Part shown: one piece after another, positions 1 through 64,000 of the stretch
Layout of the letters: each line of letters starts with the position of its first letter
Position numbering within the stretch: position 1 is the first letter of the stretch
Source: Xenococcaceae cyanobacterium
GTDB lineage: Bacteria; Cyanobacteriota; Cyanobacteriia; Cyanobacteriales; JBFRWF01
Direction of reading: 5' to 3'
DNA: 64,000 nt
Assembly: GCA_051439465.1 (NCBI GenBank)
Contig: JBFRWF010000106.1
Coordinates: forward strand, 1,582 to 65,581
Program-made: the position numbers and the translations under genes
The notes under the pieces: generated by a model
What the model was told of the DNA's origin: nothing
Database searches by the model: none
The model's input: only the letters and a program-made list of their open reading frames with translations

Positions 1-38
1 GGGTTAGTCATTCTTTAAGATATTTTTAAATGATGGAA

Positions 39-1307
39 TTATCCTTTAAGTGCAACTAGAGCTTCGTACAACTCAGCGTATCGCTGTGCCTGTAGGTCAT
101 TGGAATACTCGGCTTCAGCAACTGTCCGGCATTGCCTACTCATCTCTAGACGCACTTGCGCATCTTCTAGCAACAACTTTACCCCCCGCCCTAGGTCTTC
201 AGTGTTCTTGTATCCTGCCAGATAACCAGTCTTCATATGATGGACTACATCTGCCACGCCACCTGTATCAAAGGATACAGGTGGCGTACCGCAAGCCATG
301 CTTTCCAGGATGCTATTGGGGAAATTCTCGGCTAAGGCTGGATGAAGGAAGACATCTGCTGCTGAGTACACGATTGCCAAAAGTCGATCGCTGTTGGTGA
401 ATCCCAGCCGAATTGTCTGATAGTCTGGGTGCTCAGGCCAAGAATCTGCCTGCACTCCCATGACCACTAATACCAGATTATTGACTCCACTAGCAGCCAC
501 TTTTTCCATCACTAGAGGAACATATTCACCTCCCTTGCGGGTTCCAAACTTGGCTACATGAGCGGCAAATAGTACAACCTTTGCTGTAGGCGCGATATTG
601 AGTGCTTCACGGGCAGTCGGTTTCGGGATCGGATGGAATATCTCTGTGTCAACCCCGTTGGGGATCCTATAGGTAGGAAATTGTCCTAACAGGGGGCTTT
701 CCCGCACCAATTTTTCCATCCAACTGTTAGTTGCCACGAACACCAACCGCGATCTCCTGTAAACTTGCTCTTTCACTTTCCAAAGTAGAGCAGTTGTGTC
801 CTGGCTCAAAGCAGGATAGTCGTTCAGGAGTGGACAGGAACCGCAGCCACTCTTCCAGCGATCGCAGCTGTAAGAATAAACACAATGTCCTGTAAAGGGC
901 CACATATCTGAAAGCCTCCAGACTACAGGTTTTTGACGGCTGATTTTGGGCAAGGCTCGGTAGGTAAAAAAGCCACCGTGAATATTGTAGAGCTGGATAA
1001 GATTGGCAGACTGATACCAAGAGTGACCAGTCAGAGCGAATGATGATGGGTAATACAGATACTGCAAGTTTAGGTGATCGACAACTTGCTGACCAACAAA
1101 GTCGCGGAGGCGCAACCCCAGACGGTGACCGTGAATATAATCAACATCTGGATCGTCAGTTATCTTAGTCCGAACTAGCATCCGCGACTTCAGCCCAAGT
1201 TGCTGTAGTCCAAAATGAATTTTGTATGCCGAACGAGCCGACCCCCCCTGGTTGTCAGAGGGGCTAATATGGAGGATATTAGGAATAGTTTTCAGCTGCC
1301 TGGTCAT
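39..1307 (-). CDS. GT4 family glycosyltransferase (WcaC-like)
   Basis: GGSARSAY N-terminus, LSDMWPFTGHC..C..W...C..C segment, C-terminal ENFPNSILESMACGTP (EX7E) motif. Confidence 0.9.
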   Translation of the reverse strand: MTRQLKTIPNILHISPSDNQGGSARSAYKIHFGLQQLGLKSRMLVRTKITDDPDVDYIHGHRLGLRLRDFVGQQVVDHLNLQYLYYPSSFALTGHSWYQSANLIQLYNIHGGFFTYRALPKISRQKPVVWRLSDMWPFTGHCVYSYSCDRWKSGCGSCPLLNDYPALSQDTTALLWKVKEQVYRRSRLVFVATNSWMEKLVRESPLLGQFPTYRIPNGVDTEIFHPIPKPTAREALNIAPTAKVVLFAAHVAKFGTRKGGEYVPLVMEKVAASGVNNLVLVVMGVQADSWPEHPDYQTIRLGFTNSDRLLAIVYSAADVFLHPALAENFPNSILESMACGTPPVSFDTGGVADVVHHMKTGYLAGYKNTEDLGRGVKLLLEDAQVRLEMSRQCRTVAEAEYSNDLQAQRYAELYEALVALKG

Positions 1308-1341
1308 GTACGCTGTTCATTAAACCCTTAGCATAAAGACT

Positions 1342-1467
1342 TTAGCACAATGATGCCTGTTGAGAGGAAGCAAGTTCCTCAAAGATGCTCTCTAGAGAAC
1401 GGGTTATCTGCCAATCTGGATAATCTTGCTGAAAACGGTTTAGATTGATGATGTAGCAGATGTGATT
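1342..1467 (-). pseudogene. Orphan C-terminal tail of an NAD-dependent epimerase (CDP-paratose 2-epimerase/RfbE-like)
   Basis: Manual translation NHICYIINLNRFQQDYPDWQITRSLESIFEELASSQQASLC* resembles the (G)DHICYIS..YP.W.IT.SL..I C-terminus of this family; no start codon or N-terminal part. Confidence 0.6.
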
Positions 1468-1834
1468 CTGTAGCAAAAATAATCTCTGAGAAACGGCCAG
1501 CACCGCAGCCAGCTTCCAACACCCTCTTTCCTTTCAATTCTTCTGGAGTCCAGCCAGTACCTTAATAAAAGCGATCGCGTGTCAGCGTAGAACCATTAAC
1601 GCTATCCAATTGAACCTGTCGAAAACGATTCCACTCCATCCCAAAATTATCTGCGTAATTGTCACCTTCTACAAAGCGAGGGATAGCGTTGCGGATAGGA
1701 AAGAGTTCTCCGCTAGAAATGTCCTGTAAAGTCCCCTCGAGAATTTTGCTCTTCTCTGATTTCTCTACTGATACTAATTCCAGAGGAGAACCAGTTGTGG
1801 GAGACACATAATCTTGTAAAAATTCTTTCTGCAT
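1468..1834 (-). pseudogene. Trm112-like domain plus class I SAM methyltransferase, with in-frame stop and truncation
   Basis: ORF ends RDRFY* at 1562-1564, but the same frame continues GTGWTPEELKGKRVLEAGCGAGRFSE (SAM motif I), then breaks off at ~1468. Confidence 0.8.
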
Positions 1835-1867
1835 AGCTTTGGCCAATGTTTAATCAGGAAAATTGCC

Positions 1868-3796
1868 CTACGTTAAGTTACGCCAGGAAAAAGTAGGTGG
1901 CTCAACCGCCGATTGTTCTATGAAAACTATATGCCAAAGTTGAAACATCAACAAAGTCCAAACCTGAGCCGTGAAGTCTGCCAGTCCATCCAGATGGGGA
2001 CCGACAAAACAAGTGTAAACCTCTGGGCGCAGTAATCCCTGTTGAGCAATACGTTCTGGCGCCAGCAGCCTCTCGACAAGCGGGCGCAGCTTTCCCCGCA
2101 ACCAGAGTGTATCAGGAATCAGGAATCCACGCTTGCGTGCCTTCAGTAATTTTTCTGGCAATACATGACCTACAGCCTTTTTGAGCAGGTACTTCAGGTC
2201 GTCTGGGTGCGTTCTTACTTCTGGCGGGATGCTCAAGACGCGCTCCACAAAGATATGATCCAAGAAAGGAACCCGTGCTTCTAGTGAGTGAGCCATTGAA
2301 AAGCGGTCTGTCATCAAGAGGAACTCTTCAGGCAACTGAGTTTGCATATCCACATAGGCAACACCATTACGCATCTCACGCGCCCCCGATGCTTCATAGA
2401 GGTGTTGAAGCCAGTCAACAGTATCTACTATATCATCAGCTGCAACCGCCAAAACTTCCTCCCGCTTAGTCACATCATCCAGGTAGAGCAGGTATGAATC
2501 CAAAGGACGGGTAAAGGGGAAAGTGCGGAACTGTTCCACGAGGTACTGTTTGCGCTTAGTTCCAATCAGGTACTCTGGAAGCTTCGCTGCCAGTTGCTTC
2601 AAGTCGTACCGCACTTTATGCTTCAAGCCAGTTGGTCGGTAGTTTGGGAGGCTCTGTTCGTAACGCCGCCACTTGCCGTAACCACCAAATAATTCATCCC
2701 CACCAGTCCCCGTAAGTCCCACTTTAACGTCCTGACTCATAAACTGAAAGACATACCACGATGGCAGACCGCCACCATACGGTTCATCCAGATACCATAC
2801 CATCTGGATGAGGTCTTCTAACAATTCATCAGGACTCAGATACAGTTCGTGATGGTCTGTCCCCCATCGTTTAGCGACCTGTCGCGCTAAGTGCAGTTCA
2901 TCCCATTCAGCCTCATCTGACCCCTGGAAACCCAGGGAATACGTGCGGATTTGCGTTCCGCCCATCTCACTCAGTAAGCCGACAATGGCTGTTGAGTCGA
3001 TGCCGCCAGAAAGGGAGCATCCCACAGGTACATCACTCAACACCCACCGACGTACAGCGGCCCGCAGTTCATCGCAGATAATCTCACTCCACTCTTCAAC
3101 TGTATGTTGCTCAGTTCGGGTGGGATCGGGCTGCCAGTAGCGTGTAATTGTCAGAGATAGCTGTTCGAGGTCGTAGGTGAAGTAGTGTGCTGGTGGTAGT
3201 CTCTGGATTCCGTCAAAGATCGATCCCGGCCCTGGTACATACCGCAAGCTCAGATAGTGATACAAGCTTTGCAGGTTCGGGTTTCGCTTAACAGATGGAA
3301 GCAATAGCAGTGTCTTCAGCTCCGAAGCCAAGGCGAATCGACCAGACTGCTGGGTATAGTAGAGTGGCTTAATTCCGAAGCGATCCCTTGCCCCAAACAA
3401 CCGTTGCCGATTCCGATCGTAGATAACAAAGGCAAACATCCCATTCAGCTGGGCGAGCATCCCCTCGCCTTTTTCTTCATACAGATGCAATAGGCATTCT
3501 GTGTCCGAGTGGGAAGTTTGGAAACGGTAGCCCTTTGTTACCAATTCTGGGCGCAGTTCGGGTGCATTGTAGATTTCCCCATTGAAGACAATCCACACTG
3601 AGCCATCTTCGTTGCTCATGGGTTGGTGTCCTCCTACTAAGTCGATGATACTCAGTCGTCGCATAGCCAGGGCTACACCTGTCTGGGCATCGCGATATTC
3701 GCCGCCATCATCGGGACCGCGATGGTAGAGAGATTGGTTGAGGCGTGTCAGTGATTCTGGTGGCCAATTGCCAGCGAGTCCTACGATGCCGCACAT
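1868..3796 (-). CDS. asnB: Asparagine synthase (glutamine-hydrolysing) family amidotransferase, glycan-locus type
   Basis: MCGI Ntn N-terminus, HRGPD, RLSIIDL, SGGIDS, GGDELFGGY, RVPFLD. Confidence 0.95.
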   Translation of the reverse strand: MCGIVGLAGNWPPESLTRLNQSLYHRGPDDGGEYRDAQTGVALAMRRLSIIDLVGGHQPMSNEDGSVWIVFNGEIYNAPELRPELVTKGYRFQTSHSDTECLLHLYEEKGEGMLAQLNGMFAFVIYDRNRQRLFGARDRFGIKPLYYTQQSGRFALASELKTLLLLPSVKRNPNLQSLYHYLSLRYVPGPGSIFDGIQRLPPAHYFTYDLEQLSLTITRYWQPDPTRTEQHTVEEWSEIICDELRAAVRRWVLSDVPVGCSLSGGIDSTAIVGLLSEMGGTQIRTYSLGFQGSDEAEWDELHLARQVAKRWGTDHHELYLSPDELLEDLIQMVWYLDEPYGGGLPSWYVFQFMSQDVKVGLTGTGGDELFGGYGKWRRYEQSLPNYRPTGLKHKVRYDLKQLAAKLPEYLIGTKRKQYLVEQFRTFPFTRPLDSYLLYLDDVTKREEVLAVAADDIVDTVDWLQHLYEASGAREMRNGVAYVDMQTQLPEEFLLMTDRFSMAHSLEARVPFLDHIFVERVLSIPPEVRTHPDDLKYLLKKAVGHVLPEKLLKARKRGFLIPDTLWLRGKLRPLVERLLAPERIAQQGLLRPEVYTCFVGPHLDGLADFTAQVWTLLMFQLWHIVFIEQSAVEPPTFSWRNLT

Positions 3797-5532
3797 ATCT
3801 CCCTCCTATCACTGATCGCATTTAACTGGAGATAATCAACCTGTTCTGATGTCACCCATTCAGCCAACTCTCGCATATCGGAGGCTGCTGCCAACTGCTC
3901 ATAACTGTCTATATGGGCTACGAGGTTATTATCTAACTGTCCTGCCTCTTGAGGAGGTGTATACACCATCTCAAAACTCCGCATCTGCCACGGGCGCAAC
4001 TTGAACAACGCATAGGCAAAGCGACGCGCCAGTTCAACTTGTTTCTGGGTCATGGGGGAAATGTCCTGGATTTGCGCTAGACGTTGCAGATATTCTTTAG
4101 CACAAGTAGAGTCAATTGTAAAGCCTAAATTTGAATAACGTCCCGTACCTGCGGTTAGCACTGGGACCCCGTAGCAAGCCATTTCAATGCCAATCGTACC
4201 CCGCACTGTGAGGCAGTAGTCAGTAATTTCAAAAAATGAGTAGGTGCTGATATCTGTATCTGGCATAACTAACTTAACATGAGAGGGCAGGGTTCCCACC
4301 TCGCTGCGCATCGCTATAGTATCGCGCAACTCCCCCGTATAGCCTTCATACTTGAGTTTCCAGACCAAATCTGGATGCAGCTTGACTACCCAATTTACCC
4401 TGGGATTGTCGCAAGCAGCACGGACGGTTTGCAGCAGCCAGGTTTCATAGTCATCAAAAATACTTTCTCCATAGAAAAACGTGGCATCCCATAAAACATG
4501 GGAAAAAATCACTGCGGTTTTCTTGGCTGGATCCAGATCCAGTTGCTGTCTGACTGCTTCAGCCGGCTTGATTTGCTTGCCTTGGTGTAAGAATTTGCGA
4601 TTGAACCACGTGCCAGACTTGTAACTCTGAGCAAAGTCTTGCATCAACTCGATTTCCCGCTCTGGTTTCCAATCCATTTGCTTGACTTGTTCCCAGGTGC
4701 TAGCATCCAGAGAAAATGGATGCTGGTGACGATTTTCCAAGGTGAAACGTTTGAGGACAAAGCCATTCTTATCCTGGGAGTTCAAATACTGCACTACAGG
4801 GATGTCCCGCTTCAGGCAGACACCAAATATCTCAGCAGCAGGTGAAAGACCTTTTTCTAACACTAAGGCTATGGCAGGTCGAACTTGCTCGAGCATTCTT
4901 TCAGCCGCCATAATATTTTGCTGGGATTGGAGCAAATCGCTATAAACCTCAGCCAAGATATCGGGTTGAGAAATGTCAAATTTTGCAAATTTGTGGCGAT
5001 AAATTACATTTGATAGCACTAATCGCCCTATATCTACGTTTTGGTAAGTCAGACCCAAGAGGTCGCCCAGTGTTGGCTGGCTATGGATAAATTCAACGAT
5101 CTTGGGATCGGGTATTACAGGCGGTTGGGTGGCTACAAATCTACGGAAATTAAGGAAATTGCGATTGCCGAACAACTTGTGATATTGCCGACTCCAAGTA
5201 CCAGAACCCCAATCAACCAATTGGGGACTAAAATCTTGAAGGCGTAAGGCAAGGGATAGGATCCCCTCAAGTTTTAGCCCCTGTACAGTCTGAAAGCTGG
5301 AAATCATTAAAGCAACTTTATTGGGATTTCCAGGGGGGGCGTCCTGGGCAATCTGCTGGAACTGAGCCTTGCAAGCCTGATAGTCTTTCTTGAGTGTCCG
5401 CCAGCGATCGCGCTCTGAGTTGCTAGTAAACAGTCGCAGTCCTTCTGCTAACGGTCCTGCCAATCCCACTCGCTCTAAGTATGACGCTATGCCCAGTTGT
5501 TTAGCTAGCTGCTTGATTCCGCAGTAAGTCAC
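3781..5532 (-). CDS. Capsule-synthesis (KpsS/GT107-like) domain protein, probable CMP-nonulosonate transferase
   Basis: C-terminal VVKLHP motif and TVRGTIGIEMACYGVPVLTAG segment; directly downstream of the cytidylyltransferase. Confidence 0.6.
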   Translation of the reverse strand: MTYCGIKQLAKQLGIASYLERVGLAGPLAEGLRLFTSNSERDRWRTLKKDYQACKAQFQQIAQDAPPGNPNKVALMISSFQTVQGLKLEGILSLALRLQDFSPQLVDWGSGTWSRQYHKLFGNRNFLNFRRFVATQPPVIPDPKIVEFIHSQPTLGDLLGLTYQNVDIGRLVLSNVIYRHKFAKFDISQPDILAEVYSDLLQSQQNIMAAERMLEQVRPAIALVLEKGLSPAAEIFGVCLKRDIPVVQYLNSQDKNGFVLKRFTLENRHQHPFSLDASTWEQVKQMDWKPEREIELMQDFAQSYKSGTWFNRKFLHQGKQIKPAEAVRQQLDLDPAKKTAVIFSHVLWDATFFYGESIFDDYETWLLQTVRAACDNPRVNWVVKLHPDLVWKLKYEGYTGELRDTIAMRSEVGTLPSHVKLVMPDTDISTYSFFEITDYCLTVRGTIGIEMACYGVPVLTAGTGRYSNLGFTIDSTCAKEYLQRLAQIQDISPMTQKQVELARRFAYALFKLRPWQMRSFEMVYTPPQEAGQLDNNLVAHIDSYEQLAAASDMRELAEWVTSEQVDYLQLNAISDRREICAAS

Positions 5533-5568
5533 AATTCCCTCACTCTTTGCTATTACATATTAAGTAAC

Positions 5569-6288
5569 TTATTTTTGCTCCTCTGCCTGACGACGTTTTA
5601 GCCAAAATTCTGCTAAGGCCAGATCGGAAGCGTCGTCAATATCCACTGAATCAGCCATACTCATCTCCAAGGGACGTACCACTTCACCGTATAGTTTCCC
5701 ACTTTCAAGTACTTCCCGTCGCATAGCTAACACAGCAGGACCATTTCGGGCATAAACTTTTGGCTTATCCTGCCGCCGGAGGATGAGTTGCCCTTCCACC
5801 AAAGGCACAAGTATACCATCCTCTAGACCCATTAAGGAAACAGGGTTAAATTGGTGGGGAACCTCTACCACACTAACCACGGTATCTGCATCTGTTTTCA
5901 GCAAGATGTCCACTGCGGCGTCAATATGTTCTGCACGGCGTAGTGGGGAGGTGGGTTGCAGCAGAACCACTACTTCTGGTTGATAGCCTTCGGTTGCTTG
6001 AAGTGCTCCTAGCAGATGTTGTAGCACATTGAGGATGGGGGTATCGTCTTGGGCTAGGTTAGCTGGGCGCATAAAAGGGATTTCAACTCCACACTGCTGA
6101 CCTACTTCAGCAATTTTCTGGTCATCTGTACTCAAAACAACCCGGGTTAGATGTTGGCTTGCTAGGGCAGCTTCACAAGTGTACGCTAGTAGCGATCTTC
6201 CAGCTAGGGAGACAATGTTCTTATTAGGAATTGCTTTTGAACCTCCGCGTGCCGGGATAACCCCTAGTATATTATTCACAAGAATCAA
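5569..6288 (-). CDS. neuA: Acylneuraminate cytidylyltransferase (CMP-nonulosonate synthetase)
   Basis: IPARGGSKAIPNKN, VLSTDD, LQPTSPLR, SVDIDD. Confidence 0.93.
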   Translation of the reverse strand: MILVNNILGVIPARGGSKAIPNKNIVSLAGRSLLAYTCEAALASQHLTRVVLSTDDQKIAEVGQQCGVEIPFMRPANLAQDDTPILNVLQHLLGALQATEGYQPEVVVLLQPTSPLRRAEHIDAAVDILLKTDADTVVSVVEVPHQFNPVSLMGLEDGILVPLVEGQLILRRQDKPKVYARNGPAVLAMRREVLESGKLYGEVVRPLEMSMADSVDIDDASDLALAEFWLKRRQAEEQK

Positions 6289-7442
6289 TTTTTTTTCAGT
6301 ATTTTCCTGACCAAAGTCCTTGCTAGGTTAGGGACTATTTGAATGGCTCGCAGCCAAGTTTTAGGTTCTAATAACATCAATAAGAATGTCTGGCCTACCT
6401 GTCTCCACTGGCGATGTCTTAGGGAGGACTCAAAACACTCAGGAAGACCTTTGAGACGTTGCTGAGTATCTGCTTGCAAAACCACGCCTAAAGCTCTCTG
6501 AAAGCATCGCTGCGCCTCACTCCCTTCATCCATTTGAGCATAGCACTCCCCCGCTTGAAAGAACAGGCGATGCCTATTAACACGAGTGGGCGAGCGCATT
6601 AAACTGGCCACAGCCTGATTCAGCAGAAGGTCGGCGGCTGAGTAATCATTCTCAGCGATCGCTTTTCTGGCTTGCTCGAGCCAGTCTGCTGGAGACTCAG
6701 CAAGCACAGGGAGTTCTCCAGACTGCGGCATGGGCAACCAAAAGTGAATGGAATTACTTCGCAGCCCCCGTCGTTCGGGATAACCAGCTCGTAACCCCAC
6801 CCGTTCTATATCTGCTTCTACTGCCCCAATTAGAGTGGGCTGAATGTGCTTGCTCTGCGCCCATGTCCATACATATTCGGACTCTGAGGACCGTTCCATT
6901 TGGTCTACAAAAGCAATATCTTGAACGATGACTGGCCCTTCAACGCGGGGAAATACTGTGTTAACGTACCACTCAGCAAACCAATCTTCGTGGCAACTAT
7001 CAATCAGCAGAAAGTTGATAGTTTCCTTTACCGAAGGTACGGTTTCCCTGGCATCGCCAATGTGAATAACAAGACGTTGCTGTTCCCACTGACTACACTG
7101 GTTTCCTCGAATAACTTCTTCAGTGGGCTTGCCCTGCATCCTGGGCAGAAGCTCAAAGGAGTGAAGAGTTCCCTTCCCATTGGCACTCAGAGCGGCAAGT
7201 ATATAGTTACTAGACCAGCCAGCGTTGGGAGAAATTTCAAAGGCAATCTCAGGTTGAGTCTCGCGGATTACCATATACATTATCTCACCTTCCACATCCC
7301 CAAAGGTGGTTCCGTAACCCTGAGATTGCATGATGTGAAACTTTTCTCGCAGATTGCGAGCCACTTGGCACAGTTCATTATCATACTTTTTAGATAATTC
7401 TATGAAATTTAGCTGCCTGGTGCTTGGATATAGTTTTGTCAT
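6285..7442 (-). CDS. Class I SAM methyltransferase (Methyltransf_24-like) with C-terminal helical/TPR-like region
   Basis: FEISPNAGWS, LHSFEL, GDARE, LLIDSCH; helical repeat-like tail. Confidence 0.65.
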   Translation of the reverse strand: MTKLYPSTRQLNFIELSKKYDNELCQVARNLREKFHIMQSQGYGTTFGDVEGEIMYMVIRETQPEIAFEISPNAGWSSNYILAALSANGKGTLHSFELLPRMQGKPTEEVIRGNQCSQWEQQRLVIHIGDARETVPSVKETINFLLIDSCHEDWFAEWYVNTVFPRVEGPVIVQDIAFVDQMERSSESEYVWTWAQSKHIQPTLIGAVEADIERVGLRAGYPERRGLRSNSIHFWLPMPQSGELPVLAESPADWLEQARKAIAENDYSAADLLLNQAVASLMRSPTRVNRHRLFFQAGECYAQMDEGSEAQRCFQRALGVVLQADTQQRLKGLPECFESSLRHRQWRQVGQTFLLMLLEPKTWLRAIQIVPNLARTLVRKILKKN

Positions 7443-7464
7443 CTATAGACCCCGTCACTAGTAA

Positions 7465-8619
7465 TTAATATTTAATTCTTTTCTGAATCTGCACCGAACA
7501 ATTTGCCAAGATGTCCGCAATTCTTTGTCCAGCCTTGCCATCACCGTAGATGGGATCTGGACAATAGCGTCCATTGCTTAGCTGTTGCTTGATAGCTTCT
7601 AGAATCTCCTCGCGATCGCAACCAACGTCAATTAAATTTTTCCCGCGATCGCGTCCTATCTGCCTTGTGCCAATGTTGACTGCTGGCACTCCCAGCAATG
7701 CCCCCTCTCGGATAGCCGCACTGGAGTTTCCTACCATACAGGCACAGTTCTTCATCAGGCGCACGAAAGTTTCCACTGGGAAGTTCTTGTAAAAGCGAAT
7801 GTTGTCATGGCGATAATGTTCACGGAACTTGCGCATTCCTCGTGCCACATCTTCAGAGCCAGCGTCTACATTTGGCCAGAGCATAATTGTGGGCATTTGT
7901 AACTTTTGCAGAGCCATCAGAGTTTCGGTAATCTGATCTTCTCCTTGACCATACTCAGTGGTAACTGGGTGCTGAACTACCAGTAAAAATTTCTCGTCTA
8001 GGTTGATGTGACCGCCGACGCCCTCTTTCTCCAGCCACATCCGATCCGGCAGGTGACCGTTGTTGCGGGCAATTTCAACTACCAAGTCAATTCTGGGACA
8101 GCCTACCACATGAACCGTATCCGGGTCTTCCCCCATGTGGATAATCCGTTGGGCTGCTTGCTGATTAGCGGGAAAGTGGATATGAGCCAGTTTAGTTACG
8201 GCATGGCGGATACTCTCGTCAATAGTACCAGTAATTTCGCCCCCCATCGTGTGAGCGAGGGGTATGTTCGTGTAGACAGCAGCGACGGCTGTTGCCATTG
8301 TCTCAAAGCGATCGCCCACTGTAACCACAATATCCGGCTTCAGCTGGTCAAAGATTGTCGGGAGTTCCAACAATCCCAGTCCAGTAGATTTTGCCATCGT
8401 TATGGGGGTTTCGCCCTCAATAATCATGTGGACTCTCGCATCAGGCTTGAAGCCATCTGCCTCAATTACCTCTACAACAGAGCCAAAACGATCTAGCAAG
8501 GCAGATGCTCCCACTACTAGCTGGAGTTTCAAGTCTGGGTGCGCCTGGATGGCCTGCATGACGCTTTTGATGCTGCTATAGTTGGCGCGAGAGCCGACGA
8601 CTACACAAATTTTTCGCAT
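7465..8619 (-). CDS. neuC: UDP-N-acetylglucosamine 2-epimerase (hydrolysing)
   Basis: GSRANY, GDRFE, GGEITGTIDESIRHAVTKLAHIHF, GNSS, IGTRQ. Confidence 0.93.
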   Translation of the reverse strand: MRKICVVVGSRANYSSIKSVMQAIQAHPDLKLQLVVGASALLDRFGSVVEVIEADGFKPDARVHMIIEGETPITMAKSTGLGLLELPTIFDQLKPDIVVTVGDRFETMATAVAAVYTNIPLAHTMGGEITGTIDESIRHAVTKLAHIHFPANQQAAQRIIHMGEDPDTVHVVGCPRIDLVVEIARNNGHLPDRMWLEKEGVGGHINLDEKFLLVVQHPVTTEYGQGEDQITETLMALQKLQMPTIMLWPNVDAGSEDVARGMRKFREHYRHDNIRFYKNFPVETFVRLMKNCACMVGNSSAAIREGALLGVPAVNIGTRQIGRDRGKNLIDVGCDREEILEAIKQQLSNGRYCPDPIYGDGKAGQRIADILANCSVQIQKRIKY

Positions 8620-9562
8620 TGGGCCTTATCTTCTTAAAAGGTGGGAGGTCTTTCGTATCGAAGCGGGGTAACTCGTAGCGATTATCTGTACCGAATCGAA
8701 CTGAGCGCCGAACTGTGTTGAAAGACACTGAATAGTCGAGCGCTGCCAAGGCAGCGATTGTATCATTGTTGTAGGTATGAGTGTGACCGTAGGGATAGCA
8801 AAAAGGCACTGACTGCTGTCCAGTTAAATCTTGAATCAACTGCACCCCGCGATCTAATTCTGCATGCTGTTCCTCATAGTTCAGGCGCGACAAAACTCGG
8901 TGATTTTTTGTATGTCCGCCAAATATCATACCAGCATCAGCCATCTCGCGAATCCTTTCTGGGGAAAGGTATAGCTCTCTGGCAAATGATGTAGAGTCTC
9001 CGAGGTGATGCTCGAAGAGTTCAGTCAAGACGTAATCAGCAATGGGAAAAGGCAGCTCATAGTTAAGTAGGCGCTTCACATCTAGATTTTTTTGCGCATC
9101 ATAGCGATAGATTCCGACTCGTTCTGAGCGAGCGAGGTTAATATCGTCTGGCAGTTTTTCTAATCTCTGCTGTACTTCTGTAGCAAAGGTATCGGCACCC
9201 AACTTGGCAAGCAGAAAATGGGTTTTATGGACGTTAAGCAATTGAGGATAAGAGCCAATTGTTGAGGTAGCCAAAAAGAATATCCCACTCAATCCTCGTT
9301 CTTTCAGTAAAGGAAATACGGTTTGATAATGGTCAACAAAACCATCATCAAAAGTCAAGAGGGCATAGGAGCCAGCTAAGGAGTTTCCCTCCTGCCGGGC
9401 AGCTTCAAAAGTAGGATAATCAATTATCTGGTATTGCCTCGCCAACCAGTTGAGTTGGGAGATAAAATCATCCACCGCTAATGCTTTTATCTCTGGAAAA
9501 GGCGTTTTCCAGGTATCGCGTACATAGTGGTACATGACTACCGTGCAGGTTGCTTCACTCAT
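8576..9562 (-). CDS. Polysaccharide deacetylase (CE4/NodB)
   Basis: MYHYVR, LTFDDG, GGHTKNH, FCYPYG, LPRFD. Confidence 0.9.
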   Translation of the reverse strand: MSEATCTVVMYHYVRDTWKTPFPEIKALAVDDFISQLNWLARQYQIIDYPTFEAARQEGNSLAGSYALLTFDDGFVDHYQTVFPLLKERGLSGIFFLATSTIGSYPQLLNVHKTHFLLAKLGADTFATEVQQRLEKLPDDINLARSERVGIYRYDAQKNLDVKRLLNYELPFPIADYVLTELFEHHLGDSTSFARELYLSPERIREMADAGMIFGGHTKNHRVLSRLNYEEQHAELDRGVQLIQDLTGQQSVPFCYPYGHTHTYNNDTIAALAALDYSVSFNTVRRSVRFGTDNRYELPRFDTKDLPPFKKIRPNAKNLCSRRLSRQL

Positions 9563-10365
9563 TCTATAGTCTCCAGAGAAACTAACTCTAACTTTGCGTC
9601 TCGTTCGGTCTTATTGTTTAGATATTCTTCAATCATCCCAGTTTCAAAGTTGTGGTATAATTTTTTTACTGCATTAGCGTTGAAGTCTTTACGCTGATAC
9701 AGCTTACCATGCTGGTTTTGCAGTAAACTTTCCACACCTCCTCTGCTATGAGCAAGTGCCGCTTCAGCGAGCATTGCTGCTGCTGCCTGGATGGTCTTAT
9801 TACCGATGTCATGTGCCCCATCACCCACCTCTATCTCCGGTCGCGTATGAGCAATAATTGGCCCAGTATCGATTCCCGCGTCGATGTAGTGAATTGTGGC
9901 ACCAACATACTCAGGTTGCCGATTTACAAGGGGCCAGAAGTTGGTTCCTGCACCCCGATAGTATGGGGACACCCCCAAGTGAATGTTGATAATTTTGCCA
10001 TCAAATGGGGCAATGATTGACTCTTTTAAAATGCCTGTCCCAAAGACTAACACCACATCTGGAGCAAGGTCTACCATGAGGGCTGCTTCTTGCAGATCGT
10101 TAATTTGCCCTGGCTCCAGTTGACGATGCACGGTTTCTGGCTTAAGTCTCAATTCTCTGTGTTCGCTAAAGTAAGCTTCTTCTGAAGCATCGCGCGCTGC
10201 AAAGTGCTCCTCAATGATTTGACGGTCTTCATCGGTTTGAGCATAGCGCTCTGGCCGAAATGATTTTTCTTCTTGCCAAACGCCTACCAAATCAACACGC
10301 ACTCCTAGGTAATTAATAACAAACTGATGGCGAAGGAAGGTGCTGGTTAGCAGTATTGCCCTCAT
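9559..10365 (-). CDS. Formyltransferase family protein
   Basis: INIHLGVSPYYRG, GATIH, DAGIDTGPII (N10-formyl-THF transferase motifs). Confidence 0.85.
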   Translation of the reverse strand: MRAILLTSTFLRHQFVINYLGVRVDLVGVWQEEKSFRPERYAQTDEDRQIIEEHFAARDASEEAYFSEHRELRLKPETVHRQLEPGQINDLQEAALMVDLAPDVVLVFGTGILKESIIAPFDGKIINIHLGVSPYYRGAGTNFWPLVNRQPEYVGATIHYIDAGIDTGPIIAHTRPEIEVGDGAHDIGNKTIQAAAAMLAEAALAHSRGGVESLLQNQHGKLYQRKDFNANAVKKLYHNFETGMIEEYLNNKTERDAKLELVSLETIE

Positions 10366-10471
10366 AAAAAGAAATCCAGATTCGATATTATATCTTGAAA
10401 TTATTCCCAGTCATAGTCTATTGAGCTTGTGGCTGCTTCGAGGAGGAAGTAATCACCCCAGACGCCTGACA

Positions 10472-11503
10472 CTAGTTTGATAATTGCCACTCAATATCTG
10501 TCTGATGGAGGATCTGGTTGGCTGAGATTTGACGAACGGCGCGACGGCCAATTACTTCATTATAACGGGCTGCTGGCAGACCAGTTCCCGGCTTTTTTAT
10601 GCCAATCATTTCGGGAGCTATCGCCGCTCCTGCTGGGATATCCACCAAGGAAACCAGACTCTTTTCAAAAGTCTGTTTCATAGTGCGGAAGCGCTCTACA
10701 TCTTGCTTGTCTACTGGATTTGCTAGCATTATTTCAATTGCCCTTATCCCCTGTACCAACTGGGTAAAGTCATCTGGCTCTAGGGAGTGTTTGGCATCGC
10801 TGCCGTACATTTTCCGACTGAAGGTTAGGTGCTTCTCGATGACGGAGGCTCCGAGAGTTACAGCTGCAAATGCCGAGTAGTTGGTAAGGGTATGATCGGA
10901 AAGGCCGACTGGAAGTTTGTAGCGCTTTTTCATCTCCAGCATGACGTTCAGCCCGACATTTTCGTAGGGACAGGGATATTCTGAGGTACACTGGAGAACT
11001 GTGAGGCGATTGTGGGAGCGCAGAATGGTGTTGACAGCCTCATCTAACTCTGCCCAGGAACTCATGCCGGAGGAGAGGAGTACGGGTTTGTTAGTTTGGG
11101 CGATCGCCTCTAACAAGGGCAGATTTGTGACCTCTCCCGATGGTATTTTATAGCGGCCCACCCCTACCTGTTCTAAAAGCTCCACTGCTTCGATCGAGAA
11201 TGGTGAGGAGAGAAACTCCACGCCTTGCTCCTCACAATGCGCCTTAATTGCCTGCCATTGCTCAAAGCTGAACCCCGTGCGTTCAAAATACTCATAGCGC
11301 GGTTCGCCAGTAAAGTAGGGGGGCATTGGCGCATCGCGGAGTGTCTCAGTCCAAGCAATATGGGTCTGAAATTTTACGGCATCAGCACCGCATTCTGCTG
11401 CCAAGTCAATTAATCGTTTGGCGTTGCCGAAGCTACCGTCATGGACTGAGCCTACCTCAGCAATCATCAAGGTTTTACTCATATCTAAAAGCTCCACAGC
11501 CAT
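10472..11503 (-). CDS. neuB: N-acetylneuraminate/nonulosonate synthase with SAF domain
   Basis: IAEVGSVHDG, DAVKFQTH, KIPSGE, GLSDHT, IEKH, KKPGTG. Confidence 0.93.
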   Translation of the reverse strand: MAVELLDMSKTLMIAEVGSVHDGSFGNAKRLIDLAAECGADAVKFQTHIAWTETLRDAPMPPYFTGEPRYEYFERTGFSFEQWQAIKAHCEEQGVEFLSSPFSIEAVELLEQVGVGRYKIPSGEVTNLPLLEAIAQTNKPVLLSSGMSSWAELDEAVNTILRSHNRLTVLQCTSEYPCPYENVGLNVMLEMKKRYKLPVGLSDHTLTNYSAFAAVTLGASVIEKHLTFSRKMYGSDAKHSLEPDDFTQLVQGIRAIEIMLANPVDKQDVERFRTMKQTFEKSLVSLVDIPAGAAIAPEMIGIKKPGTGLPAARYNEVIGRRAVRQISANQILHQTDIEWQLSN

Positions 11504-12780
11504 CAGTTTTTCTTTGTATAGATTGGAGGAACTTCACCTGGGTGATTGAAATGAATCGGAAACAAAGGCTCATCTTGGTTATAACGGAATGAAATATCCA
11601 TAGAGTGGGCAACAGGCTGACGAGCTACGTTAAAATTCATTTCTCGGGTGTATAGAACTCGTTCATCCTGGACTTGCTTAATCTGGAAAAAGGCATGATC
11701 CCATGTGAATCTTAGTGACTTTCCCTGTTCTTCTGACAAAAATTTAAATATATCTAGAAGTTGAGTGGGCTTAGCTGTTGAAATAGGCGTAGGTAATCCG
11801 CCAAATGACCTGCCGTCTGGAGGAACCTTCCGAGCAAGTATCTGTAGGTTGATGTCTACTTTCATGGCTATCGGAGTAAATCCATATTTTTCCAACAATA
11901 AAGATAGTGAGCGAGGCGAAAAAGAGTGGCAATGTACTGGGGAATGGCATCGATGGATTAGGTTGACTTCATGCATAAGGTATGGAACCTGAATATACAA
12001 ATACCCTTCTTTTTTAATTAAATCTGATAATTGTTTTATATGTTTTTCTGGAGTGGCAATATGTTCTAGTACTTGGGTTGAGTATACTAAGTCAAAAGGT
12101 CCCAGATGCTCAATAGGTTTGAAACTATCAACTGGACAATCAAAAACATTCAACCCTCGCTCTCGACAAGATTTTGCCCTGTATGCCGAAGCCTCAGTTC
12201 CAAAAGCACTAAATCCTCTTCTGTGAAAAACCTCTAACACATATCCGTGACCACATCCAACTTCCAAAACCTTGTTGATATCTGGTTTAGCTAGATAGTA
12301 TACTCCATCACTTTCTGCAACACCAAACAGAAAGGATAAGATTTCCATTGCCCCCCTGTTGACACTTATATCAGGATTGAAAAGAGGTGATTTTGTTTTT
12401 CTAGAATTCTTTAATAAGTGACGTTTTATAATTCTCAAACTGACTTGAGTTAATGGCAACTTTTTAAGTACTCTTTTAAATCGAGCTAGGGGGTTTGCCG
12501 AAGAATTTATTGATGCTGTCCTACCAGTATCCCACTCGGTCGCATAATAGCGTTGATACCATTGTACACTTGGTAGTTTTCGGAGATACAAATGCTCGCA
12601 ACGCTTACAAAATGCTGTTTCTATAGACGTGAGTTCTTGACAACGAACGTCTGCTAACAGAAAAGATTCATCATCTCGATTGCAAATCGGACAATTCGTA
12701 TATGTATAATCCTCTTGTTCTGGATAAGCCAGCATTGCGGGACTCTTCAGGATAAAATTTGACACATTCACTTCCATCAT
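11503..12780 (-). CDS. Class I SAM methyltransferase with N-terminal zinc-binding CxxC pairs
   Basis: CPIC...CKRC, VLEVGCGHG, FDLVYSTQVLEH. Confidence 0.85.
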   Translation of the reverse strand: MMEVNVSNFILKSPAMLAYPEQEDYTYTNCPICNRDDESFLLADVRCQELTSIETAFCKRCEHLYLRKLPSVQWYQRYYATEWDTGRTASINSSANPLARFKRVLKKLPLTQVSLRIIKRHLLKNSRKTKSPLFNPDISVNRGAMEILSFLFGVAESDGVYYLAKPDINKVLEVGCGHGYVLEVFHRRGFSAFGTEASAYRAKSCRERGLNVFDCPVDSFKPIEHLGPFDLVYSTQVLEHIATPEKHIKQLSDLIKKEGYLYIQVPYLMHEVNLIHRCHSPVHCHSFSPRSLSLLLEKYGFTPIAMKVDINLQILARKVPPDGRSFGGLPTPISTAKPTQLLDIFKFLSEEQGKSLRFTWDHAFFQIKQVQDERVLYTREMNFNVARQPVAHSMDISFRYNQDEPLFPIHFNHPGEVPPIYTKKN

Positions 12781-12788
12781 TTCAATCC

Positions 12789-13730
12789 TTATTTTGCAAA
12801 CAAAGCATATTTTTGGGTATTTGTTAGCTTAACATCACAGGAACTATGCAATACGAGAGAACTGGGGTATTTGGGTTTGCCAGAGGTGTATTGGAATATG
12901 AGCATGAGCCGATAACCTCTCTCTGGTTTCAACCCTTTGTGATAGCCTATCGTATCAGCCAAGATCGCGGTTTTTGCATGACCAGTACACACCTTCCATT
13001 TTAGGGGAGGAATAGAGCTGGCCATTTCTTCATCGCTGACCCGTCCTGATGCATCGGTACACACCTGCTCCTTATAGAGTTTTCCGAGTCGATGTGTTTT
13101 TGGGATAAAGCAAAACGGCCCATTAGTTTCATCCACATCATTGAGATATATAAAAACTTTCACATTCATATGGTCATCAGTGTCGCGATGCCAAAGTTGC
13201 GTTTCCTTTGCTGGTTCAGAAATCGGAAAGTTAAGCCAAACATTCACATCCCGCAAATAGCTCTGCATACCTAGATATCCGTTAACCATATCTAGAAGCC
13301 TTGGCTGAATAGCAAGCTGAATGAAGGGACCCGCTAGATCAAGCTCCTTCGGTAACAGACGAAGAACATAATCCTTTCTGTCGCTTCCGGAATGGTGCTT
13401 TCTAAGTATGTCTTGAACCTTGTCTTCCTGTAACTTTTCCTCCATAGCAACCATGATTTCGTCTAGGAGCAGGAGAGCAGTTTTGTTAAAAATATCATCG
13501 GAATGTCCCACGAAGATACCTTCCGATTTAAGGGTGGCTATGTCGATGTGTAGCTGTCTATCAAAGCCATCATTTAGTCTGTCTTGTCTGTAACGGAAAC
13601 TTGGTTCAAAATTACTTATCCACCTCCACCAAAACGTGGATTGATCTATTCTTGGTAATATTAATTTTCTGAGGCTCACCGAGTTTCCTTTTTTTGCTCC
13701 GATATTCATAGCTTGGCTTTTATCTGACAT
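12789..13730 (-). CDS. PhyH-family Fe(II)/2-oxoglutarate dioxygenase
   Basis: WHRD (HxD), GPFCFIPKTH, ADTIGYHKG, distal R. Confidence 0.8.
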   Translation of the reverse strand: MSDKSQAMNIGAKKGNSVSLRKLILPRIDQSTFWWRWISNFEPSFRYRQDRLNDGFDRQLHIDIATLKSEGIFVGHSDDIFNKTALLLLDEIMVAMEEKLQEDKVQDILRKHHSGSDRKDYVLRLLPKELDLAGPFIQLAIQPRLLDMVNGYLGMQSYLRDVNVWLNFPISEPAKETQLWHRDTDDHMNVKVFIYLNDVDETNGPFCFIPKTHRLGKLYKEQVCTDASGRVSDEEMASSIPPLKWKVCTGHAKTAILADTIGYHKGLKPERGYRLMLIFQYTSGKPKYPSSLVLHSSCDVKLTNTQKYALFAK

Positions 13731-13767
13731 ATTTTTGCATATAGTATAGTCGTTCGGTCTTTGTTTT

Positions 13768-14685
13768 CTATCTATAATGCTTCCACGCTACGATATCCGG
13801 GTTATCTCCTTTTAGCGTGTATGGTGCCACAGCATGTGGCACTGGTGGCCTAGCATTATCAATCCGATCGACTCGAGCAAAAAATTTTGACAGCATATGG
13901 ACAAACATCTTCTCATCAGGGTGAATCATATGAAAAGGATTATTAAACTTTTTCGATATTTCATCACAGAATATGATGATTCCGTTATCTGACAGAAGAG
14001 ACTGGAGGGTTTTCAAGTCCCTGGTAATCTCTACAGAATGAGTGATTGTGTGAAAACATACAATCAGATCAAATTTAAGCTCAACAGTGGGATCGACTTC
14101 AATAGTAGCCGCTAAATCCCCCTCTAGAATATGTATGCTAGGAATATGCTCGCGAATATATCTTGTGCAGTTGTGCACCATATCCATACCCCAGAGTTTC
14201 GCACCATACTTCTCGCCAAAGTGTTGTAGTATGTTACCGTAAACACAGCGAATGTGCAGAACTTTTTCTAATTTTTTAATTTTATGTTTCTGAAGATACT
14301 CGTCCCACTTGGGCAACCTTTTGCTGTACCAAATCTGATGTAAATGTTCTATCCATTGTGGAGATGGTGGGTAAGTTTTAAAGTTGTTTCCCTCACTCAG
14401 TGTGTCTAACCCTAGGTCATAAAAGACTCGGCGACCTGCTTCAGAAAACTTATAAAAGGATTGCTCTAAACCGCAATCTAGGCAGATTCCATTGTCCCGC
14501 CGGTGCATTTGATCTTCATACTGTTTTGCGCATGCAGGTATCTCATAAGGCAGCGACAACCAGACCCCTGGATAAAGTTTGATCCGATCACTACCACAAA
14601 AAACGCAATTTCTCGTTGTTATGCCTGTACTTTTCCTAAAATCAAGGTTGACATTAAAGATATATTGCGACCTGGCATAGATCAT
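13768..14685 (-). CDS. Class I SAM methyltransferase-fold protein (degenerate motif I)
   Basis: CVFC...CLDC, VLHIRCVYG in place of VLExGCxxG, FDLIVCFHTITH. Confidence 0.6.
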   Translation of the reverse strand: MIYARSQYIFNVNLDFRKSTGITTRNCVFCGSDRIKLYPGVWLSLPYEIPACAKQYEDQMHRRDNGICLDCGLEQSFYKFSEAGRRVFYDLGLDTLSEGNNFKTYPPSPQWIEHLHQIWYSKRLPKWDEYLQKHKIKKLEKVLHIRCVYGNILQHFGEKYGAKLWGMDMVHNCTRYIREHIPSIHILEGDLAATIEVDPTVELKFDLIVCFHTITHSVEITRDLKTLQSLLSDNGIIIFCDEISKKFNNPFHMIHPDEKMFVHMLSKFFARVDRIDNARPPVPHAVAPYTLKGDNPDIVAWKHYR

Positions 14686-14737
14686 AGTTTTCCTCCTTGA
14701 TATATCATATATTTGTAAATTCTCAAAAAGTGCTGGT

Positions 14738-14926
14738 GTAACCGTTCAGGGGGGCGATGCTCGTGGAGCTGCGCACGCTTACGCGAACGGGAACAGGCTC
14801 TCAGGTAGGGTAAGTCAGGCGATCGGGAATAGACTCTCTAACAGGTTAAGTCAGGCGATCGGGAATAGGCTCTCTAGCAGGTTAAGTCAGGCGATCGCAT
14901 GCGCGATCCCCCCCGTGAACGGTTAC
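14738..14926. mobile_element. MITE with IS66-type ends
   Basis: TIRs GTAACCGTTCA-GGGGGG / CCCCCCC-G-TGAACGGTTAC; near-perfect 8-bp TSD GTGCTGGT (14730-14737) / GAGCTGGT (14927-14934); GTAA ends with 8-bp DR are IS66 hallmarks. Confidence 0.75.
14789..14896. repeat. 3 x 36-bp tandem repeat inside the MITE
   Basis: Unit GGGAAYAGRCTCTCTARCAGGTTAAGTCAGGCGATC at 14789, 14825 and 14861; no spacers. Confidence 0.9.
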
Positions 14927-14962
14927 GAGCTGGTAGAGAAGCCATAGCTTAGCTACCAGCTC
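14927..14962. terminator. Stem-loop, possible terminator or processing hairpin
   Basis: GAGCTGGTAG ... CTACCAGCTC 10-bp perfect inverted repeat; no clear U-tract. Confidence 0.3.
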
Positions 14963-15326
14963 GCCAAACAACCTAAGTAACAGCCAAAGCTTTGGCTCGA
15001 ATCGCGTCAGGTAAAGGTGGGATTTGTCCATCTCCTCGCAACCGCGATAAGCTGTTGCTGCCTTCTCACGAGGTTTCCTAAGCTCTCTACTTCGCGGCGG
15101 AGGGCAAAAGAGACGTTTCCTTGGGTCTTTGTTACAGCACTCATATTTCTGTTAGACCACATTTTGGGACTAATGGCAACCCCTGCACGACCTTGATTTT
15201 TCTTCGGAACAGCTTCCAGCAGTTATTGAGAGGTTACAATGGCAATGTCACTCATTTGTTAGTCTTAACTACAAAGAGCTGTAGAAGCTATCCCTACTAC
15301 TCGCTCAAATTTCAAATTATTGAAAG

Positions 15327-16586
15327 CTATACTTTTACATCATCATTCTTAATAATATGGGGTTTTGGTAGTGGCACAATGAAATCGCCTTTGTACCCTC
15401 GCCGTTTGAGGTTACGGCATAACTCAGACGCAATGTGCCACGAAAGCAAAAGCACAAAGGGTGGCTGGTCATTGTAAAGTTTTGACTCCTCTAGCACGGG
15501 AATCCTTTTTCCTGGTATATACTTGCCAATCTTCTTGGAACCCTGGATTTCCATCACGCATTCCATAATGCCGTCGTCAAGCCCCACATAATTAATGAGA
15601 GTACTGGCACGCGATGGTGCCCCAATTCCATATATTGCCGCATTTTCTCGCTTCAGCCGTGCCAACAATTCGTATAATTCCAGCTTTGATCGCACCACCC
15701 GGTGGCGAAACTCACCAATCCAGGCGTCACTCGTCATCCCTGCAGCCACTTCTTCTTGTAGCATCTGCTCAACTGATGAGTCAATTGTAGACTTATCACA
15801 CTTGCTAGCGTAGACTCGGATAGACCCCCCATGGGTGGGAATGCGTTTCACATAGAAAATGCGGAAACCGTGCGTTTCTAGCAAGTATTTCAGGCTCGTT
15901 AGCGAGTAATAGCGCAAATGCTCGTGATAGATAGTGTCATACTGGAGAGTTTCAATCAAATCTCTTAAATAGTGGGATTCAGAGATGAAAATCCCTTTAT
16001 CCCCGACAAGTTCCTCAATATTGTCAACAACCTGGTGAACGTCAGCAATGTGAGCGAACACATTAGTAGCCGTTACGATTTTTGGCACTCCATACTCGCT
16101 TTTTACCTTGTCCACAGCTTCCTTGTTAAAGAAAGTCATCAAAGTAGGTATGCCCCGCTCTTGGGCAATTTTAGCTGTCAGGGATGGCTCAATGCCCACT
16201 ACCCGATGGCCACCCTGGACAAAGTTACTCAACAGTGTGCCATCATTCGAGCCGATGTCAACAATCAGATCGTCTGTCCTAATCCCGATGCGATCGCTAA
16301 CTTCACGGTATAGATCGGCAAAATTCTCCCGCAGGATTTTAGTTGTGCCACTGGTGTAGGGATATTCCGGTGGAAACAGGATGTTGGGGTCAACCGCATA
16401 GCCTAGCTGTACCAAGTGAGACTCTCGACAGTACTGCATTTCTGCCGGAAAACAAGATTCTTCGTCAGCAGGTGCGCCAATTGGACGCATCGTGTTTACT
16501 GGGGGCAAATAGCCCAGAAACAGCACAGACTTTAGATTTGTAGAACCACTTATCTGACAGGTACTAATAGGACCGTAGTTTGTCAT
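15327..16586 (-). CDS. NDP-sugar C-methyltransferase (TylC3/EryBIII-like)
   Basis: N-terminal zinc-ribbon-like region, DIGSNDG, YDTIYHEH, THGGS, YGIGAP, C-terminal LLLSW. Confidence 0.85.
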   Translation of the reverse strand: MTNYGPISTCQISGSTNLKSVLFLGYLPPVNTMRPIGAPADEESCFPAEMQYCRESHLVQLGYAVDPNILFPPEYPYTSGTTKILRENFADLYREVSDRIGIRTDDLIVDIGSNDGTLLSNFVQGGHRVVGIEPSLTAKIAQERGIPTLMTFFNKEAVDKVKSEYGVPKIVTATNVFAHIADVHQVVDNIEELVGDKGIFISESHYLRDLIETLQYDTIYHEHLRYYSLTSLKYLLETHGFRIFYVKRIPTHGGSIRVYASKCDKSTIDSSVEQMLQEEVAAGMTSDAWIGEFRHRVVRSKLELYELLARLKRENAAIYGIGAPSRASTLINYVGLDDGIMECVMEIQGSKKIGKYIPGKRIPVLEESKLYNDQPPFVLLLSWHIASELCRNLKRRGYKGDFIVPLPKPHIIKNDDVKV

Positions 16587-17609
16587 TTAGTTCTCCTGGA
16601 TAAAAAGTTTTGCCGCTACTGTAGCATCTCCAGTACTAGCGGGACGTGGATGATCTACATACCACTGCACCGTCGTCGCTAAAGCATCGTCAAATTTGAC
16701 CTGTGGCTGAAAACCCAACTGTTGCAGCTTTCTAATATCCGGGCATCGTCGCAGCGTCCCTCCCACTGCCTCTGTACCAGGCACAATGCGAATCGAAACC
16801 CCCAGGTAATGGGCTACTCTGTGGGCAACATCCCGAATTTTCAACTCTTCCGTTGTGCCAATGTGGTAAATATTCAAATGCTCGCCCCGTTCGATAACCA
16901 GCATCAAACCAGCAGTAAAGTCGTCAATATAAATAAATGCCCTTGATTGGTCGCCAGTTCCTTGAATGGGAAATGGGATTTGTGAAGAGTTAGCCGTTTC
17001 TTTTAGCTGTGAAAGCCTGATAACAAACTGGGGAATAACGTGTTCCCACCCCATATTAGGACCAAATACGTTGTGGGGTCGGAAAATCAAAACCCGATCA
17101 AAGTATTCTCGCCCGTAATTAAGCGCCATGAGTTCGCTAATGATTTTCCCGCCACCGTAGGAATAACGGGGATTGTGAGGATTTGGCACCGAAAGCGGTA
17201 CAGATTCGTCTGTCGGCACCTGAGGTGGAGTTTGGTAGACTTCCGAACTAGAGGCTAGAATTAATTCGCCAACACCAGCTCGGATGCAGCTATCTATGAC
17301 GTTCACCATTCCCTTGACACCCACATCCAAGACGTATGCTGGTTTTTGATAGAAATATTCGGTGCCATTCACAAATGCTAAGTGACAGACTCTATCGACA
17401 CCTTTGACTGCCCGATAAACCACATCAGGATCGCGGATATCACCAGTCACAACCTCGATTTCTTGCTGGACATCGCCGAGGCGATCGGCAGAACCGCGAG
17501 AAGAATTATCTAAAACTCGAACTTGGTGGCCTGCCCAAAGGAGCGATCGTACTAAGGGAGCGCCTAGAAAACCCAAGCCGCCAGTCACCAGATACCTAAG
17601 ACTATACAT
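16587..17609 (-). CDS. NAD-dependent epimerase/dehydratase (UDP-glucuronate decarboxylase-like)
   Basis: TGGLGFLG, ASSSEVY, RYSYGGGK (YxxxK), RRCPDI. Confidence 0.88.
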   Translation of the reverse strand: MYSLRYLVTGGLGFLGAPLVRSLLWAGHQVRVLDNSSRGSADRLGDVQQEIEVVTGDIRDPDVVYRAVKGVDRVCHLAFVNGTEYFYQKPAYVLDVGVKGMVNVIDSCIRAGVGELILASSSEVYQTPPQVPTDESVPLSVPNPHNPRYSYGGGKIISELMALNYGREYFDRVLIFRPHNVFGPNMGWEHVIPQFVIRLSQLKETANSSQIPFPIQGTGDQSRAFIYIDDFTAGLMLVIERGEHLNIYHIGTTEELKIRDVAHRVAHYLGVSIRIVPGTEAVGGTLRRCPDIRKLQQLGFQPQVKFDDALATTVQWYVDHPRPASTGDATVAAKLFIQEN

Positions 17610-17617
17610 AGTATTGC

Positions 17618-18433
17618 TTACTGCTGAATAACCCTTTCCAGATGCCCCAGCCTGTTAACATTTTTGACCAGCTTGAATTCCCCATCAGCGACGATTTCGT
17701 TGACGAGCCGCCCCACTGTGTCCGAGTGAGTCTTAAATATTCCCTCATCAAAAACATCATCAAACAATACCGCTCCTCCTACACGAACCCGTTTTCCAAA
17801 CCTTTCAAAATCATTTTTAACACCTTCATAACTATGATCGCCATCAATAAATACTACATCTACCTCTCCTGTATCAATCTCAAGGGTTCGCGAATCTCCC
17901 ACTAGAATATTGGCTTTTACTTTAGATTTCAAATTCAATCTTTGAAGGGCATCTGCTATTTGTTCATTATAAGACCTAACCTTTTTATCTTTTTGGCTAC
18001 GAGCTTCCTTTTTACCAATGTCAATAGACCACAATTCTCCCCCACCGTACTCACTTAATGCTGCTGCAATTACGAGGGTTGATCCACCTTTATAGCGACC
18101 AATCTCTATCACTTTATGAGCTTGTAATTGTCTGATTATCCCAAACATATAAGCTGTCTGGCGGATGGTCATAGAAATGACACCATGGTTTAGTGAATTG
18201 CTAGCAAATAATCCTGACAAGTGTTCAAATTGCAAAATATCTTCAACAGGCAAATCGAATGGCATATTGTCTAAATTCGGTTTCCGGTTGAGGTAGGGAC
18301 CTATCACTTCTAGCACTTCTTGAGGGTTTGTTTCCCAAAGACGCGCTACTAAGTCCCTTAAAACACGCTGTGGTAACAGAGAAACTAACCCTGTACTCAT
18401 CCGATGCTTAAATTCTTGAATAAGTTGTTTCAT
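17618..18433 (-). CDS. Class I SAM O-methyltransferase (Methyltransf_24)
   Basis: IEIGRYKGGS, WSID, FIDGDHSY, VLFDD. Confidence 0.85.
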   Translation of the reverse strand: MKQLIQEFKHRMSTGLVSLLPQRVLRDLVARLWETNPQEVLEVIGPYLNRKPNLDNMPFDLPVEDILQFEHLSGLFASNSLNHGVISMTIRQTAYMFGIIRQLQAHKVIEIGRYKGGSTLVIAAALSEYGGGELWSIDIGKKEARSQKDKKVRSYNEQIADALQRLNLKSKVKANILVGDSRTLEIDTGEVDVVFIDGDHSYEGVKNDFERFGKRVRVGGAVLFDDVFDEGIFKTHSDTVGRLVNEIVADGEFKLVKNVNRLGHLERVIQQ

Positions 18434-18507
18434 GCTGGCTCAGTAAGATCCGCTAAATTTTAGTAACCATACATTAAAAACAGCTACTTGTTTACACTAA
18501 TTGGATT

Positions 18508-19890
18508 TCATTGTTCTTGACAAGATGGGGACTTAGCAACCAAACGCCCCATCTCCTGCGATAAAGCCTCTGCTACAACTAAGGACTTGAAGTACTTCTG
18601 ATAAGTATTCCTCCCTCCCTGCCGAACGCGCAGATTGAGTTCTGAGTCAGTGGCTGCGAGGAAAATCATCTGAGCAACCTCATTAGCTGTGGATCCAACC
18701 AAAGCATTCTCCCCATGGGTTATTTCAGGCATTGCCTTCTTACTATTGCCATGAACAATCAAGCAAAGCCCCATTGACCATGCCACAATATGACGGGTGT
18801 AGGCAGCCTGGTAGGGGCCAGCATTGTTCAACAACAAGAACATATCGCTGGACTTTAGCTCCCTATCCAAATCTTCTACAAAGCCTTGTATGACTATGTG
18901 TTCCTGTTGAAGATACGGTTTTAAGGTTGGGACTACATCACCCCCACCGATGATGTGAATCTGGTAATTTAGCCCCTTCATCATTTCTTTGAGTTTAGGA
19001 ACCACATCCACAAGCAAAAACTTTAAGCCGTAGGTGCCGCCAGTGCGGTTGAGATAACCGATATGCCCGATAATCTTGATTGGATGCTCTGAAGATCTGT
19101 GGGGCAGATTATCTTTGGCAATGCTGACTTGTTTGATGCCTGGGTCGCTCCAGACGTTCCTAATATAGATAGATATGGGGTGTCCTTGCTGACTATAGAA
19201 TTCAGCATTTGAAGCGGTGACGTTGGCAATAACATCAACATCCCTCATCAACCGCAGATGTGCTTGCTTGAATTCCCTGAGTGAGACTTTTTGAACAAAC
19301 TCTCTCAACCCTTGGCGAATGAGACTGGCAACACCCGTTTTTGCTGGTTCTGCTATTCCCAAAAAAAGCGCCTTGTCTTTCATCCGCATCTCAGAGGGAA
19401 TAAAGTCTACATCACCATGATAGGCAATCTTCGGGACTTGGCGTAATCCATAAGTGGCAGCCATACCTTCAGGACTCCAGATTGTGAGGATGGCATCTGC
19501 CTGATGTGACTCGATGCGATCGCCCACAATCTCCCTAACCCGCACGGTTGGGTAATAGTCCTCGATTCGTACCTGTCCCCTCAAAAGCCTCATCAATCTA
19601 CCCAGCTTCCTGAGAGGGGAAGATGAGCGAGTCGATTTCTGGTATTGCAACCCATAAATAGGAGGCAATACAACTACTCCTTGTTCCTTGAGGTGGTTTA
19701 GTTCACTTTCTTCCGATGGCTGGAGGGAGCTGTCACCACGGAACTGGTTGAAAATTAGTTGCAGGAAAATCTCATGTTCCAGACTAACCAAGCCTTTGAG
19801 TAATTCATACGAGACGATGTGAGTTGCGGTGACACCTTCTTGACCATGATTGCGATAAGGCACGGCACTGCCAATCAATAATATCTTCAC
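18508..19890 (-). CDS. GT-B glycosyltransferase (GT4-like)
   Basis: GTG start after GGAGGA; GFVEDL, AWSMG, LRVRQGGR C-terminal GT-B features. Confidence 0.7.
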   Translation of the reverse strand: MKILLIGSAVPYRNHGQEGVTATHIVSYELLKGLVSLEHEIFLQLIFNQFRGDSSLQPSEESELNHLKEQGVVVLPPIYGLQYQKSTRSSSPLRKLGRLMRLLRGQVRIEDYYPTVRVREIVGDRIESHQADAILTIWSPEGMAATYGLRQVPKIAYHGDVDFIPSEMRMKDKALFLGIAEPAKTGVASLIRQGLREFVQKVSLREFKQAHLRLMRDVDVIANVTASNAEFYSQQGHPISIYIRNVWSDPGIKQVSIAKDNLPHRSSEHPIKIIGHIGYLNRTGGTYGLKFLLVDVVPKLKEMMKGLNYQIHIIGGGDVVPTLKPYLQQEHIVIQGFVEDLDRELKSSDMFLLLNNAGPYQAAYTRHIVAWSMGLCLIVHGNSKKAMPEITHGENALVGSTANEVAQMIFLAATDSELNLRVRQGGRNTYQKYFKSLVVAEALSQEMGRLVAKSPSCQEQ

Positions 19891-19933
19891 CAGGACAGTT
19901 CCTCCCAAATAGATTCAACAATCTCTACTTAAT

Positions 19934-20846
19934 ATCGGAATAGGTAGACTTTTACAAGTTTTCCCCTCCACAGTACCGAGCTTACAAGCTTTCCAAGTAC
20001 TCGGCTCCTGCTGTTTTCACTTACTTTGAATGGATTCCCGAAATTCCTAAGAACCTTCTGCTAGAGTTTTCAGGCTTATAACTACTCCGCCTTGGAATTA
20101 ATCGAACCGTTCGACATATTGTATTTGCCTTTCATGGGGACAATTACCCATTCAGCTCTTTCACCCTGTACGCAAGTAGCAACTACCTTTTCGCGCCAAG
20201 ATTATCTAGCACTATGGTTACGATGGCTTTGGTAGATAGCCCCTTATCTTTTCCCATAGGTTAATCGGATTACATTCGTGTTCAGCTTCATTTTCAGCCC
20301 CAACCAAGTCTGCTAACCTTTCGGCTTCTGGCAAATTTTGAACCAGTATCCCCTAGAGTTATAGTCAGGATATAAGTATTTCTTGACGTTTCCTCTTTGC
20401 TTTCGCGTCGGAGGGGCATTCGCTTTTTGGCAGGTCTTACACCCCAAGGAATTGGTACGCCTCACGGCTTCCCTACAGCAAGCTGACCTTGTGGTGGTTT
20501 CATCGTTCCACATTCAATAGATGCGACGGGGTTAGGTTCCAAGTTTACGCCGGGCGCTTTATTGGAGTTGTGAAGATAACCTTCAGAGCTGCTATCTTCC
20601 TTGCATCCTATAGAGGTATCAGTTCATTTCCTCAATCTATTCTTACGACGCCTAATACTTGATTCGCTGTGCGCTAACCATACCCGTCTTCCCCTTGCCT
20701 ATTTGGTACAGGTGAACTCCCTTCCTTTTGGCTTTACCTCTAGCTGTGAAACACTCCTATTGCTAGGAATGCTCCTTTGGTTGGGGACAGACCACAACTC
20801 GCGTCTGGGGATTTCTCCCACTCTTAAATGCGACTTCGACTCGCAC
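19934..20846 (-). mobile_element. ORF-less group II intron (IIB-like)
   Basis: 5' GTGCG at 20846; domain V GAGCCGAGTACTTGGAAAGCTTGTAAGCTCGGTAC (19973-20007) with AGC triad; domain VI ending CCTATTCCGAT; EBS1 TCTGAA complementary to exon end TTCAGA; only an 11-codon IEP stub remains (20082-20117). Confidence 0.9.
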
Positions 20847-22041
20847 TCTGAAATTGGATAATATCCCACATATCCAACAGGTAGGTATCTTCTGGAACCG
20901 TCAGCGTCTTGTAAGCAGTGTGAGGTACACCAACAATAACGATAGAACATTTGGCTATCAATTCTTCCTTAGTCACAAAGTTTGGGTCTTTAACATACTC
21001 GTCGGAACAAATCACTAAAGCTCCATGAAACCTGAGAATCTTTGCTAATTTATAAGATAGGGAATCTCGGATGTCGTCAATATCAGCTTTAAATGCCATG
21101 CCGAGAATTCCAACTAAGCGGTTAGTCAGGTCAATTTTTTGCTCCAGCCTCAAGTGGTTGACGATGAAATTGGGCAGCCCTTCGTTGACCATCATGGCAG
21201 CTTGTCCAAGTTGAAAGTGATTTCCGTAGGAAGCCGCCAACTGCAGCGTGTCTTTTAGCAGACAAGGACCTGCGGCAAAACCAGGTTTGGGAAAATCCTG
21301 AGTACGCTCATAATGGTGGGTCATGGCACTGTAGATCCGATTGTAGTCCGCGCCCTGCTCCGTTGCCATCATATAGAACTGATTGGTAATCGCAAACTGG
21401 ATATAGCGCCAGGCGTTAGAAAACAGTTTTACTAGTTCTGCTTCCTGAACCGAGACGGGTATAGTCTCCACTCCAAGACGACTGAATAAAGCCTCTGCAT
21501 CTCTAACAGCAGTTTCGCTAAAACCAGAGATTATCTGTGGCAATTTTCTGAGTTCCCGAATAGCGTAGCCCTGAACAATCCGCTCTGGACAATAGGCAAT
21601 ATGAATCTTGTGACCCCGTCTATTGAAGAAATCATAGAGGCATTTGGAAGTTCCCGGGTAGATCGTGCTGCGGAGAATCAGGCATTGGTCGTGACGCAAA
21701 TAACCAGTTAGCTGTTCCGCCAGTTCAAGAATTGGTCTAGTTTTGGGATTGAGATATTCATCAACCGGAGTGCCAATTGTAATGATTACCGACTCGGAGC
21801 GGTTTATATCGGACAAGTCATCAGCGATGTGGAGTGATTTTCCCATCACCTTTCTCAGAATTGGCTCAGCATCGTACTCAATAAATGGCATCTCCCCAGC
21901 TTCAATGGTTGCCCGCTTGTTTTGATCGATATCAAACAGTGCTACATGTAAGCCAGCATCAGCCAATACAATGCCTAGTGGCAGCCCAACATGACCAAAA
22001 CCGCCAATGATGATAACGTCGTAACATAAATCTGAGTTCAT
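20824..22041 (-). CDS. UDP-glucose/GDP-mannose dehydrogenase family nucleotide-sugar dehydrogenase (3' end interrupted by the intron; spliced end ...QFQN*)
   Basis: GGFGHVG, TIGTP, LRST, CPER, AGPCLLKD, AFKADIDDIRDS. Confidence 0.92.
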   Translation of the reverse strand: MNSDLCYDVIIIGGFGHVGLPLGIVLADAGLHVALFDIDQNKRATIEAGEMPFIEYDAEPILRKVMGKSLHIADDLSDINRSESVIITIGTPVDEYLNPKTRPILELAEQLTGYLRHDQCLILRSTIYPGTSKCLYDFFNRRGHKIHIAYCPERIVQGYAIRELRKLPQIISGFSETAVRDAEALFSRLGVETIPVSVQEAELVKLFSNAWRYIQFAITNQFYMMATEQGADYNRIYSAMTHHYERTQDFPKPGFAAGPCLLKDTLQLAASYGNHFQLGQAAMMVNEGLPNFIVNHLRLEQKIDLTNRLVGILGMAFKADIDDIRDSLSYKLAKILRFHGALVICSDEYVKDPNFVTKEELIAKCSIVIVGVPHTAYKTLTVPEDTYLLDMWDIIQFQSASRSRI

Positions 22042-22143
22042 TTATATTCCCTTGGATTTTAGAGGACTGGAATATTCACCCAATAAACCAGAAATGTGTA
22101 CTGAACGTCCGAATCCCAAACCAATTACACCAATACCAACCAT
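22042..22143 (-). pseudogene. 33-codon remnant of a Gfo/Idh/MocA oxidoreductase
   Basis: Manual translation MVGIGVIGLGFGRSVHISGLLGEYSSPLKSKGI*: Rossmann GxGxG start followed at once by a stop abutting the next ATG. Confidence 0.6.
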
Positions 22144-22205
22144 GAAAGAATTGCCCAATCTTATCAGATCGCCTCAGTAATATATACACAATCAAGCTAC
22201 CTATG

Positions 22206-22739
22206 CTAAATGAACCCCTTGATGTTGGCAAGTGTAAAAACTCCAAAATGTAACTGGTGTATAAATTTGCCTTCTAGTATGTACCTTTCCAACACCTGCA
22301 TATTCACAAAATCCACAGACATTCCTGGTTCAGGGACAAAGTGTGGATCGGGTTCTGAAGCCTTGACAAAGAAGGCATGGAGTCGGTTTTCCAATCTCCC
22401 CGTGTCTGCGTAGTAGCTGCCCAAGTAAGTGATTGACTCAGCTGACAAACCAGTCTCTTCTTTTAGCTCGCGGCGGCAAGTTTGTTCTGGCACTTCACCC
22501 TCTTCTAGCAAGCCCGCGGGTAACTCCCAGGTGTAAGCCTGCACTGCAGGGCGATATTGCCGGACAATTGGGATCAGGTCACTGGGAGTTCTAGCAAGGA
22601 TAGCGATGTAGTCTGATTGAGAGAGACAATGATAGATTTCAGTTTTTTGTCCTGGGGCAAATTCCACTTCTTTGGCAACAATACCTACCCAGGGTGAAAA
22701 TCTCGTTTCCTTGCGCGAAACTATCTTAGCTAAATTCAC
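22206..22739 (-). CDS. NUDIX hydrolase (ADP-ribose/NDP-sugar pyrophosphatase-like)
   Basis: VRQYRP, WELPAGLLEEGE..EQTCRRELKEETG Nudix box; GTG start after AGAGG. Confidence 0.9.
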   Translation of the reverse strand: MNLAKIVSRKETRFSPWVGIVAKEVEFAPGQKTEIYHCLSQSDYIAILARTPSDLIPIVRQYRPAVQAYTWELPAGLLEEGEVPEQTCRRELKEETGLSAESITYLGSYYADTGRLENRLHAFFVKASEPDPHFVPEPGMSVDFVNMQVLERYILEGKFIHQLHFGVFTLANIKGFI

Positions 22740-22752
22740 TTGTACCTCTCTA

Positions 22753-23601
22753 TCAAACCACATCGGCAAAAGTTTTCTCCATGCGGCGGAAGTAGTATAG
22801 TCCCCCCACCAACAAGATAATTACAACAACTGTTGATACCGCCAACAGGAGACCAGGCGCTTGTGCCTTTCCCAATAAAGCCCATCTAAACCCTTCTACC
22901 ACACCTGCCATTGGATTTAATCCAAATAAGGCACGCCACTGCTCTGGTACCAGACTGCTGGGATAAGCAATGGGGGTGACAAAAAGCCAAAACTGTGTCA
23001 AGAAAGGGATTGTATAACGCACATCCCGATACTGAACGTTGAGTGCCGACAGCCACAAGCCCACTGCCAGTGCAGTCGCCACAGCCAGCAACAAAAACAA
23101 CGGCAGGGTCAAAGCTGCCATCGTCGGCGATATTCTATAATAGAGCATCATGGCCAGTAGAACTCCAAAGGCAATGAAAAAATCCACCAATCCAGCTAGG
23201 ACAGCTGAAATAGGCACAATCTAGCGCGGAAAGTAAACCTTCGCAATCAAATTTTGGTTGGCTACCAAACTGTTGCCCGACTGAGTCAAGGCATAAGCAA
23301 ATAGCTGCCAAGGCAGAAGCGCTGTGAAAGTAAATACGGGGAAAGGAATCCCGTCAGACGGTATCTTAGCTAGCTTGCCAAAGAAGATACTAAACACAAT
23401 CATCGTCATAAAGGGTTGCAAAATCGCCCAGCCTGCCCCCACCACCGTTTGCTTGTAGCGTACCTTAATATCTCGCCAGACCAGGAAGTAGAGCAACTCA
23501 CGATACTCCCATAACTCCCGCAGTTTCAGCGATACCCAACCTCGTGAAGGTTGAATGCGTAAAAACGGAGTTTGTTCTCTTTTTTGACTGCTCTTCAGCA
23601 T
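22753..23601 (-). pseudogene. wzm: ABC-2 polysaccharide transporter permease, split by one in-frame TAG
   Basis: RDIKVRYKQT..G..W; KVYFPR*IVPI (TAG at 23221-23223 where Leu is expected); RDVRY, PIAYP, NPMAGVVEGFR. Confidence 0.9.
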
Positions 23602-23635
23602 TCTCCCCCGCTCCTCGCATCAGAATCAACTCTTG

Positions 23636-25531
23636 TTAAATAAATTCTCTCCACCACAGCGCCAAATTCAACAAAAACCACAACTGTACACCATTCCCTT
23701 GCTCAAATAGCAGATTGACATAAGTTCTATCTATAAAATCAGTTTGCTCGCAAAAATTATTGAGTTCCTGCCTTATCTTTTCTTTTAGCCTGTCGAAAAA
23801 CCACTCATAGATAGGCACGTTAAAACCTTGCTTTTTGCGATCAATTAACTCATTTGGAATCACCCCCCGCACTGATTTCTTGAGGATGTGCTTGAGAACC
23901 CCATTTCTGGTTTTCACCGCCTCTGGAATGCTCATAGCCAGTTCCACAAACTTGTGGTCGAGAAAAGGCACGCGCCCTTCCAGACTTACCCCCATACTCA
24001 TTTTGTCTACCCGCATCAGCAGCAGTTCCGGCAAGCGTAGGTTGAGGTCAAGATAACTCATCCAGTGGAGATGAGACTTTTCCCAAGCCTTCTGTTCAAA
24101 ACGCTCTCGAATTGGTTTTAATGCCTCCCAAGAGGTAAAATTAGCAAACTGCTTGCGCAAGCGGGGTGAAAGCAAACGCTGCTTCTGCGCCTCGGTAAAT
24201 GCCTCCGCACCGCCCCAAAATACAGGCTGCCCCATCGCACCGCGACGCAGCCATTCGTAGTAGCTTTTTTGCTTTTTCCCGAACAATTGCAGCCCTACAA
24301 GTCCCAATTGCTTGAAAAGGCGTGACACCGGCAGGTCATCGTAGCGTTGCAGCTGAAGCTTCCTTTTCCAGTCTGGATAGCCCCAAAACAGTTCATCCGA
24401 ACCTTCCCCCACCTGACATACGATCGCCCCATTATCCCGCGCCAACTTGGAGACGTAGTAAACAGGTACGCAAACTGGATCTGCGATTGGCTCATCCTGA
24501 AGGTACACCATTCGGGGCAGGAAGTCAAGCAAGTCATCGATGGTGAGCAGTTGCTCGTGGTATTCTGCTCCCACTTGCTTCGCCATGATCCGAGCATAGT
24601 GCATCTCGTTCTGGTAGGTCTGGTAATCGCCCTGATAGCCGATAGTAAAGGTCTTGACTGGTTTCTCCTCCCCTTCAGAAAACAAAGCTGCATTGGTGCT
24701 GGAGTCAATGCCACCGGAGAGAAAAACCCCCACTGGCACATCACTCACTTTACGCAGCTGCACTGCCGTCCGGAGTTCCGCCAAAAGCCGCTCCGCAATC
24801 TCATCTTCAGAAACATCTATCAAGGGAGTGGTATAATCCCACACATCCCAGTAGCGATGCTCGCGGATTTGCCCCTCTTCGCTTATCCGCAGCCAAGTGC
24901 CTCCAGGCAATTTTTTAATGCCTTCAAACAGGGTTTGAGGTGCTGGGGTTGTCAAAAAAGACAGGTAGTGATAGAAAGCTTCTTCGTGAACTGCCCGTTT
25001 CTGGTCGGGATCTTGGAGAAGGGCTTTAATTTCCGAGGCGAAGGTGATGCGACCGTTGTGGATGCTGTAGTAGAGGGGTTTGATGCCAATGCGATCTCTG
25101 ATCAGCCATAGTTCCCTAGTATTGGAATTCCAGAGGGCGATCGCGAACATCCCCCGAAATTTTTCCAAACAGTCAATCCCCCACTGCTCAAAGGCATGGA
25201 GAATCACCTCAGTATCCGAGTGGTCAGTCTTCCACCGATGTCCGCCTATTTGTTCCAACTCAGCCCGAATCTCACCATGGTTGTAAATCTCGCCATTGAA
25301 TACCACCCACAGAGTACCATCCTCGTTGCACATTGGCTGGCTAGCTGCCTCAGATAAATCGATAATAGATAGCCTCCGGTGCCCTAGACCGACTCGTTTA
25401 TCCTCAGCTACCCACGTTCGGGCACCATCTGGCCCCCGGTGAACCATTGTGTCTCGCATACGATTAATATATGCCTCGGTGACAGTGAACAAGCAATTCT
25501 TGAAAGTCAATGCCCCAACAAGACCACACAT
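23636..25531 (-). CDS. asnB: Asparagine synthase family amidotransferase (second copy)
   Basis: MCGL, HRGPD, GHRRLSIIDL, SGGIDS, GEGSDELF, RVPFLD. Confidence 0.95.
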   Translation of the reverse strand: MCGLVGALTFKNCLFTVTEAYINRMRDTMVHRGPDGARTWVAEDKRVGLGHRRLSIIDLSEAASQPMCNEDGTLWVVFNGEIYNHGEIRAELEQIGGHRWKTDHSDTEVILHAFEQWGIDCLEKFRGMFAIALWNSNTRELWLIRDRIGIKPLYYSIHNGRITFASEIKALLQDPDQKRAVHEEAFYHYLSFLTTPAPQTLFEGIKKLPGGTWLRISEEGQIREHRYWDVWDYTTPLIDVSEDEIAERLLAELRTAVQLRKVSDVPVGVFLSGGIDSSTNAALFSEGEEKPVKTFTIGYQGDYQTYQNEMHYARIMAKQVGAEYHEQLLTIDDLLDFLPRMVYLQDEPIADPVCVPVYYVSKLARDNGAIVCQVGEGSDELFWGYPDWKRKLQLQRYDDLPVSRLFKQLGLVGLQLFGKKQKSYYEWLRRGAMGQPVFWGGAEAFTEAQKQRLLSPRLRKQFANFTSWEALKPIRERFEQKAWEKSHLHWMSYLDLNLRLPELLLMRVDKMSMGVSLEGRVPFLDHKFVELAMSIPEAVKTRNGVLKHILKKSVRGVIPNELIDRKKQGFNVPIYEWFFDRLKEKIRQELNNFCEQTDFIDRTYVNLLFEQGNGVQLWFLLNLALWWREFI

Positions 25532-26308
25532 CTACTTCACTGCCCTCAGAGCGATAAACCATCCCCAGGAATCTGAAAAATACTGACTTAACCATGCTGG
25601 CCACTTACTGGTATCGTAAGGAGTGAGCAGCGGTTGGGCGGTAAAACTGCTAAATTCAGCAAAAAGTTGCCGCAACTCTGGAACTGTGTAAGCCTTCGTT
25701 CCCAGACTTTCTACATGGTGCCAAATTACATCAGCAAAACTGTGCCAGGGCTTCCCTTTAAGGAGGGCATATTTAACCCAATATTTGAAAGCTGCTGCTG
25801 AATGCCTACCATACATCATGCCAATAAAAACAGCACCAGGCTTCAGCACTCGTTTAATTTCCTGAATAATTAGTTCTGGATATTCCGTGTGATGAATAAC
25901 TCCCCAGGAGTAAACCAAGTCAAATGATTCATCGGCAAACGGCAGCTTTTCAGCATCAATCCTTTGCAAATTGGATTGGAATCCGTATATTTCAAGGCGA
26001 GTTCTTGTTGTCTCGATTGCAGCATCAGTGAGGTCTACCCCATAACATTCAGCACCAGCCCTTGCCCACTGGAGATGATCTGTACCAGCCCCCACGCCAA
26101 TCTCCAATATTTTTTTACCATGGGCTCTAGTAAACTGGGCGATAGAGTGGATAAATGGCTCAACACTGTAACGATACTCTTCAATTTGCTCAAACCACTC
26201 GCGAGTTCGTTCTGGTAAATCACCGGTAATTGCTGAGTTGGTTCCACAAGGCTCTTGATCCCAGTAACTGCGAACTACTTCATTCAGTTTTAATTGCGTC
26301 TTATTCAT
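25532..26308 (-). CDS. Class I SAM methyltransferase
   Basis: ILEIGVGAG, DAEKLPFADESFDLVYSWGVIHH, RVLKPG. Confidence 0.9.
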   Translation of the reverse strand: MNKTQLKLNEVVRSYWDQEPCGTNSAITGDLPERTREWFEQIEEYRYSVEPFIHSIAQFTRAHGKKILEIGVGAGTDHLQWARAGAECYGVDLTDAAIETTRTRLEIYGFQSNLQRIDAEKLPFADESFDLVYSWGVIHHTEYPELIIQEIKRVLKPGAVFIGMMYGRHSAAAFKYWVKYALLKGKPWHSFADVIWHHVESLGTKAYTVPELRQLFAEFSSFTAQPLLTPYDTSKWPAWLSQYFSDSWGWFIALRAVK

Positions 26309-28466
26309 CTAGAATTTTTTGAATTAACTCTTCAATCTGAATAGCTATCTCCGTCGCCTGCACCTGCTGCCAGAGTGGAATTGGCCAGTCACCCCCTTGC
26401 CTAATAGCTTCAGCAAAAGCTAACAATTCCTCTTTCTGTCCTTTCTTCATCACCTTGGTTTCTATCCCTTTAGCCCTAGCACCGCTGACCGCGAGCCTCT
26501 TATAGTCATCCAACACCAACACTTTACCATCCACAAACACCTCTAGCTGTTCCTTGGGATAATCCTTCGTCCCCAAAGCCGTGTAGATCAGATTTGCCAC
26601 CGAGCCATCTGCAAAAGTAATCGTAGCAACAAAGTTATCACTACTACTGTAATGCCCAGTCGTGGGAGTAATAGCCTGGGCATCCAATCTTACCACCTTG
26701 CTGCCAGTGAGATAGGTAAAAAGGTCGTAGATGTGGCAAGCTTCCCCACGGTTGCGCCCCCCTCCTTCTTCTGCATGTACCCAGCTATCTAAAGGAATAT
26801 AACCCGCATTCATCCGATAATTGAGAATCATCGGGTTACTGCGCCCTTGAACTAACTCATAAATCCGCCGAGCATAGGGAGAAAAGCGCCTGTTGAAGCC
26901 AGTCAACAATACTGGCACAGACTCCCCATTGATGGCTGAAGCATAGAAAGCCTGAATCCCGCTCAGTTCCTCAGTTGTCAGCGCTAGTGGTTTTTCCACC
27001 AACACGTGCTTTCCTGCCTTCAGCGCCGACAAAGCCATCGAAGCATGGAGGTTGTGCCTGGTAGCAATAATGACGGCATCCACCTCCGAATCCTGCAAAA
27101 CCTGCTGATAATCTGTAGTAGCATAATTCGCCCCAAATTGCTTGGCTGTACCCACCGCATTATGCCCAGTCAGGCTCATAACTGCCTGTAAATGATACCT
27201 ATCTGCCAGAGCTTGCAGATTAGGTAAGTGCATTGCCTTGGCAAAATTACCTGCCCCCACCAAAGCTACCCGAATGCGGTTCGCCCCTGCTGCTTTGGCA
27301 TTGGGATTAGGCACAACTCTCACAAGCTTACGGCTCTCCTGGGGTTGGGGATAGGCAAGCATTACCATCAGGGGCTTTTCCCCTTCACTCTTCAGGGACT
27401 CATAGGCTGCTGTTGCCTCTTCCACCGGATAGTTAGCACTAATCAGCGGTTTCACTGCCACCTGGCCATTAGCCACCAAGCGCAGATACTCTGCCATGTT
27501 GCGGTTTTCAGTCCAGCGCACATGGGCTACTGGGTAATCCAAGCCCTTTTCTTCATAATTATTATCGTAGCGACCTGGCCCGTAGGAAGTAGAAATGAAA
27601 AAATCCAGTTCCTTCTGGTAAAAATCAGCCCGGTTGAGATTCAGTCCCACATCCCCCACCAGCACCACTCGACCCTTCTTGCGGCACATCTTGAAGGCGG
27701 TAGAAACTACCTCATCTGATGGCGTAGCAGCAGTAATAATTACCCCATCGGCACCGAGACCATTCGTCAAGCGTGCCACTTGCTCAATGCTTTCCCCATC
27801 TTCAGGATGGATGCCCATATCCATACCTAGCTGTTGGGCGATCACAATGCGCTTCCTGTCTATATCTGTACCAATTACTTTGCAGCCATTTGCCTTGAGC
27901 ATCTGGGCAGTTAGCTGACCCAAAATCCCCAGCCCAAGCACCACAAATACTTCGCCCAAAGTTGGTTGTGCCCGGCGGATACCTTGGAGGGCGATCGCCC
28001 CTAAAGTCACCGTACTAGCCACCGCAAAATCCAGCCCCTCTGGCACAGGAACCGTCAGATTGCGGGGGACGCGGATAATCTCGGCATGGTGAGCGCATTG
28101 CGCCCCTGCACAGGCTACGCCATCGCCTACTTGAAGATCCTCAATTCCTGCCCCTACTGCCAAGACTGTTCCTGCGGCTGAGTAACCTGTAGGCTGGCTA
28201 GTAGATACCCTTCCTTGTACTAGATTTGCCGTCCGTGCTACTCCCTGAGTCAATGCCATATCTACAACCTTTTTCACGTTCTCTGGTTGTTTCATGGCTC
28301 TTTTCCACAAAGGCAGGCTGCTTGCCTTGACACCACTCATTTCCGTACCCACGGAGATGCAAGAATAGTTGACCCGCACTAAAACCGTACCAGGTTCTAC
28401 TTGAGGTGCGGGAATTTCTTCCACCACTGCTTGACCTTTGTGAATTAGTACCTGCTTCACCGCCAC
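26301..28466 (-). CDS. Bi-domain oxidoreductase (MDR/zinc-ADH-like plus Gfo/Idh/MocA)
   Basis: ISVGTE, GLGILG, SYGPGRYD in the first domain; GAGNFA, VLVEKP, GFNRRF in the second. Confidence 0.9.
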   Translation of the reverse strand: MAVKQVLIHKGQAVVEEIPAPQVEPGTVLVRVNYSCISVGTEMSGVKASSLPLWKRAMKQPENVKKVVDMALTQGVARTANLVQGRVSTSQPTGYSAAGTVLAVGAGIEDLQVGDGVACAGAQCAHHAEIIRVPRNLTVPVPEGLDFAVASTVTLGAIALQGIRRAQPTLGEVFVVLGLGILGQLTAQMLKANGCKVIGTDIDRKRIVIAQQLGMDMGIHPEDGESIEQVARLTNGLGADGVIITAATPSDEVVSTAFKMCRKKGRVVLVGDVGLNLNRADFYQKELDFFISTSYGPGRYDNNYEEKGLDYPVAHVRWTENRNMAEYLRLVANGQVAVKPLISANYPVEEATAAYESLKSEGEKPLMVMLAYPQPQESRKLVRVVPNPNAKAAGANRIRVALVGAGNFAKAMHLPNLQALADRYHLQAVMSLTGHNAVGTAKQFGANYATTDYQQVLQDSEVDAVIIATRHNLHASMALSALKAGKHVLVEKPLALTTEELSGIQAFYASAINGESVPVLLTGFNRRFSPYARRIYELVQGRSNPMILNYRMNAGYIPLDSWVHAEEGGGRNRGEACHIYDLFTYLTGSKVVRLDAQAITPTTGHYSSSDNFVATITFADGSVANLIYTALGTKDYPKEQLEVFVDGKVLVLDDYKRLAVSGARAKGIETKVMKKGQKEELLAFAEAIRQGGDWPIPLWQQVQATEIAIQIEELIQKILDE

Positions 28467-29677
28467 ACTCCCCTCGTATCAATTACCTTTTTGCCTTGCA
28501 ATATTTTCCTATCTATTTTCAGAAAATCGCGATGGTTAACTAGTAATACGACAATATCGGCTTTATCGATCCCAACTTCTAGGTCAAATAGTTGGACGTT
28601 ATCTAAATTATCTAGGCTAGGGGGTAGGGAGCTGATGTATGGCTCTACCACTAAAATATATCCCAATTTTTGCTGAGCCAGTTCTTGGACAATTGTGATA
28701 GCGGGGCTTTCTCGCAGGTCATCGATATTAGCCTTGTATGACAATCCCAAACAGGCGATCGCGGGTTTTTCCAGTCCGGCTGCTGCCGCTTTAATCTTAT
28801 TTACCACATATAAAGGCTTGCTATCGTTAACTTCCCTGGCAGTTCTAATTAGCTTTGCTTGCTCTGGAGCCGAATCTACAATAAACCAAGGATCAATAGC
28901 GATACAGTGCCCGCCAACTCCCGATCCCGGTTGGAGGACGTTTACTCGCGGATGTCGATTTGCCAGTTCGATTAATTCCCAAACATCTATGTTTAGTCGA
29001 TCGCAAATTACAGAAAGTTCGTTAGCAAAGGCAATGTTAACGTCGCGAAATGCATTCTCGGTTAGTTTTGCGAGTTCCGCCGTTCTGGCATCCGTGTATA
29101 GAATTTCCCCCGTAACAAACTTTTGATAAAAATTAGCTGCTTTTTCAGTGGAAGCCGGATTAATTCCGCCAATAATCCGTTCGTTACTAATTAACTCTTT
29201 GAGAATTTGACCTGGCAGAACCCGTTCGGGGCAATGAGCTATATATATCGAACAGTTGTCTTTTAGATCTGGACGCAGTTCCCACAACCAACTGCCAATT
29301 TTTTCTGTCGTGCCTACAGGACTGGTAGATTCCAGAATTACCAGATTACCTGGGGCTATATAGGGAGCGATCGCTTTTGTAGCTGCTTCCACATAAGAAA
29401 TATCCGGCACCCGATCTTCCTTAAATGGAGTTGGTACTGCCAGAATAAACACATCTGTGGAGGCTGGTTCTAAACTTGCCGTAAGATTGCCGCTATTGAC
29501 AGCGGAGTTAACCATGACATCCAAATCAGGCTCATGGATATGAATCTCACCTCGATTAATTGTTTCTACTACCTTGGGGTTGATATCTACCCCCCGCACT
29601 CTAAAGCCTCTATTGGCTAATAAACTGGCAGTTGGCAAGCCAACATAACCCAAACCAACTACGCAAACCTGCTCCAT
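28457..29677 (-). CDS. wecC: UDP-N-acetyl-D-mannosamine dehydrogenase
   Basis: GLGYVGLP, AVPTP, ESTSPVGTT, CPERVLPG, GVGGHCI, YKANIDDLRESP. Confidence 0.9.
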   Translation of the reverse strand: MEQVCVVGLGYVGLPTASLLANRGFRVRGVDINPKVVETINRGEIHIHEPDLDVMVNSAVNSGNLTASLEPASTDVFILAVPTPFKEDRVPDISYVEAATKAIAPYIAPGNLVILESTSPVGTTEKIGSWLWELRPDLKDNCSIYIAHCPERVLPGQILKELISNERIIGGINPASTEKAANFYQKFVTGEILYTDARTAELAKLTENAFRDVNIAFANELSVICDRLNIDVWELIELANRHPRVNVLQPGSGVGGHCIAIDPWFIVDSAPEQAKLIRTAREVNDSKPLYVVNKIKAAAAGLEKPAIACLGLSYKANIDDLRESPAITIVQELAQQKLGYILVVEPYISSLPPSLDNLDNVQLFDLEVGIDKADIVVLLVNHRDFLKIDRKILQGKKVIDTRGVWR

Positions 29678-29759
29678 ATTATTTTTGCTCCTTAAGCTAT
29701 CTATATTAGCTTAGCCATTAGCCTGTTTTTTCATAACCGTTCAGAGTCTTCAGAGTATT

Positions 29760-31052
29760 TTATTTTAAGGACTTGTATGCTATTTTTGCTATGAATGCCT
29801 CTAGATTTGCATCGCTATCAACAAATGTGGACTTTGCTTTGCCTTTCATCAGGGTGGATTTTATCCATGCTTCAATAGCGAAGGGATCTAGAGGAAGGGT
29901 TTCGGCAATACCGAGTGATCGCTCATAGCTGTAATATGTACTAGCTGTACCTCCAGGGCGAATCTCTGGGTCAAGCAAGCCAGTGTATAGTCCCATCCAG
30001 GCGGCTTCAATTGTTGTTGTACTATTATAAGTAATATGAAGATTAGACCATTTCAAGACTACGGGCAGAGGTACATCACTACATTGTTGCCACTCTACTG
30101 TATTTAGATGTCTAAAGGTTCGAGTTAAATAATCCTGCACTATTGATGATTCTGGACCGCGAATCTGAACCGGATGAAGCCTGAGTAACCAGTTATAGTA
30201 TTTTGCAGTCTTCAAAATTGTTTTTTCTAAGGCATCGGGCATGACACCATTGAAAACATAGTCACCGAAATATTCTGTCATGCCCCACTGAAGTGACACA
30301 AGAATAGTGGGTCGTTCATTTCCCAGTAATGGTTCTACTTCTAAGGTTTCCTGTACTAAGATATCGTCGGCATCATCTGCGAGAAATCGACGGAACCAAG
30401 GGTTGCCCAGGATATGTACGGCAATACCTTTCTGAGGAGCCCATTTTTCAAGACTTGTAGCACTTGTCTTATCCCAACATAAAAAGCCATCGGGGAGCTC
30501 TTCAGTATCTGTGTTTTCTCTCAATTCTTTCCCGTACCATGTGTCTTCATCACAAATTATCCCATGTTGTAGATCGTACACTGGCACTGCTTGGGCATGA
30601 CCTGCGCGACACAGGGTTAGCTCCGGTAGAATACCAATGACTACTCGTGGACGGGAGCGATCGAGGATGTTCTGCCATAGATTTTCCCGTTGTTTGTCTG
30701 CCCAATTCCTGCTATTGTCGCGTTTCTGGATCAAGCTCATCGCTCTAGACTTTAGAGCGATAGACAACCTAGTTCGGTTGAGCGCTACTGGTTCACTGTA
30801 AGCACTGCGTCCAGTGAGTCGGGAGAAGGGCTGTGCCACAGACTGGGTTCTCAGCCCTTTCTTCTTCAATAAGTCTCCTAAGCTATCGAGTAATTGGGCG
30901 TAGGCTTGGTTGCGGTAGGTATAGCCGCGATGGTTATCGTGACCAACTAACAAAACATCACATCCCCTCAAAGACTTCCAATTATCAGGGGTTACAGTAG
31001 ATAAAATAACCAGTGATAAAAGTTTTAATTTTCGGTTTAATACACTAGACAT
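29760..31052 (-). CDS. Hypothetical GT-B-like protein, probable nonulosonate transferase
   Basis: DLQHG, GNPW and LLRLHP motifs as in CMP-dependent transferases; follows the legionaminate module. Confidence 0.5.
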   Translation of the reverse strand: MSSVLNRKLKLLSLVILSTVTPDNWKSLRGCDVLLVGHDNHRGYTYRNQAYAQLLDSLGDLLKKKGLRTQSVAQPFSRLTGRSAYSEPVALNRTRLSIALKSRAMSLIQKRDNSRNWADKQRENLWQNILDRSRPRVVIGILPELTLCRAGHAQAVPVYDLQHGIICDEDTWYGKELRENTDTEELPDGFLCWDKTSATSLEKWAPQKGIAVHILGNPWFRRFLADDADDILVQETLEVEPLLGNERPTILVSLQWGMTEYFGDYVFNGVMPDALEKTILKTAKYYNWLLRLHPVQIRGPESSIVQDYLTRTFRHLNTVEWQQCSDVPLPVVLKWSNLHITYNSTTTIEAAWMGLYTGLLDPEIRPGGTASTYYSYERSLGIAETLPLDPFAIEAWIKSTLMKGKAKSTFVDSDANLEAFIAKIAYKSLK

Positions 31053-31101
31053 AAAAAAATAAAAAATAATGTGGCTATCGTACTAATAACGGAACTTCAC
31101 A

Positions 31102-31929
31102 TCACCAAGCACTTAAGCCACCATCGATAATGATATTTTGACCAGTGATATAACTGGAAGCTTCCGATGCCAGATACAATAACGCTCCTACCATTTCAGT
31201 AGATTGTGCCATTCGACCCAAAGGGACTCTCGCTGAATATTTTTGTTGAAATTCAGGATTTTGACCGCTTTCTACCCCTCCAGGCGTTAGAGTATTGACA
31301 CGAATTCTCTTGTCTGCCCAATAAGCTGCTAAATATTTTGTCAAGCCAATCACGCCAGCTTTAGATACGCTATAGACTGCTGGGCTGTCAATCTGCCGCC
31401 CCAGATAAAAAGATCCCTCATAAATACGACGATCAGGAGCCATCACCCCATAAATTGAAGATGTCTGAATTATACTTCCTCCTTTGCCCTGAGTCACCAT
31501 TTGCTTACCGATCGCCTGAGCAACTAAAAACATTCCATCCAGGTTGACTGCCATAATCATCTGCCATTGCTCTAAGCTGTACTCTTCAAAGGGAGCAAAG
31601 AAGGCATTAAGGTCATCTGATTTACCTGCGGCATTGTTGTGCAGAATGTTGATTTCCCCAAACTCGGACACCACTCGCGCCACCATCGCCTCCACTGATT
31701 CAGGCTTCGATACATCACAACCAACTCCGATCGCCTGCGTTGAGTAACGATCGCCAATTTTTTCAGCTAGTTCAATTGCCTTGGCTTCCTGTAAATCTAC
31801 CACAGCAACCTTAGCACCAGATTCAGCGAGTCCAGCACAGAAATGCTGACCGAGAATACCAGCCCCTCCAGTCACCACAGCAACCTTGCTTTTTAAATCG
31901 AACAAGCCTCGATAAGAAAGTTCGCTCAT
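31102..31929 (-). CDS. SDR oxidoreductase (PtmA-like)
   Basis: TGGAGILG, NNAA, SSIYG, YSVSK, VNTLTPGG. Confidence 0.85.
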   Translation of the reverse strand: MSELSYRGLFDLKSKVAVVTGGAGILGQHFCAGLAESGAKVAVVDLQEAKAIELAEKIGDRYSTQAIGVGCDVSKPESVEAMVARVVSEFGEINILHNNAAGKSDDLNAFFAPFEEYSLEQWQMIMAVNLDGMFLVAQAIGKQMVTQGKGGSIIQTSSIYGVMAPDRRIYEGSFYLGRQIDSPAVYSVSKAGVIGLTKYLAAYWADKRIRVNTLTPGGVESGQNPEFQQKYSARVPLGRMAQSTEMVGALLYLASEASSYITGQNIIIDGGLSAW

Positions 31930-32627
31930 TTGGTGTGTCGTTTCCTCATCAAGAGTTCAACAATTTCAAAATCTAGCTCGCTGTCAATATCGATTGAACG
32001 CTCTTCCGGCATGACAAAAAGCCGAGTATCAGCATTAAAGACTGTTGGAGCGTTAAACAAGACATCTCGTTTCCAAACATAAATTGAGGCATTCATATCA
32101 AAACAGGCTGGAGAATCTTGACGACGGACGATCGGCTGATTCAATGGCTTGGATAACCGAACTACATTGTCATTACCTAACTCTACCAGATTAAAGTAGG
32201 GCGATCGCCTAGCTGGAGTCCCCGTAATCACATTACCAACATTTTCAGTTTCTAGCAGGCTAACAGCACCCTGAATATCTTCTGGTAAACGTAACGGTGA
32301 GGTGGCATCTAGATCGACTGCTACATCAAATCGCTTCCCACTAATTCGTTCGGCTTCCTCTACGCAATGGCGAATAGCGGGTAACTTAGCACAGAGATCG
32401 GTGGCGAGTTCTGGAGGGCGATTGACTAATATATCTACATCATATGCTTGAGCTATATCCAGAATCTTTTTTGAATCGCTACTCACAGCAATCAGCTCGA
32501 ATAACTGGCATTCTCTTGCTTGTTCTAGAGTACGGGCAATCAGAGGTTTTCCAAGTAACTCGCGAATATTTTTGTTTTTGACTCCCTTAGAACCCCCACG
32601 GGCACAAATAGTGCAGATTCGTTTCAT
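31926..32627 (-). CDS. CMP-legionaminate synthetase-type cytidylyltransferase (PtmB/LegF-like)
   Basis: CARGGSKGVKNKN, DLDATSPLR, RRQD, SIDIDS. Confidence 0.88.
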   Translation of the reverse strand: MKRICTICARGGSKGVKNKNIRELLGKPLIARTLEQARECQLFELIAVSSDSKKILDIAQAYDVDILVNRPPELATDLCAKLPAIRHCVEEAERISGKRFDVAVDLDATSPLRLPEDIQGAVSLLETENVGNVITGTPARRSPYFNLVELGNDNVVRLSKPLNQPIVRRQDSPACFDMNASIYVWKRDVLFNAPTVFNADTRLFVMPEERSIDIDSELDFEIVELLMRKRHTK

Positions 32628-33538
32628 CGCTCAACCCAAGTATGGGATCTTGCTGCCTGTTCAGACGCTTCTATGGTCAATAGAGTTTCTCTGGCCTCTT
32701 CAAAGCTACATAATCTGGTAAAATCCCCCGCTAATATAGCTTGATGTTCGGAGCGATATGTTGCATCTTTTTCTAATGTGATAGTTTCCTGAACACCATT
32801 AATGTCAATCTTATTTTGGGATAAATCAATATGTATTGTTTTGCTATCTGTATTCACGATTATTTCTCGCCTTGGCAGACGATCGAGATAGTTTATATGA
32901 AGAGAAACTAACGGACAAGACTCAGTTTCCATTAGTAGTGAATACACATCATCACTATCAATTTCTAATGGACTAAATTGCCCCCCTATGGCTGTCAATC
33001 GTCGCCAAGACCCAAACAGCCATAAAACATAATCTAACTCGTGGCTGAGGTCTCGCAGTACACCCCCCCCTTCTTGGCGATGGGCTGAATAACTTTGTCG
33101 ATAGTCTGTTTGCGATCGCCAATTTGGCAGATAAGAGCCAACATAAACATTAACTGTTATCACGCTTGAAGCATTATTTAATATTTTTTTTAACTTTTGC
33201 AATAAAGGATGAAAACGCAAATTGTAAGCAACAGCACCTTGAATCAATTTATTTTCAGGTATTTGTAGATATTGCTCGAATAAAGGTTTTTCTACTAAAA
33301 CTATGCCATTAAAATTACTTTTAATAAGAATTTGAATATCTTTATAATGCTCACTGGTACGACTGGCGATAACTACATAACTTGGCTGCCAATCAATTAA
33401 CGCCTTGGTTAGATTAGAAAAGCAGGGAGAATATTCAATGGGACGACGGCTAACTACAGCAACCTGACAGCCTAATTCTGTTAGTAGACGAGCATGGCGT
33501 TGTCCAATAGAACCATAGCCAATAATTATAGCTTTCAT
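32624..33538 (-). CDS. Gfo/Idh/MocA oxidoreductase (PtmF-like)
   Basis: GYGSIGQRH, VEKP, YNLRFHP, GGGVLRDLSHELD. Confidence 0.88.
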   Translation of the reverse strand: MKAIIIGYGSIGQRHARLLTELGCQVAVVSRRPIEYSPCFSNLTKALIDWQPSYVVIASRTSEHYKDIQILIKSNFNGIVLVEKPLFEQYLQIPENKLIQGAVAYNLRFHPLLQKLKKILNNASSVITVNVYVGSYLPNWRSQTDYRQSYSAHRQEGGGVLRDLSHELDYVLWLFGSWRRLTAIGGQFSPLEIDSDDVYSLLMETESCPLVSLHINYLDRLPRREIIVNTDSKTIHIDLSQNKIDINGVQETITLEKDATYRSEHQAILAGDFTRLCSFEEARETLLTIEASEQAARSHTWVER

Positions 33539-33540
33539 TT

Positions 33541-34584
33541 TCAAACACCTTCCCACTCTCGCTGCGCCCGCTCAAACTCATCTATACGCCCAATATCTAG
33601 CCAATATTCCCGCAATGAATAGGCAGCGGTCGGCTGATTGGCAGCAATTAGACGTTCAAACAAAGTAGGCATATCAAAGAAAGTTTTCCCAGGCAAATAG
33701 TCCAACACTTCTGGGGAGAGAGCGTAGATACCAGCATTGACGAAAAAACGCTGCACGGGTTTCTCTTCGATCGCCTCAATCCTTGTACCATCCATGCGAA
33801 CTACACCATAAGGCACTTGAAAATCATACTCGCGCACCGCCATCGTCGCCACAGCACCCTGAACTTCATGGAACTTGAGGAGACTGTCGAAGCTAGTGCG
33901 GGTGAGTATATCGCCATTGATCACGATTATTGGCGCGGTGGGTCGTTCTGGCAAGAGTGACAACGCTCCAGCAGTCCCAAGCCGCTCCTTCTCATGCAGG
34001 TATGTTAGTTGTACGCCCCAGCGATCGCCCTCCCCAAAATAGTCCTGGATCATCTCTGCCTTGTAGTTGACAGACAGGAATATCTGCTTAAAGCCCTGTT
34101 CGGCAAAGCTTTCAACGATAATTTCTAAAATTGGCTTGCCCCCTACCGTCAGCAGAGGCTTAGGGCATTCATTCGTTAACGGCTGCAACCGAGTTCCCAG
34201 CCCCCCTGCCATGAGTACGACCCAGTTGGGACGTTCTACTACACCAATTAGATCATCTAAAGTCGCCAGACCGACAACCCGATTATCCTCTCCTATTAGC
34301 GGTAAGTGATGGATAACCTTGCGGCGCATTAATGCCAGCATTTTTCTACAAGGCATGGACGCAGGAACCGCAGTGGGTTGGGGATTCATCACCTCGGAAA
34401 CACTAACCTGAAGACTTTTTCCCGCCAATATAGCACGACGGATATCCCCATCACTCAGCACACCAGCAAGGGTTTCGTCAGGGTTTAAAACCAGTGCCAA
34501 CTGAAGCCCTGATCTGTCTATTTTGGCGATCGCCTCCCTCAATACCATCTCACGACTAACAACAACTTCCTTCCAATCGTTCAT
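33541..34584 (-). CDS. CBS-domain nucleotidyltransferase (PtmE-like)
   Basis: SDGDIRR CBS pair, MAGGLGTRL, PKPLL, LGTAG, NGD, WLDIG. Confidence 0.9.
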   Translation of the reverse strand: MNDWKEVVVSREMVLREAIAKIDRSGLQLALVLNPDETLAGVLSDGDIRRAILAGKSLQVSVSEVMNPQPTAVPASMPCRKMLALMRRKVIHHLPLIGEDNRVVGLATLDDLIGVVERPNWVVLMAGGLGTRLQPLTNECPKPLLTVGGKPILEIIVESFAEQGFKQIFLSVNYKAEMIQDYFGEGDRWGVQLTYLHEKERLGTAGALSLLPERPTAPIIVINGDILTRTSFDSLLKFHEVQGAVATMAVREYDFQVPYGVVRMDGTRIEAIEEKPVQRFFVNAGIYALSPEVLDYLPGKTFFDMPTLFERLIAANQPTAAYSLREYWLDIGRIDEFERAQREWEGV

Positions 34585-34677
34585 CGACGAAAACCCTCGA
34601 TCATGAATTCTCGAAAAAGATAACCATAAGTTTAAAAATATTCAAACCACCACGAGTTGAAATAAGAGCCAGAATTC

Positions 34678-35325
34678 TCATAGTGCTAGAAACTGCCTTA
34701 ATATTTTCAGCCCCACTTCACCACTCTTTTCTGGATGAAACTGACATCCAAAAATATGATCCCGTCCAATAACTGCTGATATTGATACACCTCCATAGAT
34801 ACAATCAGCAATACGATGATTTACATCCAGTGGGTTGGCCATAAAAGAGTGAACAAAATAAGTAGACTCTCCTGGTTCTACTGTTTGCAGTATGCTATTC
34901 TTCCAGTTTGACCGATTTGAAGGTAAAACTAGAGCATTCCAACCAATATGGGGGATTTTATGGGGTTGACCAGTTTTTGAAATATTTGGCACTGGTATGA
35001 CTCGACCTAGAATTAAGCCTAATCCCCGTGTCAAGCCAAATTCTTCGCTCTCCTCTAGGAGCAATTGCATTCCCAAGCAAATACCCAGCAAAGGTGTGCC
35101 TCCCTTGGCAACTTCCTGGATCGCCTCAATAAGCTGTAATCGATTTAACTGAGCCATTGCATTGCCAAATGCCCCAACACCAGGTAGAACAACTCGTGGT
35201 GCTGCCATAATCGCAGCAGGATCATCCGTAATACTGACTTTTGCACCGCAATGCTCTAGCCCACGTTGAACACTGAGTAGATTACCTACACCGTAATCAA
35301 TAACTGTAACTTCAGGGACTTTCAT
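34678..35325 (-). CDS. Glycan-locus HisH-like glutamine amidotransferase (WbuY-like)
   Basis: IDYGVGNL, LPGVG, GICLGMQ, QFHPEKS. Confidence 0.9.
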   Translation of the reverse strand: MKVPEVTVIDYGVGNLLSVQRGLEHCGAKVSITDDPAAIMAAPRVVLPGVGAFGNAMAQLNRLQLIEAIQEVAKGGTPLLGICLGMQLLLEESEEFGLTRGLGLILGRVIPVPNISKTGQPHKIPHIGWNALVLPSNRSNWKNSILQTVEPGESTYFVHSFMANPLDVNHRIADCIYGGVSISAVIGRDHIFGCQFHPEKSGEVGLKILRQFLAL

Positions 35326-36082
35326 AATGTCTGACTTCAATCCCAGATAATTCAGCAACTTTGCGAATTTCACCGATCGTAGCACGCTGATAGTGCAAAA
35401 TATCAGCTATCGCTACAGCATCGGCTTCCCCCTGTTGCACGACCTCAATCAAGTCTTCCGGCTTACCCATACCACCACTGGCAATCACTGGAACCGAAAC
35501 TTCTTGGGTGACTGCTTTAACTAAGGAAACATCAAACCCTCTGCGGGTTCCTTCTCGGTCTACCGATGTCAGGAGAATTTCACCTGCTCCTAAAGAAACT
35601 CCTTTTTTAACCCAATCAATTACGTCAAGTCCTGTTCGTTCACGGCCATTATCAGTATAAGCTTCCCAACGCTCCGGAGCAATCTGTTTTGCTTCGATGG
35701 AAAGCACCATACATTGGCTGCCAAAACGACGGGCAATATCTGTAATTAAGTTAGGATTAGCCACTACTGCTGTATTAACAGCGACTTTATCCGCTCCACA
35801 GCGCAATAAATGGGTGGCATCATCGACTGAGCGAATCCCACCACCAACCGTTATGGGAACAAAAATATCTTGAGCTGCGCTTTCAACAATATGACTAAGG
35901 TTATTACGACCATAGAGACTAGCAACACAGTCCATGTAAATTAGCTCATCTGCTCCCTGCTGGTAATAGCGTTGAGCATATTCTCTCGGTGAACCAATGA
36001 CCCGTAAACCTTCCAGGTGAACACCTTTGATCAGATTCGGTCCTTTTATATCCAAACGGGCAATTAAGCGGATTTTTCTCAT
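35312..36082 (-). CDS. Glycan-locus HisF-like cyclase-fold subunit (WbuZ-like)
   Basis: IARLDIK, GADEL, VGGGIRS, GAGEILLTSVDREGT, IASGG. Confidence 0.9.
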   Translation of the reverse strand: MRKIRLIARLDIKGPNLIKGVHLEGLRVIGSPREYAQRYYQQGADELIYMDCVASLYGRNNLSHIVESAAQDIFVPITVGGGIRSVDDATHLLRCGADKVAVNTAVVANPNLITDIARRFGSQCMVLSIEAKQIAPERWEAYTDNGRERTGLDVIDWVKKGVSLGAGEILLTSVDREGTRRGFDVSLVKAVTQEVSVPVIASGGMGKPEDLIEVVQQGEADAVAIADILHYQRATIGEIRKVAELSGIEVRHYESP

Positions 36083-37416
36083 TAGATTACTGTAGCCTCA
36101 CTTTCATCCCAGACGGTATGGCGTAGTTTCCATTCACCATTTTCGTGATACCAAAGATGGGCAGAGCGAAATTGATCTGTTAAAAGTCGGAAATACTCTC
36201 GATCCATTATTGGTTGTTCAAAGATTTTGCTGGCTATAGGGAAATCTTTGGCAGGAATACTTAGATAACGAAAAATTTCATCAGCAAAACGTTCGGGAAA
36301 CTCATGATCGAACCGCTTTACCAGAGCTACTCCTTCATCCCGTTCAATATCACCTGAGCGAATTTCTTGGGCAGCATCATAGCTGGCTCGACCAATGCCA
36401 AACTTAATGCCGGTTGTGTAATAGTGAAAGTCGTCAATGCGATCGTCAATACTGTTGTATTTACTATATGTGCCTGGTGTTCGCTCTGGTGATGCCTGAA
36501 ATCCACCATGCTCCACTGCATAGTAGTAGCAGCTTTGAGGATGCCACTTTAGGTAGTAGCCCAAGTAATGTACCTCAACTTTTTTCTCGGCGAGTTGGTT
36601 TGGATCGGCAGGTAGGTAAGGTTGTAAATCGTTTTGATCTAAACCAAACTGTTCCTTTAGATCGCTAATAGAAACACCCCCCAGAAAAACCTGAGATTGA
36701 TCTTTGGCTGAAAAATAAGCCCAATCTCGTTGGGCTTTATCTGTATCGCTAATTGGATTACCATATTCTGCCTCATTCTCACCGTAGAAAACCAGTGGAA
36801 TGTTAAAGAGTAGTGCCATTTTAGGGGCTAATGACTTTTGCCCAAACATAAAGGCTTGAAAGGGATGGAAAAGGAGTTCAGTAGAAAGTCTAGTAAGCAG
36901 TCGATGAACTCGTCCATTAGGAGTCATCAGATAGTTGTCAAGTCCAGCATGAATCCACGATTGAAAATTTTTCCATCCCCATTCAGTGTAGATATGGGGA
37001 GCCCAAGTTACTGTTAAGGGGTGCATTCCATACTTGTTTTTTAGGATATGAGCAGCGTAAAAACTGTCTTTACCACCAGACCCCGGAACAATACAGTCAT
37101 AGCTCCCATCATTTTTCCGAAACCTGTCACAGAGAGCCTTTAATTGTTTATCTCGCTCTGACCAGTCAATACTATACTTCTTGTGTTCTGTAAAATTGCA
37201 AGCGTCACAGACCCCATTCTCGTCAAAATTAATTGTTTTCTTTTTTGTCTTTTGAGTATGTTGATACTCAACAGCAGAGTTAGGTCTTTGATTAGAAATT
37301 ACGCATTTTCGACAAAATTTAACTTCACGAGGTAAGCCATACAGAACATCAGGATTTTTCTGCTCTTTGGCAAACCGAGATAAGTCAACAGCAGAGGGAT
37401 AAGAGATAATGTCCAT
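36082..37416 (-). CDS. N-acetyl sugar amidotransferase (WbuX/PseA/PtmG-like)
   Basis: CRKC..CDAC, PP-loop SGGKDS, YGEN, SIDDRID; likely start MDIISYP at 37416. Confidence 0.9.
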   Translation of the reverse strand: MDIISYPSAVDLSRFAKEQKNPDVLYGLPREVKFCRKCVISNQRPNSAVEYQHTQKTKKKTINFDENGVCDACNFTEHKKYSIDWSERDKQLKALCDRFRKNDGSYDCIVPGSGGKDSFYAAHILKNKYGMHPLTVTWAPHIYTEWGWKNFQSWIHAGLDNYLMTPNGRVHRLLTRLSTELLFHPFQAFMFGQKSLAPKMALLFNIPLVFYGENEAEYGNPISDTDKAQRDWAYFSAKDQSQVFLGGVSISDLKEQFGLDQNDLQPYLPADPNQLAEKKVEVHYLGYYLKWHPQSCYYYAVEHGGFQASPERTPGTYSKYNSIDDRIDDFHYYTTGIKFGIGRASYDAAQEIRSGDIERDEGVALVKRFDHEFPERFADEIFRYLSIPAKDFPIASKIFEQPIMDREYFRLLTDQFRSAHLWYHENGEWKLRHTVWDESEATVI

Positions 37417-37456
37417 GTTCGTGCCTTTTGTATTACAGTTGTATTTGGTAGTTAAG

Positions 37457-37535
37457 GCGATCGCCTCTCCCAAGGGTGTTTCAGGAGAAATAACGAGATC
37501 TTGCCAATTCGCTTTAGTTATTAGTCGGCTATCCA
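37457..37535 (-). pseudogene. 5' stub of a second PtmE-like CBS nucleotidyltransferase ending at a HIP1 site
   Basis: KANWQDLVISPETPLGEAIA aligns with NDWKEVVVSREMVLREAIA of the intact gene; similarity stops at GCGATCGC 37457-37464. Confidence 0.6.
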
Positions 37536-37573
37536 CTTAAGCCGGGACAGTAATCAAAAGGGAACTTCGGATC

Positions 37574-37601
37574 GGGGAACGGGGAACGGGGAACGGGGAA
37601 C
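37574..37601. repeat. (GGGGAAC)4 heptamer tandem repeat, cyanobacterial STRR-like
   Basis: Four exact copies. Confidence 0.9.
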
Positions 37602-37611
37602 GTGACTACTA

Positions 37612-37760
37612 TAGCAGTCCTATAAAGGTTTGTGAATCAAAACGCTACTCAAAAGGGAACAGGGGACAGGGGGTAAGAGTTCTGGTCGTTTTATATTCGA
37701 TCTAAGCTTCTCTTAGCGCCAATCATGTTTTGATTGGCCACGACTCATAATGGACTGCTA
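37612..37760. mobile_element. IS630-type MITE (innermost layer)
   Basis: TAGCAGTCC...GGACTGCTA TIRs flanked by duplicated TA. Confidence 0.65.
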
Positions 37761-37829
37761 TATTCCCTATTCCCTGATCCGAAGTTCCCTACTCCAAGTG
37801 TCCCGCCTTAAGCCCCCAACGTAGCGATC

Positions 37830-38085
37830 GTCACGTTATGGATGGAGGAAAACACAAGTGTTTTCTTTCATCACACCCATTATGTGATGAAAGAAACACT
37901 TCAGGGGCGCTCCCCTTCAGTAAAGCTCTTTGAGAGAGTGATCGCTACCAATTCTTGTATATTACTCCTGTGTCCTGACAGTTAAAACCGATACGTCACT
38001 GGTGCGATCGTGCCTGGTTAAGAGCGTGGTTCTGGGGATGATGTGTATGACATTGGTGAAGGGCTTGTCCTTATCCCGTTCGAGA
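37830..38085 (+). ncRNA. Degenerate HEARO/omegaRNA-like structured RNA remnant (IS200/IS605 IscB-type)
   Basis: Ordered motifs ACGTTAT...ACAC...CTCCCCT...CTGTG...GTTAAA...ACATTGGTGAAGGG; GTTATGGAT can pair with GTGTATGAC; long hairpin at 37856-37901. Confidence 0.4.
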
Positions 38086-38104
38086 GAATCTAACTACAAA
38101 TCAA

Positions 38105-39066
38105 CCTGCGCAGTTACGTCAGACAACGGGAAACTTTAATCAAAGAGGCGGCGACTCACGTCCAGCGGATGCAGAAAGCACTGATTCAAATGAACTTACA
38201 ACTCCATAAAGTAGTCAGTGACATAACAGGTGCTACAGGAATGGCCATCATCAGGGCGATGGTGGCAGGAGAGAGAAATCCGCACAAGTTGGCCGCACTC
38301 AAAGATAGACGCATCCAGAGCACTACCTCCGAAATCGCCAAAGCCTTAACTGGAGACTATCGAGCCGAACATCTTTTTGTGCTCCAACAAGAATTGACCC
38401 TTTACGATATCTATCAACAGCAAATTACCACCACTGACCGGGAAATTGAGAAATGTCTAGCCTCCTTTGAGAGCCAAACGAAAGACTCACCGCCACCTAG
38501 AAAAGGAAAAAAGCGGAAAAAACCCCCTGGCAATGAGCCTAACTTTGACCTCCACCGCCATCTCTTTTGCATTAGTGGGGTAGATTTTACCCAGATTGAT
38601 GGACTCAATGTCCTAACTGTGCAGACTATTCTCTCAGAAGTAGGATTAGAGCCTTCTCGTTTCCCAACTGTCAAGCACTTCTGCTCTTGGCTAGGTTTAT
38701 GTCCCGGTTCGAGGATTACTGGTGGTAAGGTGAAAAGCTCTCAAACTCGCAAGGTAGTTAATCGCGCTGCCAATGCTTTTCGCCTGGCAGCTCAATCTTT
38801 AAGTCGTTCTCGCTCAGCTTTGGGAGCATTTTACCGACGAATGCGTTCTCGATTGGGAGCACCCAAAGCCATTAGCGCTACAGCGCATAAACTAGCCCGA
38901 ATGTTCTATCGCTTGTGGACCACTCGACAAGCTTATACTGATCCTGGTGCTGATTATTACCAAAAGCAATATCGACAACGAATGGTTAACAATCTCAAGA
39001 AAAAGGCACTTTCCTTGGGTTTTGAATTAGTGGCTCAACCCCAGTAACAAATGGTGTTTCTCGAGA
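38105..39066 (+). mobile_element. 5'-truncated IS110-family transposase pseudogene
   Basis: LRSYVRQRETL upstream of the ORF start, FCSWLGLCPG..ITGGK, AISATAHKLAR; N-terminal DEDD domain missing. Confidence 0.88.
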
Positions 39067-39078
39067 GTTGGTAGTCTA

Positions 39079-39720
39079 TTAGTCATTGATCCCAATTTTA
39101 ACCGCAGGATTCCCCGCCACAACCCAGCCATCTGCAACAGATTTTGTCACCACTGCACCCGCTCCAACAATCGCGTTTTGTCCAATGTGAATATCGGGAA
39201 TCACCACTGCACCCGCTCCAATAAAAGCGGATGGGGCAACTCTTACATTGCCACAAAGCGTTACCCCAGGTGCAATAAAGGCGTGGGAGCCGATCATACA
39301 ATCATGATCGATACTGGCTCTGGTATTGATAACGATATTCTCTTCTAGGGTCACTGCAGCCTGGATAACTACTCCAGCCATCACCTGACACCCCTCTCCC
39401 ATTTTGATCGCGCTGCTAACAATTGCCGATGGATGTTTAAATGACTTAAATGTAAAGCCCCGTGTTTTCATAACAGTAAATATATTTCGTCGCTTGAATG
39501 TTTTAGGATTAGCACCCAAGCCATTCACTAAAAAGGTTTTTGCAATTGATACATTATCTAAATACTCATCTCCCCCTAAAATGGGGACTCCGAACACTAG
39601 ACCCGAAATTTGAGCATTGGCATCGAGAATGCCTGTCACTCGGATACCGTTAGCAAGTAGTGTATCCAAAACAACTCGCCCGTGACCCCCAGCACCTAAA
39701 ACATAGACTGCTTCAGACAT
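39079..39720 (-). CDS. NeuD/LegH-like hexapeptide acetyltransferase
   Basis: GAGGHG, HPSA, INTRASIDHDC, GNPA. Confidence 0.9.
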   Translation of the reverse strand: MSEAVYVLGAGGHGRVVLDTLLANGIRVTGILDANAQISGLVFGVPILGGDEYLDNVSIAKTFLVNGLGANPKTFKRRNIFTVMKTRGFTFKSFKHPSAIVSSAIKMGEGCQVMAGVVIQAAVTLEENIVINTRASIDHDCMIGSHAFIAPGVTLCGNVRVAPSAFIGAGAVVIPDIHIGQNAIVGAGAVVTKSVADGWVVAGNPAVKIGIND

Positions 39721-40789
39721 CAAAGATTTCATCGAGAGCGTAATTTCTGGTTGCCATTTGCCCAAGTGTTTGCCAATATTTAAAGGGAGAAACTCCTGTT
39801 CCAGGTCGTTTACAAGTCAAGTTTTCTTCTGTAAATACCTCGCCTTTCCCGATCGCCTTTGCTGCTACCAGACTCTTACGAGCTACATCCCTGTTTTTAC
39901 ACTCCGAGACAGTGGGGCGTTTAATGCCATCTCCTAACGCCTGTTCCACCTCTCGAATTTGCCGCACCAGTTGCCGCAGTTCCTCTGGTTCCAGGGATGC
40001 CTGATGGTCCGGACCAGGGAGAGAGCGATCACAGGTAAAATGCTTCTCAATAATTTTAGCTCCCCGTGCGACGGCGGCTAGGGAAATATGAATCCCCTGG
40101 GTGTGGTCAGAGTAGCCCACGGGTAAACCAAAAGCTGACGCTAGAGTATCCATTGCGCGTAAATTCACTTCATTAAAGGGTGCAGGGTATTCGGTGGTGC
40201 AGTGTAGCAGGGTGACGCGATCGCGCAACTGTTGTTGACCCTGTTCTGAAGCAAAGGCTCGTTCAAAGTCTCCTCGTTGGGGCGTTTTGTCTTCGGGAGT
40301 TGTAAATCCAAAGGCTAAAACACCCAAGGCTGCTTCTACTTCGGCTAATGTACTCATGCCTGTAGAGAGAATAATTTGTTGTGCACAACGAGCGATCGCT
40401 AACAAAAAGGGGGCGTTGGTAATCTCCCCTGACGGAATTTTAATCGTTTCTAAGCCAAAATGCTGTGTTAGTAGGTTCAAGCTCGGAACATCAAAGGGGG
40501 TCGAGAGAAATGTAATGTCCCGTGTCTGAGCATGATGAATCAAAGCCTCGTGATCGGATACGCTCAATTCCAATTTACGGATCATTCCCAACTGACTTTC
40601 TGTTCGATCTGTGGTTTGTGTTTGATACTCAGCTTTTGGTGCATGACGACTCACCACTCGATCTGCTTGAAAAGTTTGGAATTTGATCGCATCTGCCCCC
40701 GCATCTGCTGCAATATCAATTAGTTGTTTGGCGAGATTGCGATCGCCATTATGATTCACACCTGCTTCGGCGATGATAAACGTGGGCAT
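39713..40789 (-). CDS. neuB: Nonulosonate synthase (LegI-like)
   Basis: IAEAGVNHNG, KFQTF, LHCTTEYP, GYSDHT, GPDHQASL, KRPGTG. Confidence 0.93.
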   Translation of the reverse strand: MPTFIIAEAGVNHNGDRNLAKQLIDIAADAGADAIKFQTFQADRVVSRHAPKAEYQTQTTDRTESQLGMIRKLELSVSDHEALIHHAQTRDITFLSTPFDVPSLNLLTQHFGLETIKIPSGEITNAPFLLAIARCAQQIILSTGMSTLAEVEAALGVLAFGFTTPEDKTPQRGDFERAFASEQGQQQLRDRVTLLHCTTEYPAPFNEVNLRAMDTLASAFGLPVGYSDHTQGIHISLAAVARGAKIIEKHFTCDRSLPGPDHQASLEPEELRQLVRQIREVEQALGDGIKRPTVSECKNRDVARKSLVAAKAIGKGEVFTEENLTCKRPGTGVSPFKYWQTLGQMATRNYALDEIFDV

Positions 40790-40790
40790 T

Positions 40791-41960
40791 TTAGAAACCA
40801 TGCTCAATGTCAAAGAAGGATTTTTTAGTTTGGAGGGTCACAGTTTTAAGCGTTTCTTTAATTTGCTGACTCACATTTCCCGATCCATACCACGATTCTA
40901 CTGAGGGTAGCATGGCTTTAAACTCATCGGATAGGGCTTGGTGTAGTGCGGCGATGATATCTCCACTGTGTTCTGGTGCATCAATCACCGATGTAGCTTT
41001 GAGCCGACCCTTTTGGCGATCGCCAATATTGACTGTTGCCTTTTTCAAGGCGGGAGCCTCGGTTAGACCACTAGAGGAGTTCCCCACAATCACATCCGCT
41101 TGGCGCATCAGGCTTAAATAGCGTTGCTGACCCAGTGAAACAAATGCTTTCGCTCGATCTTGGTTTGTGTTCACCCATTGATCGATTTGCTCAATCAAGA
41201 CTCGACCCCCTGTATCCGCATTGGGATAAGTAAAAATCACTGTTGCTTGAGGAAAGCGATCGAGAGTAACTAACAACTCCTGCATTGCGATTGACGGAGA
41301 TTGTTTGTCTAGGGTAACAGGATGATAAGTCACCAGAAAGAGAGGCGATCGCAGTTGTATCCCTAACGACTGCTCTAAAGTAGGGCGATCGAGCCAGTCC
41401 ATATATTGAAGATGGTCTAATCCTGGCGATCCAATGTTAAAGACGCGATCGGGCGATTCTCCCAGTTGGATGACGCGCTTGCGGTAGGGTTCTGCTGCGA
41501 CAAAATGCCAATGAGAGAGTTTCGTGATGGCATGACGAATACTTTCATCAAAAGCCCCTTCTGTTGTTTCTCCACCATGTAGATGAGCAATGGGAATTCG
41601 AGCAACCATAGCTGCTTGAGCGGCAGCCAGAATTTCAAAGCGATCGCCTAACACTACTAAAATATCGGGTTTCAATCGCTCCAAAGCATCTGCAAACCCA
41701 ATCACGCCCAAGCCTATTGATTTGGCAATCCCCACAGGTGAATCAGACGACAAGAGCATTTCCACTTTGGCATCAATTCTGAAACCATCGGCTTCAATTT
41801 GCTGATAGGTGAGACCAAACTCTGGGGAGAGGTGCATTCCTGTGGCGATGATTTGTAATTGCAGGTCAGCATCATCAGCAATTTCTTTCATCAGCCAGTA
41901 GAGCAAACCATACTCAGCACGAGTTCCCGTCACAATAGAAATTTTGCGCTGTGCTGTCAT
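40791..41960 (-). CDS. neuC: Hydrolysing NDP-sugar 2-epimerase (LegG-like)
   Basis: TGTRAEYG, GMHL, GDRFE, HGGE, GNSSSG, GDRQKGR. Confidence 0.93.
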   Translation of the reverse strand: MTAQRKISIVTGTRAEYGLLYWLMKEIADDADLQLQIIATGMHLSPEFGLTYQQIEADGFRIDAKVEMLLSSDSPVGIAKSIGLGVIGFADALERLKPDILVVLGDRFEILAAAQAAMVARIPIAHLHGGETTEGAFDESIRHAITKLSHWHFVAAEPYRKRVIQLGESPDRVFNIGSPGLDHLQYMDWLDRPTLEQSLGIQLRSPLFLVTYHPVTLDKQSPSIAMQELLVTLDRFPQATVIFTYPNADTGGRVLIEQIDQWVNTNQDRAKAFVSLGQQRYLSLMRQADVIVGNSSSGLTEAPALKKATVNIGDRQKGRLKATSVIDAPEHSGDIIAALHQALSDEFKAMLPSVESWYGSGNVSQQIKETLKTVTLQTKKSFFDIEHGF

Positions 41961-43132
41961 CGTTCGCCCCCTGCGAGATTTGCACTACTCGGCACATTAA
42001 TCAAACTCGCTTCTAATTGCTCTGCAACAGGTAAAGGAGCGCGGGGACAATCCGCATACATGGGCAACTTATGGAGTAATGTCCAAGTGGGACGACATTG
42101 ATAACCTGCATCGTTGGCAACAGTTAAGAGGCGATCGCGCACTTCAAAACGGGGCTGCTCTAACCGAACCGTATTCAGCCAATAATTACTCTGGCAGTTT
42201 TTCGGTTCACTCACAAACCCGATCCCGTCAATATCCCTAAACACTTCCTGATATCGCTTTGCTAATAACCGTTTGCGGTGCAAAAAATTAGGCAACCGCT
42301 CCATCTGAGCGCACCCCAACGCCGCATTTAGATTGGGCAAACGATAATTCCATGCGAGCTGATCGTGAAAAAACTCCCAACGGTGAGGCTGTTTCGCAGT
42401 GCTTGTAAGATGCTTGGCTTGTCGAGCTAATTCCGCATCATTGGTTAAAATCGCTCCCCCTCCCCCTGTGGTAATGACCTTATTGCCATTAAAGCTCAAA
42501 ATACCCAACCGCCCAAACGTCCCTGTATGCTGACCCTGATAGGTACTCCCCAAAGATTCTGCCGCATCTTCCACAACAGGCAAATAATAAAGATTAGCCA
42601 CATCTACCAGGGATGCCAGATCCACTGGATGACCATAGGGGTGCATGGGCACAATCGCCGCAATCCGCCGTCCTGTAAAGCGATTGGTTAATCCCCCTGT
42701 GTTCCACTCGCCACAGTGCTTGAGATAGTCACTCACAGCTTGGGTATCTATCCCCAAGGTTTCCAACTCACTATCTATAAAATGGGGAATGGCGCCACAG
42801 TGAGCCACAGCATTGGCCGTCGCCACAAAAGATAAAGCAGGAATTAAAACCTCATCTCCTGGTCGCACCCCTGCCAACAGCAAAGCTATATGAAGCGCAG
42901 CGGTTCCATTGACCACCGCCACCGCATACTTTGCCCCCGTATATTCCGCCAACATGGCTTCAAAGCGATCGACATACTTGCCGACGGATGAAACAAAGGT
43001 AGAATCTAGGCAATCTTTAACCCGTTCCCACTCATTACCCATAAATTCAGGTTCGTGGAGTGGAATAAAGGGATTAGGCTCCCCCAATACAGTTTTCAGC
43101 CCTTGTAAAAAATTCTGCTCCAGTTTGTCCAC
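41957..43132 (-). CDS. legC: LegC family PLP aminotransferase
   Basis: PLHEP, FVSSVG, EDAAESLG, SFNGNKVITTGGGG. Confidence 0.9.
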   Translation of the reverse strand: MDKLEQNFLQGLKTVLGEPNPFIPLHEPEFMGNEWERVKDCLDSTFVSSVGKYVDRFEAMLAEYTGAKYAVAVVNGTAALHIALLLAGVRPGDEVLIPALSFVATANAVAHCGAIPHFIDSELETLGIDTQAVSDYLKHCGEWNTGGLTNRFTGRRIAAIVPMHPYGHPVDLASLVDVANLYYLPVVEDAAESLGSTYQGQHTGTFGRLGILSFNGNKVITTGGGGAILTNDAELARQAKHLTSTAKQPHRWEFFHDQLAWNYRLPNLNAALGCAQMERLPNFLHRKRLLAKRYQEVFRDIDGIGFVSEPKNCQSNYWLNTVRLEQPRFEVRDRLLTVANDAGYQCRPTWTLLHKLPMYADCPRAPLPVAEQLEASLINVPSSANLAGGER

Positions 43133-43146
43133 TCCTCAACTCCCAA

Positions 43147-44151
43147 TTAAATGTTGTAGCGATCGCTTTTGTAAGCTGCCAAGTTCGCTGGATTCATAAA
43201 CCATTCTGCCGTTTCTGCCAAACCCCGCTTAAAGCCTTCACGACCTCCATAAGCAGGTTGCCAATCTAACAGCCGCTTTGCCTTACTATTATCTGCCCAA
43301 AGGCGATTCACTTCGGACTTTTCTGGACGCAAACGCAATTCATCCGTCACAATCTCAATTTCAGTATTCATTGCCTCAGCAATTAAATGAGCTGTCTCCC
43401 CTATGGATATTTCAAAATTACTCCCAAAATTTATGACCTCACCCACACCTCCATCTGAATTCAACGTCGCAATAAAACCTGCTACCGTATCCTTCACATA
43501 ATTAAAATCTCGCGTTGGTGACACTGCTCCCAATTTAATTTGTCGTTGCCCATTGGCAATCTGAGTAATAATCGTGGGAATCACCGCACGGGCTGATTGA
43601 CGAGGGCCATAGGTGTTAAAGGGTCGAGCAATAACTACGGGTAAACCAAAAGAAGCATAAAAAGAATAGGCCAACTGATCCGCCGCAATCTTAGTGGCTG
43701 AATAGGGCGACTGTCCTTGTAAAGGGTGATCTTCAGTAATCGGGACAAATTTTGCTGTGCCATACACTTCACTCGTCGAGGTATGAACAACTCGACGCAC
43801 CCCTAACTCCCGTGCAGCTTGTAATATATTCAGCGTTCCCTTAACATTGGTATCCACATAAGTATCTGGCGAGTGGTAGGAGTAAGGAATCGCGATGAGT
43901 GCAGCTAAATGTAATACTGCATCACACCCTTTCATTGCCTCCTTAACGCCATGAGGATCGCGGATGTCACCCGCAAAAACATCCAAGTTATCAAGGATTT
44001 CTTTGGGGGCGCGATCAAGCCACCCCCAAGAATTGAAGGAATTATAAAGTACAAAAGCACGAACATTGTAGCCTACATGAACCAGATCCTCGGTTAGATG
44101 GGAACCAATGAACCCATCAGAACCCGTAACCAGCAGCTTTTTCAAAATCAA
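43147..44151 (-). CDS. legB: NAD-dependent 4,6-dehydratase LegB
   Basis: GSDGFIGSH, YNSFNSWGWL, LIAIPYSY, TSTSEVYG, YSATK. Confidence 0.92.
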   Translation of the reverse strand: MILKKLLVTGSDGFIGSHLTEDLVHVGYNVRAFVLYNSFNSWGWLDRAPKEILDNLDVFAGDIRDPHGVKEAMKGCDAVLHLAALIAIPYSYHSPDTYVDTNVKGTLNILQAARELGVRRVVHTSTSEVYGTAKFVPITEDHPLQGQSPYSATKIAADQLAYSFYASFGLPVVIARPFNTYGPRQSARAVIPTIITQIANGQRQIKLGAVSPTRDFNYVKDTVAGFIATLNSDGGVGEVINFGSNFEISIGETAHLIAEAMNTEIEIVTDELRLRPEKSEVNRLWADNSKAKRLLDWQPAYGGREGFKRGLAETAEWFMNPANLAAYKSDRYNI

Positions 44152-44205
44152 TACCTATCCTTATATCCTTAATTTTCATTATTAATAGTTAATTAACTAG
44201 CTTTA

Positions 44206-45749
44206 TGTCAAACGACACATTCTTCGACTCCCATTTTTATAGGACTAATCCTGCCGCATCATTGGTGTCGAACGATTTATCGGGAACAGCCGCTAAAAAA
44301 AATATCAATGCTGGCCCAATCAAAAAAATCATACAAGACGAAAAATCAAGACAACATAATATATAACTCATTAATAATTGTCGAGCAAAAATTTTGAACC
44401 AACTTTTCCACATGCAGACTCTAATCGAGAAGCATATCTGTATTTCAAGATAGTATCAGATAGGTGATCAGCGTGAACTTTGTCTCTCAGAATCTCTTTT
44501 CCCCTTAACTGTCGAAGTCTGTTAAACTCTACTTGTAAAGAAGTATGACTAAGATTGTCCTCCAAGAACTCTTCAACAACTTCCCTCAGCTCCTCGGAAG
44601 TATTCTCGATGAAATCATAGTTATCTTGCAAACTTAAAGGATTGGTATTTGTTGCTTCATAGGGGTCCATCAGCCATTCGCGCACAGTTAGCATTTTCTT
44701 CTTAGGCTTTGAATAAACATGCTTAAAAATTCCTACATCACTCTTTTTGAAAAGATGATAGCCAAATAACCAGTTATACATGTTGGTTAAGATGATCGGC
44801 CTTTGAAATAGTACGGCTAAATCAAGAATTCCTGACTGCATACCAACATAAGCATCGCATTCACTTACCAAGTAAAGATCCATCAGTGGGCTTTTGAATT
44901 CAGTCAAGGCATAGTCAATAATCCGTTCCTTTTTGGGTAAGGGCTTCATTGTCTTGTCACCCATTCTAACTACCCAGATTCCCTTATCAGTGATCGTTTT
45001 AATTGCATCAATATAATTGTCGATAGAAGCCACCCTTGGCTTTGCAATTTTTTGATCCTCGTTCCAGTATCCAGATTCCCTAACATGTAAACAGAAAAAA
45101 CGAGAATCCTTCGGAAGACCAAGCAAAATCCTTTGTTCTTCAGCTAGCTGTTTTCTTTCATCAGGTAGCTTGACTTTTGGAGAATGCCTGAACTGATGAG
45201 GCCAATCATAATCTTTAACGATGTCTTCGGAAAATTTGATATTTATTTTGGGCTGCCATAGAGTCCATTCACCCGCCATCGGTTCGCCAAATTTATGGAC
45301 ATTACGTAAAAAAACAAAGCTTTCAGCCAAGCCAAGCTGAGAAACAATTTTGAAGACAACTCGAGGTAGGAGATTAAACGCACGCAACAGACCGAAATAA
45401 GCTGTGATAGCTAATCCTCCTAATTTTGCCTGAATGGATGATTGCGGAAATGCAATCAAATCAGATTCGATCTCAAATATCTCTCTAGATAGAAGAGGTA
45501 GTCTCAAAGGCCATGGGAGTTGATAAGGCACAAAAATAGCTAACTTCTTATTTTCTCTTTTCGCTTTCAACAAGCCAAAATATATTTGTTCAAAGGCATT
45601 ACCAATCGCCCAGGAATGGGGGATTAGAATTACTGTTTTTGTCAAATTGCCGAAGCCTGCGACGATATATTCAATTAAGTGCCCAAACAAAATTAATTAC
45701 CTAACTCTATTCTCTGTAACTATCATAGCATGGGGTGTGTCGTTTGACA
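44206..45749. repeat. 14-bp perfect inverted repeat pair bracketing one glycosyltransferase gene
   Basis: TGTCAAACGACACA at 44206-44219 and TGTGTCGTTTGACA at 45736-45749. Confidence 0.75.
44371..45690 (-). CDS. TIGR04372-like putative glycosyltransferase
   Basis: AIGN, FCLHVRESGY, WVVRMG, IIDYA, DLYL, ENTSEEL; start codon uncertain. Confidence 0.75.
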   Translation of the reverse strand: MFGHLIEYIVAGFGNLTKTVILIPHSWAIGNAFEQIYFGLLKAKRENKKLAIFVPYQLPWPLRLPLLSREIFEIESDLIAFPQSSIQAKLGGLAITAYFGLLRAFNLLPRVVFKIVSQLGLAESFVFLRNVHKFGEPMAGEWTLWQPKINIKFSEDIVKDYDWPHQFRHSPKVKLPDERKQLAEEQRILLGLPKDSRFFCLHVRESGYWNEDQKIAKPRVASIDNYIDAIKTITDKGIWVVRMGDKTMKPLPKKERIIDYALTEFKSPLMDLYLVSECDAYVGMQSGILDLAVLFQRPIILTNMYNWLFGYHLFKKSDVGIFKHVYSKPKKKMLTVREWLMDPYEATNTNPLSLQDNYDFIENTSEELREVVEEFLEDNLSHTSLQVEFNRLRQLRGKEILRDKVHADHLSDTILKYRYASRLESACGKVGSKFLLDNY

Positions 45750-45777
45750 AAATGGGGAATTTATAATGTTTTTTCCC

Positions 45778-46518
45778 TCATTCATTTATTAACATATTTT
45801 TGGTCAAACTTATACCCTCCTGAACAGTAAAAATACCATTTGCTTTTTGATAAGCTTCTATTGACCCTATATCGATAAAGATACTGTGAGTTTCATAAGC
45901 ATAAATTTTGTTCAAGAATAAAGGTAAAACCTCGCGACTAAAGTCAGAATATTTCTGTTTTTTATCCTTTATAAAGGCCAAAAACTCATTAGATAAAATA
46001 CAAAATGCTCCACTTGCTAAATTACCAGGGGGATCGGCAACTTTTTCATGAAAGCCAACAACAATATTCTGAGAATTGAGTTCAACAATGCCACAGGTAG
46101 AAGGAGTGTCGGTGCGAAAAGTCATCAGGGTTAAGAGGCACTTCGGAGGTCGCTGGTGGTGGGCGTCTACAAAAGCCTGTAAGTCAGCCATGCAGTAGTT
46201 ATCGGCATGGATGAGTAATCCGTCTTCCCCTTGAAAAAAATCCAGATTAGCCATGAGCGTCCCCGCTGTCCCTAGGAGGACTGGCTCATGAACCAGGGTA
46301 ACCTGGTCTCGGTAAGGACTCGCAGCAATAAAGTCATTGACCTGATCGGCCAAATAGTGGGTATTAATCAGGAATGGACCAATTCCAGCCTGGGTAAGTC
46401 GTTCGAGCCAAATCTCCAGTAATGGCTGACCTTTGATAGGTACAAGGCATTTGGGAATAGTATTCGTCAATGGCCGGAGGCGGGTGCCGTATCCCCCTGC
46501 CAGTAAGAGCGTCTTCAT
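45778..46518 (-). CDS. Sugar-phosphate nucleotidyltransferase (HddC-like)
   Basis: LAGGYGTRL, PKCL, LGTAG, FHEK, DIG. Confidence 0.85.
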   Translation of the reverse strand: MKTLLLAGGYGTRLRPLTNTIPKCLVPIKGQPLLEIWLERLTQAGIGPFLINTHYLADQVNDFIAASPYRDQVTLVHEPVLLGTAGTLMANLDFFQGEDGLLIHADNYCMADLQAFVDAHHQRPPKCLLTLMTFRTDTPSTCGIVELNSQNIVVGFHEKVADPPGNLASGAFCILSNEFLAFIKDKKQKYSDFSREVLPLFLNKIYAYETHSIFIDIGSIEAYQKANGIFTVQEGISLTKNMLINE

Positions 46519-47966
46519 TGGGTTAACTCCTGTATCAATTCATCTCTCTGGACGGGAGTGTTCCCGACTCGTCCCACTTGAATTGCGGCGGTCAGGGAAC
46601 CGAGAACTGCGGCTTCCCAGATGGTGCCGCTACTGGCCAGGGTAAGGGCGCTGGCAATTAGTAGAGAATCCCCTGCACCTGCGACATCTTTGGGGGCGGA
46701 GTTGAGGGCTCCCAGCTGATCGGTCAGCCAGGTCTGGTCTATGTCATTGCCAGCATGAATGAGTAGTCCTTCTTCCCCCAACTTGAGCAGAATATTGTGA
46801 GCTTTCGCCTGTTGTCTCAACTTCTCAGCTAGCACCACTAGACCATCTTCGCGATTTCGGGTACTGATGCGGGCTTCTCGCTCGGTAGGGGTAATCAGAT
46901 CCATGAATTGAAAGCGACTGATGTCCCCCACCTGAGAGGAAGATTGGCTATCGGCAGCCATCATTACCCCTTGCTCTTTGGCTAAGGCCGTGATCTGATT
47001 GACCAAGGGTTGGGGCAAACAACCATAGTTAAAATCGGAAAAGACCAGCAGGTCTGCGGTGGTCAATGCCGCTGCTAACTGGTCTAACAGTTGAGTTTGC
47101 AGTTTGGAGTTAATGGCCCTCTGGTGCAGATGGCTGACCCGCAGCATGGTTTTGCCTTTGCTGCGAAACCGCTGCTTGAGGGTAGTGGGACGACTGTCAT
47201 CAATCAGCAGGTTAGCCTTCACTTGGACGGCATCTAAACCCTTCTGAGCAAACTCCTGGGCTGCATCGACCCCAGCCACTGAGACAAATTTTACCTGGGC
47301 CCCCAGACCGGCAGCATGAGCCGCTACAATACCCGCCCCGCCGACAAAGCGAGTGGAGTCGATGGGTGTGACAACAATGGTGGGATCTTCCTGGGACATT
47401 CCCAAAGGTTGGCAGGTGATGTACTCGTCAATGATCAGGTCTCCGACGACGCAGACTTTGAGATTGGAAAACTGCTGCACCACAGTGGCCAATCTGGATT
47501 GAGTAATACTATGACGGCCTAAAAAGTCGTGGGGTATTTGAATGGACTGTAGGTTGGTTTCGGTAAACTCTTTCCTTAGTAAACTTATGGAGGAGAAAGT
47601 AGTTTCCCCAGAGCTAAACAGCAGACGTCCGCCATATTGTTCTAAGACAGCCAGCTCAGGGTTAAAGCGGGTTTCGTGTTCTTTGCCTTTGACGACGATA
47701 TCTGGGCGTAATCGATTAATGACTTCTGTGACGGGTTCATCTATGATAAAGGCTTTGTCAACCCAACTGTTGCTTTTGACCCCTTCGAGGCGTAGTTGTT
47801 CGGGGATATGGGCACCATTGGCAGCCAGGCGATCATTCTGCACCGCTACGATTAAGTAATCCCCACATTCCTTGGCGAACCGCAACAGTCGCAAATGACC
47901 AGGGTGAAGTACATTAAAATTGCCGGATACAAAAACAGTCCGGGCTGAAACTCTTTGATCTGTCAT
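46515..47966 (-). CDS. HldE/RfaE-like bifunctional protein with nucleotidyltransferase N-terminal and PfkB kinase C-terminal
   Basis: GNFNVLHPGH and VKG first; then VVGDLIIDEY, GGAG, SDFNYG, DVAGAGD. Confidence 0.88.
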   Translation of the reverse strand: MTDQRVSARTVFVSGNFNVLHPGHLRLLRFAKECGDYLIVAVQNDRLAANGAHIPEQLRLEGVKSNSWVDKAFIIDEPVTEVINRLRPDIVVKGKEHETRFNPELAVLEQYGGRLLFSSGETTFSSISLLRKEFTETNLQSIQIPHDFLGRHSITQSRLATVVQQFSNLKVCVVGDLIIDEYITCQPLGMSQEDPTIVVTPIDSTRFVGGAGIVAAHAAGLGAQVKFVSVAGVDAAQEFAQKGLDAVQVKANLLIDDSRPTTLKQRFRSKGKTMLRVSHLHQRAINSKLQTQLLDQLAAALTTADLLVFSDFNYGCLPQPLVNQITALAKEQGVMMAADSQSSSQVGDISRFQFMDLITPTEREARISTRNREDGLVVLAEKLRQQAKAHNILLKLGEEGLLIHAGNDIDQTWLTDQLGALNSAPKDVAGAGDSLLIASALTLASSGTIWEAAVLGSLTAAIQVGRVGNTPVQRDELIQELTQ

Positions 47967-48184
47967 AGTAACTTGCTAAAGCTCAGTAGCTGCTAAGAGG
48001 GAACAGGGCATTGCCTGGTGGACTGACAAAACTCTCAAGGCTAGCAGCTGGAAGCCTTGCCTAGAGGAGCAAAGCCCAACATCGCCAGTTATCTGGGAAA
48101 AGAGTGGGCCTAAGCCGACTTAGCATATATAGCACAGATCAGTCGAAACTTCACAGGAGGCATAGATCAGGTCATGCAAAACCA

Positions 48185-49450
48185 CTAGGCGAGAAATTCA
48201 TCCCCTCGGAAGCGGAGAAAAGTGTCTCCTGCCCTGGCTTCGGGGTGAATCCAGCTGTGATACTTATCGAAGTCGGGATGAGCTTTAAGAATGTTCCAGA
48301 AGCGATGATGGCGCTTGAAATCAGCATCGGTCTCAACCCAGGTTCCTTGAAGCCGTTGCCATCGTTCCTGCACCGCTGACAGAATCTCACCCGGGGTCAA
48401 GTCGATAATCTTGATACCAGCTTGGGTGTAGTATTCGGTGTAGAAATAACCATGGTCTAGATGCTCTTGCCAAGTGAGGGGGATGCCTGATGCTTCCCAT
48501 ACTAAAGTCTTAGGAATATGCATGGCGTTACTCCAAGACCATAAATCGATAAGGGGTAAAAAGTTTACGAATAGAAGTGGTATTCGATAAATAGAACTTA
48601 CCCAATCAGGCCCACTGCTAGTACTTATACACAGATTGCAATGGGCAAATAACCAGATATCTAAAAAATCATTCTTCTCTGGATGGAAAGCGTAGTCAAT
48701 GATACGTGGATGACTACTGGGCATTGGTTTAGCCATAATTTTGCCCATGCGAAGCACCCATACGCCTTGCTCTGCTAACCACTCGGCGGCTGGCACATAG
48801 GTAGAGATATCAGAATTGCGATAGTTGTGGTAGTTCCAATCATAACCCTTATGTAGAGAATCCGTATTTAGGTAGGCACTGTCTCGTACATTTAGACAAA
48901 TAAAAGGTTCTCCCTCTTGCCACCCCTGTCTGCGAAACCAAGTTTTAGCTTGCTTATCTTCTTCAGGCAAAAACGTCAGTCTGGTTGGGTTCTTCTCAAA
49001 CCAGCCGTGTATATCACGGGAGTTTGTAGTGGTGGAGGGGCGATGGTGAATAGCTCCACCAGGTATTTTTTGATTCCATTCATCTAGACGGCGAAGCCAA
49101 GGATATACGGTAAAATTACGCCGCACCATCTTTGCCCAAAATTCATTGCAAGTAACGGAAGGCAACCAATATAAATCTAACGTTTTTTTTGAGGCGATTT
49201 GTCGCATTATCAACTGATGACTTACATCAGGGGCAAAGTGACCAATTCTTGAGCTGTTAAAGGTGCCTAAGCGGATTAAACGCCAGGGACGCAAGCAGCG
49301 GATAAGGAGGACACCGGGGATAGCCCAGGGAGCGTGGAGGAGTAATGATGCACCTCTAAAGAGGAGGGAAAGCAGAATATGTAGCTTTCTTCGGAAAACA
49401 GGCCAGCCACCATCGCGAATTTCATGGAGTTGTAAGTTCAGAGGCTTCAT
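48185..49450 (-). CDS. TIGR04372-like putative glycosyltransferase
   Basis: RIGH, ICLNVRDSAY, YRNSDI, WVLRMG, IIDYA, LDIWL. Confidence 0.8.
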   Translation of the reverse strand: MKPLNLQLHEIRDGGWPVFRRKLHILLSLLFRGASLLLHAPWAIPGVLLIRCLRPWRLIRLGTFNSSRIGHFAPDVSHQLIMRQIASKKTLDLYWLPSVTCNEFWAKMVRRNFTVYPWLRRLDEWNQKIPGGAIHHRPSTTTNSRDIHGWFEKNPTRLTFLPEEDKQAKTWFRRQGWQEGEPFICLNVRDSAYLNTDSLHKGYDWNYHNYRNSDISTYVPAAEWLAEQGVWVLRMGKIMAKPMPSSHPRIIDYAFHPEKNDFLDIWLFAHCNLCISTSSGPDWVSSIYRIPLLFVNFLPLIDLWSWSNAMHIPKTLVWEASGIPLTWQEHLDHGYFYTEYYTQAGIKIIDLTPGEILSAVQERWQRLQGTWVETDADFKRHHRFWNILKAHPDFDKYHSWIHPEARAGDTFLRFRGDEFLA

Positions 49451-49646
49451 AAAATAAATTCTTCCGTTGACCAGTAGAGTAAGCTAACTCTTTAAGCCTG
49501 AGCCATACTAAAATAGCATCACGCGCACACGCACACTCTATTTGATCTTTTACTATCAATGATAGTAATGATTTATGGTTATCAGCTTGTGAAAAAAGCT
49601 CAGTGTTAAAATTTAGTTTGATATTTGTAGAGTTAATTAATGGCAA
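49422..49646 (-). other. Short AT-rich ORF, possibly a decayed gene fragment
   Basis: 74-aa ORF filling the gap in operon orientation; no recognisable motif. Confidence 0.25.
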
Positions 49647-49699
49647 AACATTTTACAATAATCTTTTCCATATTGATATAATACTCGCTTTTCTCAAGA

Positions 49700-50839
49700 C
49701 TACAGAAAGTTTACATGTAAAGGCTTAGATCCGTTCGCTGCTGTTATCCTCTCAATCCCCTTTACATGCTTATCCAATGCCACACTTACATAATGCTGAA
49801 TAGGCAGCGTACCCATCATATTTTGGGCATCAAACGCCGGTGATGCCAAATAATTCATTGCTCGCCAGTAACGATCAGAGTTCCAGATATCAATGAATCG
49901 TTCCTCAGTGAAGTTGCCTATATGTAGCTTGGAATATCGAGCATTAAAAAACATCCCCGATGGTGCAACTAAACCACTACCACTGATTTGTAGTAAGAAT
50001 GCTGGCCCATAAAAACGCTTGTAAGATGGCTTTCCTCCATCGCGGATTTTATCCCACTTCACAATAATTTTTGTTTGGTCGTTACTCATGGACTCTGCAA
50101 GAGTCAGCAGATCGTATAACTCTTCATACTTGCTGTAATCTACACCAAGGGTCTGATACTCATCATCAGAGCAATGCTTAATAACCCCATAATCGACTCC
50201 AAGGTCTAATGCCAGTTGTGCGAAGGGGATAATTTCATCCTTGAACTCTGGCATAAGCACCATTTGAATACCAAGAGTTACAGACAAATTGTTGCGCTTT
50301 TTGAGATCGACAGCGTACTTAATGTGACTCATCGCGCGATCAAACACTTCTGTATGCTCTGGACCCTTATACATAATGCTGGCGTAACTCTCAGGTTTTC
50401 CGGCTGCCACCGTAAAGCGTACCCAAATAAGATAGGGTAGTACCTGCTCAATTTTTTCCGGCTCCCACGCCCAGCCATTGGTAGCGTTGCCAACATCAAT
50501 ACCAACTTTTGCTGCATGTTGAATGAATGGTACATAGGCTGGAGATAAGGTGCTTTCACCATCAGAAATCAAAGAAACTCCCCGCACCCCAATCTCAGCG
50601 AAGTCATCCAATAAGTTCAACGCATGAGACTTTTTAATGGGAGCTCGCTCCTGGGGTTCCTGCATCATGGCATAGCAAAAAGAACACATAGCCCCGCATG
50701 ACCGTGTAAGAGCCATATCAACACTTACGGGGGCGATCCGCTCCCCCTCTTCCCAAGCATTAACGCGATCAACATGATAAGATAACTTGTGCGAATCAAG
50801 AATTAACGCACCTTCTCGAGTTTCTACGGCAGCACTCAT
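49700..50839 (-). CDS. Radical SAM protein with SPASM/twitch-like C-terminus
   Basis: CGAMCSFC (CxxxCxxC), DGE, TNG; C-terminal ISGSG.V.P..IGN....F.DIWNS. Confidence 0.88.
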   Translation of the reverse strand: MSAAVETREGALILDSHKLSYHVDRVNAWEEGERIAPVSVDMALTRSCGAMCSFCYAMMQEPQERAPIKKSHALNLLDDFAEIGVRGVSLISDGESTLSPAYVPFIQHAAKVGIDVGNATNGWAWEPEKIEQVLPYLIWVRFTVAAGKPESYASIMYKGPEHTEVFDRAMSHIKYAVDLKKRNNLSVTLGIQMVLMPEFKDEIIPFAQLALDLGVDYGVIKHCSDDEYQTLGVDYSKYEELYDLLTLAESMSNDQTKIIVKWDKIRDGGKPSYKRFYGPAFLLQISGSGLVAPSGMFFNARYSKLHIGNFTEERFIDIWNSDRYWRAMNYLASPAFDAQNMMGTLPIQHYVSVALDKHVKGIERITAANGSKPLHVNFL

Positions 50840-51177
50840 GATTTCACCTCAATTCCACGCAGATTACGTAAAGAGTTGCGATCGCCAATTGGTTCTAACC
50901 AAATAGTCAGAGCCGGATCTACCTCCTTCTTAAGATAATTTTCCATATCTAACAAAAAGGAACCACGCTGGTTTGCTGGCAATGGCTTGACAAGACTAAT
51001 TATAACTTGCCCATCCGGTTTGCCAGATAATATTGAAACAAAATCAATCCATTTCTCGTTTTCGGTTACTTTACTTAAGGACTCTGTAATCAGAGAAACT
51101 CGTTCTGTTTCTGATAACTTTGTCCACATTTCACCAGGAGATGGTGTATCGTACTCAGGATACCGGAGACTAACCAT
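50836..51177 (-). CDS. Small hypothetical protein coupled to the radical SAM gene
   Basis: ATG start; stop overlaps the radical SAM start (ATGA). Confidence 0.65.
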   Translation of the reverse strand: MVSLRYPEYDTPSPGEMWTKLSETERVSLITESLSKVTENEKWIDFVSILSGKPDGQVIISLVKPLPANQRGSFLLDMENYLKKEVDPALTIWLEPIGDRNSLRNLRGIEVKS

Positions 51178-51205
51178 AACTTTTCTTGAATTTCTCCTTA
51201 TTTAT

Positions 51206-52258
51206 TTAGAAAGGTCCAGTAAACCAATCGCCAGGAATGTCGTGAGGTTCAGGTTCTTTAGGTGCATCTTGACAAATTGTATCATTCAAACCCAACATAG
51301 CGCAAACCCGACAAATAATATCATGGGCACGGATGTAGAAGCCTTTGGTAAGACTAAATCCAGCAGGCTCTGGTACATCTGGCATGGCTAACCGAGATGG
51401 GGGAATTTTAAGGCTCTCAAAGATATCCATCGCTATACGAGCAACAATTTCACCTGCAACTGAACCAGTTGTTACTCCAGTGTCAAGGACTAAAACTCTC
51501 CCTGTCTTCGAGACTGAGTTGTAAAGTGTATCCCAATCAAGGGGCTTCAGCGTCCGCAGATCAATCACTTCACAGGAAACGCCATGTTGACTTAAATAAT
51601 TGGCAGCATATATCGCTTCTAAAGTCAGATATGACATGGAAATAATTGTCACATCACTTCCGGTATGTACAGTGTTAGCTTTTCCAATTGGAATTCTAAA
51701 ATCTCCTTGAGGAACATTGCCAATACTGTTGTGTAGCCAGCGATGCTCCAAAAACACAACAGGATTAGGATCGAAGATAGAAGCTAGAAGTAAACCCTTG
51801 GCATCACTAGGTGTAGATGGCATAACAACTTTTAATCCAGGAACATGAGCAAACCAAGCCTGTAAATTTTGAGAGTGAGTTGGTCCTTGTCCCCATCCAC
51901 GTCCAATAATAAGCCTGATCGTAATTGGTACAGATTGATTAAATGTGTAATGCCACTTCGCGGCAGAATTAACAAGTTGGTCAAGAGCCAACAGGAAAAA
52001 ATCTAGCCTTTGATGTGTCATTACTGACTTGATGCCATTCAAAGATGCACCAACAGCTACACCTGTCATCGCATTTTCAGAAGTTGGCATATCAAAGACT
52101 CGTTCTTTACCAAATTTCTGCTCCAAACCCAAAGTTGTTCCAAAAATGCCTTTTGGATCTGTACTTCCTAATCCGTAACAAATCACGCTAGGATCATTTT
52201 CCATCGCTACTACCAGCGCATCTTTGATTGCATTAGCAAAGGTTGTCTGATTTTGCAT
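51206..52258 (-). CDS. TPP-dependent dehydrogenase/transketolase E1 beta subunit
   Basis: DMPTSE, GPTHSQ, NPVVFLEH, EVIDLRTL. Confidence 0.92.
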   Translation of the reverse strand: MQNQTTFANAIKDALVVAMENDPSVICYGLGSTDPKGIFGTTLGLEQKFGKERVFDMPTSENAMTGVAVGASLNGIKSVMTHQRLDFFLLALDQLVNSAAKWHYTFNQSVPITIRLIIGRGWGQGPTHSQNLQAWFAHVPGLKVVMPSTPSDAKGLLLASIFDPNPVVFLEHRWLHNSIGNVPQGDFRIPIGKANTVHTGSDVTIISMSYLTLEAIYAANYLSQHGVSCEVIDLRTLKPLDWDTLYNSVSKTGRVLVLDTGVTTGSVAGEIVARIAMDIFESLKIPPSRLAMPDVPEPAGFSLTKGFYIRAHDIICRVCAMLGLNDTICQDAPKEPEPHDIPGDWFTGPF

Positions 52259-52270
52259 GATGATTATTAT

Positions 52271-53236
52271 TTATATAGCATAAACCCCGTAATAAGCTTC
52301 TTTGGTATCTGGAAAAGTATCTTGCCTAACTAAGTTGAATACTTTCTCGATTTCCCGATCTACTTCTGTCCGAATTAGTTGTATTTGTTCAAAAAAATAT
52401 TTATCCCCCTGCATGGCCTTTTCAAGATACTTGATTGGGTCTTTTTCTTTCCATTTTTCAAATTCTTCTAAAGATCGATAACCTAAATCATTATCATAAT
52501 TTGGTCCACAGTGTTCGAGAATTCGATACGTGTAAAACTCTAAAAGAAATGGGCCTTTTCCATTTCTTAATGCTATCACTGATTCATCAATAATTTCAAA
52601 AGCTTCAATAACATTATTTCCATCTCCTGTTGCTGTATTCAAGCCGATCGCTTCAGCTAATTTAGAGATAGATCGATCTTTTGGTTGGCGAACCGATAAC
52701 GGACTATATACAGAATAGAGATTATTTTCACAAATAAATAGAGTGGGTAAATTACGGACTGCTGCAAAGTTAGCCGACTCATAAAATACCCCTTCTTCAA
52801 TCGCACCATCTCCCACAAACACTATACTAATTTGGTCTGTCCCTTTAAGTTGAGCAGATAAAGCTAATCCAACTCCGATCGGAATACTGTTACCAACAAT
52901 AGCGGTTGTTCCCATAAACCCAACCGATGGATCAACTAGGTGCATAGACCCTCCTCTTGCTTTTGAGCAACCTGTTGATTTTCCATGAAGTTCAGCAATC
53001 ATGGCTCTCAGGTCTCCCCCTTTGGCTAGGTAATGGGCATGTCCTCTATGGGTACTAACCGCAAAATCAGTGGGATTTACACATTCAGATAAAGCAGCCG
53101 GAACAGCTTCTTGACCTATCGATAAATGAGTTGGACAGCGCATTTTTCCCGCAGGATATTCGGCGGCAATTCGTTCCTCCACGGAACGAATCCGATACAT
53201 TTTTTTCCAAAGTTTAACTTTTCGATCTCGATCCAT
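52271..53236 (-). CDS. TPP-dependent dehydrogenase E1 alpha subunit
   Basis: HLSIGQEA, THRGH, GGSMH, GDGA...ENN TPP motif, TYR..EH. Confidence 0.92.
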   Translation of the reverse strand: MDRDRKVKLWKKMYRIRSVEERIAAEYPAGKMRCPTHLSIGQEAVPAALSECVNPTDFAVSTHRGHAHYLAKGGDLRAMIAELHGKSTGCSKARGGSMHLVDPSVGFMGTTAIVGNSIPIGVGLALSAQLKGTDQISIVFVGDGAIEEGVFYESANFAAVRNLPTLFICENNLYSVYSPLSVRQPKDRSISKLAEAIGLNTATGDGNNVIEAFEIIDESVIALRNGKGPFLLEFYTYRILEHCGPNYDNDLGYRSLEEFEKWKEKDPIKYLEKAMQGDKYFFEQIQLIRTEVDREIEKVFNLVRQDTFPDTKEAYYGVYAI

Positions 53237-53258
53237 AATTTTGCTAATTTTTCTTAGG

Positions 53259-54383
53259 TTAAGAGGATGATTTTAAAACTGTGTTAATTTTATTACATAT
53301 TTCCAAAATATCTTGGCGTTCAAGATATTGATTGATTGGCAAAGTTATAATTGTCTGTGCTTGTTGTTCTGTTCTCGGAAAATCTCCATTTTTATAGCCT
53401 AAATATTCAGCGGCTGGTTGTAAGTGAATCGGAACTGGGTAATGGATAGAAGTGTCTATTCCCTGAGATGCTAAATAATCTTTGAGTTTATCCCGCCGAG
53501 CGACTTGAATTACAAAAGTATGATAAGTATTGAATTCATCTGGAAGCTCATCCGGAATGAATACCTGGGAACGGTTCAGATGTTCTCGATAAATTTTTGC
53601 ATTGTTTCTGCGCTTCTCAATCACATTGTCTAGTTCAGTTAGACGATAATTCAGTATCGCAGCTTGCAAAACATCCATCCTGGAAACATAGCCAAAACGC
53701 TCTACTGTGTTGCGATCGACTAGGCCATGATTTCTCATTAGCTTTACTTGACGAGCAATAGTATTATCATCAGTCACGAGAAAACCAGCATCGCCACAAG
53801 CATTCAGATTTTTTAATGGATGAGCAGAGAAGCAACCGATTTTCCCCCATTTACCACTAGGAATATCTTGATATTTAGAACCAATTGATTGGGCGGCATC
53901 TTCAATGATAGGAATATTATATTTATCTGCTATCTCTACAATTGCGTCCATTCTTGCTAGTCTTCCCGTGAGATGAACGGGCATAATTGCTTTGGTTCTT
54001 GGGGTGATAGCCCGTTCAATTTGAGTCGGATCGATATTTTGATCGGGAAGTACATCAACAAATACTGGTTTTGCCCGTAAGTGCGCGATCGCCCCAGTTG
54101 AAGCAATAAAAGAATTAGGAGGGGTAATCACTTCATCGCCAGCAACAACTCCCAAGGCAACCAAACCACAAACCAACGCATCTGTCCCACTATTCAGGGC
54201 AACACAATGCTTAGTTTGGCAAAGTTTTGCTGCACGCTGTTCAAACTCTTCAACAATACTGCCCCCAATATACTGTCCTGAACCCAGAACTTTCTCTACG
54301 ATAGGAAGCAGTTGTTCTCGCTCTGCTTCCCACTGCGCTGCCAGGTTCACATAAGGTATGCGTCTCATGTTTTTTTGTTTCAT
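53259..54383 (-). CDS. DegT/DnrJ PLP aminotransferase
   Basis: NSGTDAL, EDAAQ, SAHPLKNL, GDAG. Confidence 0.93.
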   Translation of the reverse strand: MKQKNMRRIPYVNLAAQWEAEREQLLPIVEKVLGSGQYIGGSIVEEFEQRAAKLCQTKHCVALNSGTDALVCGLVALGVVAGDEVITPPNSFIASTGAIAHLRAKPVFVDVLPDQNIDPTQIERAITPRTKAIMPVHLTGRLARMDAIVEIADKYNIPIIEDAAQSIGSKYQDIPSGKWGKIGCFSAHPLKNLNACGDAGFLVTDDNTIARQVKLMRNHGLVDRNTVERFGYVSRMDVLQAAILNYRLTELDNVIEKRRNNAKIYREHLNRSQVFIPDELPDEFNTYHTFVIQVARRDKLKDYLASQGIDTSIHYPVPIHLQPAAEYLGYKNGDFPRTEQQAQTIITLPINQYLERQDILEICNKINTVLKSSS

Positions 54384-54387
54384 TTAA

Positions 54388-55488
54388 CTAACTTTTGTAA
54401 AACCTGTTGACTGTTTCAATCACATAATCTATTTCCTCCCTGGATAAATGCTGGTCACATGGGAAGCTAATAATGGTGCGGGCATGACGATCTGTAACTG
54501 GAAAATCTCCTTCTTTGTGATCGAGATGTTTAAGAGCCCGTTGGCGATAAATAGGCACGGGATAATGGATTTTTGCTTCAATCCCATTTTGGATACAGTA
54601 ATCAAGCAACTTATCTCGATTTTCAGCAAAAACAATATACAAGTGATAAACAATCCTAAAATCCGATAGGCGTGGTGGTATCTTAATTTGAGCAATAGTC
54701 CCTAACCCTTCATCATAGTAACGGGCATTCTCGATTCGTTTTAAAGCAATTTGTTCAGTCTGCGGAATCAGCCAATTGCCAACAACAGCCTGTATTGTAT
54801 CTAATCTAGAGTTATAGCCCAATATATCGACCCTGTCGCGATCGACTAAACCATGATTCCTCAGTAAACGTAGTTGTTGGGCTATATCATCAGAGTCAGT
54901 TACAATAACCCCACCATCAGACCAAACATTAAGGTTTTTCAAGGGATGTAAGGAAAAAGCCCCTGTTACTCCCCAAGTCCCAGCATTTTTTTGCTCGATC
55001 GCACCCAAAATAGATTGACAAGCATCTTCGACAATAGGAAGACTATATTTTTGAGCTAAAGGAATCAGCTTCCGCATATCGGTCATGTATCCCGTAAAAT
55101 GTACAGGAACAATCGCCTTGGTTCGTTCTGTAATTTTAGCTTCAACTTGAGATACATCCATGCAGAATGTATCATCACAATCAACAAATACTGGTTTTGC
55201 ACCAAGTTCGGCGATCGCCCCGACAGTCGCCACAAAAGTGTTAGCTGTTGTTATCACCTCATCCCCAAAGCCAACTCCTAGGGCTTTCAAGGATAATTTA
55301 ATTGCATCTGTGCCTGAATTAACCCCGATCGCGTACTTTGTACCAATCAATTTAGCGAATTTTTCTTCAAACTCTTGGAGAGGCTTGCCAAGAGTAAAAT
55401 CACCTGTAGGGACAAATTGTTTTAAATTTTCCCAGAGATCGTCGCAGTCAGAAAACTGTTGCTTGAGATAAGAGTAACGAACGTGCAT
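54388..55488 (-). CDS. DegT/DnrJ PLP aminotransferase
   Basis: NSGTDAI, EDACQ, SLHPLKNL, NSRLD. Confidence 0.93.
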   Translation of the reverse strand: MHVRYSYLKQQFSDCDDLWENLKQFVPTGDFTLGKPLQEFEEKFAKLIGTKYAIGVNSGTDAIKLSLKALGVGFGDEVITTANTFVATVGAIAELGAKPVFVDCDDTFCMDVSQVEAKITERTKAIVPVHFTGYMTDMRKLIPLAQKYSLPIVEDACQSILGAIEQKNAGTWGVTGAFSLHPLKNLNVWSDGGVIVTDSDDIAQQLRLLRNHGLVDRDRVDILGYNSRLDTIQAVVGNWLIPQTEQIALKRIENARYYDEGLGTIAQIKIPPRLSDFRIVYHLYIVFAENRDKLLDYCIQNGIEAKIHYPVPIYRQRALKHLDHKEGDFPVTDRHARTIISFPCDQHLSREEIDYVIETVNRFYKS

Positions 55489-55493
55489 TTTTT

Positions 55494-56486
55494 TTACTTG
55501 AGTTCAATAGATTGCATGCGTTTAATATTAAAATATCGCTCATCCGTGAGGGAATTGGGTAGTAAACCCGACTCAAACGCCTGCTTCATATCCTCAACTG
55601 CCTCACGGATAGTATGTTGAGGGACAAACCCCAGAATTTGAGCAATTTTTTTAGAGGAAATGTGGTAAGAGCGGTTATCATTTGTGGGTGTGGTATTTAG
55701 CTTCACATCTTCACCCATTACTTGCTTAACCGTTTGAGCTAATTTTAACACAGATTGATTCTCATAGCCAGCATTAAAAATTTCTCCTGCAATCTTTTCG
55801 GTCGGTGCCTTTAATAAAACCAAATAGCTCTCAACCATATCCTCAATATGGATATTAGGGCGTAGCTGTGCCCCTCCAAAAACACTAATTTCTCGTTTAT
55901 GAAAAGCTAGATTAGAAAGGATATTCACCACCACATCTAACCGTTGGCGCGGTGAGTAACCACATACTGTTGCTGGACGAATCGTGACCGTAGTAAATTC
56001 TGGTGATTGATATTTAGCTAAAATTGTCTCACAATCGGCTTTGAATCTGGAGTAATCTGTCAATGGTTCTAGAGACATTTCTTCGTGTACATCAGGTTCT
56101 TCTTTGATGCCGTAAACTGATGATGAAGAAGCATAAATAAATCGGTTTACCCCAGCTTGCTTGCTGATTTCAACTAAAGGTTGAAAAGCATCTAAATTAA
56201 TTGATTTACCCAAGTCTGGGTTTAGTTCAAAACTGGGATCATTAGAAATACAGGCAAGATGAATTACAGCATCATGGCCGGGTATTGTCTCTTGCAAAAG
56301 ACTTCGATCGCGAATATCTCCCTTAATTGTTTGAAGGTGAGGATGCGAGGGTAACACGTCCTCCCCATAAATCATCAAATCTAAAACCGTAACTCGATAA
56401 CCTTCTTCTAGCAAACGCGGGACTAACCTAGAACCAACATATCCAGCCCCACCAGTAATATAGATTTGTTTGATATCTTCTGTCAT
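55494..56486 (-). CDS. NAD-dependent epimerase/dehydratase (SDR)
   Basis: TGGAGYVG, HLACISNDP, ASSSSVYG, YSRFK. Confidence 0.9.
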   Translation of the reverse strand: MTEDIKQIYITGGAGYVGSRLVPRLLEEGYRVTVLDLMIYGEDVLPSHPHLQTIKGDIRDRSLLQETIPGHDAVIHLACISNDPSFELNPDLGKSINLDAFQPLVEISKQAGVNRFIYASSSSVYGIKEEPDVHEEMSLEPLTDYSRFKADCETILAKYQSPEFTTVTIRPATVCGYSPRQRLDVVVNILSNLAFHKREISVFGGAQLRPNIHIEDMVESYLVLLKAPTEKIAGEIFNAGYENQSVLKLAQTVKQVMGEDVKLNTTPTNDNRSYHISSKKIAQILGFVPQHTIREAVEDMKQAFESGLLPNSLTDERYFNIKRMQSIELK

Positions 56487-56515
56487 TGCTTAAACCTCCT
56501 AAATTTTCCACTACT

Positions 56516-57493
56516 CTAAGATAAGTATTTAAACCAATCTTTAGTTGCTGTAGCAATATTTTCTGGTGTCCAAACGGGAGCATTTCGCCAATAGTCAATA
56601 TTCTCTAAAATTTTCGCCACTCCCTTTTCAATAGAAATTTCAGGCGACCATCCTAAATCTTTGCCAATTTTTTGAATATCAGCAAAGGTACAGTCTGGTT
56701 CTCCTGGGCGTTTGGGAATATAAGTTTTTTCCCCACCCAGAAGCTCAACTAAACGGTTTACGGAAACAGTTCGTCCACTACCCACATTATAAATTTCACC
56801 GACCCGATCGCTCTTAGCTGCCGCTACCATGGCTTCCGCCACATCGCTCACATAGGTAAAATCTCTAGTTTGCTCACCATCTCCCACAATTGTCAAGGGT
56901 TTATTGCTTAATTTTTGAGCCAAAAATACACCAAATACTGCTCCATAGGTGCCCGAAGTGCGGGAGCGAGTCCCATAAACATTAAAGAAGCGTAAAGACA
57001 GAGCCGGAAGTTTATACACTTGAACCCAGTGCATCACTAATTCTTCCCCTAATCGCTTGGTTAAAGCATAGGGATATTGGGGGCGAATTGGGGCTGTTTC
57101 TGGTGTAGGATAGATATCAGGAATACCATAACAGGAAGAAGAAGCAGCGTAGATAAACCGCTTCACTCCAGAAGCAACACAGGCTTGCAAAACATTAAAT
57201 GTTCCATCAACATTAGCCCTAAAATAAGCTTCTGGCTTTTGAATACTAGGAACAATATCTGCTAGGGCAGCTAAGTGAAAAAACCAATCAATATCTTTAA
57301 ATTGTTCAATCCAAAAACCGGGAGTAGAAAGATCGCATTCGACTAACTCAACTTGACCCTTGACATGATCCAAATTTTCAGGCCGACCTGTACTAAAATT
57401 ATCTAGCACAATAATTTCATGATTGAGATTTAGGAGAGCATCAACAACGTGACTCCCAATAAACCCTGCTCCTCCTGTCACAAGCGATCGCAT
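56516..57493 (-). CDS. NAD-dependent epimerase/dehydratase (SDR)
   Basis: TGGAGFIG, HLAALADIVPS, ASSSCYG, YALTK, RFFNVYG. Confidence 0.9.
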   Translation of the reverse strand: MRSLVTGGAGFIGSHVVDALLNLNHEIIVLDNFSTGRPENLDHVKGQVELVECDLSTPGFWIEQFKDIDWFFHLAALADIVPSIQKPEAYFRANVDGTFNVLQACVASGVKRFIYAASSSCYGIPDIYPTPETAPIRPQYPYALTKRLGEELVMHWVQVYKLPALSLRFFNVYGTRSRTSGTYGAVFGVFLAQKLSNKPLTIVGDGEQTRDFTYVSDVAEAMVAAAKSDRVGEIYNVGSGRTVSVNRLVELLGGEKTYIPKRPGEPDCTFADIQKIGKDLGWSPEISIEKGVAKILENIDYWRNAPVWTPENIATATKDWFKYLS

Positions 57494-57534
57494 CCTCTTC
57501 TCCCTCTTTACTGAACAGTCATTGGCTTATATTA

Positions 57535-58143
57535 TTATTTCGCCGTTTCTTCACATAACCACTGCATACAGATGTGACCCACAATTAACTGTAAGTCTTC
57601 AGCAATTTGCATATCATCCACTGGAAAATGAAGTGGCACTTGAGCCAACTCTTTACAGAGTCCTCCCGAATAACCTAAAATCGCAAAGGTTTTCATGCCA
57701 ATTTCATTACCCACGTTCAAAGCTTGCACAATATTTGGTGAATTGCCACTTCCAGATAAAGCAATCAATATATCACCCGGACTGGCTTTTACTCTTAGCT
57801 GTTGAGCATAAATTTCATCATAGCCTAAATCATTCGCCAAACAACTCAAAACCGCCGGATTGGCGCTTAATGCTTCTACAGGGATTCCTCCACCCACTTT
57901 CATTCCTGCCCCATAAATCAAGTCATTCGCCAAATGAATAGCATTTCCCGCACTCCCCCCATTTCCACATAGATAGACAGTCTTTTTGGTCTTCCATGCT
58001 GACAATAAAGCCAAAGCCAACTTAGGAATTAGGTTCATTGCATCCAGTTCTAAGGCTTGCTGTAATTTCCTAGCATAGCTTCGGACATGACTTTCCATTG
58101 TTCCAGTGTTCGATAGTTCACTTAAATATAAATAGTTATCCAT
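57535..58143 (-). CDS. gmhA: Phosphoheptose isomerase (SIS domain)
   Basis: CGNGGSA, ANDLGY, SGSGNSPN, QIAED. Confidence 0.88.
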   Translation of the reverse strand: MDNYLYLSELSNTGTMESHVRSYARKLQQALELDAMNLIPKLALALLSAWKTKKTVYLCGNGGSAGNAIHLANDLIYGAGMKVGGGIPVEALSANPAVLSCLANDLGYDEIYAQQLRVKASPGDILIALSGSGNSPNIVQALNVGNEIGMKTFAILGYSGGLCKELAQVPLHFPVDDMQIAEDLQLIVGHICMQWLCEETAK

Positions 58144-58154
58144 ACTGTTGCTAT

Positions 58155-58727
58155 TTATTGATTGTCAACTGAGTTAGGGCACAGCTTCAGATAAAGCTGA
58201 ACCTGTGATAGGGTTGCCACAATAGCTGTGGGAACAACTGCAAAATTGGGCAAGGGTTCTTGTGCATAGAGGAGATTACATCCCACTCCCGCTGCCTGAC
58301 CTGCCTCAATGTCCCGTGGGCGATCTCCTACCAGTACAGAACAGCTCATATCTAAGTCAAAATCTTCAGCTGCAGCTAAAATCATCCCTGGCTTAGGTTT
58401 GCGCCAGCTCGACTCGCGCCGGTACTGCCCCACCCCCGCCGTGGGATGGTAAGGACAAAAATAAACCTGTGCGATTGGGCAGCCCTGGTCTCGAAACACT
58501 GCCCCCATCCAATCCATCAGACGATGAAAAGCGGCTTCAGTGTAATACCCCCGGCCAATGCCCGACTGGTTGGTCACCACAAAGATTAAATAGCCGAGAG
58601 CGTGGGCATGGCGGCACAACTCAAAAATGCCGTTTACAAACTCAATTTGCTCAGGACGAGAAACATACCCATAATCCAGATTAATTACCCCATCCCGGTC
58701 TATAAATAGTGCTCGATTACCTTCCAT
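58155..58727 (-). CDS. gmhB: D-glycero-D-manno-heptose 1,7-bisphosphate phosphatase (HAD)
   Basis: FIDRDGVIN, VTNQSGIGRG, RKPKPGM, VGD. Confidence 0.9.
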   Translation of the reverse strand: MEGNRALFIDRDGVINLDYGYVSRPEQIEFVNGIFELCRHAHALGYLIFVVTNQSGIGRGYYTEAAFHRLMDWMGAVFRDQGCPIAQVYFCPYHPTAGVGQYRRESSWRKPKPGMILAAAEDFDLDMSCSVLVGDRPRDIEAGQAAGVGCNLLYAQEPLPNFAVVPTAIVATLSQVQLYLKLCPNSVDNQ

Positions 58728-58846
58728 AGCTTTGGCTTTGTAAAGTTTAGGTAAAACCAGACTGGGCTTCAAATTCGGTCTATTTACATTTCCTTACATA
58801 GTTGGCTTGATTTCCGCCTACCTACTTACTTTAAAAATAGTTAGAA

Positions 58847-60667
58847 TCAGTTCGTTATTGCAGGAAGCACCTGAGCCATCTGTTGAAAATCGCGATTGCG
58901 TTGACATAATTCATCATAAGTTCCCCAATCCACAATCTTTCCTTGATTCATAAAGTAAAGGCGATCGCAATTCTTCACCGTACTCAAGCGGTGAGCAATC
59001 ATAATCAGCGTTTTCTCCCCACTCAGTTTTTCCACCGCTTGCATAACCTCAGCTTCAGTCTGATTATCCAAAGCTGCCGTTGCCTCATCCATCACCAATA
59101 CCTGTGGATTATGATACAACGCCCTGGCAATGCCCACCCGTTGCCGCTGCCCTCCCGACAGCCTCACCCCGCGTTCACCCACCAACGTATCCAACCCTTG
59201 GGGTAAACTTTCTACTAACTCAGTCAACTGTGCTGATTGAACTGCAGACTCAATCCAATCTTCCTTAATCTCCTCTTCTGGAATCCCAAACGCAATATTA
59301 TTTCTCAGAGTATCATCACACAAATAAATGCTTTGAGGAATATAACCAATCAAACGCTGCCAAGAGGATAAATCCTGATAAATATCATGACCATCGACTA
59401 AAACTTGCCCCTGAGTCGGAGCCAATAAACCCAAAATCACATCTACAATTGTCGTCTTGCCTGCCCCTGAAGCCCCCACAAACCCAACGGACTTTCCTTT
59501 GGGAATCATCAGAGAAACCCCCTTGAGAGAATTATCACTAGCTCCAGGATAACGATAGAAAACATTCCGTAACTCGATGGCGGTTTTCAGAACAGGCGTC
59601 TTGTCAGCTATTTTGCGGGAATTAGCTGATCTAGAATTCTCTAGAAGAGGTTTTAGTTCAATCAAGTCATGGTATATGACATGAAGCGAATGAGAACTAA
59701 AACGCATTAACGTCACTGAATTCAAAATCCGATTAATCGACGGCATCAATCGAAAAGTCGCTACCGCAAATAAAGAAAGTGTGGGGAGTATCGCACTTAA
59801 ATTTCTGCCTTGCGCCAGAACTGACACGAGAATTAACATCAACCCGACGATGGCGATGGACTCAATAAAAAATCGGGGCAGTTGCCTAACAATATGAGAA
59901 AACTGTACGGCACGAGTAGAAGAAATATTATGGCTTTGATACTCATCAAGAAACAATTGCTCTCGTCCTAAAACCTTCGCTTCTTTCACCCCTCCCAAGC
60001 CTTGATTAATCGTCTGAATTAGCTGTCCATCGTGATATTGTCGAGCCTTGCCCCACTCACTTAACTTAAGGCGGATAATCCGATAAAAGCTAATCGTTGC
60101 CAGACTAATTCCTCCTGCGGCTGCGAGAGAAGTCAGAGGTTCTAGAACCAATAAAAGTAAACCTAGGCAAACAAGAATTGTCATTTCCGTGACAACCAAT
60201 AATCCAGGAATTAAAACACTATTAAAAAAAACAGGAGTTTCAGATGTTAAATTAAGAATTAGTTCTGCGGTGTTGCGCTGTAAGTGAAAGTAATAAGGAC
60301 TGTAGATATAGGATCGAAAAAGTCGAGAACACAATTCAACTTGCTTATCATAAATAAAGCGGCACTGTAAATAGTTGAGTCCTGTCAAATACGCATTTTT
60401 AATTAAAAAAATCCCAATAAACCCCAAGCCAGCCCAGATTAAAAACTGACGGGGTGCTGGTTCGCCAACCGCTTGATAAACCCATCCCAGAATTCCCTCT
60501 TGTTGAACCAGTTGAGGATTTTCTAGGAGGTAGATAAAGGGAAGAACTAAGCCAACTCCCAAAGTCTCAAAGCCAGCACCAATCAGAATCAGGAGAAAAA
60601 GCCCTGCGATTTGCCACCTTTCTCTAGTTGTGAATAAATACAGTAACTTCTGGAAAAATTTCATCAA
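58847..60667 (-). CDS. ABC exporter, fused TMD-NBD (PglK/MsbA-like glycan flippase)
   Basis: N-terminal TM segments, GASGAGKT, LSGGQRQR, DEATAALD, IAHRL. Confidence 0.92.
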   Translation of the reverse strand: MMKFFQKLLYLFTTRERWQIAGLFLLILIGAGFETLGVGLVLPFIYLLENPQLVQQEGILGWVYQAVGEPAPRQFLIWAGLGFIGIFLIKNAYLTGLNYLQCRFIYDKQVELCSRLFRSYIYSPYYFHLQRNTAELILNLTSETPVFFNSVLIPGLLVVTEMTILVCLGLLLLVLEPLTSLAAAGGISLATISFYRIIRLKLSEWGKARQYHDGQLIQTINQGLGGVKEAKVLGREQLFLDEYQSHNISSTRAVQFSHIVRQLPRFFIESIAIVGLMLILVSVLAQGRNLSAILPTLSLFAVATFRLMPSINRILNSVTLMRFSSHSLHVIYHDLIELKPLLENSRSANSRKIADKTPVLKTAIELRNVFYRYPGASDNSLKGVSLMIPKGKSVGFVGASGAGKTTIVDVILGLLAPTQGQVLVDGHDIYQDLSSWQRLIGYIPQSIYLCDDTLRNNIAFGIPEEEIKEDWIESAVQSAQLTELVESLPQGLDTLVGERGVRLSGGQRQRVGIARALYHNPQVLVMDEATAALDNQTEAEVMQAVEKLSGEKTLIMIAHRLSTVKNCDRLYFMNQGKIVDWGTYDELCQRNRDFQQMAQVLPAITN

Positions 60668-60769
60668 TTAATCTGACTCTTGGTTATCTGCTTAAGACTA
60701 TCACAGCAAGAACAAGTGGCTCAATGACGTCAATTTACCTTGTCTCCTAGAAATAATGCTTTCAAAACT

Positions 60770-60970
60770 GGCTCTCCTGGATCTGTGGTAGGGGGCCGCC
60801 CATTTTTAACGAAAAGACAAGGGTTTCGGGGCTCATGCCCCAATTATTTGGTATCGTCTGTAACTTTTCCACCGCTTCTAAAAACTTAGGTTATGGAAAG
60901 TGATATTTAGATTAGCAAATATTATCCAAAATCACAAGCAACTGCTAAAAGCCCTAGATCCAGGAGAGCC
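60770..60970. mobile_element. ISL3-type MITE
   Basis: 15-bp perfect TIRs GGCTCTCCTGGATCT / AGATCCAGGAGAGCC; perfect 8-bp TSD TCAAAACT (60762-60769, 60971-60978). Confidence 0.88.
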
Positions 60971-61011
60971 TCAAAACTTTAATCATTAAATCTATATTTC
61001 TGCATTCCATC

Positions 61012-61839
61012 TCAGGCCAAATCGGCAAGCTCAACCAGATACAGCAACTTCACCCGCAAAATTGCAGCTTGCAACGTATCCAGGCGTGAATAGTATCCCA
61101 AAACCTCATTGTGATACTTCTTTTTCGCCCCATGCACTCGCAACATTCTGGCAACTTCCGCCACTTGGTCATCATTGGTAACAACCATACAGCCATCCCC
61201 ATAAGCTCCCAAATTTTTGGAAGGAAAAAAGGAATAGGCACCTACATCCCCGATCGCCCCCGTAAATTTCCCTCGCAGTGCCTCCTGCGTGCTTTCCTGA
61301 CAATGACTATTACAAAAAGAACAAGTTCCCCAATACTTTGCCCCAAAAGATTGAGCGCAGTCTTCAATCACCTTCAAACCATGCTCCTGAGCAATCTCCA
61401 TAATTTGCGCCATTGCTGCGGGCTGCCCATAGAGGTGAACGGGCATAATTGCCTTAGTACGAGGTGTTATTCTCCCTTTAATCGCCTCTGGGTCTATGTT
61501 GTAACTTTTGGGATCAATGTCGGCAAATACTGGCTTTGCTCCCACATTACTAATAGATTCAGCAGTGGCAAAAAAAGAAAAGGGACTGGTAATCACCTCA
61601 TCCCCTTCCCCAATACCTAGCGCCCTCAGACCAATTACCAGGGCGTCGGTGCCAGAATTGACCCCAATGGCGTGTTTCGCCCCCAGGTACGCCGCCACCT
61701 CCTGCTCAAACAGCTTTACATCCGGTCCCATAATGAACTGACCAGATTCCAGGACGCGGGCGATCGCCTCCTGAATTTCTTCTTTGAGAGCCTTATATTG
61801 AGGTTTTAAGTCTAGAACCGGGATTTTAATCTGACTCAT
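61012..61839 (-). pseudogene. DegT aminotransferase missing its C-terminal domain
   Basis: NSGTDAL, EDCAQ, SFFPSKNLG present; ends just after SRLDTLQAAILRVKL at ~275 aa, versus 366-374 aa for the two paralogs in this window. Confidence 0.75.
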
Positions 61840-61999
61840 TTTGCCTGTTTCTACAAAAACTCCCCAAAAACTACCACAGTCTCTCGGACTCTGCCAAGAT
61901 TGATTCACCTTTTAACCTGTAAATAATTGTACAGCAACTGTAATTTACTGGTAAGGCATCGGTGACACCCCCCGAATCTTTATCCGTATGTCTATAGCT

Positions 62000-62203
62000 T
62001 TACGACTCACTTTGGTTTAACTTAGATTTAAAAAGGGCTTCGACTTCCTCATAAGGCATATCGTAGGGATAGGGATAAACCTTAGTATTAGGATTGCGGC
62101 GGTTAATGAATAATTCTCTGATAGCTTCATCATCAGTTGGATGAGCCAAGATATATTTTTTCAATTCCTTGCGGGTCATTTGTTTAAAATCAGGTTTCGT
62201 CAT
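62000..62203 (-). CDS. DUF6887-like small protein
   Basis: MTKPDFKQMTRKELKKYILAHPTDDEA pattern; overlaps its upstream partner. Confidence 0.7.
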   Translation of the reverse strand: MTKPDFKQMTRKELKKYILAHPTDDEAIRELFINRRNPNTKVYPYPYDMPYEEVEALFKSKLNQSES

Positions 62204-62384
62204 CTTGGTAAAACTCCCAGTTCCCGTTTTCATAAATGGTGATTTCTAAGCTTTCCTCTCTCCCAGCAACTAAGAAGATATATTTGTGGAGAGTATCGTA
62301 TCTGAACAACCAAATTGGTTGCAATAGATTAGAAAGTAGTTGACACACAAATATGACAGTATCTTTTTGCTTGTCAGTAGGCAA
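62190..62384 (-). CDS. DUF6888-like small protein
   Basis: MPT.KQ....FVCQLLSN..QPI.LFRYD pattern; paired with the DUF6887-like gene. Confidence 0.7.
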   Translation of the reverse strand: MPTDKQKDTVIFVCQLLSNLLQPIWLFRYDTLHKYIFLVAGREESLEITIYENGNWEFYQDDET

Positions 62385-62426
62385 TGACTTACCGTTTCCT
62401 TTTTCAGACTAAGTTGGCTGACTAAT

Positions 62427-62470
62427 GTGACGTACCCACACTTGCCCGTTAGGGAAGTGTGGGCTTCTGG
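62427..62470 (-). ncRNA. IS200/IS605 right-end hairpin / 3' end of the TnpB reRNA scaffold
   Basis: CCCACACTT-CCCTAACGGGC-AAGTGTGGG stem followed by TACGTCAC (TCAC end at 62427). Confidence 0.7.
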
Positions 62471-63960
62471 CATTCACTCAGAACTACCAAAATTTCCTTC
62501 AGGGTACTGTCGGTTTCCGTAGCTTTTATAACCAGATTCTCCTTACGGCGATTTATCGTCGGGAAAACGCCCAACACGACCCTTTTTATATTGATTGCCG
62601 CGTTGATATCTCTATCAATTATCAGCAATAATTCCCGATCAAACCATTCCCTAATACTGCAATCGGTAAACACAAACTCATCCCTGTAACAAAGTAGTTG
62701 GGATGTGTAATCTGGTTTGACCTTAACAACCCTAGCCCCAGCTTTCCAGGCTTTGTCTTCTAGGATTGTCAAGAATTGACCGAAGGCAGCATCGAGCCAG
62801 GATTTGTTCAATCCGGACTTGGCACTTTGTCCATTGGGTAGATATTTTCCATTTTCATCTTGTTTGCTTTTATTTCTTTTAGTTAAGGACTTTAAATCTA
62901 AGTCTTCTACAAAGAAAACTTTCTTTCCCGTAGCAATCAGTGCTTTGGCAGTGTTGTAGGCATGATCTTTCCTAGCCCTGGCGATGCGCTGATGTTCCCT
63001 GGCTTCTCGCTTGGCTAGGAGTCGCCTCCCCTTGTCACCGCGTTTTCTAGCTGACTTGCGCCGAGATACTTTTGCTAATCTGCTCTGTGACTTGCGAAAT
63101 GATTTTAACGATGGTAATTTAGTCCCTTCTGAAGTAGCTAAATAGTCATCCTCATGCAAAACCGCATCTAACCCTATTGAGTTTTCCCAAGTTGGGGTTA
63201 CGTCATCAGGATTAAAAACTGGTACCGTTGGGTCTTCTAAACAGAGAGTTGCGTACCAACCATCAGCTTTTTTAGTTAATAATACATTTTTGAGGGTAAA
63301 GCTTTCTGGTAAAGGACGGTGCCGGCGGATTTTTAGCCAACCCTTGAGCTTAGATATACAGATAAAGAACCAATCTTTTTCAATTCGTTCAATATCTACT
63401 GCTTGTCCTTCAATCTTGAGAGTCCGATAACTTTTTTCATTTTTGAAGCGAGGCTTACCACTTCGTTTTCCCTTTGCATCACCCTGTATATAGCGTTTGA
63501 AGGCCCTATCAGCCCTTTGAGTTACATCCTGCAAAGTCTGTGAGGGTAAACCGAAGAAATCCAGTAGTTCACCAGAATGTCCTACTTTGATTAAATCTTT
63601 CTTTTTAATCGGTAAGAGTTTTTTCTGAGAGTAAAAATCGGGATTATCTCTAGGCGCTAGTGGTGGGAGACTGCACGTTAACGGACAATAGGGAGCCTCA
63701 ACTGATAAAGTGGGTTGCTTCCGCTTTTTCGGTTTTCCCGACTCTTTGTCCTTTTCTAGAGCCTTGTATAGCTTGAAATTTTCTTGATAGTCACTTTGCC
63801 AGATACCTACAGGTAGGGTTTCGTTCCTGGATTGTTCCCACCACTGAAAGCGGTCGCCCAACTGCCAGTTGTACCAATACTGTGCTACACGCCGCCAGGA
63901 GTTAAGTTCTAACTTCTGAGCGGTGTCTGGGTATGCTCGATACTGGTAGTTAAGTATCAT
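62449..63960 (-). CDS. tnpB: IS200/IS605 RNA-guided endonuclease TnpB
   Basis: YQYRAYP HTH start, GKPRFK, RuvC I IGLD, RuvC II VEDL, RuvC III DRDINAAINI. Confidence 0.92.
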   Translation of the reverse strand: MILNYQYRAYPDTAQKLELNSWRRVAQYWYNWQLGDRFQWWEQSRNETLPVGIWQSDYQENFKLYKALEKDKESGKPKKRKQPTLSVEAPYCPLTCSLPPLAPRDNPDFYSQKKLLPIKKKDLIKVGHSGELLDFFGLPSQTLQDVTQRADRAFKRYIQGDAKGKRSGKPRFKNEKSYRTLKIEGQAVDIERIEKDWFFICISKLKGWLKIRRHRPLPESFTLKNVLLTKKADGWYATLCLEDPTVPVFNPDDVTPTWENSIGLDAVLHEDDYLATSEGTKLPSLKSFRKSQSRLAKVSRRKSARKRGDKGRRLLAKREAREHQRIARARKDHAYNTAKALIATGKKVFFVEDLDLKSLTKRNKSKQDENGKYLPNGQSAKSGLNKSWLDAAFGQFLTILEDKAWKAGARVVKVKPDYTSQLLCYRDEFVFTDCSIREWFDRELLLIIDRDINAAINIKRVVLGVFPTINRRKENLVIKATETDSTLKEILVVLSECQKPTLP

Positions 63961-64000
63961 TCTGTGCTAAATAATTGTCTCTGTTTCTCAGAAAAGCGCG

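Follow-up and report, generated by a model that had tools for sequence, protein, structure and literature searches.

We confirmed by sequence comparison that positions 20846..19934 on the minus strand of the window (the whole stretch of DNA analysed, 64,000 nt) are a genuine ORF-less group II intron of 913 nt, located on the sense strand of a nucleotide-sugar dehydrogenase gene. The comparisons establish the identity of the intron, its borders, the pairing of its exon-binding site EBS1, its membership of a family and the conservation of its fold. The Rfam model RF00029 (domains V/VI) matches the minus strand at 19934-20009 over its full length (model positions 1-77), scoring 45.8 bits where the gathering cut-off is 40, the sole gathering-level Rfam match across the 64 kb, and a profile of the family covers the whole length of the intron (E 3.7e-122). 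None of the Rfam D1-D4 models matched the rest of the intron on 19800-21000 at E up to 10, the other rows (mir-124, Xist) being at chance level; of the Rfam models that an earlier sequence-only reading of this DNA had proposed as a check, RF00029 matches and D1-D4 do not. The 5′ end is GTGCG (20846-20842), in agreement with the group II GUGYG, and the 3′ end on the minus strand is ...CTACCTATTCCGAT, where domain VI terminates in CCGAT at 19934 and the final AT fits AY. These two ends and the AGC triad of domain V, by which that reading had recognized the intron, are all present at the coordinates it gave.

Both borders are backed by independent copies, beyond chance. At the 5′ border, a metagenome contig with 91% identity over 20691-20846 (14 differences) diverges into unrelated sequence precisely at 20846, and fragments on two other contigs of the same genome (C93, C454) start at intron base 1-2. 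At the 3′ border, contig C15 repeats the last 26 intron bases identically and ends its match at the last intron base. The recurrence of these ends shows that both borders had been placed correctly from sequence alone. We saw no intron-less DNA junction among the marine-sediment metagenome contigs, which cannot prove its absence.

The host open reading frame (20824..22041, minus strand) encodes a dehydrogenase of the UDP-glucose/GDP-mannose type in which PF03721, PF00984 and PF03720 all exceed their cut-offs. Its 5′ exon (20847..22041, minus strand) stops one base into the final sense codon, and the 3′ exon opens (19929..19933, minus strand) with the AT that finishes an AAT codon (N) ahead of the TAA stop. 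The intron lies three bases ahead of the dehydrogenase stop codon. Joining 20847 to 19933 would yield CAG-AAT-TAA and a predicted spliced protein of 397 aa ending in QFQN*, and the unspliced frame meets an in-frame stop 9 codons inside the intron, giving 405 aa and the end QFQSASRSRI*. The sequence reproduces the arithmetic of both endings as first reported.

Homologues of the dehydrogenase carry sequence-unrelated tails of 3-54 aa (median 12) past a D-x-W anchor; of 119 non-self homologues, 102 had this anchor. The corresponding tail is 7 aa in the spliced and 13 aa in the unspliced form, both ordinary by comparison. Neither a terminal QN nor the string SASR occurs in any of the 119; because the tails are so variable, the C-termini of orthologues cannot discriminate the spliced from the unspliced form. 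A DNA-level search of 60 relatives gave no orthologue for the exons. As the intron falls within this variable C-terminal tail, both the protein ending in QFQN* and that ending in QFQSASRSRI* look viable.

The last six exon bases (IBS1, TTCAGA, 20847..20852, minus strand) form six of six Watson-Crick pairs with EBS1 (TCTGAA, 20582..20587, minus strand), which occupies positions 4-9 of the 10-nt loop of a hairpin (20572..20599, minus strand) with a 9-bp stem, GAAGATAGC/GTTATCTTC. The register is the same in relatives. A minimum free energy fold of the EBS region alone recovers this hairpin and otherwise departs from the family consensus. We scored each family copy for a 6-mer within the hairpin loop that is fully complementary, G-U allowed, to its own exon end. 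By this measure 36 of 51 distinct copies fit their exons, compared with a mean of 7.4 and a maximum of 16 for permuted exons (200 trials), and insertions are present in some of the 15 that do not fit. The perfect EBS1 pairing described in the sequence-only reading is therefore reproduced and covaries across the family.

To locate EBS2 we used the hypervariable columns of 24 near-identical Paraprochloron-type copies, which outside the exon are confined to the EBS1 loop and a patch following a conserved CGTNA; a blind 5-mer scan upstream of EBS1 for EBS2 gave no clear peak. This patch pairs with exon positions −16..−7, mostly −13..−9, over an unbroken run of five bases or longer in 31 of the 50 copies (permuted mean 6.7, maximum 13.8). 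The patch in the dehydrogenase intron (GAATAG, after CGTAA, 20637..20642, minus strand) pairs weakly with the exon, over 4 contiguous bases or 5/6 against TTATCC at exon −15..−10. The putative EBS2 first proposed, ATAGGAT (20605..20611, minus strand), pairs 6/7 with ATCCAAT (exon −13..−7) and lacks family support: it lies on the opposite strand of the EBS2-patch junction, and the 24 Paraprochloron-type copies show no variation in the homologous strand. The chance that a random 7-mer equals this fit is 0.013 for the strand, 0.13 for bases 150-260 and 0.37 for all of domain I. On these comparisons ATAGGAT is doubtful as a real EBS2.

The family EBS3 column complements exon position +1 in 29 of 32 copies, including 7 of the 9 in which that position is not A. 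In the dehydrogenase intron this column (20545, minus strand) is an A opposite the A at +1 of the 3′ exon and does not form the IIB-type pairing; a T four bases downstream (20541) would pair and is the alternative if the local alignment shifts. The first description of the exon-binding sites as intact holds in part: EBS1 (6/6) is sound, and EBS2 (4 contiguous bases, at another location) and EBS3 (A opposite A) are doubtful. The weak EBS2 and mismatched EBS3 mean that splicing could drop, above all at its second step, and their poor fit also suggests an off-target insertion. From a sound EBS1 beside a doubtful EBS2 and EBS3 we infer EBS1-guided insertion at a non-cognate site. A search of the genome for a better-fitting "home" site returned 13 strict matches with no pattern, one position of the search pattern being too loose.

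RNAalifold on a 7-sequence family alignment produced a consensus fold of 126 pairs. In this fold 93.3% of pairing cells are paired, vs 78.8% in column shuffles, and double-sided changes occur at 68 of the 126 pairs, vs 37.8 in shuffles (0/500 shuffles as high); when the partners are offset by 1-3 columns, 10-17 double-change pairs remain. The consensus structure was drawn from the same alignment on which it is tested, a favourable bias, yet the margin is large. Upstream of domain V, 20 helices contain 61 pairs with compensatory changes, as a folded domain I-III would. In the dehydrogenase intron 108 of these 126 pairs can form, and its misses lie mostly at poor alignment near its own EBS1 hairpin. 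In 26 reference copies 459 columns reach a conservation of at least 95%, and the intron keeps 311 of them, similar to its nearest relative (296) and to a Leptolyngbya copy (305), and is therefore no more decayed than its kin. From their look, we take TATGG (20678..20682, minus strand) and CCTAAC (20536-20531) to be a putative GAAA-tetraloop receptor.

Domain V (19973..20007, minus strand) contains the AGC triad, an adjoining A.A pair, tandem U.U pairs in the upper stem and a GAAAG loop. In the alignment to RF00029, it differs from the model at three non-canonical pair positions and by one extra loop base. The A.A pair beside the triad and the tandem U.U pairs are both constant across the family; the extra base, which follows GAAA in the loop, is found in 6 of 58 family sequences, the dehydrogenase intron included. 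Domain VI (19936..19970, minus strand) has a bulged A at 19941 that stays unpaired, with covarying helices on either side; at 8 nt from the 3′ end it lies within the 7-8 nt at which a branch point is expected.

The intron encodes no RT/maturase: its longest sense-strand ORFs are 66 aa (20513..20313) and 41 aa (20419..20294). The sequence-only reading had interpreted an 11-codon ORF, MSNGSINSKAE*, as the stub of a reduced RT gene. This ORF is present in the variable domain-IV region (20080..20115, minus strand), but an RT origin finds no support, as a tblastn comparison of ten intron RTs with the intron gave nothing below E 0.1 (best 0.12) and the ATG of the stub reads ACG in the closest full relative. 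Overlapping it is a domain-IV motif (20105..20133, minus strand) that matches 25 of 29 bases of a different ORF-less intron on contig C28, at an equal distance from domain V. The recurrence of the 29-base motif in a different intron suggests a domain-IV RNA element rather than a coding remnant. The C28 intron (C28:1-1172, same genome) itself appears to lie at the start of what by eye is a putative TnpB-type transposase-like frame.

A first DNA search, over 61 genomes of the same order, recovered relatives of the dehydrogenase intron in 7, and a second, over 401 genomes, in 13, the source genome being included in both counts. A domain V/VI pattern scan over all species returned 54 stretches. 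The records with family members are those of Ca. Paraprochloron terpiosi, Prochloron sp., Prochloron didemni, Chamaesiphon and Leptolyngbya sp. FACHB-321. The closest copy (L045, the same as L104, titled Prochloron didemni) shares 74% identity across bases 1-637 and 90% across 824-912. The next closest relative (L044), at 91% and 69% identity, is interrupted by an insertion that separates intron base 110 from base 127. The 32 full, non-nested copies all lack an ORF and measure 729-1094 nt. RTs beside a family domain V were considered as the family's own, and each belonged to a different, nested intron (L117, L094, L099, L064); no RT-bearing family member was found among the relatives recovered. 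Copies elsewhere lie at unrelated sites, mostly outside long ORFs, as expected for a selfish element. In the Ca. Paraprochloron record, removal of the intron at its predicted borders restores long sense-strand frames for several copies, and two profiles run across such junctions, a sulfatase profile (1-201 then 200-301) and a DUF362 profile (1-102 then 103-199). This is suggestive of splicing in the family, with the qualification that the split genes could be symbiont pseudogenes.

The source genome is a 7.5-Mb assembly of 499 contigs. A look-up of sequencing runs for the locus returned three DNA runs of a single study, one of which includes the window and is labelled a marine sediment metagenome, and no RNA run. 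The assembly contains GCGATCGC repeats, of a type linked with cyanobacteria, and these repeats and the titles of the intron's relatives indicate a cyanobacterial source. It has 19 domain V/VI matches above cut-off, many at contig ends and several nested, and 8 GIIM matches, two of which fall in full-length RT/maturase ORFs, one of 590 aa (RVT_N, RVT_1, GIIM and HNH) and one of 509 aa (RVT_N, RVT_1 and GIIM). The dehydrogenase intron is maturase-less, as first described, and any maturase that serves it must work in trans. A search for full-length sister introns in the same genome, which that description had proposed, came back empty: BLAST returned end fragments of 26-45 nt, and the family profile found the dehydrogenase intron alone and two weak domain V matches. 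With no second family copy and no cognate RT-bearing member assembled, no matching maturase was identified in this genome.

Several smaller relics and copies accompany it. Lone intron 5′-end fragments lie at C93:7018-7062 (45 nt, 91%) and C454:20873-20908 (36 nt, 97%), one of them isolated just past the end of a chaperonin-like gene; they are probably leftovers of lost copies. Short metagenome contigs, 90-95% alike over window positions 20288-20846, have a coverage of 127-156x, where the flanks have ~27x. These sister copies fall outside the binned genome and are either unassembled repeats of the same organism or sequences of another organism.

These data are best explained by a structurally complete intron whose RT gene was lost or never present, which belongs to a spreading cyanobacterial ORF-less family, sits at a near-neutral site and, if it splices at all, does so with help in trans. 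We consider this the likely reading of the sequence. The intron would have reverse-spliced into the dehydrogenase gene on the sense strand, three bases ahead of the stop, guided chiefly by its EBS1 loop and off-target given the poor fit of EBS2 and EBS3. It would be co-transcribed with the dehydrogenase gene, and its removal, if any, would combine ribozyme chemistry with a maturase from another intron of the genome. Persistence may be owed to the variable tail, which would keep both the 397-aa and the 405-aa enzymes viable, and to the retained ribosome-binding site of the next gene. A viable tail either way and a retained downstream ribosome-binding site would together make the insertion near neutral. 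Features of the sequence that would count against this explanation are the EBS2/EBS3 misfit, the extra base in the domain V loop, the lack of a D1-D4 match and the lack of a cognate maturase.

Most of the same features would be expected of a dead relic, an intron that no longer splices and is harmless in its position, so that the cell makes the SASRSRI-tailed 405-aa enzyme and expresses the downstream genes from unspliced polycistronic RNA. Besides the weak EBS2, the EBS3 A opposite A at family-defined positions and the extra domain V base, a relic would account for the lack of a cis maturase and of a cognate family member in the genome, and for an in-frame stop that comes 9 codons in, inside the variable tail; the 45-nt and 36-nt 5′ fragments indicate that family copies do decay in this genome. 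We nevertheless regard a relic as unlikely. The catalytic landmarks are all retained together with 108 of 126 consensus pairs, conservation is not below that of the nearest relatives, EBS1 is still perfect, and the 90-95% alike contigs at 127-156x suggest that the family is active, or recently was, in the sample.

A third explanation assigns the intron a regulatory role, in which a trans-acting maturase would set its splicing and thereby control both the dehydrogenase and the glycan genes that follow it. The window does contain a very long polysaccharide-type gene row, in which nearly all ORFs of at least 100 aa between 1868 and 37536 are on the minus strand with short gaps; it includes glycosyltransferase, methyltransferase, epimerase, asparagine-synthase-like and NUDIX genes. 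The gene next to the intron encodes a group-1 glycosyltransferase by Pfam (18508..19890, minus strand). Its GTG start at 19890 lies ten bases past a GGAGG (19905-19901) and 38 nt past the predicted spliced stop, close to the ~40 nt estimated originally. The unspliced tail is ordinary and this ribosome-binding site is in the 3′ exon, and so we see nothing that makes the expression of either gene depend on splicing. Around the intron we counted 2 terminator-like sites, vs 3.2 expected from shuffles, and 8 promoter-like sites, vs 6.7 expected. The row is broken by a 640-nt gap (14686-15326) ~4.6 kb downstream of the intron.

The proposal that splicing gates ~20 kb of glycan genes therefore finds no support in the comparison: the unspliced gene ends in frame, the downstream gene has its own Shine-Dalgarno sequence and the gene row has a 640-nt gap. 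In favour of such a gate are the place of the intron within a long same-strand row, the maturases encoded elsewhere in the genome, and the stop codon in the 3′ exon, by which an RNA cut at the 5′ site and left unligated would be stop-less. Against it, the unspliced mRNA encodes a complete enzyme, the GGAGG and GTG of the next gene are independent of splicing, promoter- and terminator-like sites show no excess near the intron, the row is interrupted ~4.6 kb downstream, and family copies elsewhere occupy unrelated sites, mostly outside long ORFs. The gate idea is unsupported, position being its sole basis, and we judge it very improbable. In a further reading, which starts from the stop codon in the 3′ exon and the poor fit of EBS2 and EBS3, the intron would be a conditional RNA-processing point, at which a trans maturase sets the share of transcripts that complete both splice steps and so ties a mobile element to polysaccharide output, a reading we hold to be highly improbable. 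If it were true, transcripts with the 5′ cut alone would be stop-less messages in which the dehydrogenase is parted from the downstream glycan genes.

The near-neutral, trans-helped intron that we favour is of a kind already known from Thermosynechococcus elongatus. According to the portions of Mohr, Ghanem and Lambowitz (2010, PMC2882425) consulted, that genome has 17 ORF-less introns that fit their exons and are mostly intergenic, with one near the 3′ end of a gene; their splicing and mobility rely on the "driver" proteins of other introns, and twintrons were formed. The TeI3 introns there resemble the dehydrogenase-intron family in being cyanobacterial, ORF-less and multi-copy, in the fit of EBS and IBS to the exons and in occurring as twintrons. 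Splicing and mobilization of TeI3 in trans are documented in that source and would be shared by the dehydrogenase-intron family. TeI3 also has clear remnants of both ORF ends and related, ORF-bearing TeI4 partners, as far as the same portions describe; we found no RT remnant in the dehydrogenase intron and no cognate ORF-bearing member of its family, which in addition covers several genera and has a domain V with A.A beside the triad and tandem U.U. As trans-spliced ORF-less cyanobacterial introns are described in those portions, the dehydrogenase intron adds another member to a known kind.

The sections of Miura et al. (2022, PMC8919778) consulted state that CL-type introns are significantly increased in Cyanobacteriota only and that ORF-less ones are increased in certain genomes, and group II introns with a twintron are described for Trichodesmium in the part of Pfreundt and Hess (2015, PMC4649490) used here, a likeness by description only. 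A literature search on group II introns in Prochloron gave one unrelated paper and no description of the dehydrogenase-intron family.

For the locus itself the intron has little consequence: it corrects the annotation of one gene end (397-aa spliced form vs 405-aa ORF) and flags an intron overlooked by gene callers. The family is of modest specialist interest as an ORF-less lineage in several cyanobacterial genera for which no cognate RT-bearing member was found, with an unusual yet conserved domain V. The positions of its EBS1, EBS2 and EBS3 can be read straight from covariation, and it would offer a handy natural setting in which to work out what foreign maturases act on ORF-less introns.

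Family copies are a frequent target of other introns and of insertion elements. On C15 (18481-18688) a three-deep nest consists of an intron ending CTACCCTAC inside domain V of a second intron, which in turn lies within domain VI of a copy of the dehydrogenase-intron family; the contig stops inside the nest. The insertion in L044 (4488-6313, minus strand) is 1.8 kb long, with many short G/C-rich repeats and a 209-aa ORF that has no Pfam match. In L073, titled Prochloron sp., a family copy (minus strand, ~5084-6633) is broken by a HEARO RNA (RF02033, 118.9 bits) that adjoins a 446-aa RRXRR+HNH protein, an IscB-type element inside an ORF-less intron. The Chamaesiphon-type copies (L064:1612, L065:1477, L066:1220, L089, L107) start with TTGCGAC, not GTGCG. 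In L064, L088 and L089 the EBS1 loop pairs with the six exon bases preceding TTGCG, and the first intron base is therefore apparently U.

Follow-up and report, generated by a model that had tools for sequence, protein, structure and literature searches.

Mosaic polysaccharide gene clusters, such as those for O-antigen and capsule, carry gene remnants at the borders of their modules and are shaped by both homologous and illegitimate recombination. An smtB deletion was reportedly linked by Gupta et al. in 1993 to the octamer HIP1 (GCGATCGC). HIP1-associated illegitimate recombination and excision in Synechococcus are ascribed to Robinson et al. (1997) and Akiyama et al. (1998) as cited in PMC4390886, and a preprint (Kamoku & Nielsen 2024) describes HIP1 in homology arms as raising integration by natural transformation, in an engineered assay in PCC 7002. 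On the enzymatic side, the N-acetyl sugar amidotransferases WbuX, WbpG and LpNASAT pair with HisH/HisF-like partners (PMC10607449).

The locus described here lies within a 64-kb stretch of cyanobacterial DNA that was analysed as a whole and is called the window below. Like the mosaic polysaccharide clusters, it holds a module between conserved pathway genes with a truncated duplicate of a neighbour at one border, a patchy distribution among relatives and trees that conflict between module and flanks; unlike them, it has a cyanobacterial host, a legionaminic-acid-type pathway and a remnant that ends at HIP1. As in the Synechococcus cases, a rearrangement junction coincides with GCGATCGC and a direct HIP1 pair may delimit a lost segment, whereas those are laboratory deletions and this would be an old insertion scar, recognised by comparison, with HIP1 in two of five scar copies and no excision product in contigs. 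The arrangement recalls the part of the Kamoku & Nielsen preprint cited above in that about 50 nt of ptmE 5′ homology ending in HIP1 borders a segment moved between cyanobacterial lineages, but differs from that assay in that the mapped later crossover lies beside HIP1 and is known from sequences alone. The amidotransferase shares with WbuX, WbpG and LpNASAT a score well over the curated cut-off, a match to 8WEX and the CxxC...CxxC motif, and departs from them in a WbuZ-like partner just below its cut-off and in a substrate that is predicted only.

Our reading is that a short ptmE stub upstream of wbuX is probably the scar of an old recombination that inserted a wbuX-wbuZ-wbuY module, and that the arrangement in the window is fixed and not switching. 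The locus would then be a dated, multi-genome example of how surface-glycan clusters of cyanobacteria can acquire a sugar-modifying module, pass it from one to another and possibly lose it, and its scar can still be read; one natural junction at HIP1, together with filled and empty sister loci, offers material for HIP1 deletion and integration assays.

Gene content of the locus

Table 1. Features from the ptmE-like to the neuD-like gene, in window coordinates
Feature	Coordinates	Strand	Remarks
ptmE-like gene, intact, two CBS + sugar-phosphate nucleotidyltransferase, 347 aa	33541..34584	-	Pfam NTP_transferase 2.9e-42, CBS 1.2e-17
Functional copy of ptmE 5′ repeat, TGG codon to HIP1 12-mer	34525..34575	-	12-mer at 34525-34536
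wbuY-ptmE spacer	34585..34677	-	exceeds its counterparts in the four other filled loci by ~80 nt; unique in genome
HisH-like glutamine amidotransferase (wbuY-like)	34678..35325	-	TIGR01855 HisH 200.6 bits, cut-off 105.4
HisF-like cyclase subunit (wbuZ-like)	35312..36082	-	Pfam His_biosynth 4.8e-65
WbuX-family N-acetyl sugar amidotransferase, 444 aa, ATG 37416	36082..37416	-	TIGR03573 401.7 bits, cut-off 203.2
wbuX leader, stub to wbuX ATG	37417..37455	-	open, in frame with stub and wbuX
ptmE 5′ stub, 22 codons (ATA, formerly ATG), TKANWQDLVISPETPLGEAIA	37456..37521	-	ends in HIP1 12-mer 37456-37467
GACTAATA, first copy of 8-bp direct repeat flanking mobile-element block	37519..37526	-	
Inserted block, 1.55 kb	37527..39076	.	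nested small repeats + 5′-truncated IS110-family transposase gene
GACTAATA, second copy of 8-bp direct repeat	39077..39084	-	contains neuD stop codon
neuD-like sugar N-acetyltransferase	39079..39765	-	TIGR03570 215.4 bits, cut-off 160.8; synteny

The gene that joins CBS and nucleotidyltransferase domains is named here after PtmE of Campylobacter, and its product is 77-83% identical in amino acids to its orthologues in three other loci (G074, G515 and G568). The WbuX-family protein matches the N-acetyl sugar amidotransferase PDB 8WEX over residues 4-437 (E 1.5e-230), and its translation carries the tetracysteine motif CRKC...CDAC, as expected of a member of the WbuX family. Its start is supported by homologues beginning MNIISYP or MDIISYP, and the start of the wbuY-like gene (ATG 35325) was likewise set from homologues. 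Because the leader is open and in frame with both stub and wbuX, the 484-aa ORF that spans 36082-37536 is spurious. The wbuZ-like protein falls under both curated cut-offs (TIGR03572 WbuZ, 288.1 vs 299.7; TIGR00735 HisF, 281.8 vs 294.55); it is HisF-like by Pfam, and its role is suggested by its location between wbuX and the HisH-like gene. Judging from these families, the module would be expected to turn the N-acetyl group of a nonulosonic acid into an acetamidino group.

ORF and profile searches of the module interval returned wbuX, wbuZ and wbuY only, with no recombinase gene; a dedicated recombinase with specific attachment sites at both ends, the mark of a site-specific excisable cassette, was thus not found. 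The only nearby transposase is the 5′-truncated IS110-family remnant outside that interval (38094-39047, + strand), which matches Transposase_20 and, at model positions 144-342 only, NF033542 (123.3 bits, below the cut-off of 140). The nested small repeats beside it (~37527-37870) have dozens of copies in the genome. Rfam gave no match at the gathering threshold between 33000 and 40000, and GC composition has no clear step at the module.

A stub of ptmE at the border of the module

Two copies of the 12-mer GGCGATCGCCTC, placed 2931 bp (977 × 3) apart, both encode E-A-I-A on the minus strand (GAG GCG ATC GCC): the copy at 34525 inside the intact ptmE gene (...VLREAIAKID) and the copy at 37456 in ...PLGEAIA, immediately upstream of wbuX. 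Exactly the WbuX-family, HisF/WbuZ-like and HisH-like genes and the present ptmE 5′ end lie between them. Both sites are exact and have the extended form GGCGATCGCC, in a window where the HIP1 octamer is strongly over-represented (34 copies vs 0.44 expected, or about one per 1.9 kb) and the 12-mer occurs four times. With such numbers the shared 12-mer by itself is weak evidence, and the case for the stub as a ptmE remnant rests on homology and synteny rather than on 12-mer identity.

Specifically, the stub matches the ptmE 5′ end of Raphidiopsis at 34/44 nt and that of G074 at 33/44 nt, and it holds the syntenic position after neuD. The same stub, followed by the same module, is found at the same place between neuD and ptmE in four other loci (G074, G515, G568 and L041). 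In the first three of these the stub ATG and the neuD stop overlap, an arrangement that the empty-site locus shows for the ATG of ptmE itself; in L041 the stub opens with ATGACT right behind the neuD stop and is broken by a deletion, and the window stub starts with ATA and is parted from neuD by the mobile-element block. From this comparison, the start of ptmE would originally have overlapped neuD. An earlier note, drawn up from the letters of the window, had reported two identical 12-mers at the same ptmE codon, the genes lying between them and the likeness of the stub to PtmE N-termini; coordinates and reading frame were confirmed, ORFs and family profiles bear out the interval content, and the likeness is upheld by the Raphidiopsis match and the four further loci.

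HIP1 is kept at the end of two of the five stubs (window and G074) and absent from those of G515, G568 and L041. In the ptmE genes themselves it occurs at the same codons in the window, G074, G515, L041 and the empty Raphidiopsis site, with one mismatch in G568. Within a single genome the stub and the present 5′ end are identical at 24-28 of 44 positions, with the exception of G074 (42/44), so that the repeats of G074 have evidently recombined and become homogenised. In the window the figure is 27/44 over the 44-nt TGG..GAGGC segment upstream of HIP1, which makes the 12-mer the longest exact match between the two repeats. Repeats long and similar enough for RecA-dependent deletion are therefore present in G074 only, and not in the window. 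The stub appears to have been mostly decaying since the founding event.

Empty sites, age and breakpoint of the founding event

In Raphidiopsis brookii D9 neuD is followed directly by ptmE, with the module absent and GAGGCGATCGCC at E-A-I-A. The same adjacency is seen in 37 of 80 metagenome loci (of the 80, 2 have wbuY or wbuZ upstream of ptmE and 14 have no upstream sequence) and also in G153, G138 and G166. From the Raphidiopsis and metagenome loci it follows that the module is an insertion. Other collections were searched as well: 40 genomes of the same order held no DNA-level relatives except short repeats, a scan of genome contigs with two N-terminal peptide patterns returned one locus only, family-wide scans found WbuX in 1/19 and 1/23 genomes and PtmE in 4/389 with no further filled locus, and the seven records with WbuX homologues in a plasmid collection include none from cyanobacteria.

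All five filled loci trace to one founding event. Synonymous differences between them are 0.3-0.7, which marks the event as old, and all five loci have the scar in common. That the module might be younger than its flanks was considered and rejected, since synonymous differences are alike for module and flank genes.

The breakpoint can be placed only to within 0 to ~10 nt past the end of the octamer. When the 45 nt that follow the junction were aligned locally with the 45 nt that follow HIP1 in ptmE, there was no sign of further homology (p 0.98, 0.92, 0.49, 0.43 and 0.49), and anchored extension of the stub beyond HIP1 was positive solely through the shared HIP1 letters. In G515, 7 of the 8 nt after GAGGC match the ptmE sequence past HIP1 at a collinear offset (AAGTAGAT / AAATAGAT), which, being judged by eye, is a hint only. 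Because of this collinear match and the three stubs that lack HIP1, the original breakpoint may sit up to ~10 nt past HIP1. Homology-facilitated illegitimate recombination would predict extended homology at one end and, at the other, a short microhomology common to donor and recipient; on the side that can be read here, that of the stub, homology stops at HIP1 with nothing significant after it.

The founding event may be pictured as follows. An ancestral cyanobacterial legionaminic-acid-type cluster would have had ptmE right after neuD, with stop and start overlapping, and the incoming DNA segment would have carried wbuX-wbuZ-wbuY and then a complete, diverged ptmE start. One crossover would have fallen within ptmE homology and the other join at the HIP1 octamer of the E-A-I-A codons or no more than ~10 nt beyond it, leaving the resident first 22 ptmE codons stranded before wbuX. 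This founding recombination would have been homologous on one side and illegitimate or microhomology-based at HIP1 on the other. From then on the repeats and flanking genes would have offered ordinary homology to further recombination, with the repeats of G074 homogenised later. Of the earlier proposal that HIP1-HIP1 recombination inside ptmE integrated the module, the insertion into the neuD-ptmE junction and the stub as old ptmE start hold up, with module-free relatives carrying HIP1 at the same E-A-I-A codons. HIP1-HIP1 recombination as the maker of the junction fares less well, given a single founding event for five filled loci, two stubs in five with HIP1 and a breakpoint up to ~10 nt past the octamer.

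Later exchange between lineages

In DNA trees of the three module genes L041 groups with G074 (support 100/100 for wbuX, 94/96 for wbuZ and 100/99 for wbuY), a pairing found in none of the four flank trees (neuC, neuB, neuD and ptmE body). AU tests reject the grouping of the other set in each case (p 5e-87 and 9e-6, for groupings named after the trees had been seen). G074 and L041 are 78-95% identical inside the module, but identity falls to 62-80% in the flanks, and there G074 is more similar to Raphidiopsis. Quartet sites change from the module pattern (115/182) to the flank pattern (42/72). The best-fitting change point is window 34477/34444 (2-lnL interval 34514-34370), which places the switch 12-160 nt past the ptmE HIP1, beside HIP1 and not on it. 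These patterns point to an exchange of the module between the G074 and L041 lineages after the founding, in either direction.

The filled locus of G074 and its empty sister locus in Raphidiopsis are set apart by exactly the module, reflecting either a loss in the Raphidiopsis lineage or a gain in the G074 lineage. On an evolutionary time scale, then, it holds that recombination within the repeats or adjacent to them has added the module to, or removed it from, one of two sister loci.

Possible roles of HIP1 and of the stub

HIP1 may have directed the founding join, and possibly the gains and losses that came after it, as microhomology, as a Chi-like stimulator or as a site-specific target, so that the module would be a HIP1-bounded cassette. 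We regard this as unlikely, yet it has points in its favour. In the window and G074 stub homology stops exactly with the octamer, the site recurs at the same ptmE codons across loci, and a random breakpoint would fall within ~2 nt of a HIP1 in only ~2% of cases (two sites per 1044-nt gene; our own arithmetic). PMC4390886 also connects HIP1 with site-specific recombination of plasmids in PCC 7002 and with excision, at a low level, between copies that had been cloned, and a homologous HIP1 in a homology arm is given in bioRxiv 10.1101/2024.09.10.611283 as raising integration up to 7-fold. Against it, however, stand (i) a single founding event that came to notice through HIP1, in a genome so rich in that octamer, (ii) the three stubs out of five without the site, (iii) the position of the sole statistically dated later change point and (iv) a module without a recombinase gene of its own. 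A related reading, to which we give rather less credence, is that the ~50-nt ptmE 5′ repeat ending in HIP1 acts as a portable homology arm at which HIP1 stimulates or positions recombination, so that module-free neuD-ptmE clusters of cyanobacteria could gain the HIP1-free amidotransferase module and lose it again; if so, HIP1 would here be aiding the exchange of gene modules in nature. The locus alone shows no HIP1 function.

The stub might instead be kept as a short upstream reading frame that takes ribosomes leaving neuD and passes them to wbuX. Its ATG overlaps the neuD stop in three loci, the 41-codon stub frame of G074 runs into the wbuX start through an ATGA overlap, and stubs from the window, G515 and G568 agree with one another at 37-40 of 44 nt (window vs G515, 40/44), which equals or exceeds the 76-86% nucleotide identity of adjacent genes and could reflect some constraint instead of neutral decay. 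Such coupling is nonetheless improbable: the stub frame stops after 22 (G515) and 21 (G568) codons, well upstream of wbuX, the L041 stub is broken, the window stub has no ATG and stub differences are mostly amino-acid-changing.

An active switch in the window genome, as the earlier note proposed, with the module deleted and possibly re-inserted between the 12-mers in a living population and acetamidino and acetamido sugar forms alternating, can be set aside as highly improbable: deletion between the 12-mers would indeed be in frame, the G074 and Raphidiopsis loci differ by the module alone and the G074 repeats are nearly identical, but the longest exact match between the window repeats is the 12-mer, the filled state has lasted in five lineages through near-saturating synonymous divergence and the L041 stub is already broken. 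The reverse event, said to rebuild an in-frame ptmE, is sound in its arithmetic, but with ATA in the stub and 1.55 kb of mobile-element remains before neuD the rebuilt gene would be without its native start. No 34525-37456 joint occurs in the Logan contigs of public run X1 (which hold 0.95 of the window's words and may come from the source sample), a result silent on low-level excision because such contigs drop rare variants. Only the filled form was assembled, in X1 contigs covering 34424-35033 and 35004-37553 and so spanning both 12-mers. All joints listed in X1 fall within the repeat block 37606-38559, and of the window runs X2-X4 contain mostly the repeats and the IS.

Gene order and a recombination scar

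The wbuX-wbuZ-wbuY amidotransferase genes lie between a neuD-type acetyltransferase gene and ptmE, with every gene of the region on the minus strand, and wbuX is preceded by a stub of 22 codons left over from a ptmE 5′ end. Here a genuine recombination scar of considerable age lies at a site of HIP1, the iterated octamer. The amidation module of this glycan cluster owes its movements to ordinary recombination; the locus does not demonstrate a function of HIP1 and is very probably no switch. As a natural case for testing HIP1 the scar is nevertheless useful.

Features of the glycan cluster in the window, in reading order
Feature	Positions	Strand	Remark
LegC-family aminotransferase gene, then neuC, neuB		minus	first in reading order
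neuD-type acetyltransferase gene	39079-39765	minus	4th in reading order
mobile-element remains, 1.55-kb block	37527-39076		between neuD and stub
ptmE-like stub, short	37456-37521	minus	
wbuX	36082-37416	minus	
HisF/WbuZ-like gene	35312-36082	minus	
HisH-like gene	34678-35325	minus	
ptmE, intact CBS + nucleotidyltransferase gene	33541-34584	minus	
oxidoreductase, cytidylyltransferase, SDR genes		minus	after ptmE in reading order

The label ptmE, and the pathway, which would be that of legionaminic acid, follow family names. WbuX passes its NCBIfam curated cut-off (401.7 vs 203.2), as do NeuD, NeuB, NeuC, HisH and the LegC family; with 288.1 vs 299.7, the WbuZ-like protein falls slightly short of its own. 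A further match of WbuX is to 8WEX, an N-acetyl sugar amidotransferase of known structure (E 1.5e-230), whose family is described in PMC10607449 as putting acetimidoyl groups on sugars.

The stub and the empty sites

The earlier note had read the stub as a 5′ end homologous to ptmE, and relatives bear this out. In G074, a genome of the same order with the gene order of the window, the neuD stop overlaps the ATG opening MSKINWQDVVVSPETSLREAIA, the wbuX leader comes past GCGATCGC, and the stub is identical to the genome's own ptmE start at 42 of 44 nt (the comparison running from a TGG codon to GAGGC). Syntenic stubs are also found in the genomes G515 and G568, where the stub ATG likewise overlaps the neuD stop, and in the metagenome locus L041. 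In Raphidiopsis brookii D9 the ATG overlapping the neuD stop is that of ptmE itself, which follows neuD directly (MAKTKWQDVVVFRETPLREAIAKID) and has GAGGCGATCGCC at its E-A-I-A codons.

A PtmE profile picked out 80 metagenome loci. The gene directly upstream of ptmE is neuD in 37 of them, wbuY in one (L041), wbuZ in one (L044), and another or no recognised gene in 27, while 14 contain no upstream sequence; neuD adjoins ptmE in three distant genomes (G153, G138, G166) as well. In the sequence available for the 80 loci, 12 include a wbuX whose identity is 45% or more, outside L041 at other positions, e.g. after neuA or an SDR gene. Since neuD and ptmE are adjacent in the empty loci and wbuX lies elsewhere in others, the module is a movable unit and its position between neuD and ptmE is derived: wbuX-wbuZ-wbuY acts as a unit taking varied places in such clusters, and the relatives lacking it (Raphidiopsis and the 37 loci) identify the arrangement of the window as an insertion.

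The loci with wbuX-wbuZ-wbuY after neuA or an SDR gene (L047, L048, L058, L066, L074, L078, L087, L119) are mostly non-cyanobacterial-looking, with GC of at least 0.5 and few HIP1 sites. Between neuD and ptmE, L044 carries a different amidotransferase set (3290-6040; 31-38% identical, order X-Y-Z) with no recognisable stub, and its flanks nest within the filled loci (those with stub and module) as sister to G568. Two unrelated modules, this one and that of the filled loci, have entered at the neuD-ptmE junction.

Separate history of the module

DNA trees of wbuX, wbuZ and wbuY each join L041 with G074 (support 100/100, 94/96 and 100/99), a pair never joined in the trees of neuC, neuB, neuD and the ptmE body, where L041 goes with G515/G568; with neuC and neuB combined, G074 goes with module-free Raphidiopsis (100/100). 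AU tests, for which the groups were named only after the trees had been seen, reject the flank grouping for the module genes (p 5e-87) and, conversely, the module grouping for the flanks (p 9e-6). G074 and L041 are 78-95% identical within the module and 62-80% identical in neuB, neuD and the ptmE body, where G074 and Raphidiopsis share 73-96%.

Of the quartet-informative sites (G074, L041, G515, window), 104/180 show the flank pattern from neuC to neuD; in the stretch that starts at the stub and ends at window position 34477, 115/182 show the module pattern, and beyond it 42/72 are again of the flank pattern. The change point (lnL +27) has a 2-lnL interval of 34514-34370, i.e. 12-160 nt past the ptmE HIP1 (34526-34533); the other switch point, past the neuD 3′ end and ahead of the stub, is placed imprecisely because the L041 stub has decayed. 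Trees and quartet sites thus indicate that the module was exchanged between lineages via recombination in directly adjoining homology and, as G074 (filled) and Raphidiopsis (empty) are sister loci, that it has been precisely lost or gained since their split. In G074, the near-identical repeats reveal either gene conversion or a recent duplication. The ptmE 5′ end of L041 agrees with the G074/Raphidiopsis type at 35-36 of 44 positions and with the G515/window/G568 type at 27-29, which hints at a possible transfer from a G074-like lineage to L041.

Age and decay of the scar

Synonymous differences between filled loci amount to 0.3-0.7, whether the gene belongs to the module or to the flanks; the insertion is therefore old and the module no younger than its surroundings. 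The stubs of the window, G515 and G568 have 37-40 of 44 positions in common, and agree with the present ptmE 5′ end of the same genome at only 27, 28 and 24 positions, respectively. In L041 the stub has suffered an internal deletion and is not an open frame, and the stub of the window has ATA where it once had ATG. The 1.55-kb block lies between two copies of an 8-bp direct repeat, GACTAATA (37519-37526 and 39077-39084), and is built from small nested repeats (37527 to ~37870; dozens of copies across the genome's 499 contigs) and an IS110-family transposase gene without its 5′ part (38094-39047).

This block interrupts the neuD-wbuX operon link. A 484-aa open frame (36082-37536) runs from a GTG at 37536 in the repeat block through stub and leader into wbuX; given the lost ATG and the mobile-element block, it is an accident of the scar. 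Homologues of WbuX begin at the ATG equivalent to 37416, and gene callers could give an N-terminally extended WbuX.

HIP1 at the junction

The earlier note had pointed to two identical 12-mers encoding the same E-A-I-A, and these are indeed present: GGCGATCGCCTC occurs at 34525 and 37456, 2931 bp (977 codons) apart, in homologous context (ptmE MNDWKEVVVSREMVLREAIA, stub TKANWQDLVISPETPLGEAIA). Identical letters alone are weak proof, since the window holds 34 HIP1 sites against 0.44 expected and the 12-mer four times, and the case for the stub is built on homology and synteny.

Homology of the stub to ptmE stops with the octamer in the window and G074, the only two of the five filled loci whose stub terminates in HIP1; the sequence there is GAGGCAAGTAGA in G515 and AAGACAATGTAG in G568. 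In none of the five do the 45 nt after the junction bear significant likeness to ptmE past HIP1 (p 0.43-0.98). In G515, 7 of the 8 nt right after GAGGC equal ptmE sequence lying past HIP1; this locus may have lost the octamer by deletion, and the true breakpoint may lie as much as ~10 nt beyond it.

That HIP1 itself directed this event is unlikely. The position of the founding junction speaks for such a role, as do the retention of HIP1 at these codons by almost every ptmE copy, empty site included, and published hints on HIP1 and recombination. These sources cover site-specific and illegitimate recombination (PMC4390886), raised integration with HIP1 in homology arms, HIP1 being called Chi-like by the authors (bioRxiv 10.1101/2024.09.10.611283), a DNA-uptake hypothesis (PMC13756078) and conservation of HIP1 sites (PMC5861425). 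However, the event happened just once, and in a genome dense in HIP1, the octamer is gone from three of the five scars, and the later crossover fell beside HIP1 and not on it. Of the proposed HIP1-HIP1 insertion, the insertion and the stub end at HIP1 (window, G074) stand, and a HIP1-driven join is improbable. An excisable switch, as the earlier note also proposed, is highly improbable: the longest exact match of the window repeats is 12 nt, a rebuilt ptmE would be without native start and neuD link, and in five lineages the filled state has survived a long period of divergence. In the best-matching run, whose contigs are uninformative on rare forms, the filled form alone is seen.

From the module interior (window 34537-37455 and matching parts of L028, the G074 locus, L034 and L041) HIP1 is absent in the window, G074 and G515, with a single site in L041, whereas the neuC-neuB flank has 5-6 sites, largely at conserved positions, which would fit a foreign origin. 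At the level of titles and abstracts, subscription papers aside, the papers listed on cyanobacterial HIP1, legionaminic acid clusters in cyanobacteria and WbuX give no account of the locus or of a ptmE stub.

Smaller differences are also seen among the filled loci. The wbuY-ptmE spacer is 93 nt in the window (34585-34677) and ~12-16 nt in G074, G515, G568 and L041; its extra sequence is single-copy in the genome and has GAGAATTC at both borders. G074 has ~390 bp of additional sequence between wbuX and wbuZ (L028 11715-12107), and its WbuX stops early (…WKLRHAVY), one TGA within its match being flagged by the genome search.
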